Below, piece after piece: positions 1 to 54,532 of a stretch of DNA of 54,532 bases (position 1 is its first letter; each line of letters starts with the position of its first letter). The notes under the pieces were generated by a model, which was not told the DNA's origin, made no database searches, and saw nothing but the letters and a program-made list of their open reading frames with translations. Source of the DNA: Oopsacas minuta. Lineage: Eukaryota > Animalia > Porifera. Position numbers and translations under genes: made by a program. The DNA is taken from NCBI GenBank assembly GCA_024704765.1, contig JAKMXF010000042.1, positions 1-54,532 of the forward strand, in the 5' to 3' direction.

Positions 1-1024
1 AGATATACAAATGTTGAATTCGAAAATTAGAATTGACGATATTCTCAATGTATTGTCATAATTAATAAGTCCCTAAAATGCCCCCATGAGGCTTAATCCA
101 CGTAAATATTCAATTTGTTCGTTTCATATGGAAGCATTTACTACCTCTGTTATACACATTGTAGATATTTGTGATATATACAAGAAGATAGAAAAGTAAA
201 AACTTTAGAACTTACTTCCATACTTTGAAGAATTAATAATTTCCGTTTGAGTGTCAAGACAAGTAACAAGGAGAAATAGAATGAACTAGCAAGAAAGAAG
301 CAGACATCTAAAGATAGAATTGTATTATACTTTCAACTTGACTATTTATATTGGAATTTCTCAACTTGGGAGGTCATACACATACTGAATTTGATCAAAT
401 TGAAATAATCACTTTGATTGATGTATTCAAGTGACGTCAAAGATTCAAACGAAAAATGTGCGAATGATGTATACATTTCAGGTTGAATTTTCGAGTGAAG
501 TTAGAATCCTGAAATACAAACAAGTTGACCAATAAGTTATTGAAGACATGGTAGCATATAGCACGCCATACAAGATGCAATTTTTGTTACAAGCAACAAG
601 GCAACATCAACAATGTTGCACAAGCTACGCACTGAATATTTAAAGAATTATTACGCTTTTAGTGACAATTCATTTGAATTATATTTGTATTGCTTGATTT
701 CATTTATACATACAAATTCACTTTATTACACTATTTAGATTTCCCACAAATTTTCCCACAACACCAGTGGTAATATATTTGTTCTATATTCGTCCATCAT
801 TGTGTGTATAGTAATGAGCGTTGGAAAATGGAGCTCTGGTGCTACCCAATTTCATGAGGTTATGAAACCAGTTTAAACTTATAACCAGATCGCTAATTTA
901 CTATTTACTCAGGCAGGGATGGATTAGGTTAATTACCGCTTTGAGAAAATATAATCAGTCAATCGAATAGTGTCGTTTCCACCATTTTCTTCATTATTCC
1001 TAGGAGGCTTTGAGAGCTACAAAC

Positions 1025-1405
1025 CAGACTTGCCAACCCTCCAGGGATCCCTGGATTACCCCGAGATTTGACCTCTGATCCAGGGATTTACTGGAAAATC
1101 CAGGGATTCGAAAGTTTGTATCGGCCGGGTAAATTGTGAATTTTCAACTACGATGCCAATAACTATAAGTGTTACATAACAATCAATAAGTTATTCTTCA
1201 GAACTAGATTATATATAACCTAAAAAAGATCCAGAGATTTCCCTGGATCTTTAGTTAGGGAGTTACAAGCTCCTTCTCAGACGTACTGTTAATGGTACTG
1301 GTCCTATTTGGATTTATAATATTTGCGAATCCAGGGAAATTGTTAAAAATCCAGGGATTTTAAGATTTCAATCCGCGAATTATCAACGAAGGGTTGGTAA
1401 GTCTG
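1025..1405. mobile_element. MITE with 16-bp TIRs (hAT-like ends) and subterminal CCAGGGATT repeats
   Basis: cagacttgccaaccct (1025-1040) is the reverse complement of agggttggtaagtctg (1390-1405) with 1 mismatch; the ccaggga(t) motif recurs inside both ends; no clean 8-bp TSD. Confidence 0.65.
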
Positions 1406-1552
1406 TATTAAACAATTTTACATTATCAAACTCATTATGTTGGTAATATAAATATACAAATACAATTGGTCCTGTCTAATTGTACGCTTTGGACACCATT
1501 GCCCATTTGTGGACAATTAGAGAGGATCCGCTGTGTTTACATTTATATGATT

Positions 1553-1940
1553 ATTTCCATATTTATTTGTTGTTTATTCTAGAAAGTTGTTTACCGAATC
1601 AGTTATCAACACAATCGTTGGAGAGTAATGACTCAGATGTGGTGAGTAAGCAACTTCTGTTAGATTCTTTTAGCTGTTTCTTATTTATTATTCTATTTTT
1701 AGTATCAAGTTAGTTTATCTAAACATCAAAAATTGGAATTTTCTGTTGTTGAAAGAATGTGTGAAAATATTATCAATGTAAGTGGCTATTTCTTGATTTG
1801 GCGCCTTACGTTTGTTTCTCATTTAATTATACTAATAATCTAATTAGGGAATATTCATATCTCAAATACATTCCGAACATTCATCTGGTTGCTATGATGA
1901 GCTCAGACAAAGTGATATAATAATGAGGTGAATACACTAT
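1553..1940. repeat. Dispersed ~390-bp repeat, copy 1 (copy 2 at 36101-36488)
   Basis: Colinear, high-identity match, e.g. tctagaaagttgtttaccgaatcag...gactcagatgtggtgagtaagcaact...tttggcgcctt in both copies. Confidence 0.85.
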
Positions 1941-2192
1941 CATATGTTTGTTGTTTGGAATAATTACAGGCATAAGTTGTGTTTATGAGCTCAACAACAA
2001 ACTTCAAACACCAGCACAAAGAAGGATAAGACTACAAACAAACAAAAAGGTTTGAAAATATACAAACGTATTTGTTTACAATTATTTACTTGTTATTAGT
2101 TACAATCACCTCTCTATAAAGTTACAGAATATTTAACTAATAACAAACATTCGTATTACGATATAGAGGAAGAGTTATTAGAGAAGAGATTA

Positions 2193-3304
2193 CCTCAACC
2201 TAGTCCATACTGATTATACAGCATTCCAATGTCAATATGTGTTGTCATGTTACTTATCATGATTGTTTACTTGTTTACATATACTGTACACTTTGTTTAG
2301 CGCCAAAATTAGTTTATCAACAAACTTCTACAATTGTCCCGAATTTGCTAATTATAGATTACTACACAAATAGAAACTGATAGCTAATACAGCATAGCAA
2401 CTAATTCTTCAAAAGGAATGTGGCTAGTTATAACTGGGACTAATTTACATATTGAAAGCCATCTGGCCTAACACATCCGTAATTCTGTAAGACAATAGTC
2501 TCGTGGTAGAGTTCAAGGAAAAATGATTAGTTGTGGCTTTCTATTTCGCCACTTAACACCTGAATAATTAATGTATGAATTTGTATAAATACAGTCTGTA
2601 AATGAGAATAATCATAAACAGAACAACAAACAAATGGCCACCAAATACTCAGACGAAGTTCCTACCAACCATTTCGAACTAGTGGAACAGAAGATCCATT
2701 CCACCTTCGAGAAGATTATTAGGATTGCGACAGAAAGGAGAGATCAGCTGCTTGTCCAGCTGTTCGATTTCAAGCAGGACTATCTAATAAAGGAGAATAT
2801 ACCTATCCCAATCCATTCCTTCTATACTGAGGGTCTGGACTCTCTCCTAGAACAGCTGGAGAAGTTGGGTTCTATTCAGGAGATAGCTGAATCCTACAAA
2901 AACAAGACACAGCCAATCAGAAGGATAGGAAAACGTGGAAGTGAGAAAGGAGAGCTGTATAACCCTAGTGGATTAGCTCTAGATGGAGATAAGATCTATA
3001 TAGCAGATACAGAGAATAATAGGATACAGATCTTCTCTACAGAGGGTAAGTTCATTCATGAATTTGGTAAAGAGCAGCTAAATTATCCACGCGATATAGC
3101 ATTAAATAAGAAATGGGTGTTTATAAGTGATTGGAGACTTAATACTATATCTAAATTCTCTAAAACTAATTACCAATTAATTAAGAGTTTTAAGGAAGAT
3201 GTTGGTGCCCCTTGTGGTCTAACAACTGACACAAATGGAGAAGTGTTAGTTGCAGATTCTTATAATAATAGAATTGCAGTATTCAGCTCTGATTTAGAAT
3301 ATAT
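2193..3304 (+). repeat. Segmental duplicate of 53279-54532 (upstream region plus NHL gene)
   Basis: Both start cctcaacctagtccatactgattatacagcattcc and stay colinear through the ATG and the coding region to the window end, apart from a 141-bp indel. Confidence 0.95.
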
Positions 3305-3659
3305 TAGAGAAATAGGAAAAGACAAACTTAAATATCCGCAAGACGTCAAAATAAATAATAATAATATATTTGTAGTAGACAGAAATGAGATTAATAATAT
3401 ACACATATTCTCTAAATCAGGTGATTTATTGAAAAGTTTCATAAAATTAGAAGATGGAAGAGGAATTATTTATATGTGTTTTGATTTGTATAATAATATT
3501 ATAATTAGCGATGAGTTGGGAAGTTCAATTAATATATTTACTGAAGATGGACAGCTGATACACAAAATTAAATGTAATAGGCCTATAGGAATAATTGTTA
3601 ATAATAACTTTGATATTATTTGTGTTAGTTTTCGTGAAGATGTAATAAATATATATTAA
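2634..3659 (+). CDS. Coiled-coil + NHL-repeat beta-propeller protein (TRIM-NHL-like C-terminal half, no RING/B-box), 341 aa
   Basis: Intact single-exon ORF; NHL repeats such as LYNPSGLALDGDKIYIADTENNRIQIF and PCGLTTDTNGEVLVADSYNNRIAVF. Confidence 0.9.
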   Translation: MATKYSDEVPTNHFELVEQKIHSTFEKIIRIATERRDQLLVQLFDFKQDYLIKENIPIPIHSFYTEGLDSLLEQLEKLGSIQEIAESYKNKTQPIRRIGKRGSEKGELYNPSGLALDGDKIYIADTENNRIQIFSTEGKFIHEFGKEQLNYPRDIALNKKWVFISDWRLNTISKFSKTNYQLIKSFKEDVGAPCGLTTDTNGEVLVADSYNNRIAVFSSDLEYIREIGKDKLKYPQDVKINNNNIFVVDRNEINNIHIFSKSGDLLKSFIKLEDGRGIIYMCFDLYNNIIISDELGSSINIFTEDGQLIHKIKCNRPIGIIVNNNFDIICVSFREDVINIY

Positions 3660-4047
3660 TTTCCTGTATTTTACTTGTTTGTTTATTATTAAAAATATTT
3701 CTCTCACTTTATCACATTTTATTTATAAGAATCTTAATGAAGGTGTCAACCAACAATTTTCATATGTAATTCATTTAGGACTGTTTTTTTGTGGGCCCAA
3801 TCCTGTCATTTGTGGACTGTCAATGGGACAGGTGGTGCAACGTCGGAACAACCCATTAGGATTTGGCATAATTCACACCTGCCACTAGTTGTTAATCTTC
3901 GCTAAGGTGTTATAAATACATCACATAATAAGTGTTCATAATTACAACAATTCCACATTCCAACAGCTCAAATGCTTCACTGCTTAATTCTACTAATAAT
4001 AATTCAAGTATCATATATTCACACGTCATCATTAGGACACAAAATTA

Positions 4048-4790
4048 GTGACTATAAATGAAGAATATATACACATTAAGAAAGTCATAAAACTCCTTTG
4101 CCATACAGATCCAATATCAGGAGTATTCCAATTCTCTCTGCTGGAACCGAATGAACGAAAAGCAATAGCTTTTCTTGCCAATGGAAAATCAGCAAGTGAA
4201 GATTCCTTAAATTCAATATATCAGAAGATGTATACATTGGATATCTTATTCAATTCTATCAAACCTAATGAAGATATCACATGCACAGGGTTTGTCACTT
4301 TACATCCCAAAGTTTCCCGCTGTTGAAAAGAATCCTGACACAAATAGAGAGTTTATTTAGTAGAGCGTCAAGAAAATTAGTGGAATATTCTCCACAAAGC
4401 GAAAACTATTACAATTATTCCCAGCATTCACAACAAACTACATGTAAGTTCAAACTTGTAATTGTGTTTATACTGAAAATACTAATTGCTATTCAAATTT
4501 TTTTATATTTTACCACTCTACTATACTTGTACAGGTTGCCAGTATACGAAAATCTAGAAGTTGAGTCAGCTGAACCGTGTCTCAAAAAGTTTCCAACTCA
4601 CAAAAGGTTTCCCCCCGGAATAGTAGCAATCGCTTGTAAACACAGGATTTGTTATGGTTTCCAAATCCTCAGACAACACGAATCTACAGTTGTAATTTAT
4701 AATTTGTTAATGACCATATTCAGAGAACAGCCAAAAGTGATCATCTACGATAATGCTTGCAACTTACGCAAAACATGTATGAAAAGGTAA
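4048..4790 (+). mobile_element. Degenerate KDZ (Kyakuja-Dileera-Zisupton)-type transposase fragment with apparent introns
   Basis: PPGIVAIACKHRICYGFQILRQHES...PKVIIYDNACNLRKTC matches the KDZ catalytic core (PG..C.H..CYGF...ES; IIYDNAC); gtaagt donors near 4445 and 4787, acceptor tacag near 4533; frameshifts; downstream DRFH part not found. Confidence 0.65.
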
Positions 4791-5951
4791 GTGCACATAA
4801 CAAATTGTTTTCATCACTAAGAAGGATAGCAACATAAATCGCATACATGCGTATAGATAATGTATTCTTCATTACCAGATATTTTCTAGCATGTTTGAAT
4901 CTACATATTCTATCACAAAATAATAATATATTATCAATCTTCCTCGAGAAATTTAACACGCTGTATTGATGATGGTATAGAGTTGTATAGTAACGTAATC
5001 CACCATTAGGCATGTAGTATAATACAATACGGCTATCACTGCGAGAGGTAGAGGTGTTAGAATTCGCTAAAAATTTGTTTATATCATCAGCGAATAGTGG
5101 ATTTAGTTTGTGGTCTAAAGCATGGAGATTACATTTGCCAATTTTATCTGAGCCTAATTTGTGTGAGAAATCGCGAGTTTTCTGTATTTCAGCTTCTATG
5201 TAGTCAACAGGCTGACTAGACTGACGCAATGAATTTGAGAAATCTTCATCGAATAACATAGCTTCTTTTAGAGGGATTTAATAAGAATGTTTTCGATATT
5301 TGACAGTTTTTATCAATTTCCTGAGTGCAGCAATCCTTTTCTTTGAAGAATTACAAGTTTGTTTGTTCAGTGAATCAATGTAGTATCTAGGAAAACTATC
5401 TATTTCAACTAAAGTTAGTTTTGTTCTAATCTTCAAATAATTCGGAACATAGTGCATTATCTTATCAGGATCATACAAATTATTCTGCTGAACAAATGGT
5501 AGAATTGGTCTAAAAGGTCGCATATTAAACTAAATCTGATAGAAACTAGACATTCTGAAGAAATTCAATATGAAATACCACTTGACATCACGGATGATGA
5601 CATCTTTCTTACGACCAGTAATAAACTCGAGAGATTCATAGAAATAGTCTCTATACTCATTTCTATCATAGCAGTTAATCTGTTCAGTATAATTGGGTAA
5701 AATATCATTTTATGTTCATTATAGAATAAAGATATTTTGCAACGATTCTTACCATCTTTTCGACCAAATATTAACCCTTTTTCTGTTGTGTTTATCTGTA
5801 ATGTGACTGAGTATTTATCGGCGAAAGAGTGCTCGTCAATTGAACAAGCGAATCGACTGATTTTCTTTCTGACCCTGAATGCAAAATGTATTGCATAAGC
5901 CAAAAATAAAGTTGATAAGAACAAAATAAAGAATATGTAGTAGAATAGCAT
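4741..5951 (-). pseudogene. Disrupted gene for a type II membrane protein of unknown function
   Basis: N-terminal hydrophobic anchor MLFYYIFFILFLSTLFLAYAIHFAF; ORFs 5278-5523 and 4741-5259 are in the same frame with one TAA between (HSY*IPLKEAMLF); a frameshift separates them from 5565-5951. Confidence 0.4.
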
Positions 5952-6547
5952 TTCTAATTAATATGTATTAACTTAAAGCAGAGTACAGCTGGTACGCCAT
6001 AAACTAGGACTAAAATGTATCTGCCATAGGTCAGTGAATTGTGACATACACGTAGGATTAATTGGGAATAAACAAATTAGTTGTAATAGACTTTCCCCAC
6101 TAGTAGTTGGAATTGTTATGCAAGCGTGTATATTAGGGTAGTACAGTAGAACTTGGATAAGACGTACGCTCGGTTAATACGTATTACTTCCCATTAATTA
6201 TTGCAATGCAATCCCTATTCGGATGACGTAACTCAGATAGTACATACAAATTTTTTCACGATTGAGTAGGTCTTAAGATTTCACTATAGATTCCTCGTGC
6301 TTAGCTAACCATCTTTGCTACAGATCGCTTCTAGCAGTGGTCAATGTTTCATTAATAAAGACGTACCGAAACCTTCACTACGTACATATTAGTAGATAAG
6401 TGATATAATTAGGTAGGTTAATCTGCTCTATTAGAACTAAATTTATAAATAACTCGATCAGATAAAATTTGTATCAAATAAATAAACACCACACAAAAAA
6501 TATATATACTCTGAGAAAGGTAAAATAATCTGACAAGTATATTCGTT

Positions 6548-7806
6548 TCAAAATATTTGAATACACTGATACATGTTACAAGATACTACGATTATTCTAC
6601 CGTTTCTGTCTATTGCAATACCTTTTGGCTATTTAATTGGCCTCTATCTTCTCCACATTCTCCAATCTTGTGTATCAGTTTTTCTGAGCTGGAAAATATC
6701 AGAACAAAATGACAAGAATCTGAATGGTCTGTTATCAAAATATTGGAATCTGAGTAGATACAGAAATGACTTAAAAGTCCAACTTGATTATCTTCTCCAT
6801 AGGTGATAATGTCTCGAATCAGCTGATGAGAATAATTATAAAATCTAATACACTTCTCTCCCTCCATTAACACTACTACTTCCTGTGAAGTTAGTCTGAC
6901 ATCCTTTGGGTGACGAACATCACTAATTAATGATTTGAGCTATAGTCCTGTAGATTCAAACATTGTACGCGATTGTTGGACCAGTCACAAATGTAGATAA
7001 GATCTTTCTCAATTGAAACAACAACTCCTCTAGGATCATCAAATTCTAGCTCTTTCTTTCCTTTACTTCCGACAGTGTGAGATAATGCACCGTCAGTATG
7101 ATATACATTGAGGCTATTAACATCTGTCTGTAACATATACCTTGTTAAGCTGCATGCATATATAAGCTGGGCCTTTCATCTTGTCACTGATATCACGAAT
7201 GAACTCTAAAGATTCGTTGTAAACTTGAACTCGATTGTTTGCAGTGCCACAAATATAAATATTATTCGTTTCCGGGTTAATAGCTAAGGAACGAGGACAT
7301 CTGAATTCTTGAGAATTTGGAGAGTTGTAACTGTGTGTACCAGCAAACATCACTGGATAAGATAATTGCTTATAGTTAGGTACAGCACTGACTCGAATTG
7401 ATCCTACTTTACAAAGTATATTTTCAAGGGGAAGTTCGTCCCACTCAAACTCAACTCTCCTAAACTTTGCTCTGGATTTCTCCATCATTGTTTCCAGCTC
7501 GTTTATACGGAGATTGATCCGTTCTAATTCGCTTCTCATGAATCCTTTTTCACAATCTTTGAATCTAATTTCTCCTTTCTCAGCTTCTAATTTTGCTATC
7601 TCATCAGTAACTTCTTTACTATTATATTCGTCTTCTATCCTCTTAAATTCAGATTGTAGCTGTAGTACTCTCTCTTTTAATCTCTCAGCTACAGACTCCT
7701 CAGCTGCCATTATTTTCTCATTCAGTTCGGATTTAGCAACAGCCAATTGTAATAGGAAAGGCTTCTCTTCATAGTTTGATCCTGTAGTAGTTACTGAAGT
7801 AGCCAT
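6548..7806 (-). pseudogene. Coiled-coil + NHL-repeat gene broken by frameshifts
   Basis: MATSV... coiled coil, then FRCPRSLAINPETNNIYICGTANNRVQV, FDDPRGVVVSIEKDLIYICDWSNNRVQ and terminal PKGIAIDRNGRIIVVSC...IQIF* spread over several frames. Confidence 0.85.
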
Positions 7807-8300
7807 CTGAGATAATTACTACTAATGATATTGTTGTCTACTGAATATACGTATATAAGTACTCGAAAACAGTGGAACCTTGCAAGTGGGGTTGGTAGAT
7901 GGAAGTTTTTGGAACAAAATAGCCACTGAATCTCCTAAAGTGGGGAATTTTCAGAAGTTAGGATTGAGAAGGGCTGGATGCAATTTTGAATGAAACTACA
8001 CAAAAATTTCAAAGAGAAATTGCAAAGGGGGTGAACGCAGATAGAATAGAACCTGCATAATTTGGCAATTCAAGGTGGGGAGCCTAACAACAGTGTTCTC
8101 TTCCCTCTAAGGAATCCGTGAGAATTTTGGCATAATGAAATGCATACTTACCAACCCTTTGAAACTATTTCCTTGGATACATTTCTCGGATTCTCTGGTT
8201 TTCTAAATTGATTGTAGTGATTTAGATTAATAAGGCACTTTCTAACTCTTTACCTGAGAAATACGGTCCATATGTCTACTATAAGGGAAGGTCTGTACAA

Positions 8301-8568
8301 TGGCCACAACTGGCAAAATTGGCTTATAAATATTTATGCACACCCGCACCAATTGGATCATGTGCCAGTGAACGTGAGTTCAAAATTGAAAATATAACTC
8401 AGCAGCGATGAACGTGTTAGACTGCTCCCAGAAAATATTGGAAGGCTACTGTTTCTAAAATTCAACTTGAGGGCAATCGGATATAACACTGAACAACTCA
8501 AGATAGTGAATGAGGAGGAGGAGAATTTAATATCTGGCAGCATTGATATTTCTAAAGTAGTGTATTGA
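8301..8568 (+). mobile_element. hAT transposase C-terminal dimerisation-domain relic
   Basis: WPQLAKLAYKYLCTPAPIGSCASEREFK, then after a frameshift SDERVRLLPENIGRLLFLKFNL, typical of Dimer_Tnp_hAT. Confidence 0.75.
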
Positions 8569-8570
8569 TA

Positions 8571-9235
8571 GGGATATGGACAAATGACTACATGGATAAA
8601 TATTACAATTCCGGTACTTCGTGATATAGATACATGTTTTCTACTGATTTAAAGTGATGTGTATATATATATTCTACTAAATTTAATAATAAGTCAAAAT
8701 AACAAAAGACGAAGTAATGATGCATAAGTAAAGATAGAATATCATAGTAGTATATCCTATAACTCGTCCTAATTTGTTCCAAAAGTTAATCTGTGTGCAA
8801 TCCCTTGGAGGAATTTCATTTGGGATCGGTGAAAGTAATTAAGAACAAGGATTGGTTGAAGTAAAGCAGGCTAAATTTTTAGCCGGGGATAAGCCATCTA
8901 AAAGAACAAAGAATTCCGCTAATGAGGAGGGATTGACCAATCTTGTTCTTAATTACTTTCACCGATCCCAAATGAAATTCCTCCAAGGGATTGCACACAG
9001 ATTAACTTTTGGAACAAATTAGGACGAGTTATAGGATATACTACTATGATATTCTATCTTTACTTATGCATCATTACTTCGTCTTTTGTTATTTTGACTT
9101 ATTATTAAATTTAGTAGAATATATATATACACATCACTTTAAATCAGTAGAAAACATGTATCTATATCACAAAGTACCGGAATTGTAATATTTATCATGT
9201 AGTCATTTGTCCATGTAGTCATTTGTCCGTTTCCC
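8571..9235. mobile_element. Mutator-type foldback/MITE: ~290-bp near-perfect TIRs, ~79-bp spacer, 9-bp TSD
   Basis: Arm 8571-8856 is the reverse complement of arm 8936-9235 with only a few differences; gtattgata is duplicated at 8562-8570 and 9236-9244; termini GGGA...TCCC. Confidence 0.9.
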
Positions 9236-10559
9236 GTATTGATACAATAAATAAACTCTCATTTAGTAGTAATTCATCCTATTTAGTACCTTTTTATAGT
9301 TCCCAATAATAGATTAACTTCATATTGTCACATTTAGATTCTCATACTTGTGTATAATTGTTTTTACGTACGCTTATGTACTAATCCCGGATAAATTCCA
9401 TCCCGACAGAATCACTATTCATCATAAATTTATTATCCATGGTTGGTCATATAATAAAAAGTTGGGTGTTCATGCTCAGTAGAGTAGCGATAGAAGGAAT
9501 GTTGCATGATGTTGAATTTGAAATTTCTTTATCAGCTACTGTACTTTTCTGAAACTTTATTACGAATGTGAAGTTAGCAGCGCGCTGCAGCAGTAAGTTA
9601 TGAGCACGACTTAATGCATTATATCTCAGTCACCTCTTGGTTAATCGAGATGAAATCTCGTATGTAGCATTGTCTCGTGTGGGGCTTTTCTCATATTCAA
9701 TAATTAATCTCGATCGCACCTATTCTTCACACAATGGCGTTGCAAATTTTGTAATCTAAAATCCCCATATCGAATTTTGAGCCAACTAGCGCGACTTAAC
9801 CCTCAATAATTCTGTCAATTGTCAATCAATTCATCTGAAATTTGGTCAGTACCTTGTCTAGAGTGGTGCATTTCCCACATTCAATAGCTAATCCCTATCA
9901 CACCTACTCTTGTCACAATGACAACGCAAAATTTGTAGTACTAAATCCCCATATACTAGTCAGGGGTTGGCTGTTAGCCCTGAAACCGTGACAAGTCGGG
10001 TAAATGCACCAAATTTGGTACAAAGTTACAGTAGTGTACGCTTGTACCTTTATTGGGGAGCCAATTCTTCCAAGATCAGGAGTGTGATGCACAATCTGTT
10101 TTATGTGACACTGGACACATTTTGAAGGTATTTACATGCATTTATCTCATCCAGTTTGGATCGAAACGAATTTTATCTGGCAACAATCCATGCTCAAAAT
10201 TTGGCCTAAACATATCGAGTGACCCCTTGTTCGGCACCGCTAGGCTAGCTGAGTCTATTTATGCACATACAGACCCTTTAAATGATCTTAAGACAGTTAA
10301 CTAACTTCACAGAATATTGTTTATCCCCATGTAAACGAGTTTATCTCCAAGTATAAATCACAAGATGTAGATAAATACACTATTCAAGTTAATAATATTC
10401 TTGGAATTTTAGCATAAATATTTGGACCTGTTACCGAGATCTACAGTAGACCACAGGGACGTAGGTAGCAAAAAATTATTGGTGAGACATTCATCACATC
10501 TCACCATCTAGCTGTATTGACAGAATTGGGAAGCACCGCACCTCGTACCGGCTCCTACA

Positions 10560-10660
10560 GCACTGTACGATAAATGAATCAATTATAGTTTTCGTATTAT
10601 TAACAAAACATAGATATACACGGCACAATGTGCATCGGGGTTGAATTTTTGTGGAAATTT
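10560..10660 (-). mobile_element. Possible piggyBac C-terminal Cys-rich relic
   Basis: PRCTLCRVYLCFVNN resembles the CxxC-VYLCF end of piggyBac transposases; no other part of the element recognised. Confidence 0.3.
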
Positions 10661-11022
10661 TCATATTATTATCCATGGTCCCATCCAAATTCAATTTAAT
10701 GGCCTTTTGTGGTAATACTGCAGCTCTTACGTGGCTTTTGGTTAGAAATCTGGGCCATTTATGACTCAGTTATTTTGAAATTCTGAAATCTAATTTTTCG
10801 GATAATTTTTATGTTTTTCTACAGTCATGATGACGTAATAATTCTGGGATGAGTTTGCATTTGGCCAAAATCATGACATCAGATCATTTCTCACATTGAG
10901 GAGTGCCTGTGATTCAAATTTCACATCCCTATCATGTAAGTTGGCTGAGCAGTGGTTAATAATGTGGTATTCATTTTGTCATAGGTGTGTATTTTCGTCC
11001 AAAGCTCCATTTGGATACTAAT

Positions 11023-11142
11023 GGATACCTCAAGGCGCAATGCTCCAAGTTAATCGCGAACGACGAGCCAAAGGCTCGTAAATTATTAAATATCAATTGT
11101 TGTTTGTCCGTTGTCAAGGAAAGGATTTACGGTATGCAATTG
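11023..11142 (-). repeat. Helentron/HINE-like dispersed repeat, copy containing an end-to-start junction
   Basis: Hairpin acgagcc-aaa-ggctcgt directly adjacent to caattgttgtttgtccgttgtcaaggaaaggatttacggtatgcaa; shared with other copies. Confidence 0.6.
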
Positions 11143-11294
11143 TCAAATTGTCTCAATTAAGGTGAATATTTTTGCCCAAATTTTACGAAATTTTTTGTCA
11201 ATCTGCTTAGCTAAGTCACGGCTAAGTCAAAATTTTAACCGGTAGCACAGATTAAGCGAAATAGACTATTTATGAATTGCTAATACAATTAGAA

Positions 11295-13379
11295 ATGGCT
11301 ACAGCCCTAATTACTAATTTTCAAGAATGTTATATTGAAAAGGAAATAACCACAAAGCCAATGCTGGAGACAGCGAAGGAGAATTTTATCCCGCTACCTT
11401 TCTGTGAGTCACTCACAGCCATACATTCAAATATCAATAGGAAAGAATTGTCAGACATTCCAAACTGTCATAGCTTCATTCTGAATAACTTGCTAACTCA
11501 GAAAGAATGTGAATTTTTCATCCGAGAATGTGAAAAGGTTGGTTTTGGTAGTTTATCAAACAAATTCCCAACCTATTACAGAGTTAATGACAGAATCCTG
11601 ACTCTATCACATGAGATGGCAGATGCTATTTTCGCTAGAATCGAACCTCTCTTGACACGTCACGATGTAATACGTATCAGACCAATCGGATTTGGTAACG
11701 AGGGTACTTGGAGACCAATAAGATTGAATGAGTGTATTAAAATAATGAAATATACAAGTGGAGGACACTTCACACCTCATTTTGATGGACCATGGGTACC
11801 TCGTGAGGATGAATCATCAGTATACACAGTACTGATATACCTGAATACTGATTACACAGGTGGGGAAACCAAATTTATAGATGAGAAGGATAGGAAGCAT
11901 GTCTATCACAAGGTTAAACCGTGTGTTGGTATGGGTCTGATATTCAATCATGATACATTCCATGAGGGTACACCTGTATTGAAAGGTGTGAAATATCTTC
12001 TAAGAACTGAAATGATGTTTCGTCGAGTGGATACACAAATGATACCCAATCCGTTAAAGTACTCAGAATCTGAGTCCTACAACACAGCCCTGACTCTGTA
12101 TCGTAAGTCGAACCTGTTGGAGAAGGTTGGTGATCAGGAAGGATTCACAGACACATATTTACGAGCTATTAGATTGCAGATGGCAGCACAACGTAGTGTT
12201 AGTGATGAATACTACGGAGAATTGAAAAGATTAACACTCCCATACGAATTGTATATCAAAATATTCAGCTACTTGAGTGCTGAGGATGTTGTAATTTGTA
12301 TGGAAGTTTGTAAGGTTTGGTATGATCTTGCGATGGATGGAGGATTGTGGTTTGAATTGTATAAGAGAAGATGGTCACATGGTCATAAGGTGGATATCTA
12401 TCTTAGTGAAACTCTGATTAATCCACTCGTAATTGATTGGTATGGAAACTTCAAAGCTAGAATGACAATGCGATCTGCTGATAGATGTGCTGTTATCGAT
12501 ATGGGTAGTTATAACATTAGATGTGCTAATGTCCTCAATAAGAGTGGAGTGGTTCACACCAGTGAAATGCGCTCTGTAGTAGCTCGTGTATCTGGTATTT
12601 ATGATTTCCACATGAGGATGGTTAATCATGAGCGTTGGTTTTGTGGGGAATACGCATTGGCTAGCAATCCAAATGATTGTACACAAGTAGTTAAACGTGG
12701 TTTGATTGATGACATCACTCTGTTACCAGAAATATTATATGGATTATATATTGACTGTAAAATATATCCACGCACAACTTCAGTGCTTTGTCTTGTTAAT
12801 CCTCTATATTGTGCTTCCGTAGAATTGAAGATAAGTAATTTATTGCATGTTACTTATAAACACCCATGTATCCGTTGTACAGCACAAAGTGTAGCTGTAT
12901 GTGTTGGTAATAGAACTGCTAACGGTATTGTTGTTAACTACGGTTATGAGTCTGGTTGGATATCTTTAGTTAGTAATTGTAATTGTATTGCTTGTAAAGA
13001 GTTAGAGTTGAGTGTAGAGACAGAACATGTGTTTGCATTAATACAACAAATCGTTGAGACTGCTGCACTTACCAATGTTAATCTTTGTCTCTATTTCATT
13101 GGTGGTAACCTGAAAGATGATCTGATTCATAAATTGAAACAATCTTATAACGAAAGTAAAGATTGCATGAAATATATTCATAAAGTTGTCTATAATTCTA
13201 ATCCTAATGCAACTCTTTTAGCTGGAGTAGAGTATGCAAACTCTCTAAAGTGTAACAATCTGGGCATCTTTGATAAAAATATGTCCCAGTCTATAGATTT
13301 TCCCAGCGCTGCAAATTTTGACTTTCTTGTAGTGTATCAATATTTGCAAAAACTCTTAATCAATTTTGAACGTTTATGA
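11295..13379 (+). CDS. 2OG-Fe(II) prolyl-4-hydroxylase-like domain + F-box + divergent actin-fold fusion protein (694 aa from the ATG)
   Basis: Intact single-exon ORF. HFD...IYLN...GGET...HEG...KYLLRTE gives the HxD..H triad plus a basic 2OG-binding residue; F-box LPYELYIKIFSYLSAEDVVICMEVCKVWYDLAMDGGLW; actin-like AVIDMGSYNIR, FCGEYA, VKRGLID, NGIVVNYG, FIGGN. Confidence 0.85.
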   Translation: MATALITNFQECYIEKEITTKPMLETAKENFIPLPFCESLTAIHSNINRKELSDIPNCHSFILNNLLTQKECEFFIRECEKVGFGSLSNKFPTYYRVNDRILTLSHEMADAIFARIEPLLTRHDVIRIRPIGFGNEGTWRPIRLNECIKIMKYTSGGHFTPHFDGPWVPREDESSVYTVLIYLNTDYTGGETKFIDEKDRKHVYHKVKPCVGMGLIFNHDTFHEGTPVLKGVKYLLRTEMMFRRVDTQMIPNPLKYSESESYNTALTLYRKSNLLEKVGDQEGFTDTYLRAIRLQMAAQRSVSDEYYGELKRLTLPYELYIKIFSYLSAEDVVICMEVCKVWYDLAMDGGLWFELYKRRWSHGHKVDIYLSETLINPLVIDWYGNFKARMTMRSADRCAVIDMGSYNIRCANVLNKSGVVHTSEMRSVVARVSGIYDFHMRMVNHERWFCGEYALASNPNDCTQVVKRGLIDDITLLPEILYGLYIDCKIYPRTTSVLCLVNPLYCASVELKISNLLHVTYKHPCIRCTAQSVAVCVGNRTANGIVVNYGYESGWISLVSNCNCIACKELELSVETEHVFALIQQIVETAALTNVNLCLYFIGGNLKDDLIHKLKQSYNESKDCMKYIHKVVYNSNPNATLLAGVEYANSLKCNNLGIFDKNMSQSIDFPSAANFDFLVVYQYLQKLLINFERL

Positions 13380-13957
13380 CTTCTTCTCTAACGAACTTTG
13401 TATTCCAGCTTACCTTTGTAGATATAGCTAGATTATTTGTATTGATCCTTTGTTTTGAATTGATATTAGTTCATTCATTCCTTTACATTGGGTCCTCTCT
13501 AATAGTACACTTCTCTATCTCTATAAATCCTCCTCTTGTCAAAAGTACGAGTCCTATCTCCTATGTATACGATCATTTCGAATTTCTAATTGCTGTGGAC
13601 AATTAGAGAGGACTTTATGTATTATAGTTTTCCTCTCCACTTAAATGCATTTAAATAGAATACAGTATATTCTACTATGCTTCAAAAATTCATTTTCATT
13701 TTGTTACAATTGTATTATAATGTTTTTGTTGTTATTTTTCACAGAAAGGTGGCTAATTCATAGAATTAATTTTGAAAAAGTGGGAAATATTTTTCACACC
13801 TTGTGACTCTAGAATACTGTTAATTGTAGAAATTTGATATCTCTCTGTATAGGTATTTGTATTGATTTGTATTTATAATTAGAGCTCATTACTTACGTCA
13901 AATAGGAAAGTTATATTATTTGAATTGTTTCATTATTCTAGTTACAGAACTGAACTA

Positions 13958-14797
13958 ATGGCTACAGCTAATTCTTTAGAGAGCATATTCTCTGTAGACT
14001 ATAAGAGTAAGATACAACCTGTATTCAGTGTTTGTATAAGGGGAGAAAATCTCTGCGGACCTAAAGGAGTGACTATTGATAATACTACAGGAGATATCTG
14101 TATTGCAGATTGTTGGAATAATTGTGTGAAAGTATTCGATTGTAATGGTCAGATTATGTTTAAATTTGGAGATGAGGATGGAGAAGGAAAGATGTATCGT
14201 CCAGATGGGTTAGCTATATGTAGAGATAGACTTCTTATTTCACAAAGAAACAAGAGTATTTTGAATTATCAAGTGAATGGAGAGTTAGTTTCTATAATAG
14301 GGAAACCTGGGAAAGGAGATTTGGAATTTGATTATCCTCGTGGTCTGACATTTGATGAATCTAACGGTGAGTTATACATATGTGATTCTAATAATCATCG
14401 TATTCAGATACTGTCCAAGGAACTTAGCTACAAGACACAGTTTGGACAAGATAACCTCAAATCTCCTCTTGATGTATAACTTACAAAAGAATTTATTTAT
14501 ATTCTAGATCAATCTAATTTTTGTTTTCATCTGTACGACTACAATCTTATCCTACATAAGAGTGTTATTTCTAGAGGATATAAATTACAGGTGTTTGTTC
14601 CATATTTCTTCTATATTGACAATTCTAACAATATTGTTTTCACAGATTTCTCTTTTAACTCTATTTCTATTTTCAACTCTCAATTTGATTTGATACACAA
14701 GATTTTGCTAACTAATCCTCTCGGTATTACAGTAGATAACAGAGGAAGAGTTATTGTAGTTTGTAATGAAGGTGAACATCATCTTAATATTTTTTGA
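13958..14797 (+). pseudogene. NHL-repeat gene with one premature in-frame stop
   Basis: MATANS...; TAA at 14477-14479 in DV*L where the paralogue at 17491 reads DVKL; frame continues to HLNIF*. Confidence 0.85.
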
Positions 14798-14989
14798 TAA
14801 TTTTTCTAATTTACTAATATTCATATCTTTGTTTACTTTTCCTTTTGAATAACTATTTTGTTACTTCTGAATCAACTATACTCACCCATATTATATATTA
14901 TATATTATTCCTTGTTGTTATTTCACATCTTAAAGAGGTTGCCTTTATGCTATAACTACGCCATAAGCCCGCACTCTCCTTCTATTCTA

Positions 14990-16300
14990 CAGGGTGACAA
15001 ATAAGTTCTGTCCCATATGTTTGATGAAGTGTAGTTTCTTATTAAAGAACCAGATTGAATGGTTATAGTGTAAGATAAGTAACAATGTATATATTTAAAG
15101 TATTCAAAGGTAATTCGTACACTCTGAACAAGCTAAAGATTCTAGGCAAAATGGAGAAGAATAGGGTGGCTATTGTTAATTTATATTTGCAAGGGAAAAG
15201 CCAAAGCGAAATATTGAAGATTCTCAATTTCCCCAAGTCACGCAGGAAATTGAAATATCGTACTATTAACAGATATAAGGACACTGGTAGTACCTCAGAC
15301 AGGCAGATAAGTGGACGTCCAACATCTGCGACCACTACCCAGAAGAGAAAGGTTATCGGTAGTCGGATTCAGCGAAATCTGCAACGTTCGATTCGAAAAA
15401 TGGCGCTAAAACTCAAAATACCAAGAGAATCGGTCCGAACAATTGTGAAGAGCGATATGGGCCTATTTCCTTACAAAAAGAAGAAGGTTCACTTTATTCC
15501 GGCACAGATTAAAGAAAAGAGACTAGCCAGGAGCAAGGCCTTACTCGCCCGGTTCGCAAGTTTTGGCCTTGATGAAATTTATTCTCGGATGAGAAATTAT
15601 TCACGGTTGAGCAGGCGTACAATCGTCAAAACGATCGAGTATTGTCCTCTTCTCCATCTTCCATACCACAAGAGTATCGATGCGTCCAAAGAGTTCAGCA
15701 TCCTCACTCAGTGATGGTTTGGGAGGGGGTGTCCGCAAAAGGCCGTACCCCACTGGTTTTCATCCCACCGAGTGTAAAAATAAACGCTGTTAAGTATCAG
15801 GACCTCGTTTTAGACCCAATAGTGAGAGGCCTTAGTAAGACCATGTTCAATAATTGTCCATTTTTATTCCCAGCAAGACGGTGCGCCAGCCCACACAGCG
15901 AAAGTCAACCAACCGTGCTTACGAAACAATATCCCAGACTTCATCTCCAAGGAGGAATGGCCTCCTTCCAGCCCAGATCTCAACCCGATGGACTTCTCGT
16001 TGTGGTCGATATTGGAGACAAATGCGTGCTCTACTTCCCACAAGAGTATCAAGTCTCTAAAAACGTATTTATCCCAAGAATGGGCAAAAATCTCGCAGGA
16101 AAAGTTGCGTGCCGCTGTCGAGTCCGTCCCCAAGCGGCTAAGAGCTGTCATCAAAAAAGAAAGGGGGCTATATCGAGCAATTGAATATTTATGAATCTAT
16201 ATTTAGTTTGCTAAGTTATAGCATAATTTCAAGTCATTATCTTAGTTCATGGTTTAGTTATAATAAATTTTCAATGTGACAGAACTTATTTGTCACCCTG
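14990..16300 (+). mobile_element. Tc1/mariner maT-type (DD37D) transposon, full length (1311 bp), transposase frameshifted
   Basis: TIR cagggtgacaaataagttctgtc at both ends, TA TSD; transposase starts at 15151 (MEKNRVAIV); FSDEK, QQDGAPAH, WPPSSPDLNPMD with 37 residues between the second and third D; two frameshifts. Confidence 0.92.
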
Positions 16301-17275
16301 TAAGTATTCGAGAAGAATTGAATTTTGGAAACAAATCATAGAAAACTCAACTCGCAACAACTTTAATCACAAAATGGATGGACAAAAAGGAAACAGTGAG
16401 GAAATTACTTGGATGACGCTGAACAAGCTGGATTAGATAAACTAAGAAGAGTACTTGATTGTAATAAAGGAGAGAAAAGAGAATTTGTCCTGAAGAAGGC
16501 AATTAAGGAGATAAAGCTACTATCCCAACAGAATAATTAATGAAATAAAGAAAGAACTGAAGCACCGAGCATATTTTGAGATTTACAATGTCTTATACTG
16601 AAATAGAAATTTGGTACTATTTTTAGTATACTTGTACTGTTCTGAGATTTTCTAAAATACTAACTTGGCAGCACTGTCTCTATCTCAATAAGGATCTTGA
16701 TTGTATTGAATTTATAGAAATTACATTTGTTCATTATTGTAGCCTGGGGATGAAAGGTTCACGAACTAACTGGAACAGTGCAATTTCTTTAATCTTAGCC
16801 TGAGGTCTGTTTAGTTCGTTTACATTCACATCTTAACCTCAACTCCAATAATTTGTCTCGTTCAGTGAGTTGAAGGGTTGTATCGATCGTTTATTCATTT
16901 CCCTATTACTGCACACATCTGTAATATTCTTGGTCATAAATTTTAAACTTATCATAACAGAATATGTACAATAGAATAAAGTAGTATCACATTACTATAC
17001 CGTCTATACTTATATCAGTAATGTATAACTCTATGTTATTCTGATTTATATATTCCTATTATTATTATTCTATTTTATTCTACAAAGATATTTCTAAATA
17101 TTTATTGTCTTAATTCAAGATAAAGGTGAGTAGTTTCATTAGTTAATTGTTGTTGTTCAATTTTACAGGTTCTTGTAGCCACACTAATCCCCTGGAATAC
17201 GCTGTCACACCATAATCTAAGCCATTGGTTCCGTACATCTTTCACCTGTGTTCCCCTATGCCACTTTTAATTCAT

Positions 17276-17331
17276 GAGCCTTTGGCTCGGCGCTTCGCGA
17301 TGAACTCGGCATATTGCGCCTCGAGGTATCC
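17276..17331 (+). repeat. Helentron-like repeat fragment (hairpin end)
   Basis: gagcctttggctcggcgcttcgcgatgaactcggcatattgcgcctcgaggtatcc matches the 11023, 23699, 31154 and 35779 copies. Confidence 0.6.
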
Positions 17332-17490
17332 ATTATTCTCCAAATTGGAGGCCCCTTTGACTATTATAATATAGATATATTTAGAACAATATATTCATAA
17401 ATTTACGTATATGGCATTTATGTTCTTGAAGTACATGTATGTCTACTGACTATTCATATTAATTCATACACCTAGAAATATTTAGCGATA

Positions 17491-18361
17491 ATGGCCACAT
17501 CTAATCCTATTGAATTAGAACCTGTTGAAGATAATTTAGAGAGAGTGGGAACTGAAATTGATTACAAAAGCAAGATACAACCTCTAGTGAGTATTTGTAA
17601 GAGAGAAAATGGAAATGATGAACTTGTGTGGCCACATTGTGTTACAGTAGATGACAAAACTGGAGATATTTATGTAGCGGATTGTTTTAATAACTGTGTT
17701 AAAGTATTTGACAGTGCTGCTAAGTATATATATATTCAAATTTGGTGACAGTATAGGTGAAGAAAATATGTGCCATCCACGAAGTTTAGTTGTTTATAGG
17801 AGTAGGATTCTAATTACTCATGAACACGGTATATTGAGTTATAACCTTGATGGTGAATATATTTCTAGAATTGGTAAATATGGAAAAGGAGAGTTAGAAT
17901 TCAACTATCCTAGCTGTATAGCAATCAATGAATTTAATGATGATATTTACATTTGTGATTATTATAACAATCGAGTTCAAATACTCTCAAAAGATTTCCA
18001 ATTCAAATCACAATTTGGTTCATTCACATTACCTATTGATGTTAAACTCTCTAAAGATTATATTTATGTGTTAGATGACTCTAATCCTTGCGTCCATCTA
18101 TTCAATCATAACCACATACTACAGAAGAGTGTAATTTCACGAGGAGAAGGAAATCAAGTCATATATCCCGACTCATTCTTTCTTGACAATTCTAACAACA
18201 TTCTAATTCCTGATTATTTTTCTATTTCTATCTTCAACCCAGAATTCCAATCAATTCATAATATTCCAGTCTCTAAGCATCCAACTTCAGTAACAGTAGG
18301 CAATCATGATAGTGTTATAGTAGTGTGTTATGATGCTGTGAACTGTCTACAGATATTTTGA
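17491..18361 (+). pseudogene. NHL-repeat gene with a frameshift in a (TA)n run
   Basis: MATSNP...DYKSKIQP; frame switches at aagtatatatatattc (~17722-17737); downstream frame has FNYPSCIAINEFNDDIYICDYYNNRVQIL and ends CLQIF*. Confidence 0.85.
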
Positions 18362-18384
18362 TTTACAACTCTATCTATGTGTGT

Positions 18385-19405
18385 ATTTCTGTATTTCCTT
18401 TATGTACGACTGAAGTACTTCATTCTTTAATGGGGACTTCCTAAATATACGAACGATATTTCGAAACTTAACGATAACAGTTTCTATATATATTTTCAAA
18501 GGCGGGATAAACATGTCTTCATGAATTTCACCCTCAGTATCTTCTGCACCACAAAGGCCATCATTATATGAGTCAGAGATAGTCGACTGAATTTGAGATG
18601 TGCCAATTGGCTCTTCGTCCGTTCCTTCATCATAAATAGGAATCCTATTCTTGGAGTATAATACTGCAACTACTGCTAAATGTACCCTGTGAGCCAAACA
18701 AAGTTACTGATGAATACCACTTAGTCTTCCCATCTTCACCATGACAGGGGCTCCATCACAGGTGATGCTAACAATATGCTTCTTCAACTCAATATTGAAT
18801 TCAATCAATATCCTTTCCAAAAGCTCAAGAAACTTCTCAGCTGGCATCTTTCCATAAATACGCTTCATTCCAAGGTTCCAAAAGTTATCGATGCTATGTA
18901 TATTGACATTCATATACCGTTTATTTTGGATAGAAGTATATTCGTTCAAGGATACGCTCATCCTTTTTCCGTTAGCAAGTAAAACTGTAACTGAGAAGTG
19001 ATCACTCCCTTAACATGATTTGCATACCTCAAAACCATTCTTGAAACTGTAGAATGTTCTGGAATTGGGGTGAAACCCTTTTCTTGTAACGAAGAACGGA
19101 TAAATTAAACTTTGGCTGATTCTCAGATAACTGAAACAATCCTCAGCAGCTAATCTAGCAATTACCTCATCCAAACTTTGTTTTTTGAAAAATAATGGTA
19201 ACAAACTTTGAGTACTATGTTTCTTCGAAGGGGGTTCGTTGTCAGAAATGTGATTCAGGCCCAATTGGATATTATGTATCAAAAGATGATTTCTTAACCC
19301 AGTATTTGTATTGCCTTTACAACTTACATTCTTCTTACAAATAAGGCATTTGGCTTCTTCCCCATATTTCTCGAAATGTTTCCACACCTCAGACCTTTTA
19401 GCCAT
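18385..19405 (-). mobile_element. 5' part of a BED-finger hAT transposase, degenerate and 3'-truncated
   Basis: zf-BED SEVWKHF...AKCLICKK...LRNHLLIH; then LNEYTS (DEWTS-like), TCDGAPVMVK and AHRVHLAV motifs in successive frames. Confidence 0.8.
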
Positions 19406-19521
19406 AATACCGTACAGTATTGTAAGTATAGAAGTAACGAATATTCAAAATTATGCTGTAACAAATACGTTTACAGATAACACTGTCCAACAAATTTTTA
19501 AACATTTTTTGCTTCTGGAAT

Positions 19522-21676
19522 CAGGGTGACCAGATCTCCCATGCCAAAAAGAAGGACAGTTTTCAAAGTCAAACCATTTGTGTTCGATTATAATATTTTA
19601 TTGTATGTTTGTCAAGAGATACAAATTAACTAGCACTGGAATACATAACTTAGGTAATATAATCCAAATTTCGTGATACGTGTTTGTGGGACTAAAAAAG
19701 TATATTTAATTTGTGTATTTGGCATTGGAACAGATTTTCTTCAATGCAACTTTGTTATTGGTTAATTTTTGATGAATTTCCCTGCAACTCATTTCAAAAT
19801 TCACTATTACTTTAAGTAGTGCACCAACAGTGGAAATGTCTAGTTTGTTCCTGTCGTCTCTCCATTGTACCTTTGATAAACTGAACACTCTTTCACACAC
19901 CGCGTTAGATGCAAGGATTGCAAAAATAGAAGATAATAATTTTCTTATGCAGGGAAAATTTTCTTGTGTAATGATACCCCAACGCTGGTCCAGGCTTAAA
20001 TCCGAGGTCATTGACAAACTTGGAAAGTTTCGTTGAAGACAGCAACCTTCCTCAAACAAGTCATCAATCTGAGCAATTTCTGGGCATAATAATTCAGCAC
20101 ATCCCTTCAATATTTTATAGTCGATTAATTCAACATCTTTCAATAATAACCAATCTAAATTTTGTGGTAAACTATCCAAATGTAGCCATTTATCAAGGTA
20201 GTCGAATGAAATCTGATAGAATGTCATACATTCGGACTTGAATTTGTGTATTTGAATAACGTTGTCAATATTAGCAAGTTCCATATCAGTAATAGCTCCT
20301 AAAAATCCACGATTATACCGATCCAACAAAGATTGCTGTAATTTTCTTAATTCACGAATCATCTCGGGCAATGAGAGATTGTTTCTCTGGAGAATTAAAC
20401 TTGTGGTATTGAACAATTTAAGGGCACTATGCATGAAGAGGAAGTAGCACTGACTAAGATTAGATTCAAAAATGTTTCCAACATTCTAGGACATATCTCG
20501 TTCGAGAGAAAATAAGATTTCAACGCTTCCCACAGTTTTAGAATCCGTTCTATCAAGGGGAATAAAGTCAACCACCAGTTTTGCCATGATTGGGAAACTT
20601 TAAGTAGTGTAGTTCTAGAAAATCACAAAATTCGATAAGCCTTTGGTGACGCTGAAGTACCCCACTCTTTTCTCCAGAAAAGAAGGAAGAAATCTTTGCA
20701 ACAATCGATTCAATATCAACTGATAGAGCTGATTTATGTACCAAATGTGATGGACAACCAACAGGAATTAATTTGGATTCAATCTGTTTCAACTTGGTAA
20801 AAACATTGTCACCTTCTGCTCTATTAAGTACCACCAAAATTTACTGGAGCATTATCAGCACAAAACGAATCATTTTTTCTTGGTTCAATCCATACTTAGT
20901 AATTACATCTAGAAGCATTTCTGCGACATGTTTTGATTTTTCATCTTGTAAATCAACATAAATCTAGGAACTTATTCAGCACGCCACTACTGTTGAAGTA
21001 TCGAATAATTATAAGAAATGTCTTTAGCTCAGCGTGATTCGATGCATCAGTTGATAAAGAGAAGGCAATACCAGTTTGTAGTTCACTTAATACTTCCTCA
21101 ATGCTCATCGGTGCTAGAACACCAGTAATTATTGCTTCGGTTTTAGTGCGAGTAGAATGGAAATTCTTTGCTATATCAGAATCAGAAAAACATACTGGAA
21201 GCAGGTTAGACGTACAGTCCATTGTTCTAAAAGAATGATGATGTTTTACTGTATGAAATGCAAATGTCCCCTCAGCAGCAGAAATTTTTAAACTAATAGG
21301 AGAATATCTCTCTTTGATGAATAATCCCAAAGATTGTGTTGAAGTTATCATTTGTTGGGACGAAGAGTGCTTGATCGTATCGATGTGTTTCTTGACTGAA
21401 GAAATTCCAGCACTGGCTAAACTAATGTCCACATTGCAGATAGTGGAATAGACGAAATCATTACCTTTATTACTTGATTTTATGAAAGAAAACTCTTGAC
21501 TATATTCAAAGCGGAATGAACATTTCCTCTTCGCCATATTTATAGGTTTAGCTAATATAACAAAGTAACAAGGACAAATAAGGACAATAAGGAAAAAAGA
21601 AGGACAGAATGAAAAGAAGACAATTAGTCTAAAAAGGAGGACTGTCCTTCCAAAAGAAGGACATCTGGTCACCCTG
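19522..21676 (-). mobile_element. hAT (Buster/Charlie-like) transposon with TIRs and disrupted transposase
   Basis: TIR cagggtgaccagat at 19522 and its inverse ending at 21676; gaaggacag subterminal repeats; ORF from 21537 MAKRKC...AAEGTFAFHTVKHHHSF...STDASNH...; C-terminal ASNAVCERVFS; frameshifts; no matching TSD. Confidence 0.85.
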
Positions 21677-21728
21677 ATCATATTTGAACTCAGTTTACAC
21701 GATTACATCAGTATACTAGTTGGAAGTA

Positions 21729-21978
21729 CACTCCCTGGCCAAAAGTATTGGAACACTTAGCCACAATTGACACTTGGCACAAATATGCATTTTGCTTTAG
21801 TTGTTAGGCTGAAGATAGTTTCAAACATTTGTGAACTTAATTCTATCTTTAACTTTATTATTACAATCACCTTTTCTGATATATCCACAGACTATTCAAT
21901 ACATATATTCTCACAGAGTTACATATGCCACATGTGTCATTAGTGGTATGGTGTCCCAATACTTTTGGCCAGGGAGTG
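21729..21978. mobile_element. Tc1-type MITE, 250 bp
   Basis: TIR cactccctggccaaaagtattgg(a/g)acac at both ends; TA TSD. Confidence 0.9.
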
Positions 21979-22120
21979 TATGTTTCTAATCAAGTTTGAC
22001 ATTTGTGTACTTCGTCTGCATAAAAGTAAATAAATATTCAGATTATGTATTTTACAATACCATATTTGGACTCTGTATACTCCAGGATAATCATTGAAAG
22101 AAATATTCTAACCAATTTAT

Positions 22121-22377
22121 ATATCTTACTATAGGAAATTAACGCTCCATGAAATTAACGCTATTGAGAGGAGAACATTTGTATATACACTATTTTATGC
22201 GAATAAATATTAAAAAATTATTAAATTATAATTCCAGTCCACTTGATAGACATGGTATTCTCAAACCAGTCACGCATCGGTAAGCATGTAAATTGGGAGT
22301 TTGCCCATCCATTGTATAAATTGCAGGAAATTAACGCGAATTGGAGCATTCGCGTTAATTTCCTAAAGTAAGGTATA
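22121..22377. mobile_element. Unclassified MITE with gaaattaacgc subterminal repeats
   Basis: atatcttactataggaaattaacgc versus gcgttaatttcctaaagtaaggtata (imperfect TIR); gaaattaacgc is repeated internally. Confidence 0.7.
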
Positions 22378-23050
22378 TTGACATAATTGAGTATTGGGGG
22401 TATGACACAGCCTACGTAACTATAGCCTATTCACGCTCTCAATTTTTCATAACCATGGATTACTTCAAGTCTATTTTATTAATATAATTTTGATACAGAA
22501 ATATTATAGGTGATAAATACTATTCACTTGTTTATATTGAAATACACACAACTGTGGCCACAACACAACCTATGTTGTCTGTATCAATTACCAACTCGCT
22601 ATACATCCTCTGACCCATTTTTCAGTAGTTCAATTATTATTTACCGATATTTCCTTACTCCTTAGCAATATGCCTAATAGGTGTAATGTGCCCAACTGCT
22701 CCTCCAATTATGATGACACTAATTATACTCGGGTGTTTGAAATGGCGAATCATTGGTCAAAATAATTGCAGGATGAATGGCGAAGATTTCTCCATAGAGA
22801 CAATGCATGGGAAATGCTGAAAGTCTTCATTTGTTCGAAATATTTCAATGACGATGACGTGTTACTTCACTTCGATATTCCTATGGTACAGTAGAGAAAG
22901 TTTCAAGAAACCCTGGTCCTTATGAAAAATGCCAAGCCCGTCAATCTACCTAACTGCTCTTCTTATTAACCTGATCATTTTTATTTTGGTGGCTACGGTC
23001 CTTTAGTGGATGTATATTTCCCAAGAACACAAGAATAGGGATAAGAGCAG

Positions 23051-23286
23051 CATAGATTGTGTCATCTGTTCCTTTTGTTGTTGCAGGAAATATTCCCAAA
23101 TCTCAGATGGAGCAGGAGTAGAAGGAGGGACTGAGTAATGAACTGGTACATCTTACCAGTCCATTATCTCATCGCCTGTCCCTCTTTCCTTTGCCTCATA
23201 CTCTGGATCTATGTCAATATGCGAGGTTTCAGGAGCTGTATGCTGTTCTGGTACCAGATCTTGTTCCATAGTGCTAATGTTATCTT
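23051..23286 (-). repeat. Dispersed 236-bp repeat (inverse of 28089-28325; diverged copy at 35346-35415)
   Basis: Shares atggaacaagatctggtaccagaacagcatacagctcctgaa; decayed reading frame MEQDLVPEQHTAPE... Confidence 0.85.
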
Positions 23287-23289
23287 ACT

Positions 23290-23568
23290 TTTTATCAGTG
23301 TTTGTTCGATAAAATGCCTTTTGGAGATAGACTATGTCTTAAGACTCTTCTCCGTCAAATGACTATTCTGAAAGCAAACGAAGTTATATTTCTAGAGAAA
23401 ACTCCAATCAGCCAGGAGGCTAAGGCTTTCATCAGACGCTGTCTCACTTACAGTAAGGAGGACAGACCTGATATTCTTACTCTGGCACTGGATCCTTATC
23501 TGAAATCTCCTGAAACATCGATTTATTCAATACAACAACCCGCTCGCTTTGTTTGTTCTACGATATAG
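23290..23568 (+). pseudogene. TLK: Isolated C-terminal kinase fragment of a Tousled-like kinase
   Basis: FYQCLFDKMPFG...TILKANEVIF...ISQEAKAFIRRCLTYSKEDRPDILTLALDPYL closely follows TLK (FYQCLYGRKPFG...TILKATEV...EAKAFIRRCLAYRKEDR...DPYL); upstream part is absent. Confidence 0.8.
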
Positions 23569-23698
23569 CTTTGAAGTTATGCTTTTATAGAACAGTTGTT
23601 ACTCTAACTTGTGAATATTTATCCGTTACTAGAGTATTATTTTTATTAACTCATATCGTAATTCCTATTAGTCAACCTACATTTCCCATTTACTGAGA

Positions 23699-23998
23699 AC
23701 GAGCCAAAGGCTCGTCGCTTCGCGATAAACTCGGCGCATTGTGCCTCGAGGTATTCAACGCAATGATGTTGTTTACAATATTCAGACTTAGCATACTCGA
23801 TTACCCCAAGATAGTCTCTGAAAGTATGATTCTACCTCAATTTTGAAATCTGTTTACTCTATGTACCTAAAAGTAAACAACTATTGACAATATGTTGTTT
23901 ATATTATCATATTCGGATTCAGCATGTTTGATATATTTAGTGAAGGTTTATTGAATTCTATTTACTTCCTTGATAAACAAGATAAATACATAGTTATG
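23699..23998 (+). repeat. Helentron-like repeat copy
   Basis: Hairpin acgagccaaaggctcgt plus body (actcgattacccc..., ggattcagcatgtt...catagttatg) matching 35779-36096. Confidence 0.7.
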
Positions 23999-24157
23999 GA
24001 GCAATCGAATGTTCACAATAGATAACAGCAGAAATACCAGATTGGAACTTAATAATAATAACACGGGAACGGAACAAGGGTCAATTGAATTCGTTTCAAA
24101 TATGACATCACACCAAGATCAGTAAACACAGAAGATATTGACTGTGGTAATGATAAA

Positions 24158-24220
24158 GAATTAAGAAGATCCGCCAGAATTAGAAAGAAGCAATGTTATT
24201 TGGAAGATTATATCACCTGA
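24158..24220 (+). mobile_element. Possible LTR-retrotransposon pol C-terminal tail relic
   Basis: ELRRSARIRKKQCYLEDYIT* fits the LRRSxRxRxxPxYLxDY motif found at the end of many integrases; nothing else recognised. Confidence 0.4.
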
Positions 24221-25061
24221 TAAGCTCAGGAAACAAAGTAGAGATTGAGTAATTAACTGACATAAGTTATTTTCTATTGAAGATGATGGAGTAATAGCAA
24301 TATTCATGTAGTAAATTGTTAGGAGCTTTTCGGGTTATATGTATCATTTATTGTAGTTCATTAACTTAAAGTAAAAAGCGTACATAACACCAGCATAAGC
24401 CAGACATTCCTTACATTCTATAGCTTATTTGCATAAATATATTGTGGTACTAAATCTTTATGTATTTCATTGAAATTGGAATGATAAATCAATACAGTAT
24501 ATAGATAACACAAAGTGGTAAGTAACGTTTGTTTTGGACAAAAGAAGCAACTGATGTACCCTAATACATAGACCTCATATTTCTGAAGTGGAAAGTGTAT
24601 ATAGGAATTTGCTAAAACAGATGAAATAATGTTAACACAGCTGGAGCTGTTTGGAATAATTTTAACTGTAATTGTATCAGTGCTTGATCAAGATACCTGA
24701 ATTATTGTTTCCATCCTTGTTTGTTCAAATATTGGAAAATATACATATATTCCGTTTATGTCTACAATACCCAGGCCAATGAAATTATTCAAATACGTAT
24801 GCTGTCAACATCATTGCTGTTTCCACCCTGATTATGAAAAATGATTTAAGAGCTTAATACAATTAAGTTTGCGATAATTGAATACTATAAACGCCTAAGT
24901 ATCATATGAACGCAGCAGCCAAATTTAATTTTTTAGGAAAAGAAGACAAATAAATCTAAATCAAAACTAAACGAACTACAAAAACAATAAAATAATCTTA
25001 AACAAATTTGGTTATATAACAAGAGAATAAAGAAACAATAATGACTACAAGTTATAAGATA

Positions 25062-26210
25062 TTATTTATTTGGTAACAAAGGATCAGAACATACTTGATA
25101 TCGATGTATCTTGGCTTTTCTCTTCATAAAGAATTTCAATAGAAAGAATAGAAAAGTTGAATTCACAATAATAAAATTGAAATAAATAATAAAGTCAGCT
25201 AGATGTACCAATATTAAAAAGCAATAGCTGATTATATTGAGAGCATGATTCGTAGACTCTGGTATTGTGAACATAGGAATATCGTAAGTCACATGAAACC
25301 AACAAGCATTCACACAGATTGATTCAAAAATAACATACAAGTTGTAGAAGATTAAACTCTTTAGAATATATAATTCAAAGGTAAATAAGAAAACAAAAAC
25401 AAGTACTTTATATTGTTTTAGCAAATATTTTTGTTGGTGATGTAATCTGGGATTGTGGAGATGGTATGCATCTATAATACGACTATTCATGGCAGCAAAG
25501 AATTTCTTCTTAGCGATATAGAGCACAATAAAGAAACTGATTTGTTCCATCAAGTCTTGAGCTATTTTACCAGCTATGCTAGTATATGGAATTAGTCTAA
25601 TTATTGTGATTGCAATATTGATAACTATTCCTAACAAGATGAAGTGAAGAACTGTTTTCACTTTCAACACATTTCTAGCAGCAAAACTCAAATGGAGAAG
25701 AGATGCACCGAACAACCAAATCATCATGGAAAACGATAAATCCTCACAAATTGAAAGAGCATTAAAGACAATCAGACCAAATCTCGTGTCATATGCATCC
25801 CCTAGAAATGTCCCCGTTTGTAATGTGCAGTTAGAACCAATCGAGATCAAGATATCCTCAGGATTATAAAAGAGATACAAAAACCCGAAAATGTTTATGA
25901 TTGAGCAATAGCTCAGCTCGAAACATAGAAAAATAAGAAAAATAAAATTCCTTAAGATGGCTTCATTTTTCAAGAAGAGGCGATGCATGCAATCGTATGA
26001 ATTATCTATTTGCATTCTATCTACTAATCTCTTTTTGTATTTTACTGCTGTGGATAAAACAATTATGACATAAACTAACCAGAATACACATAGAGAAGTG
26101 TATACAAATCCCAGTACCTGATCAACATAATACACTTTATCGTTAACAGAGCTTAGATATGTAAACTCATCGGGGCGAGGTCCTGAACTTTTGTTAGAAG
26201 AGTCAATCAT
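25062..26210 (-). CDS. Orphan multi-pass (about 7TM) membrane protein, 382 aa
   Basis: Intact single-exon ORF with about 7 hydrophobic segments; no canonical rhodopsin motifs (no DRY or NPxxY). Confidence 0.8.
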   Translation of the reverse strand: MIDSSNKSSGPRPDEFTYLSSVNDKVYYVDQVLGFVYTSLCVFWLVYVIIVLSTAVKYKKRLVDRMQIDNSYDCMHRLFLKNEAILRNFIFLIFLCFELSYCSIINIFGFLYLFYNPEDILISIGSNCTLQTGTFLGDAYDTRFGLIVFNALSICEDLSFSMMIWLFGASLLHLSFAARNVLKVKTVLHFILLGIVINIAITIIRLIPYTSIAGKIAQDLMEQISFFIVLYIAKKKFFAAMNSRIIDAYHLHNPRLHHQQKYLLKQYKVLVFVFLFTFELYILKSLIFYNLYVIFESICVNACWFHVTYDIPMFTIPESTNHALNIISYCFLILVHLADFIIYFNFIIVNSTFLFFLLKFFMKRKAKIHRYQVCSDPLLPNK

Positions 26211-27839
26211 ATTGGTAAATTCTATAATTCAACAAATGAGTTGAGTTTTATACTTAATATTGTAGAAATAAACTTGGGTATAATATTACGGGGAAATTCC
26301 TACTGGTTGATGTATAAAATTTCATTAGCAATATTGCATAACATGTAATTACCAAATTTGTTTGGTTCAGTCAATAATTCATTTTGATGTTAGTTAATAG
26401 AGGATATATTATAAATCATATCCTCAATAAGACTTTTAAGAAAGAGAGATTATGAGTGGACTAAAGAATTTATCCTTTTATATTATCGACTCCTAACAAT
26501 CGGAAGGCTATAGAACCACGTAGAACGTTAAATACAGTAGATGCCGGATAAGAACATGCGGGTTATAAGAACAATTTACTGGAAAACAGTTGCCATACGC
26601 CCCAATATAATTCATACCGGTTCTAAGAACACTCTTAGAGTAGCAGTCTAATTGGTTCTTATTACCGGTATGGTTGTTGAATTGGCATAATTATCCAGTA
26701 GATATGAGAACGTCTTCCCATAATATTGTTCTTACATCCAAATCTGTTCGAATAAAATGTTTTCATAACCGGCACCCCAAAATCCTACATGCCGGATATA
26801 AGAACATTATGTCCAGTTCCTGACGATGATTTTACAACCAGCATCCACTGTATTGATATATTTGAGTAAATTATCAGAAGTTTCATTGTGTACCAAATCC
26901 GATCACATTTCACTTCATGATCACGAATTATTTGCAATATATTTTGTTCTGCTGACGAGAGATCAGTGGCGGATCCAGGGGATATGGTGATATATCCTCC
27001 CCACCACCAGGACAATTCTATATGATCCAGAATGATTGTGGTAGGTATTGAAAAATTATGTTAATAGACTGAAGTTTTACACAAATTGCAAATAGTTTCG
27101 GCTTGCATCGCTCGCATCCTACTCTCAATATCATGTTATATTATCCAAATCTCAAGTACTTTGTATTGATATAACGAAGGTTGTATGAGCAGTAATGGCA
27201 TACAATGAAGTATGTACACTTGTACAGGAATTATTCGCACCATGACACATACTTAGCTTATGGATAGCATTGTAATACACTCAGGCACAGGCACTGGCAC
27301 TGCCTTGAATTTGGGTTACCATGGATATGTTGATGCCGTACTGAATACTCGAATTTTATTGACCAGATGATCTGTTTGATCTTCTAGCAAGGATATTGCA
27401 ATACAACCGCAGAACGAGATTTTCAATCTTGATCACGCCGGTTGTTCACATTGCCAAAATCTTGAGCATTCTTTAACAATAGCTATAATAGCTTGGTCCA
27501 GCAGTCTTTCATGTCGAACCTTCTTTCTCACTAGCAAAATGTTAAAAGACATAATAGGTGTTGACGTTTTCACGTTGGCGGCTGAATTTGTATATATTTA
27601 CTTTTTCTAAGCCAGCTACGGTTTTAGCTGAGGTAGAGCATGGAGTTAAGAGCACTCCCTATTTCTCCTTCACTGATCCAGCCAAAAAAGGCCATCTTCC
27701 AGGCTCCAGCCGGCTATAATTTCTTTTCAAACTGGTGGGCCTCATTTGCAGACTCTGCACCAACATGCTCCTGATATAAGTTATGAGACTCTTCAGACTA
27801 GGTCTACGACCCCCACATCATAGATAGAAAATATCCCCT

Positions 27840-27905
27840 CATGTTACTTGCACCATCATATCCCTGAGATCACAACACGGCTATGTCGGGATTAAGGGTC
27901 AAAGG
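27840..27905 (-). mobile_element. hAT transposase relic (ZMYM1/TTF-type motif)
   Basis: The minus strand reads SQGYDGASNMRG, a diagnostic hAT motif; surroundings are decayed. Confidence 0.5.
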
Positions 27906-28088
27906 GTTTTTGAAGTTGAGGGGTAGTGTCATAGGAAATTGATAATACCGTTAATTTCTATACCTGAATAATCGCCGTGGTATTCTCGTGCATTATATAC
28001 ATAAGTGATCTGGCGCTTATTCAGGGAAATACTCTGTTTAACTTTAAGTTATTTATCCAAATTGATTGATTAAACTTTGGAAATTAGA

Positions 28089-28325
28089 AAAGATAATATT
28101 AGCACTATGGAACAAGATCTGGTACCAGAACAGCATACAGCTCCTGAAGCCTCGCCTATGGACATAGATCCAGAGTAGGAGGCAATGGACATAGGGACAG
28201 GCAATGAGCTAAAGGACTGGTAAGACGTACCAGTCCATCACTCAGTCCCTCCTTCTACTCTTGCTCCATCTTAGATTTGGGAATATTTCCTGCAACAACA
28301 AAAGGAATAGATGACACAATCTATG
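28089..28325 (+). repeat. Dispersed repeat, copy 2 (see 23051-23286)
   Basis: Reverse-complement match to 23051-23286. Confidence 0.85.
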
Positions 28326-29494
28326 GATACACAACAACCTCACATTCCTGTAGCCACTACTCCCTTACATCAACAGTATAGCATTCATTATACATGCTAC
28401 CCTCCTGTACACTACGATACTACTCATTACGGTACTATTCCCCAATCATTCCCTCTCTTTTCTAATTGCTTCCTTATTTCCGTATAATTTATGTATTTTA
28501 ATTCACATACCTCAATCAATCTTTCGGGTAAGAACAATTACGAAGCACTGCTCCTAAGCCGAACATGTCTAACTGCACCTATGCCATACATTAGTGTGAT
28601 AGCACTAGGGTTATATACATGTGTGTTATTCATTTAGTGTTGAGTAACAAGAAACAATGTGAGTAATATTCTGAACAGTTTCGCTCTACTGTTCACATCT
28701 GAATTATTTTGTAACCAATTAACACCATGGATCAATAATGATGAAACTTGTATACAAATTCCTACATTATAGTCATGTTGTCAATGACCATGGATAGATG
28801 GAAGCAACTCAGGAAGAATCACAGAAATTACATCAGAAAAGCAAATGTTTATGGGCTAGAAATTATATAATTGTTCCTTGTTTGCTCGTAAAGTTATTCT
28901 GTTTTCTCTGAAAGGCTGTAAGCTTTATATCAATACTCCTACACAACTTGTGTTTTTCTACAATAACTCTAGTGTACAGCTATCTCCTGCTAATCTTCAT
29001 TACCCAGCTATTGAGAAACAGTTGACTACATATCCAAGGTGTGGAATTAATCTCTGTGATTATCCTATACACTTCTTAGTACGGATACTTTTCAGATAGG
29101 AGCTACGTCTTATAAAGTTATTGGTCCGGACTCTTTCTCCGTAAACGTTACACCTTTCTCGAATCCTGGCAAACTCTATCTTCCTTACCCGCTACCAGGA
29201 AATTCTGCGAGGCCCTGGCAGACCAGAAGAATGGTATGATGCAGTGGCATGAACTAGAAGGGACTCTCAGCAGCTCAGAAGAGCTTGTTCTAAACAAAGC
29301 GTTAGATGAAAGGTTTAACGAGTATCTATCCACTGAGAAATATCCTAGAATATCCAACAAGCATTCTAGCGATCATTCCTAGCAACCAAAATAGAACATT
29401 GATATTGACATGTAAGCGATTTTACACTACAGCTGTTAAATGTGAAATACTTCGTCTACGTTACGGGGGGAGAACCTTTCTGCTAATCTATATG

Positions 29495-29773
29495 ATTAAA
29501 TCTCAATTGTTGTTTGTTTGTTTGTTTGTTTGTTGTCATGGAAAGGATTTACGGTATGCAAATTGAAATTGTTGCATAACTATGTATTTACGTGTTTAAC
29601 AGAGAAGTAATAGAATTCAATACACTTCACTAAATATGTCGAACACGCCGAATCAAATTTCAAAATTGAGGTAGAAAAATTCTTTCGACTATACTGGTAT
29701 ACTCGAGTATTCTGCGTCTGAATATTGTACACAACATTAATATTATTCAATCTCAATTGTTGTTTGTCCGTTG
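29495..29773 (-). repeat. Helentron-like repeat bounded by direct repeats, with an expanded (TTTG)n tract
   Basis: aatctcaattgttgtttgt occurs at both ~29498 and ~29750; body matches the reverse complement of 35940-36096. Confidence 0.65.
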
Positions 29774-29777
29774 ACTA

Positions 29778-31153
29778 CAGTCTGTTTCAAAAATATTGGC
29801 GGTAAATTATAATATTAATATTTCAGAAATTGGAACAAATAGCAAATAGATAATGATACTACGAAATTCTACAGGTAAGATAAATCTGTAAACAAAATTT
29901 CAGTAATTAATCTTCTCCCCTCTCGAATTTATGCACATATTTACACGGTTAGGCATAGATAATATAAAATTTTTCAGGAAATCGGGGGTAAAAGTCTCCC
30001 ATTCGTAAATTATAGCTACTTCTAAATCAGCCAAGTTATTGAGAGATCTCTTTGACAACCTCTGCTTTAGGACTCCCCAGATGTTCTCAATTGGATTTAA
30101 GTCCGGAGAATAGGCAGGCCAATCCAATACTAGAATATTTTCACTATCTTTCCACTCTTTGCTGAGCTTAGATTTATGAATTGGGGAATTGTCTTCCTGC
30201 AGAATTCATCCCTCAGGATAGAAAACATCAGCTGTTCTGATTAAACACTCATTCAGAGTATCAATATACAATTTGGAGACAAAATTAGAAGTAAATATCT
30301 TCAATATTGTGGTTCCCATGGAAGAAATCCCTCCCCAAACGTGTAATTATGGTGTGTGCCGTTGAACCTTCAGAATAGGATTTTCTTTTGCTTTAGTCCA
30401 CATGCCAACACTTCCCCGATTTAACCAAATAGAACATTCGTCTGTGAAGAATACATTCTCCCAACAATAATTCACATGATCTTTACACCATTCAACTCTG
30501 TTTTTAGCTATTAATGGGGTAATGAATGGTCCCATAACAGGTTGTTTAAAGTTAAATCCACAAGCACGAGTTGCCCGGTAGACTGTTGAAGTTGACGGAG
30601 CATTGGTGTACTTGGAAGAGAGATTCGCGTGTACAGAACGTATAGAGATCTTAGAATGAGAATTTAACGTTCGTATAATTGATTGTTTGTGTGAATATGT
30701 GATAGCCTTAGGACGCCCACTAACACTTTTATGTGTTATGCTTTTGCCTTCACGAAGTATAGATTTTATACGAAAATTGTCCTCAATGGTATCCCTGTTT
30801 TAGCAGAGATTTCTTTCGCTGATGTAATACCTGCATCAATAAATATTTTGATTTTCTTCCTCTGTTCTAATTGCGACATTTAGCTACAAATAGGGCTAAA
30901 ATATAATTTGTTTTATTAAATGAGATCAAATTGGCAGCTGTGGCGGTGGGAAATTTTATGCCTCAAAATTCCCCGCTTCAAATATCTGAATCGAGGTAAA
31001 CATTAAGAAAGTCCATCATGATTAATGATAAATTTCATGATGACTATCTAAGTATGCAATATCGAAAAGATCAATAGATAATACTATCACACAATTGAAT
31101 AGGCTTAGGAAATATGAAATATGAACTACTGCCAATACTTTTGAAACAGACTG
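29778..31153 (-). mobile_element. Tc1-like (DD34E) transposon, 1376 bp, transposase pseudogenised
   Basis: TIR cagtctgtttcaaaa(a/g)tattggc at both ends, TA TSD; VFFTDEC and QEDNSPIH...WPAYSPDLNPIE with 34 residues between D and E. Confidence 0.9.
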
Positions 31154-31208
31154 TACCTCGAAGCGCAAGTCGTCGAGTTCATCACAAAGCGACGAGTCAA
31201 AGGCTCGT
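31154..31208 (-). repeat. Helentron-like repeat fragment abutting the Tc1 right end
   Basis: tacctcgaagcgc...gcgacgagtcaaaggctcgt. Confidence 0.55.
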
Positions 31209-31751
31209 TCTGATTCCAATAGTCGGACATTATCCACAGCTCTTGTAGTTAGTTTATTCATATTACGCAAGGAAAAACCTATGATTATTCTCACAAACAT
31301 GACTGCTCTATTCTTCAATTCAAATACGTGTTATAATTCTTTAATTAGACTATTGTAGTTATGTTTAGATGTGTGAGTTTAGTTTATTTGTCACGTGGAT
31401 GTCACCTACTCAATATGCTTATACTGGACAGAAACATCAATGCATAATTGTGTGATCTTCATCTGAATCGTATTTTACATGTTATGGAAGTTAATTCCAG
31501 GAATTTCCTTCTACTTTTGCTTATTTTGATGTTACCCCCAGGGTTCTCAGAATCCAACTATCCTACAAAATGCTTTCCTAATGACGTAATTAACTCAAAT
31601 ATTTGTAGGAAGAATTATGGAATAATTGGTATTTTATTACAAAACGAATCTCTCAATTACATTTCTCTTCACAACAAATCTGTACATATTCTACAGAGCT
31701 ATCTTCAAACTCTTTGCTATGTAGTTCACTAGATCCTAAAATACTAGCCTG

Positions 31752-32651
31752 TTGGTATATGCAGAGAGTACTGATAAGAGTGCTGTTATAAAGGAGGCTG
31801 TATTTGATACTAATACTTACGAAATCTCTTATACAAATGTATTGTACTCGTATCTGCTAGCTGAAATAACTGGTATTGCAATAGAACATAGGACAAAGCT
31901 GTTATACTGGACAGATGCGAGTAGAGAAGTTATAGAAATTGGGACTCTACAGGGTGACAAGAGATCAGTACTTGTACCGACTAATTCTAACCCAAACTTC
32001 CTTCTATTAGACACCAATACAAGTAAGCTCTACTGGATAGATACAAAGGATTCCCTGGATGGCTCCAGTAGAGAAACTATTCTCCCTCTACTCAATACCC
32101 GTATTATCTCTCTTGCTATAGCTACTCTATATTCACAGGGAAGTATATTTGAATACTTATTCTATACAGACGGGGGTGATATTATCAATTGTTATGTAGT
32201 AGATTTAGAAGTGACTTATATTCTTAGAACTTTATCTGGTTCTCATACTTCTATGGAGGTTTTTGGCGATGAATTATACTGGTTTGATTCTGACACGAAT
32301 AGAATATACTCTGCTAGGATTACCCCAGGGACTCCGCCATCCCTCTCTAATTTAACAGTTGTATTCAAGACAGATGAGGCTATAAGAGAAATTAATCTGG
32401 TTTCTACTACATCAGTTACCTATCCGGATACTGCCTGCTATTCTGAAGGTCTATGCTCTTATTTGTGTCTGCCTAGTGCTATTAATACTAAATACAAATG
32501 TGTTTGTCCAGTGGGTATAGACCTTCAGAATAGCAGGCAGTATCCGGACCTCCAACTGAAATTCTCAGCAGTTGGAGGCCCATGCACTTTACAGTGTATT
32601 GTGGCCTCATTTAGCGTCATATATGACGTAAGGCATCCGCGACACCCATAA
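31752..32651 (+). pseudogene. LRP/LDLR-family YWTD beta-propeller + EGF-like fragment
   Basis: GIAIEHRTKLLYWTDA, KLYWID, LFYTDG, LYWFDS followed by CYSEGLCSYLCLP...YKCVCPVG; no signal peptide, TM segment or flanking exons seen. Confidence 0.7.
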
Positions 32652-32758
32652 GGGTATCGTCTACATGGGTACGAGGGTTGCCTCGCACAAGAGTATATTA
32701 GCGGTTCTTCTTCAACTGTCCTCTCAGTAGCTCTAAAGCAAGAACAGACGGATCCCAT
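32525..32758 (-). CDS. Possible small lipidated zinc-finger-like protein (77 aa)
   Basis: MGSVCSC N-terminus (myristoylation/palmitoylation-like) and CRRYPYGC...HCKVH; short, no independent support. Confidence 0.3.
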   Translation of the reverse strand: MGSVCSCFRATERTVEEEPLIYSCARQPSYPCRRYPYGCRGCLTSYMTLNEATIHCKVHGPPTAENFSWRSGYCLLF

Positions 32759-33893
32759 CTCAACAAAATTGAACTTTTAGTGTGTTTAGAAAATAATAGA
32801 AATGTATGTATTGAACTGTCATTTCCGTATTAATTAAATATACATGTAGGTGAATATATTTTACAAATATGGGAACTTAACATTTACCAAAATGTGACAA
32901 TACTTCCCAAATTGGGTGTCTAAGATTACTGGAAAATAATCACTCCTAAATAATCACTACGTGTATATACCATTTGCATAATGTTTTGGGTTTATTGCTT
33001 TCTAGTAATAAAGCATGACTTTTGAATTGTTACATAGATAGAAATTACTATAAATATCAAACTATAGAATAATATTTCCTTCATCCCAAACTTGTGACAT
33101 TGAAGATATGAAATACATTAGTGCTGTTGTATGACAGAACAACTACCTTGTATAACCATAACCATGGATATTTCTGCTATGACAGAACAACTACCTATGT
33201 GGGCGCAGCATTTGTTAGAATCATTTACTGAGGTAACCTTGCAGTTTGTCGTAGTCCTATAAATTCAAGATTAGGTTGCTCTTTTTATTTGTAGACAATA
33301 CACTTAATAATTCAATAAGTAAACATACTAGCAATGTAAGTACAGATACAATAACAGCGTAACAGTACGAAAATAACTAATAATATGACTAGTATATTGG
33401 ACTCTAATTGATGAAGATAGGGAACATGTTCTCAATATTAGCGTCAGATAGGGCTGATTGTACAAGGTCTTGAATATTTTGGCTACAACTTTCACAACGG
33501 TGATAGGACATCTTGCCGAAAGATATTTTCTAGAAGTTATTGTGATCATGATTTCCTGACCCGGTGACCCGGTTTCGCTTTTCAAAACATTAATTTTCTA
33601 TATTCATGCGATTTGATAATGATTAGATTTTACTACGTTTGAATATTCAGGGATTTGGCAATGAGTATCCAGGGAGAGTTGTAGAAGTGGTTGGTAAGTC
33701 TGAACAAAGTACAGTGTTTTAAAATTCATGAAAAATGAAACGTCTAACTAATATTGACTGAAAATCTTTATGATTTTACGAACCGATATACTTTAAATAT
33801 CTATAAGGATATAAACCGGGTCAAGTCGAAATCAGTGACCCGGTTCAGACCCGAAATTTATTGAAAATAGTGACTCGGTCCAAGCCTGTTCGT

Positions 33894-35164
33894 CTACCAC
33901 TTCTCTAAACGTCTATTAAGTTGAACGTACTTCTTCTTAGATTTCGGCAGTTCATGTCCACATCTAGCTTTTTCTAGTGTAATTTCATTATCACTCTGTT
34001 CCATAATAATTTTGCGATGTAGTTTAGAGAGAGTTGGATGCGTTGTGTTGATTCTTATATCGAATGCTCTATGCCAGCCCTCCACAGAATTATTCGTCCG
34101 TGGCAGAACTCGTTCCATTCTATCTCTAACATTCCATAGTTCTATGGAAAATAACGGACGTCGTCTTCGCCCATGATGTTCTAACCCAATCCATTTCTTC
34201 TCATAGTAGTGAATGAAATCACTTAAGTCATCGACTAGATCATTAGATAGGGAATCAATGAGTTCTCCATAACATAGAATGACATCTATTTCCTGGTACA
34301 AATGCTAATCCCCGAAATTGCTTCATAACCACCGCGAATTCTTCATCACATTGGTAACGAAGTTGAAATCTTAGGGCCTGAATCTGTCGCCAAATCGCTT
34401 GCCCAAAATGAAAATAACATCCCTGAAGTACTGCAGTTGAAAATTATGTGTAAGTGCGTTTACAGCAGCTCTTTCAAAATCGATCATTATCGTATCAGGT
34501 TGTAATGAGGGAGCACGCTCCTTCAGAGTAGAGAAGATTTGATTATACGTCACTTCTGTTTTATTTTTAGCTATACAAAAGATTAGGGGAATTGTCACCG
34601 TCTCAGTTAATAACGCATGGACAGTGTATAATTGGTATCCAAGTGGTGCGGAATCAAACGTACAATCGCAAACCAATTTGGGTATCGAGCTAGCATTCTG
34701 ATGTTTTCTTCTGTTCCAAGGATAATTAGATCGATTTCTGGATTGTTGGCCCCTTGTTGTATGTATAGATTCGTAAAAATATATATCTGAAAGTTTCCTC
34801 TTGCGCGTCGTACAATTTTAGACAAGTATTCCTTAGTGGGAAGTTTTACTGTTGCAGCAATTGATATTGAGCTTGTTGCATTCTGGGTTACCGAAGAAGT
34901 AACTTCTTCAGTTAGTGTAGATCGGAATTTGATCGCTTCTATAGTTTTAACTGCCTCAACAGATGTGAAATCGGGTTGATGATTGTGGTTTTAGAGGTGA
35001 CTTTTTCACAAATCCGTTATTCTATAAGTCATCATACGACTATTGCATAAACCTCTCTTCTCGCAACGCCAATAAGTTGAATGATCAGAATCTTTATCTT
35101 TGATATATATGTAACCATTATATATCAGCTTCTTTCCTCCGAAAATTGTTGATGTCAATTCCAT
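33894..35164 (-). mobile_element. MULE (Mutator) transposase with FLYWCH domain, frameshifted and 3'-truncated
   Basis: N-terminal LIYNGYIYIKDK...YWRCERRGLCNSR (FLYWCH); DCTFDSAP..YQLYTVH, IMIDFERAAVNA, LWNV...RTNNSVEGWH. Confidence 0.88.
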
Positions 35165-35778
35165 TTTATCGATAATAGTAAGTATTCGATATTGCCAGTA
35201 TTTATAGCGATTATACTGGTAGAATGTGTATAAAACCTACCATTCATTACATTATTTATTTTATGAATATAATTAGTTACATATGATTAATTTGTTATCT
35301 TTCTGCAAAATGTCTTTCGGCAAGGTGTCCGGATACGCATTTCCTCATAGTCTGTCCCTATGTCCATGCACCATTCCTCTGGAGCTGTATCCTGGATTTC
35401 TGGTACCAGATCTTGTACTCGAGTTAAAATTTGCTACTCCCTGTATTTTGGTACAAGAGAATGTAAGGGAGTCATCTTTCGTATCTCCCTCATCTTCACA
35501 TTGTATGTAATCTTATTTACGTTATTTTGTTGTTTACATTCGGACTATAGAACCTATAGCCCTTCAGTTTGGTTATTAACTCTATTTTTTGGTTTCTAAA
35601 TATCAATGATTCAAAGGCTGCTCCATCTGTTGAGTATATCTCTTATTCATAATTGGTGTGAATTGTTTTACTCGATGACTAACTTAAATCTAGCTTGTTG
35701 ACGTATGTTAGTTAATAAACATCTCAATGCACAGTGGTATTATTAATTAATTCAGCCATTATTTGGATTATTATATAA

Positions 35779-36096
35779 TTACGAGCCTTTGGCTCGTCGC
35801 TTTGCGATGAACTCGATTACCCCAGGACAGTCGTTAAAAGCATGAATCTACAATAATATGGAAATTTGTTTACTTTATATTCATAAAAACAACAATAAAT
35901 TTACATATGATTAATCCAAAAGTGTGAAAATCGGATTCAGCATGTTCGATATGTTTAGTAAAGTTTTATTGAATTCTATTTACTTCCTTGATAAACACGA
36001 TAAATACATAGTTATGCGGCAATGTCAAAATTGCATACCGTAAATCCTTTCCTTGACAACGGACAAACAAATAAACAACAATTGTGATTTAATAAT
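35779..36096 (+). repeat. Most complete Helentron-like repeat copy
   Basis: Starts at the hairpin ttacgagcctttggctcgt and ends cctttccttgacaacggacaaac...caattgtgatttaataat. Confidence 0.7.
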
Positions 36097-36100
36097 CTAG

Positions 36101-36488
36101 ATTTCCATATTCCTTTGTTGTTTATTCTAGAAAGTTGTTTACCGAATCAGGTATCAACACAATCCTTGTTGAGTAATGACTCAGATGTGGTGAGTAAGCA
36201 ACTCCTGTTAGATTCTTTTAGCTGTTTCTTATTTATTATTCTATTTTTAGTATCAAAAGAGTTTATCTAAACAACAAAAATTAGAATTTTCTATTGTTGA
36301 AAGAATGTGTGAAAACACCCACATTGTAAGTAGCTTTTCTTGATTTGGCGCCTTAAGTTTGTGTCTCATTTAATTATTCTAACAATCTAATTAGGGAATA
36401 TTCATATCTCAAATACATTCCGATCATTCATCTGGTTGCTATGATAAGCTCAGACAAGGTGATAGAATATTTGAGGTAAATACACTAT
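36101..36488. repeat. Dispersed ~390-bp repeat, copy 2
   Basis: Matches 1553-1940. Confidence 0.85.
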
Positions 36489-36723
36489 TATTTCATACCT
36501 AAATACATAATAACATACTACACACCATATTCATAAACACCCCTCACCTGTCTAAAAGTGTTGAAATGTGGCATCGTGCCAATAGAACAATGTGTCTTGA
36601 TGACACATGTTAATGAATATTTCAAAATTACTAATTTTAAGACGAATAATTATTTACACAAAGAGTGTGTATTCACTGTCACTGCCATCATGTGACACCT
36701 CGTGCTACATATAGCGGACACTT

Positions 36724-37062
36724 CTAGCTATTAATTATGACTCAATAACCTAAAGTCACATGCTGCATTACTCCCATACAAGTAGGATATCTATAACAAT
36801 TAAACTTTTTCCAAATAAATATTCAAATATATGAATGAAATTGCCATCTAGTTTGATTATGAATAGTAATCGTGGTAGCCCGTGACACTTTAACTATTAG
36901 ATCATCCATCCTAATATCAGCAATACTGACTCAATTTCCTGCAGGACACTCAGCTATTAGTATACCAGCATTTGTAATCAGTTTATTTCAGAGTATTTTC
37001 AATGACTAAGTGTTCATTTTGAAACTAGAAATAAAGTAGCCAAATCCAGTACTTCTTGATTA
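36724..37062 (+). repeat. 339-bp direct repeat, left copy
   Basis: Nearly identical (about 8 substitutions by eye) to 39363-39701. Confidence 0.95.
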
Positions 37063-37265
37063 CAATTACTATAGTTCATGCTAAATTGAGCTAATTTCTT
37101 GGGAATAAACCAGGATACATTACATGAACATGTCAGCATTTACTTAATAATAATATATCTGCCCAGTAGCTGGTGTCAACAATCATTCTAGGTAATACAC
37201 AGAAAAATATATGTTAAACCGTATAAATAGAAATACAAAGATCTCCAAACTAAATATATTTCCGA

Positions 37266-39167
37266 ATGATACAATTTCAAGAAATGTACGAGACATCGCA
37301 AGCTGTGATTTTATCAAACCGAGATAATCATCAGGAAGCTTTCAACATCATAGATATTACAAATGTATCTGGTAGAAAGAAGAACTGTTGCAGTATTCTA
37401 TGTAAGAAAATTATCGTGACCGTACTGACAATATTTGTTGTTGTCACAATCTGGACTAGCTTAATCGCAGCTGGAGGTACGATTTTCTTACTGGATCAAC
37501 AAATAGAACCAAGTAAAATTTCTAGTGACTCAAATTTCAACATGACTTTAACAAATTCGTCTAATGATTTGCCAATAGTGTACATATTCTTGAGCCAACT
37601 CGTGAATAATGATTCACAAATCTACAAACTTTATGAGATTTATCTTAACGATTTAAACAACAGAAAATTCAAATTTTCCATGAACAATTGTAATGAAACG
37701 AATTGTACGAATGAAGGAAGCATCATTGCCTACCTAGCCCCTATCCTACTTACTACTCCTAATTTGGTTGTATCAGAGGAATATTTGCTGTTTGATTTCT
37801 CAAATGTTTCATTCTCGAATGAAGATCGTTTCTACAGAAGCAATGTGAGTATACTGAACATCACAACAACTGGAATGATCGATAAAGATATAAAACTTGA
37901 AAGAATATTATTCGGGGTGAACGTACAATGTCCAGAAGGATATGAATTCAACTCTAAACATCGGTTTTGTGCTCCAGCTGATTTTATTTCTCATCATTGG
38001 CATCCTTCAGGGAAAGTAGGGCGGTTTGCAATGCGTATTGGAAACGCTTGCATTGCCATTATCGGATTTATATCGAGCATTTTATCATTGACTACTTTGC
38101 TATTGAAAACATTTTTCGTTGATAAGAATACACTAGCAGCAAGGCAGACCAAATTAGGAAAGTTCTTCGAGGCTCTACTAGCGCCGAGTATATTATTCCT
38201 CTATTTATTCGCATCTTTCTGTGTAGTCCTGTTGGTTATATTTGACTTACCAGATCCATCTGTTACCTATCAGAAGCAGTATAATACACAATCTGATTTG
38301 ATACTACTTAACGTGTATGGAGCATTGTTCCATTTTGGAATATTCGCATTTTACTTCTGGGTTAACTTCACATTACTCAACCTCCTCCTTACCATAATGT
38401 ATCCACTTCAACTCAAAGCTAATAATAAAATACGAATCGGCATAATTGTTACAGAATTAATGATCTCAATCATTATTCCTATCCTACTCGTCATAGGATC
38501 TTTAGCATTAAGAGATGGTCGTCCTTACATGTCAATATACATTTGGTTAATCGTATCAGACAGTGATAATATTGATGAATCTCTGCCTAGTTTGATACTA
38601 TACTTCATACCATTATTCGCTTATTGTCTCGGTATACTCACACTAACTCCGCTCATTGTAGCGAGGATTAAATGGGATTTCATACGGAGTGAGAAACTGA
38701 AGATAAACGGCACAAAATTAACAGGATTGCAATACAGGATAATGCTGTATGCTATTATAATGTTCATCTTATGGGCAGCGTTACTAATCGGGCTAATACT
38801 ATACATTACGATATATCAAAGTAATTTGTTTGCTGTGTACTTTGATGAGTTCGGTTGTCTCACTTCACAAAGACCATCATCTATCTACCGGAATGATAGG
38901 CTAGAGGAGTACGATACACTATTAGATGCATTTAGGTCACTGTTTGGAACAAATGACGTCATAAATCAGTACATACACCAATGTTACGTGGTTGATAAGA
39001 CCAACACTACTCATCCTGGATGGCTATTTATAGCTGAAGCGTTTCTAATTAGAATTCTAATCATTTGTATATTCATTGTTACACTTCCCTCCAAGTCCAA
39101 TTACTACGTTTGGAAGAACTTCTTCTTGAAATTATCGGTGTGTTGCAAAAAACTGATAAATAAGTGA
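37266..39167 (+). CDS. GPCR-like receptor, 633 aa: N-terminal TM anchor, glycosylated ectodomain and 7TM with class F (Frizzled/Smoothened)-like features, no CRD
   Basis: Intact single exon; hydrophobic segment near aa 48-76; many NxS/T sites; CPEGY..C; seven further TMs; TM3 ALFHFGIFAFYFWV; long Cys-containing ECL3; KSNYYVWKNFF after TM7. Confidence 0.7.
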   Translation: MIQFQEMYETSQAVILSNRDNHQEAFNIIDITNVSGRKKNCCSILCKKIIVTVLTIFVVVTIWTSLIAAGGTIFLLDQQIEPSKISSDSNFNMTLTNSSNDLPIVYIFLSQLVNNDSQIYKLYEIYLNDLNNRKFKFSMNNCNETNCTNEGSIIAYLAPILLTTPNLVVSEEYLLFDFSNVSFSNEDRFYRSNVSILNITTTGMIDKDIKLERILFGVNVQCPEGYEFNSKHRFCAPADFISHHWHPSGKVGRFAMRIGNACIAIIGFISSILSLTTLLLKTFFVDKNTLAARQTKLGKFFEALLAPSILFLYLFASFCVVLLVIFDLPDPSVTYQKQYNTQSDLILLNVYGALFHFGIFAFYFWVNFTLLNLLLTIMYPLQLKANNKIRIGIIVTELMISIIIPILLVIGSLALRDGRPYMSIYIWLIVSDSDNIDESLPSLILYFIPLFAYCLGILTLTPLIVARIKWDFIRSEKLKINGTKLTGLQYRIMLYAIIMFILWAALLIGLILYITIYQSNLFAVYFDEFGCLTSQRPSSIYRNDRLEEYDTLLDAFRSLFGTNDVINQYIHQCYVVDKTNTTHPGWLFIAEAFLIRILIICIFIVTLPSKSNYYVWKNFFLKLSVCCKKLINK

Positions 39168-39362
39168 GTAAGTGAAGTGGAGAGGATACATGAATTCTAA
39201 GAAGATAGTTTTAGTATGTTTTCTGTAATATATAACTCGATGTATGTTTTATATTAAATAATAACTTAGAGTAGTGAATGGGAAATGTAAGCAAGATAAT
39301 GGTCCATTGGCCCGAAATTCTCTTATAATATAAATGTGTCCTAAGATTATGATATAGTGAAC

Positions 39363-39701
39363 CTAGCTATTAATTATGACTCAATAACCTAGAGTCACAT
39401 GCTGCATTACTCCCATACAAGTAGGATATCTATAACAATTAGACCTTTTCCGAATAAATATTCAAATATATGAATGAAATTGCCATCTAGTTTGATTATG
39501 AATAGTAATCGTGGTAGCCCGTGACACTTTAACTATTAGATCATTCATCCTAATATCAGCAATACTGACTCGATTTCCTGCAGGACACTCAGCTATTAGT
39601 ATACCAGCATTTGTCATCAGTTTATTTCAGAGTATTTTCAATGACTAAGTGTTCATTTTGAAAGTAGAAATAAAGTAGCCAAATCCAGTACTTCTTGATT
39701 A
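39363..39701 (+). repeat. 339-bp direct repeat, right copy
   Basis: Matches 36724-37062 at an offset of 2639 bp. Confidence 0.95.
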
Positions 39702-40029
39702 TTTTTGTTAAGGGCTCATTCACAAAAATTTCTTTATATAATCATAGCATTCTATACACAAAGACAATGCAATCTAATCAAATTCTGGACATAGATGGCG
39801 ATTACCCTGGACTTTCAATTTTTCAAATAATTGTTATAATGCCTTTAACGCTATTCTAAAGTGCTCTAATATAACATTTGTTATACTTTCATGATTTACA
39901 ACCTCTCAACGCAATTATAATTACCAAATTATAATACTTTAATAGTAGAAACACAATTAATTATTCACAATACATTACTAGATAAGTAAAAATCAATAAA
40001 TACAGATATAAATGATAATAATTCATTTA

Positions 40030-40099
40030 CAGTGAAACCTCCCAAAGCGGGGAGGTTGAGTCCCCAAAGATTCGGTCCCCGCTTCGGGAGGTTCCACCG
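40030..40099. mobile_element. Minimal pogo/Tigger-like MITE (70 bp), essentially two TIRs
   Basis: cagtgaaacctcccaaagcgggga ... tccccgcttcgggaggttccaccg; TA on the left; same TIR family as 53038-53167. Confidence 0.6.
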
Positions 40100-40227
40100 A
40101 ATTGTCTAGCTCTTCGTTCTCTCACTCTCTCCACTCGTCAGGCAGGCATGTAGTCATAGTTGACTACCGTAATCAAAACAAAATAACAAACAAAATTAGT
40201 TAGATTTTTTTTACCTTAGTGTTATTT

Positions 40228-41070
40228 CTAATGAATTGCGCTTTTTACCTGATTGATAGCTAATTGTATTTGGGTGTCAATTGATAGTTCAGAGGTGGTT
40301 CGCTCTCTATGTGTTGGTGTGGTAAATTTATCTTCTTCATTAAGTGAACTCTCAATTTGACGGGTGTCAGTCATTGAAATAGTTGCAACACAAATTGGAC
40401 TGCTGTTAATATCAAATGCTTTGATAAACAAATCATTGTCAATTGAAACTGAACGTTCGTGACAGGTCCGGAATCAGCAATGACAATTTTCTAAAAATAT
40501 AAAGGATTGTTCTCGGAATAGTGAGAAATCCAACTTTCCTGAGATCTATCAAATGCAACTTAGAAAGAAGTTCAGAAAATGAATCAACAAGAAACTTATC
40601 TATTGTTTCTTAGTTATCAGCTAAACTCTGAGTGTAGGCAGTTTCCATCATTAACTATTCCTTATCATCTTTTGAAAGTCTCTTTGGTTTTGAATTCAAG
40701 TCAGATAGGTAGGAAGGACAGTTGGAAAATATGCTTGGCACTGCATCTTTCTTTAGGGCCACCCTGTCTCGGAGGACAGTGACAGTTCGTAGTCCATCAA
40801 AATATTGGTGCGTCTCTCGATGTCATCTTCTCTGAAATGGTCCATGCATACCTAAATACACAAATGGAATTCTATATCCGGTAGGAATATATATTAATGA
40901 TTCCAATAGAATACTTTCATATATTTGTGGTCTTCGAAATCCTTTCTTGGTCGAGGAATGGTTCTGAACCATAGTTCGCGTAATCGCACGTCTTTGGGGA
41001 AATTCAAAATTGAGGTAGATTGATCTTCGCCTAAATAGCTAGATCTGTAGCCTGGGACAAGACAGACATC
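40228..41070 (-). mobile_element. THAP-domain (P-element/THAP9-like) 5' relic with an intron
   Basis: CLVPGYRSSY...NFPKDVRLRELWFRTIPR, a likely intron, then VCMDHFREDDIE and LKKDAVPSIFSNCPSYL (THAP C, FP, W, HF and AVPxIF motifs); stops and frameshifts. Confidence 0.75.
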
Positions 41071-41277
41071 TGAATAGTCAAAACAAGTTCTAGTTGAAAG
41101 TAGTAAGTGGATGATGAAAGTGTTAATGGAAATGGAACGTTATGAGGTATTCGTAAACATTATGTAAATATATATTATGGCTGAATAACAAACTTAATAA
41201 ATTCCAAGCTGCTACTTGATAGATTTGATGTTAGAAGCTAGTATCTCTAAAAATAAACAGAATTTGATCATTTACAT

Positions 41278-41854
41278 CAGGGGTTCTCAAAGTGGGCCAT
41301 ATGGCCCCCCCTGGGGGCCACACGAAATTATTGACTGCAATGGGGGCCATTGAAACTTTTGAGATATTTCATTTTCAGTCCGAATACCTAAGTATGCGTA
41401 ATTAATAATGAAGTCAACAAAGCTATATAGTGGTGTTAAAAACAAAGGAATTCTTAATCTATCTTTCTACCAATTGTTATTAATTAATAAGTAACATTGT
41501 TGTCAGCGATTTATTTATTCCATAAGAGTGGCATGATTTTGTCTATAGGCAATCCAATATAATAATCATGACTCCTATATATTTTCTATATACAGTGGAC
41601 CTGGATATTGAAGAAAGAGGTGATGTAAGATTATTGCTATCAAAAATTCAACCAGATATAGAGAAGCTGGCGAGCACGCATCAACCTCATATATCCGATT
41701 GACCACCGATATCTATTCAAAAATTACGTTTAAATCAAATATTTCTTTCAAATGCTATAATTAATGATAAGTACAAAATATACAGTTAGGAGGGCCATGG
41801 ATAGATAAGAGTTCAGTAGGTGGGCACTACATAAAAATAATTTGAGAACCCCTG
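41278..41854 (+). mobile_element. Non-autonomous hAT (Buster-like) deletion derivative, 577 bp
   Basis: 14-bp TIR caggggttctcaaa; perfect 8-bp TSD atttacat; retains the transposase C-terminus RGDVRLLLSKIQPDIEKLASTHQPH. Confidence 0.92.
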
Positions 41855-42329
41855 ATTTACATCAGACTATACTTATCATAGCAAGACATAATGATTGATA
41901 AACTTCTTTCACTATCATTATGGCGGCTATTTCTTAAATATTAACGGAAAATTGGATTAGCGATAAAAAGGGAAAAGTGAAATATCAGAGCTTGATTCAA
42001 AGTATTCTAATATGATTTACAAGATGTCTAAGGGGTTGAATTTACAAATTTATCATTGAATTCTAAAACAGTTTTCATTGCATCTAGCAATTCATCAGCT
42101 GTAGCAAAATAGAACTTGTACTCTGGGTCAGGACCGTTCACAACCTGAAGGAGAGCTCCCATGGTGCTTAAAAGATAAACCCTAGGGTAGTAAATACCAT
42201 TTTTTCTGTACCTCCCTATACCAGGGTCATGTCCCCTCTCTATTTTAAACGTAGTGAATTCCTGACTGAGCACTATGAGCTCTAGAGAGGGTACCAGCTA
42301 ACTTACCCACAAGTCCTAACTCAATATTA

Positions 42330-43955
42330 CAGGATGTTTCTACTCATAATATATACTGGCAATCTGATACACAGGCAATATTATTTTATCAATGGATAGA
42401 CTACTATAATATAACGAGGAAATTGTTACACACCCTTGGTTGAACCGTCTTCTACCTTATATTAACCAGGATGTTGAACACATATTCTCTGGATATGATG
42501 ATGAAATACCTCCATGGCTATACAGGCACAGTCAATGCTCACGGTATTCTAGAGTTCCAGTATAACCTTATTCGTTATGTGGATGGGGCATTTGAATATA
42601 ACGTAACAACGGCTCCTACAACCTGGAATGTTATACCAAACTTAGAGACAGAGTACAGTCAGCAGCAGAATGAATCTGTGTCTGGAGACGCTTGGGTACT
42701 GTGGATTAGAGCTATAGATATATTCGATCATGAGTTGATTGATTATATAGTTATTTATACAGAATTCTCTTCTCCAATGATAACTGATCTAGGATTAAGT
42801 AAGTTTAGTTAATACTTAACACGTAATTTTGTGGAAAATGTATACTAATATGGGAATATTTGTGAATTTCTGATAAATTCCTGTATTCAAATCAACAGAA
42901 GTTAAGTTAGTTCTGTTTTGCCCAATAATTGCATGAAAATTGTTATTTATGGATATAAAACTGGAGATGATGGAATTTTTCGAAACCCACAGATTAGGCA
43001 AATATAATCTCAGGAATTGATTATTTGTGGTTTGTAAGTATCCTATATGAAACAAATTTATTTTAGAGGTAGATAATCGAGTGACACAGTTTGTACAGAA
43101 ATCAAAAGATATTACAGATCTAATAATATCTTTTAAAGCAATAGATCTTGAGAGTGGTATAAAGTCTGTGTACTGGGATATTGAGTATGAGAATCAGACT
43201 ATTATAGCTACTGATACAGTCACTGTTGATATGCTTTCTGTTGTAAGTTTTGAATTATTTGGTATATATGCATAATCTACTTATAGTGATAGTTATATCT
43301 GATGATATATGGAAATTTCACATAGTGGCGTCCTGCTGGTTATGTGGCGAATTATTAATTATCGTAGCGTTATTTCTAGATGTCTTCCTGCAACCTATTT
43401 GGTGATATGAATCATGTAGTTGTTGGGATATTTGTATATAGCAATCTAGGTTGCTGGTTAGAATAATCCTATCTTTAATTCAGCCTACTATTCACTCTGA
43501 AAGAATTACTATTTTATTTCAAACATATTTCATTTTTGCATGAAATTCAGGACAAAATATCCTGAACTTCATGCAGAAATGATCTGTAATAGCAATTCAA
43601 TAACCTTCGCAGGGACACTGGCGTAGCGATATGCGGTCAGGTGGTTCATTGAAACAGAGCTCCCTCCCTTTGTCTAGGGGCCCAAGAGTTCCACAATTCG
43701 GCATATACAGGATTGCTGATATATTTCTTTTTAGGAAGAATGCAGTCAACTAGAATCAACTATTTGCTACTGTACTACAGCACATCTCTGTTTCCAACGT
43801 CTCTACGACATTACACCAAACCCTGTCAAGTTTAATATTACAGAACTGCCTCATTTGGATGCATTTATTCTTAAGGTTGTTGTCACTAACTATGCTAACC
43901 TTACAAATACTGACTCCAGGACTATCATAATAGATGAATCACCTCCAATAGCAGG
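42330..43955 (+). pseudogene. Exons of a large secreted repeat (FN3/Ig-like) protein, frameshifted
   Basis: Segments YWQSDT..., GTVNAHGILEFQY, WIRAIDIF...FSSPMI, FKAIDLESGIKSVYW and VVVTNYANLT...IIIDESPPIAG end at gtaagt/gt donors; start and continuation are missing. Confidence 0.55.
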
Positions 43956-44226
43956 TACTTATATGCATATATGTGTATGCTATTATTTTCAAGTATCCTT
44001 GAAATTTGTTTAAATATCATATTTGTTTTTTAGCACTCCTTTATTATTATAATATATACAAATACGTAACACGATTACAGGACTGTAATGCTAACAGAGT
44101 CTTAGGCAAGTAACTACTACCTGAAATAACATACGAGCTAACTAATCTATATAGCACTAAGATGAGTACATAATTACCTTATTGAGAATTCTAAGCAGAT
44201 CCTCTTTAGAAAGTAAGGCGTACCTC

Positions 44227-45230
44227 TTACATGTCTGGACCACATTCATGCAAATTCCATTTACATCTATTTGGACAGATTCTACAATACCCATTTGTCA
44301 TCATTGCCCAGCATCTTCTTTTATCACTGCAGGGTTGGTTACAATTTTTATGACAGATGCATTTGCATACTGTGCAGTATGTTGTTATCTTCTTGGTAGG
44401 ACCTTTTACAGCTTCCAGTTTCTTTAAGTTCAGAGAAGTGCGAGCATTGGTTGTCATTTGTAAATTTACTCTATCTTCTATGGCTTTTCTAGTTTCTGTT
44501 GTTATCTCGAATGGTAGTTGATGGGCTAGTGTATTATAGAATCTGATGATGCTGTTAATAGTAATATCCCAATATTGTTTAGGATCGCTTCTCCTTTCAG
44601 ATTCAGATTTAAACAAATCCGCGTTGTTGAATGCGAAAAAGCGGTTTTCATCGAATGGGAAGTTGCTCTTCATTGACTCGCTTATAACCTCTGGACAATC
44701 TTCGTCACCGAATCTAGCGAGTACGTACGTGTTCATTTTTGCTTTTCTCTCGAATAATTGTTGTATACTATCAATGATGATCCTTTGTGTTTCTGTCAGT
44801 CTGTGTACGCTTGCATTGATTACAAAACAAATTGCATGGAATTCATCTACTATTTTGAACAGGTCATCTAGTTGTTGTTTATCATTTCATCTCTATCCCC
44901 AAACCCTGGAGTGTCCCATATTATGATAGGATATTCCAAAAAAGTATCTTCAATGAGATATCTAGATATCTCCTTTGTAGGAGATTCATTTTTAGGATTG
45001 ACTAACTTGAATCTCAAATCATCTTCCTTCTCTATCCCAGCTGCATAATTAACGAATGCATTGATTAGTGTGCTTTTCCCACTTCCAGTTTCTCCCACCA
45101 TGATTATTTTTTTCAGGTTCTCCCTTGTTACCTTTTGATAATCACTGACTGATATTTTCTTTGCTGGAAAGGTATACATTTCCATTTCTTCGTTACATTG
45201 TTCTGGAATTTTCTGACTTTTTCTTTCCAA
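44227..45230 (-). pseudogene. Septin/AIG1-like P-loop GTPase + Cys-rich domain, copy A (one frameshift)
   Basis: MVGETGSGKSTLIN, WDTPGFGD; frameshift near 44880; YCTVCKCICHKNC...CWAM..GYCRICPNRCKWNLH. Confidence 0.85.
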
Positions 45231-46104
45231 GTTTTCAATATTGATACTTCCTCTGTTCTATCAGGTGAATGTTTTACTTCAGCCATTACAGCTTATTGTT
45301 TGCAATCGCTAAGTTGTTACCTAGTAGAAAATATGGCATTGTTATCCTTTGAATTTATTATTTAAATATCTTCGAGTCAGTTACATAATGCAATCTAATC
45401 GGATTTGGGATTAATAGTATATGCCTTGTTGTTGGTAATGTGCATGTGTATTTGATGGAAATTTCCTGTTTATATTACAGAGACAGTGACCTTAATAAAG
45501 AAACTCAAAAATCCAATGTAGCAATTTTTTATGAAGTTGAAATATAGTTTGATTGAATTTTCTGTTTTTTTATGCAAATGTTCATCTATAATTTTACTAT
45601 GACATCATTTAGTAATTTGGTAATTCGTTTTTCTATGAGTATAAGTTATCTTAAGAATTGGTGTAAAAGGAATTTTCGTCTTTATATATTCAGATTACCT
45701 GTATGTAATATTTTTGGGAATTCGAAGGAATATACAATTATCTATTGTCTCTCCTTTTCTATTCGTACTTGTGTCGCTATATTTGCTTATTATTTGCTTA
45801 TTATTTGTTATATTTTCATTTTTGCTAATTATTCCTATTATTTAAATAATAGTGAGGTTATTTGTGGTAACTTTTGCTAACGATAATTGAATATTTGAGA
45901 ATACTCAGACATTCTGTATTATTAATTTATCTAAAATTCTTTTAATATTAACTTTGTTATAACAATTCATTAATCATTTTTAGACATTTCATATGATTCT
46001 CGTTACGTAATACAATCAAGAAACTTTGTTTTACTTAACGAATTCCGCATTTTGAAATTATTTTAATATTTGCATTTAAGAGAACTTACTACTTATATAT
46101 CGTA

Positions 46105-46352
46105 CACTGCCTGGCCAAAGGTATTGGAACACTGTTTACAACTTGTGCACAAGTGGCATTAGATGAGAATATGTTGAAAGATTTTATGGATATTGCAGAA
46201 AGTAGAACAATAGCTTGTTATCATTCGGTTTACGATATATTTATGTTCAACATTTTTTGAACTCGTCTTTAGCTGATACAACTATGGTAGCATACCCTTT
46301 GTTTCAGGTATTAATTGTGGCAGGGTGTTCCAATACTTTTGGCCAGGCAGTG
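46105..46352. mobile_element. Tc1-type MITE, 248 bp (TIR family of 21729-21978)
   Basis: cactgcctggccaaaggtattggaacac ... gtgttccaatacttttggccaggcagtg; TA TSD. Confidence 0.9.
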
Positions 46353-46634
46353 TATATATTTTGTATACTTATCCAGAATTTGCAATAACGATATTCCTTC
46401 ATAATCCTGTGTCTTTCAAACGGTAATTACTAATGTAAATGAGGGATGGTGTTGTGTGTGTGTATAGTATAACAGCCCAATTTCTTCATATTACAAATTT
46501 GCAAAAATCGTGACACACAGAAGAAGGTAGGGTGTCAAAATTTTGGAAATTTAGAGGTACGTAACGTTTGAACGGCACTTTAATATCAATAAATATTAAT
46601 TACTTAAGTTAGAAAGAGCTGATAATGTTTTCAA

Positions 46635-46659
46635 ACACACACACACACACACACACACA
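46635..46659. repeat. (AC)n microsatellite
   Basis: About 12 AC units. Confidence 0.95.
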
Positions 46660-46750
46660 TATCCACAAATCTGAATATTCTATTCCAAACATAACATACT
46701 AACCTATACAGAACTTAGCTAGTATAGCAGCTAATACCTAGTCAGTATAG

Positions 46751-48306
46751 CTACAGTATACAACATTCTTCAGAGAAGAGGCTTGTGAAAGACATCTCCT
46801 TTTCAAGCTCTAATATTTCTGATTTTATCTTTTCCAGTGCTTCCTCTGGAGTGACTTTCTTGTGAATAGCCGCTTCAGGTCGAGACATAGTCTGAGACAC
46901 CCTCACTACAATATATTGTATTAGGAATGTTTCCATTTCGAATAGTGTACAATGTTCTTGTCTGGACTTCTTTTGCTGTTTTATGAGTCCTAAATAGTTG
47001 TATGTGCTATCAATATCAAAATATGGTGCTATTCTCTTGAATTCTGTTAGATTTGATTGAACTTTATCTGCCACTCTAATGCTTCCTTCGTTAGCTTTCT
47101 ATACTCATTGGTACAATTCTTTATGTCAGCTTCAATACGAGTCAATTGTGCCTTTGCTTGATCGAATGTTACTTTCTTGTCGTAAGTCACGTTTTGTTTG
47201 GTAGTTTCTTTCTCTTCAATAATGTAAGGATGATCCTCGTGATGTTTTATTTTCCACTTCTTTTGACAAAATTGACAGTTTCCGTTTATGTCGAAAGCTT
47301 CACATTGCTTTTTATCTTTTTTGAGGCAATCAGCATGACAAGTGAAATTGCACACTTTACAATGTGTAGTAGTTTTCTTAGTTGGTACAGAATATTTGAT
47401 TGTTGATGTCTCTTCTGTATAGTAATTCGTGTTATCCCGTATTAGCCCTTCTTTTGTGGATTTCTCATCTTGAAGTTTCTGATATTTCATCGTATGTGCC
47501 TTCATTTTGTCTAGACTCCCCAAGAACCCTTTACAGTTAACATTCAGTTGATGTTTTTGTTCCAGAATGTTATTAGTAGAATATTTTAAATGTATTACCT
47601 TTTTAGCATGAAGCTTGTCAATGAAGTTATTGATTAACTTTATATTTCTATCCCAGAACAGTTTGCTTATTTCAGGCATGCTAGATTCTCTCTCAAACAT
47701 TACTCCATTATTGATAGTGTATACCTTGTTGAGGTAGGAAAGGAAATGTATACCCTGTTAAGTCAGGTAGTATTCTTCATAATGAGATGGAAACGTGAGG
47801 AATTGGTAGACTTATGGTATGATCTCTTTCCCGAAGAAGGACAACATTTGGTTGAAGAGATACTTCTTCACTTGCTTTGTCTTCTCGCTACTTTTCTTAC
47901 TTATCACATCATTATACTTCTCAACAACAACTACAGCATCTAGATGTTGTATTTTGTGTAGAAAGTCTGCTATGTATTTGGATATGTTCATGTTGTATTC
48001 AAATCCGTTAGTATTGGAAAACCCAGGTGTATCCCAGAACATGTAGCTGTAGGTAGAATGCTCCACCTCCAGTTTATAGCCGTGTATCGCATCAGTTGAA
48101 CTGGCACCTGTTTGCTCTTCATTATCTATTACTTTGAATCTGAATTGAGTGGATTGCTCCATTTTGAGAAGAACGTTAGCAATAGAGTTAATAAGTGCAC
48201 TCTTACCACATCCTGTCTCTCCTATGATCAGTATCTGCTTGACTGTATCTTCTTGTTTTGCAAAGCCACTTTGAGTGATTTGGCATGACTGTAGTTTGGT
48301 ATTCAT
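46751..48306 (-). pseudogene. Septin/AIG1-like GTPase + coiled coil + Cys-rich domain, copy B (disrupted)
   Basis: IGETGCGKSALIN, WDTPGF; HCKVCNFTCHADC...CEAFDINGNCQFC; split over three ORFs. Confidence 0.85.
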
Positions 48307-49082
48307 TTTGTTTTGCTGCTTTTGTTTACCTTTTGCAAGTGCTAACTCTATTATGACCTGTTGGTTGTATGTTTGGTGATCGACTTAGCTAGATCTTCAT
48401 TACGTACTACTATACTTCCAATAATTGGCACACCATATCGCTTGTACTTCTCTACCAGCTGTAGGAAATCTGTTCTTGCATCTTGACATGTTATTTTCAA
48501 ATCTTCTTTTAATTCTTTGTCTGTTAAGGAAGAAGAATGTCTCTATTAATGTCACCTAAATCTTCAAAGTATATTTTCTTGAACTCGTTTGGAAATGTGG
48601 ATTCAAGGATCGATTTCGTTGTGTCTCAATCAGATTTTCTACTTTCACAAATGTGCATTGTTCTGTCATCTTCTAATCTCTCAGATAATTTGTGCTAGTC
48701 CATTTACCATAAAAGTCTTAATATTTTGATATTTGATTACACTTTTTTCGAATTATTCGACATTACCGATAATTTCAAGCCACCCTCCTTGTATAATAAA
48801 TACCGTATTGTCCTGAATACGCTCCGAGGTATTTCCTGCACAATAATAAGCGCCCAACGCTTTTCAGGGAAATGCAGTATTCATATGTATACGCGTACAT
48901 TTTGCAATATATTTCTTACTGATTGAATATATAAGGGATGGACTCTAGTAGTCCTTCTAAGCTCAGTAACTACTACCTGAACTAACATACTAGTAAACTA
49001 ATCTATATAGCACTAAGATGAGTACATAATTTCCTTATTGAGAATTCTAAGCAGGTCCTCTCTAAAAAGGAGACATGATTTC

Positions 49083-49845
49083 TTACACTATCTTTGAGGG
49101 TGCTAACTCCATCATTGATTCCGCTGTTAGACTCTTACTCTGTATCTGTATTTGCTCTTGCTTGGCAAGGTTTTCATACTGGATTGCTTTCTCTTGGTTC
49201 CCGCGTTTTGCTTCTGCCTCTGATATGGTTGTGAAATAGTTGTACATATCTAGTGAGTAGTTAGTATTGCTGTTTTCTTGAGACTCTGCAATTGATAATT
49301 GATTTGCCCAAGTAATTTGTTCATATCTTCTTGAGCTTTAGCTTTCTCCCTCTCAAGTGACCGTTTCATTTGTTCATAGACGGAAAGTTGTTTGGTCGCA
49401 TCATCAAAGAGTTGTTTGTCAGCCTTGACAATTTCTTCGCTTACTACTATGTCGTCTTTGTAGATGTAAGGGTGATTATCGTGCCAATCCCATTTACATC
49501 TATCTGGACAGACTCTACAATACCCATCTGTCATTGCCCAGCAGCTTGCTTTATCACTATTGTTTGAACATTTGCAATCTTCATGACACGTGTGGGTGCA
49601 TTGTTTGCAGAACATTGTCATGTTCTTGGTAGGAACTGGTACCTTTGTGTGTGTTTGAACTTTCTTTGTAAAGTGCTTCGTGCGTTCAATCTGACCTTTT
49701 TCAGCTTCCAGTTTCCTTAAGTTCTCTTCACAAATATACTTGATTACAAGAGCTTTGTCTAACTCAGAAGTGATAGCATTGATATTCATTTTTAGCTTTT
49801 CTCTATCTTCTATGACTGCTTTAGTTGTTGTTAAGCTAAAGGCAT
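49083..49845 (-). pseudogene. Septin/AIG1-like family copy C, C-terminal part only (5' end lost at an N)
   Basis: FCKQCTHTCHEDC...CWAMTDGYCRVCPDRCKWDWH plus coiled coils; its 3' flank is paralogous to the copy A flank; homology stops near the N at 49846. Confidence 0.8.
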
Positions 49846-50175
49846 NGAATCGCTATTCAACTTACGGCTGTTACCTTCCATACTTTGTTTTATATAATCC
49901 TGAAAATGATTGCGATTTAGTTTCCATTTTAAGTAGAGAGGAGCACGTGTGTTTGGCTTATTCTTATTGAATATGAGAATGGATAACTTTCCCCATACTG
50001 ACTTCGCCCTTCGCCTGTCTCCGTTATCCAAGGCTACCTTAAGTTTATCAAAATCATTGTAGCCCAGTTGGGTAATTGCAGTTACAAATTGTTCCAGAGA
50101 TGTCATAGTTGGAAGTAAGAACACAATCTATGCCAAAGAGAACGACTAATTTTCTGACACATTTGCATGTAACTA

Positions 50176-50551
50176 CAGTCAACTCCCCTTATATCGGAAA
50201 CAAGGGACCGCAATAATTACTTCTATATGCGCGGATTTCGATATAACCGATGACATTTATGTTTCTTTAACGATTTGTGACTATATTTGTATAATCACAG
50301 ACTTCGATATAGCGAGGATTTCTAATTATCCATCTTCGATATAGCGGGGATTTCTAATTATCCATCTTCGATATAGCGAGGATTTCTAATTATCCATCTT
50401 CGATATAGCGAGGATTTCTAATTATCCATCTTCGATATAGCGAGGATTTCTAATTATCCATCTTCGATATAGCGAGGATTTCTAATTATCCATCTTCGAT
50501 ATAGCGGGGATTTCTAATTATCCATCTTCGATATAGCGGGGATTGACTATG
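50176..50551. mobile_element. pogo/Tigger-like MITE containing a 32-bp tandem array
   Basis: Left TIR cagtcaactccccttatatcg, right cgatatagcggggattgact; TA flanks; 7 full units plus 1 partial unit at 50303-50548. Confidence 0.8.
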
Positions 50552-51729
50552 TAACATTACAAAATGAATTAAGAAAGATACTCAAATGATTGAATTGAAA
50601 TGAAATTTAGTAGAACTGTTGTATGAAGAAAATTTGTGGAAGAAATGAAGTTGAAATATAATAAAGTTGAAAAGTATCAAAAGTATTAAGGTTGTGAGAA
50701 ACGAAATAAATCAATTACTGTTACAAATGCTTTGTTGATTGATATTTACGTTCTTAATTCTTAATTTAATACAAAGTTCAAAAATCTAAACTGACATAAC
50801 TGGTCTTAATAATTGAGAAGGAATACATTTGACCTCAAAAATTCAGTCATCATAAGCGAGTTTACACTAAGAATATTCAAGTAATTAATACATAGCTACA
50901 AAGCATACAAATCATCAAGCAAAAATCGGTCGTCTATGTAATTCCTATGTAAAGTTCGGGCGTTAATAACTTTTCAAAAATAATATTTTAATTACAAATT
51001 GGATATACAGAATATAGCAAGTAAGATGTAAATATTATTAAAATCATAAGTTATTATTACAATTATTTTATGAGATATTAATACAAAACCTCAAACAAAA
51101 TTTAATGCAAAATTGCTTACTCATCATGTAAAATTTGGCGATTATGAGTGATGATATGAAATGTACCAACTTTCTTCTTGATACTGGTATGGTTCTTTTC
51201 AAAATAGGACCCATACTTTTTGAGAAAAAGGTGTTTTAGTGAGGATTTGAATCGGCTGCTAAGATAACACTCGTAGATTTGAGTGCTTGTCAAACACCAT
51301 TCCATTGTTATCTCAGCGAAATACTATCTCCCCCCAGCAATTGTTTATCGAAGAATAAAGTTCGCAATCTAGACTCGCAAAGGAACTTGGAATAATGCCG
51401 TGGTGAATTAAAGAAGAAACTACCAAAGTTCCAGTCTGAATAATGCTTGTATTTCTAGTACATATGTGTATTGTATTCATAATATTCAAACACAGTTTGT
51501 CTGTAGTTATTGGAGTAGTTATAGTGATAAATAATAATCACCACTATCCACCTTTATTCTATACTATTCAATGTAGACTATTATTATTGTTATTTCATCA
51601 TGTATCACTATTGTTGATATCTTACTATAGGAAATTAACCTTTCATGACAGTTAATACTACACCATATATTGTAATTCGGTTTATACACAATTCTTATCA
51701 CTTCTTTTCTGGTAATTCACTATATTTCC

Positions 51730-52720
51730 TGATAGAGAATATTCTCGTGCAATTCATGGTCAACTTCTGGAAGCAAAACTCGATGAATCCCCGTCAAGAG
51801 CGACTGTGTTTAGATGGTATCAAAGGTTTAATGAGCAGAGACTTTCGTTAAAGGACGATCCCAGAGTGGGCTGCTCTCGTTCCTCGACAGACGACATCCG
51901 TATTCATCAAATTCGTCAATTAATTGACACTGAACCTAAACAGTCAGTTCGAATACTAGCTGATACAACTGAGATTAGTAGAGAATCGGTTGGACGCATC
52001 CTAGTTGAGGTACTGGGGTTAAGTAAGGTCTGCTCTGTCTGGGTCCCACACCTGCTTTCTAAGGCTAACATGGACTCTAGGGTGGTCTGTGCTCAAGAAA
52101 TCGTCGAGATGATTGATAAATACTCAATGGCCGAATTTCTAAGGTGTTGGTCAACTGAGGACGAGAGTTGGGTGTTCTTTGATCCTCATCTACAAAGGCA
52201 GAGAACAAAGCATGGCTGGCCCCTGATCAGAAGCGTCCTCGAGTTGTCCGCCCTCAACTGACAATTCGTAAGGCATTAATCATTTTGGCATTTACTGGTT
52301 ATAGGAAATTCAGCGTTGCTCTCGCACCCCCCAAAGAGACAATAAATGCAGAGGTATATATTGACTTTATTCAATCCACTGAAGAAATATGGCGTAAACT
52401 TCACTCAAATCCAATAAAACTTTGTGATTTATGGGGGCAACATGACAACGCTAGACCCCATACTGTTAGAGCGACAATGAAATACCTTAAAAGGAGGGAT
52501 ATGATGTGAATTAAAGAATCGCCATACAGTCCAGACTTGAATTAGTGCGATAGGTGAGTTTTCAAGGAGCTTAAAAAGCATCTACGGCAAGATGAATATT
52601 CTAGCGCAGATGAAATCCAAAAGAGAACGCTGCAATTCATGAGACAGCTGACTGCAGAACGTTTCCCACTGGAAATTCAAAGATTTATAGACATTGTAAG
52701 GACAGTTGTCCACCCTTCTT
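51730..52720 (+). mobile_element. mariner (DD34D) transposase pseudogene
   Basis: PSRATVFRW, WVPHLL, TEDESW, HDNARPH...SPYSPDLN*CD with 34 residues between the D residues; stops and frameshifts; TIRs not identified. Confidence 0.88.
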
Positions 52721-53037
52721 TGACCCCCCATTTCACTTTTTATATGTTTGTATTTCTTTGTTCTTCCTTGTTTGTTGTTTACTTCACACTTCTCAATCAT
52801 ATTCAGGTCTGGAATAATTATTTATTGATATTTGTATATTTCGTATTTCTATAATTAGAACATTATTTACATCAACAAACACGTACTTTAATGATTTGTG
52901 TATTTACTTATTCAATTCATTTGTTTGTTTTATTCACACAATTCTAAGACTAAACGATGAGCGAAACGACAACTAGTTCAGACACGTAGCTATCACAGCT
53001 AGGCGAGTACAAAATCTTTCTATTTCAACAAATACTA

Positions 53038-53167
53038 CAGTGGAACCTCCAGGAGTGGGGAGATTGGAACTCGGATTTCAGAGGTTCACTTGCTTGAGAA
53101 TTGATGTAGTTGAAGCCTATCTTACGTCACGCATTTAAGAGAGTCCCCGCTTCTGGAGGGTCCATTG
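53038..53167. mobile_element. pogo/Tigger-like MITE, 130 bp
   Basis: cagtggaacctccaggagtgggga ... tccccgcttctggagggtccattg; TA TSD. Confidence 0.8.
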
Positions 53168-53720
53168 TATATCTCAATAAATACTACAATACTACATTCT
53201 ACATCATTATTATTGTTTGTTATATTATTATTATTTGTATGTATTTTAATCATCCTTCCCTTGTATAAAGTGAAAAATCCTCAACCTAGTCCATACTGAT
53301 TATACAGCATTCCAATGGCAATATGTATTGTCATGTTACTTATCATGATTGTTTACTTGTTTACATATACTGTGCACTTTATTTAGCGCCAAAATTAGTT
53401 TATCAACAATCTTCTACAATTGTCCCGAATTAGCTAATTATAGATTACCACACAAATAGAAACTGATAGCTAATACAGCATAGCAACTAATTCTTTATAA
53501 GGAATATGGGTGGTTATAACTGGAACTAATTTACATATTGAAAGCCATCTGACCTAACACATCCGTAATTCTGTAAGACAATAGTCTCGTGGTAGAGTTC
53601 AAGGAAAAAGTGATTAGTTGTGACTTTCTATTTCGCCACTTAACACCTGAATAATTAATGTATAAACTTGTATAAATACAGTCTGTAAATGAGAATAATC
53701 ATAAACAGAACAACAAACAA

Positions 53721-54532
53721 ATGGCCACCAAATACTCAGATGAAATTCCTACCAAGCATTTCGAACTAGAGGAACAGAAGATCCATTCCACCTTCGAGAA
53801 GATTATTAGGATTGCGACAGAAAGGAGAGATCAGCTGCTTGTCCAGCTGTTCGATATGAAGCAGGATTATCTAAGAAAGGAGGATACACGACAAAAACAA
53901 TTAGCAGACCTGGAGAAGATGATCAGACAATTAATGGAAACTAGCATTCAACAGAATGAAGTAGTAAAGCTGCAAGAAGATCAAATAAAGAATTTGAAAA
54001 ATGAACAAAAGAAATACGAAATAGAAACACCAATTCCAATCCCCTCCTTCTATATTGAGGGTCTAGACTCTCTCCTAGAACAGCTGGAGAAGTTGGGTTC
54101 TATTCAGGAGATAGCTGAACCCTACAAAAACAAGGCACAGCCTATCAGAAGGATAGGAAAACTTGGAAGGGAGAAAGGAGAGCTGAATGACCCTCGTGGA
54201 CTAGCTCTAGATGGAGATAAGATCTATATAGCAGATAAAGGCAATAATAGAATACAGATCTTCTCTACAGAAGGTAACTTCATTCATGAATTTGGTAAAG
54301 AGCAGCTAAAGAGTCCATTCGGTATAGCATTATACAAGGAATGGGGGTTTGTAAGTGATTGGCATAGTAATACTATTTTTAAATTCTCCAAAACAAATTA
54401 CAAATTAATTAAGAGTGTTAAGGAAGTTCTTAGTTTCCCTCTTGGTCTAACAACTGACACAAATGGAGAAGTGTTAGTTGCAGATTCTTGGAATAATAGA
54501 ATTGCAGTATTCAGCTCTGATTTAGAATATAT
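53721..54532 (+). CDS. Coiled-coil + NHL-repeat protein, paralogue of 2634-3659, running off the window end
   Basis: ATG at 53721, MATKYSDEIPTKHFELEEQK...; open to the window end; contains 47 extra coiled-coil residues. Confidence 0.9.
   Translation, partial: MATKYSDEIPTKHFELEEQKIHSTFEKIIRIATERRDQLLVQLFDMKQDYLRKEDTRQKQLADLEKMIRQLMETSIQQNEVVKLQEDQIKNLKNEQKKYEIETPIPIPSFYIEGLDSLLEQLEKLGSIQEIAEPYKNKAQPIRRIGKLGREKGELNDPRGLALDGDKIYIADKGNNRIQIFSTEGNFIHEFGKEQLKSPFGIALYKEWGFVSDWHSNTIFKFSKTNYKLIKSVKEVLSFPLGLTTDTNGEVLVADSWNNRIAVFSSDLEY

Follow-up and report, generated by a model that had tools for sequence, protein, structure and literature searches.

The closest described systems represent two themes. 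In the first, a non-heme Fe/2OG dioxygenase and an F-box share one protein, as in KDM2A/KDM2B (FBXL11/FBXL10) and in JcdI/Fbxo13 of Dictyostelium; the partner domains of the KDM2 proteins are LRR, CXXC, and PHD. JcdI, described as the first F-box protein found to be conserved among protists, binds Skp1 via its F-box and carries a JmjC dioxygenase with a Km(O2) of about 22% and an activity limited by physiological O2, and its effect on O2 sensitivity did not require the F-box (PMC9485057). Since that O2 effect has no need of the F-box, an oxygenase may carry an F-box without serving as a ubiquitin-ligase receptor. The second theme is a single chain with an actin-fold domain after the F-box, as in plant ARP8/SUSA2 (At5g56180); SUSA2 binds the Skp1 homolog ASK1, its predicted nucleotide-binding residues are dispensable for function, and the F-box–actin combination has been called plant-only (PMC7562919). 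PhyA and the PHD–VHL–HIF pathway share with the function proposed for the locus examined here the theme of O2-dependent prolyl hydroxylation coupled to a cullin–RING ligase.

The gene analyzed here lies on a stretch of 54,532 nucleotides (the window) from a hexactinellid sponge. An earlier note had described a single 694-codon ORF joining a P4H-like oxygenase with intact metal ligands and a KYLLR motif, a helical hairpin followed by an F-box, and an actin-fold domain. The ORF listing, Pfam, profiles, and models recovered every one of these elements, the actin fold in reduced form (table 1). The single frame runs uninterrupted from 11277 (TTG) or 11295 (ATG), the 694 codons being counted from the ATG. 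Residues are numbered here from this ATG, whereas the earlier note had begun its count at the TTG, which lies six codons further upstream, and thus its H168/D170/H229, F-box at ~320–366, and actin from ~403 correspond to H162/D164/H223, 314–360, and 397, and its KYLLR to K233–R237. The Oopsacas minuta homolog P0001 starts at the same ATG and is 90% identical across 100% of the length, and the homologs in L001 and L002 are likewise single uninterrupted genes. That the gene and its three-module architecture are real and conserved is, in our judgment, nearly certain. No paralogs of the gene were found within the window, and an Rfam search of positions 9000–16500 gave no match. The neighbors, which had been called decayed, deserve that description in part: the ORF of a downstream NHL-repeat homolog (13958–14794; the O. 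minuta counterpart protein has 282 aa) is cut at 14479, and a transposase-like reading frame (15085–16184) is split into two overlapping ORFs.

Table 1. Coordinates of the gene and its features in the window
Feature	Residues (aa)	Position	Strand	Evidence
Whole coding sequence, 694 codons plus stop, without intron		11295..13379	+	ORF listing
P4H-type 2OG/Fe(II) oxygenase domain, double-stranded beta-helix	30–250	11382..12044	+	Pfam, PDB profile, model, Foldseek
HxD iron ligands	H162, D164	11778..11786	+	Invariant in 120/120 family proteins; also in alignments A1 and A3
Distal iron ligand and Lys at +10	H223, K233	11961..11993	+	Aligned to B. anthracis P4H motif
Two-helix hairpin, packed on the oxygenase and leading into the F-box	255–297	12057..12185	+	Domain model
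F-box	312–360	12228..12374	+	Pfam, PDB sequence matches, family profile
Post-F-box linker with conserved D381–W382 (DWYG) motif		12375..12476	+	D381 and W382 invariant in alignment A1
Actin-fold domain, reduced	395–655	12477..13259	+	C-terminal family profile vs PDB, Foldseek, motif table
C-terminal tail, fast-evolving	656–694	13260..13376	+	pLDDT <50

The N-terminal module was recognized by Pfam as 2OG-FeII_Oxy_3 (PF13640; aa 149–235, E = 1.6e-11, 45.4 bits against a cut-off of 27), and the family profile matched in the PDB the P4Hs of B. anthracis (1.3e-13), Chlamydomonas (8.7e-9), and PBCV-1 (3.2e-7), as well as P4H-TM (3e-6). Foldseek with the domain model (pLDDT 92.2) gave Cr-P4H-1 as the best match (E = 5.4e-10), with the viral P4H (vCPH; TM 0.69) and P4H-TM among the best folds, and the best Swiss-Prot model for aa 2–241 was Arabidopsis P4H13. 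The Pfam search of the protein produced no JmjC match, the fold and profile matches being P4H-type. Neither a PHD2 nor a PhyA chain appeared among the 14 PDB matches of the family profile at E <= 0.01 or among the top 50 Foldseek matches, in which the sole PHD-like entry was a bacterial PPHD at rank 39. By profile and modeled fold, the domain groups with the collagen, plant, bacterial, and viral P4Hs and not with PhyA/PHD. With Cr-P4H-1, P4H13, B. anthracis P4H, vCPH, and P4H-TM it has in common the fold, the HxD...H ligands, and the Lys at +10; it differs from them in an identity of only 15–21% and in the F-box fusion, and its target residue may be Pro, Lys, or other.

Among the family proteins with both oxygenase and F-box, H162, D164, and H223 are each present in 120/120 and K233 in 119/120. 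The Lys at +10 from the distal His marks the 2OG C5-carboxylate position in P4H-type enzymes. Judged by these residues, the oxygenase appears catalytically complete and is predicted to be an active enzyme. Three residues ahead of the first iron-binding His, B. anthracis P4H has a Tyr that is replaced by Phe in 118/120 family members, and hence the substrate chemistry may differ from that of classical P4Hs. Two side observations hinted at a viral origin: a weak match to Pfam Pox_C4_C10 (22 bits, where the cut-off is 25), which is itself another 2OG oxygenase model, and a Nucleocytoviricota P4H cluster in the protein atlas.

Between the oxygenase and the F-box, the helices of the domain model (233–237, 240–257, and 261–279) have a pLDDT of about 95, and the spacing from the oxygenase end to the F-box start is tightly held across the family (median 62 aa, IQR 59–65). 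The F-box was detected by two Pfam models, F-box-like (PF12937; aa 314–357, E = 1.7e-13, 50.6 bits against a cut-off of 24.3) and F-box (PF00646; E = 1.1e-7, 31.9 bits against 20.5). Its top PDB sequence matches are the F-boxes of KDM2B, FBXL5, FBXW8, KDM2A, and SKP2, and all 49/49 positions of the F-box profile are matched in nearly all relatives. The motif looks canonical throughout and, as such, is predicted to bind Skp1. In the linker that follows, W382 is W in 99/120 family proteins.

The C-terminal domain is more divergent. With the protein alone, the Pfam Actin model covered aa 399–589 at E = 1.7e-4 and 20.7 bits, under its cut-off of 27. The family profile of the domain (A2) matched actin in the PDB at E = 2.9e-19, and the AlphaFold model matched actin/Arp in Foldseek over aa 397–653 (E ~1e-10, probability 1.00), with conventional actins and Arp2 ranking above other ASKHA-fold proteins. 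Elsewhere in the family the Actin model rises above the Pfam cut-off in the dictyostelid members P0058 (48.9 bits) and P0070 (30 bits) and also in P0085 (27.7 bits), though the C-terminal part of P0085 is not aligned to the profile, and P0050 stands just below it (26.4 bits). The identity to actin is 11–14%, and actin ~188–272, which is most of subdomain 4, has no counterpart and appears as a gap in the profile alignment. The phosphate-2 loop is degenerate (N-Y-G-Y-E-S-G vs D-S-G-D-G-V-T in actin), its catalytic acidic residues having been lost in this subfamily; the P1 loop D-x-G-S-x-x-x-R and the GG motif are kept. Profile and model thus describe a domain that is actin-like in predicted fold and is not a conventional actin or Arp. 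The full-length model has a pTM of 0.54 and so does not fix how the three domains lie relative to one another.

Comparison with the described proteins shows both shared and missing parts. Rice ARP8 aligns structurally to aa 299–585, F-box included; unlike the sponge protein, ARP8 has no oxygenase, and its actin domain makes up ~70% of the protein (PMC7562919). The F-box–actin combination occurs outside plants too, in this oxygenase family. Language-model features placed Streptophyta F-box–actin clusters nearest (score 0.67), which we take as a lead only. Word-indexed searches with a single domain and with the 21-sequence alignment A5 returned only family members. JcdI and KDM2A/B differ in having a JmjC-type oxygenase, here P4H-type, and in having no actin fold; in JcdI, moreover, the F-box stands ahead of the JmjC domain, whereas here the oxygenase stands ahead of the F-box. 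PhyA and PHD2 belong to a separate P4H subfamily, and in their systems the hydroxylase and the ligase receptor sit on different chains. Of the analogs put forward in the earlier note, ARP8 has the order of F-box and actin fold in common with the sponge protein, the analogy to PhyA has turned out weak, and the closer precedents, KDM2A/B and JcdI, had not been named.

The modules evolve at different rates. Against the ENA hexactinellid copy, dN/dS was 0.14 overall, with 0.058 in the oxygenase, 0.10 in the F-box, and 0.215 in the actin-like domain; with the O. minuta copy as reference (dS 0.08), the same three domains gave 0.13, 0.21, and 0.58. Purifying selection is strong on the oxygenase and on the F-box, and the actin-like domain changes more quickly. 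Its value of 0.58 against the closest copy could also reflect relaxed constraint in this gene. The tail reaches a dN/dS of about 1.5 against the O. minuta copy, and a cluster of substitutions together with one 3-nt indel removes from it a YW motif retained in relatives. A compensated frameshift in the tail was considered and ruled out, the difference from O. minuta consisting of that cluster and indel, and a pseudogene is unlikely given the open frame and the dN/dS values. In public runs, independent contigs agree with the window across the whole ORF, the 3' end included. Read depth over the ORF was 10–40 times that of unique flanks in run X2 only, among four runs of unknown kind, one of which (X4) had a flat profile; none of the runs listed had “RNA” in its library description.

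The three-module protein belongs to a large family. An exhaustive profile search returned 910 cluster representatives at E <= 1e-30, the clusters being defined at 50% identity, and the same architecture occurs in hundreds of them across eukaryotes. The uniqueness implied for the triple fusion in the earlier note was therefore mistaken, and the search and the taxon sampling together rule out a unique or accidental fusion. Oxygenase and F-box were both present in 120/165 fetched proteins, and an alignable actin-like domain accompanied them in 69/120. Named members come from sponges, choanoflagellates, Amoebozoa, Heterolobosea, a chytrid, and a foraminiferan, and no member from other animal groups appeared among the named matches sampled. 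Their annotations read hypothetical, F-box, or Fe2OG protein only; the Acanthamoeba-type member L8HCR0 bears the automatic name “Actin subfamily protein.” Another hexactinellid has at least five full-length paralogs, plus fragments. In the tree, the sponge sequences fall together (85/85) inside a starred clade with choanoflagellates (100/98), a grouping that fits vertical inheritance and by which a viral or horizontal origin was rejected for this gene. The gene, intact and under selection, represents the holozoans in an ancient pan-eukaryotic family. Whether the architecture might already be widespread and characterized had been raised beforehand: widespread it is, as the 910 representatives attest, and no paper on the family or on the three-domain combination was found in a search covering few subscription journals. 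A Dictyostelium Skp1-interactome paper and its supplement, searched by domain and enzyme words only, likewise held no trace of the family. It is old, widespread in eukaryotes, and uncharacterized in the literature found.

A conserved enzyme and docking motif, a faster C-terminal domain, and the presence of paralogs form the pattern expected when the variable part is an F-box substrate-recognition domain. The best overall explanation, to which we assign a probability of roughly one half, is an F-box protein that docks on Skp1, binds a partner or substrate with its actin-like domain, and owes to an active hydroxylase its dependence on O2/2OG. Through its F-box the protein would attach to Skp1, as part of an SCF ubiquitin ligase or of a Skp1 heterodimer; its actin-like domain, which evolves fast, would act as a partner- or substrate-binding surface, and not as an ATPase or filament former; and the oxygenase would hydroxylate a protein residue, most likely a proline, carried by the bound partner or by a neighboring subunit of the complex. 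The output would hence depend on O2, 2OG, and Fe. The specific mechanism of an SCF receptor combined with a hydroxylase is put forward tentatively, at somewhat short of even odds. A bolder version is conceivable and, as a whole, rather unlikely: hydroxylation-gated degradation within one chain, following the logic of PHD–VHL–HIF, in which an SCF receptor with its own P4H would hydroxylate the held partner or an SCF subunit, which would thereby be ubiquitylated or spared according to O2/2OG. Such a sensor would date from early eukaryotes and have been kept in sponges and choanoflagellates, with plant ARP8/SUSA2 as an oxygenase-less derivative.

The strongest competitor, possible if on the doubtful side, treats the protein as mainly a protein hydroxylase, in which the F-box serves as a Skp1 handle for stability, solubility, or regulation with no ubiquitylation of a bound substrate, and the actin-like domain brings the enzyme to its substrate or location. 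Conservation is highest in the oxygenase (dN/dS 0.058–0.13, triad 120/120), the fixed hairpin spacing between it and the F-box suggests that enzyme and Skp1 form one rigid unit, and KDM2B–SKP1 in non-SCF complexes offers a parallel. JcdI, for whose F-box such a role has been proposed, points the same way, given that its solubility needs co-expression of Skp1 and its O2 effect needs dioxygenase activity and not the F-box (PMC9485057). Set against this, the F-box has the canonical form throughout and equals the enzyme in conservation (dN/dS 0.10–0.21), and the plant F-box–actin protein SUSA2 acts genetically as an SCF component (PMC7562919). The present data do not separate this reading from the Skp1-docking, partner-binding explanation preferred above.

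A cytoskeletal role, in which the actin-like domain would cap or decoy actin or Arp assemblies and the hydroxylase or SCF would act on actin or actin-binding proteins, is improbable. The precedence of conventional actins and Arp2 over other ASKHA folds favors it, as does the automatic name of L8HCR0, but the low identity, the missing subdomain 4, the degenerate nucleotide loops, and the fast evolution would be unexpected in a subunit constrained to pack into a conserved actin lattice. About as improbable is a hydroxylase directed at Skp1 or Cul1, a functional analog of PhyA whose F-box would park the P4H on Skp1 so as to modify Skp1 or a neighboring SCF subunit. The oxygenase does immediately precede the F-box, with a constant spacing, and PhyA is proof that prolyl hydroxylation of Skp1 occurs in protists. 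However, the domain resembles neither PhyA nor PHD in the profile and fold searches, a stoichiometric, tightly bound enzyme would be a poor design for a shared adaptor, and the conserved C-terminal domain would be left without a role; moreover, dictyostelids have family members and D. discoideum also has PhyA (PMC9485057). Finally, a nonfunctional copy, or a fusion made by chance or by assembly and specific to this genome, is scarcely credible: the damaged neighbors, the tail without its YW motif, and the mixed read-depth profiles speak for it, but the reading frame runs through 694 codons without interruption, independent genomes and transcriptomes show the three domains in the same order, all three domains are under purifying selection against the distant copy, and contigs from independent runs continue through the 3' end.

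The finding is a family-level lead and not a peculiarity of the window. KDM2A/B, JcdI, and SUSA2/ARP8 have each been treated as special cases, and the present family unites both themes in one chain. For sponge biology, it adds a holozoan gene whose named matches, as sampled, included no animal group other than sponges. It can be tested in tractable carriers, namely dictyostelids, Physarum, Naegleria, and choanoflagellates, and it constitutes a second, unstudied candidate link between the availability of O2/2OG and the Skp1/SCF system.

The follow-up analysis confirmed the earlier note's central description, a single uninterrupted 694-codon frame joining three modules, by means of both the ORF call and the Pfam domains. 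The metal ligands, previously described as intact, were also recovered; the former numbering began at a TTG lying six codons before the ATG, and counting from the ATG makes them H162, D164 and H223, and the KYLLR motif K233-R237. The closest homologue, the Oopsacas minuta protein P0001, starts at the same ATG as the window ORF. The gene consists of a single exon in the three loci compared (the window, the P0001 locus L001 and the locus L002 of another hexactinellid), which is unremarkable because the host genome carries 1.59 introns per gene (PMC10280926). The window locus is syntenic with L001, sharing a nucleotide identity of ~94% over the gene region and NHL-repeat genes on either side.

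Features of the gene, its product and its surroundings
Feature	Window position	Residues (from ATG)	Support
Uninterrupted ORF, + strand	11277 (TTG)/11295 (ATG)-13379		694 codons from ATG
2OG-FeII_Oxy_3		149-235	Pfam E 1.6e-11
F-box-like		314-357	Pfam E 1.7e-13
Actin		399-589	Pfam E 1.7e-4, under Pfam's cut-off
Variable C-terminal tail	13300-13360	~670-690	Densely clustered substitutions and a single 3-nt indel relative to O. minuta
Probable high-copy repeat element	10946-11152		Contig depth
NHL-repeat homologue	13958-14794		77% identity to an O. minuta NHL protein along its full 282 aa, in a single frame
ORF of this NHL-repeat homologue	13925-14479		Ends at 14479
Further NHL homologues	~17491-18358; 2856-3629; 54084-54530		
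Overlapping ORFs, + strand	15085-15714; 15642-16184		Putative Tc1/mariner-type transposase halves, read by eye

The N-terminal part (aa 21-300), modelled from a 20-sequence alignment (pLDDT 92.2, pTM 0.91), found its best matches among solved structures in Chlamydomonas P4H-1 (E 5.4e-10), the PBCV-1 viral collagen P4H (TM 0.69), P4H-TM of human, B. anthracis P4H and C-P4H-II. The family profile of this part likewise retrieved B. anthracis P4H (1.3e-13), Cr-P4H (8.7e-9), viral P4H (3.2e-7) and P4H-TM (3e-6), while PHD2 and PhyA (Skp1 prolyl hydroxylase) chains were not found at E<=0.01, and among Swiss-Prot models Arabidopsis P4H13 matched aa 2-241 best. By its profile, structure and Swiss-Prot matches, the proposed P4H-like 2OG-Fe(II) domain is upheld and is of the collagen/plant/bacterial P4H type, not the HIF-PHD/PhyA type. 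It contains the HxD...H triad, with a Lys ten residues past the distal His. In a confidently modelled part, a hairpin of two helices packs against the oxygenase and runs on into the F-box, which aligns closely with those of KDM2B, FBXL5, FBXW8, KDM2A and SKP2.

The C-terminal actin fold, also previously suggested, was recovered by structure comparison and by profile. In the full-length model (pLDDT 74, pTM 0.54), aa 397-653 matched actins and Arp2 with a Foldseek probability of 1.00 (E ~1e-10), and a 21-sequence profile of the domain matched actin with E 2.9e-19. Actin residues ~188-272 have no counterpart in this profile alignment, so that the domain lacks most of subdomain 4. The window protein retains the phosphate-1 loop (D-x-G-S-x-x-x-R) and the adenosine motif GG, and in its phosphate-2 loop N-Y-G-Y-E-S-G stands in place of actin's D-S-G-D-G-V-T. 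The domain can be described as an actin-like scaffold, with ATPase activity or incorporation into filaments unlikely; that it serves structurally in actin or Arp assemblies is likewise improbable, given an identity of 11-14%, the missing subdomain 4 and fast evolution. The tail of the window protein lacks the YW motif of its sponge, choanoflagellate and amoebozoan relatives.

The idea of a singular fusion did not survive. A word-indexed search returned homologues of full length and identical Pfam content: one in Oopsacas minuta (90% identity), at least five copies in the other hexactinellid assembly (64-68%), and others in Halichondria panicea (46%) and Ephydatia muelleri (42%). Run exhaustively as an HMM over 1.84 billion cluster representatives, the family alignment yielded 12,268 matches at E<=0.001, of which 910 reached E<=1e-30. 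Oxygenase and F-box occurred together in 120 of the 165 proteins fetched; 69 of these 120 have an alignable actin-like domain, and a further 32 extend at least 250 residues past the F-box without being aligned by the actin-like profile. Pfam Actin was detected in two of ten such unaligned parts scanned, once above the cut-off and once just under it, and two dictyostelid members exceed this cut-off (P0058, 48.9 bits; P0070, 30 bits). The family includes choanoflagellates (Choanoeca flexa, Salpingoeca infusionum), Amoebozoa (Stenamoeba, Pellita, Pyxidicula, Arcella, Copromyxa, Physarum, Tieghemostelium, Dictyostelium purpureum), Heterolobosea (Willaertia and three paralogues in Naegleria lovaniensis), the chytrid Nowakowskiella and the foraminiferan Bolivina. 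Among AlphaFold DB clusters L8HCR0, an 'Actin subfamily protein', came first (aligned over aa 42-585, E 2.5e-36); clusters A0A820S6H8, A0A819ZFG3 and A0A814IJR4 also rank high, with the oxygenase covered and the F-box partly so.

A maximum-likelihood tree was built on the stretch from oxygenase to F-box; in it, sponge sequences formed one group (85/85) and shared a starred clade with the two choanoflagellates (100/98), and Amoebozoa and Heterolobosea were scattered across several old subfamilies. This topology fits vertical descent in Holozoa, and not recent transfer. Within glass sponges the family seems to be undergoing expansion: ENA ERZ25766962 (contig ctg17165 for L002) contains, besides fragments, five or more paralogues of full length (proteins P0002-P0006, P0010 and P0018), among which P0005 and P0006 probably lie on the same contig, each coming from one of 2,404,485 bases. 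Other members carry additional domains, namely a FYVE zinc finger in P0011 and P0023 (Pellita catalonica) and, past the actin-like domain of P0070 (Dictyostelium purpureum, 2127 aa), a lipase-like segment, a STAND-type NTPase and TPR repeats.

Conservation is strongest in the enzyme, H162, D164 and H223 each being kept in 120/120 proteins and K233 in 119/120. The end of the oxygenase fold lies a median of 62 aa from the F-box (IQR 59-65), and the spacing from F-box to actin-like domain is looser (24-119 aa). Against L002, dN/dS was 0.14 overall (oxygenase 0.058, F-box 0.10, actin-like 0.215), with dS saturated at ~1.7; against L001 it was 0.575 overall (0.13, 0.21 and 0.58, respectively), with dS 0.08. 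The gene is thus intact and selected, its P4H-type catalytic centre complete, its F-box canonical and set at a fixed distance from the enzyme, and its reduced actin fold evolving faster. A C-terminal domain that diversifies more quickly than a conserved enzyme and docking motif is the usual pattern in F-box receptor families.

The family is expressed elsewhere, since members from other organisms include EukProt TRINITY transcriptome records. The window ORF was found in five public runs of unrecorded kind, four of them with short contigs matching at ~98-99% (organism A) or ~96% (organism B); a listing of runs gave none whose library description mentions 'RNA'. Summed word depth in run X2 was ~650-2300 on the ORF and 47-177 on unique flanks, and in X4 depth was flat. 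Evidence that the window copy is transcribed is weak. One contig each in X2 and X4 joins 12245 to 12823, replacing 577 bases by 32 others, with no GT..AG ends. This junction does not look like a spliced form and could reflect a chimeric contig or divergence in a paralogue or allele.

The probable repeat element, which lies shortly before the gene, reaches a summed contig depth of ~175,000 in run X1 against hundreds nearby; many contig ends and alternative junctions cluster at 11100, 11141 and 11152, and Rfam gave no match for this segment. Downstream, the NHL-repeat copy is truncated or decayed, as its ORF stops within the homologous stretch, and the several NHL homologues make the region NHL-gene-rich, like contig L001. 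The two overlapping ORFs beyond it would be transposase halves split by a frameshift.

The pairing of an oxygenase with an F-box is already known from KDM2A/B. The family shares it also with JcdI of Dictyostelium, whose oxygenase is JmjC whereas that of the family is P4H-type, and shares F-box plus actin with plant ARP8/SUSA2. Each pair of modules is thus known; no description of a P4H-type enzyme, F-box and actin fold in one protein was found in the literature searched, and the triple family sits in public databases under automatic names only (hypothetical, F-box domain-containing or Fe2OG dioxygenase domain-containing).

On the most likely reading, the F-box would dock on Skp1, the actin-like domain would bind a partner or substrate, and the oxygenase would hydroxylate a protein residue on the bound partner or a neighbouring subunit, with an outcome that would then depend on O2, 2OG and Fe. 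Two documented systems make this plausible. SUSA2/ARP8 binds ASK1 and is genetically an SCF component, its nucleotide-binding residues being dispensable for function (PMC7562919); JcdI binds Skp1 through its F-box, depends on it to be soluble and shows a Km(O2) of ~22% (PMC9485057). The main rival draws on JcdI as well: as its O2 phenotype requires enzyme activity and not the F-box (PMC9485057), the F-box may serve to regulate the enzyme, as a handle, instead of marking a ubiquitin-ligase receptor. Hydroxylation of Skp1 itself, as by PhyA, is less likely, for the oxygenase is not PhyA-like and such a role would leave the conserved C-terminal domain without explanation. The gene represents a real, testable lead at the level of the family, which bears on two published claims, namely that the F-box-actin combination is plant-only (PMC7562919) and that JcdI is the first F-box protein conserved across protists (PMC9485057).
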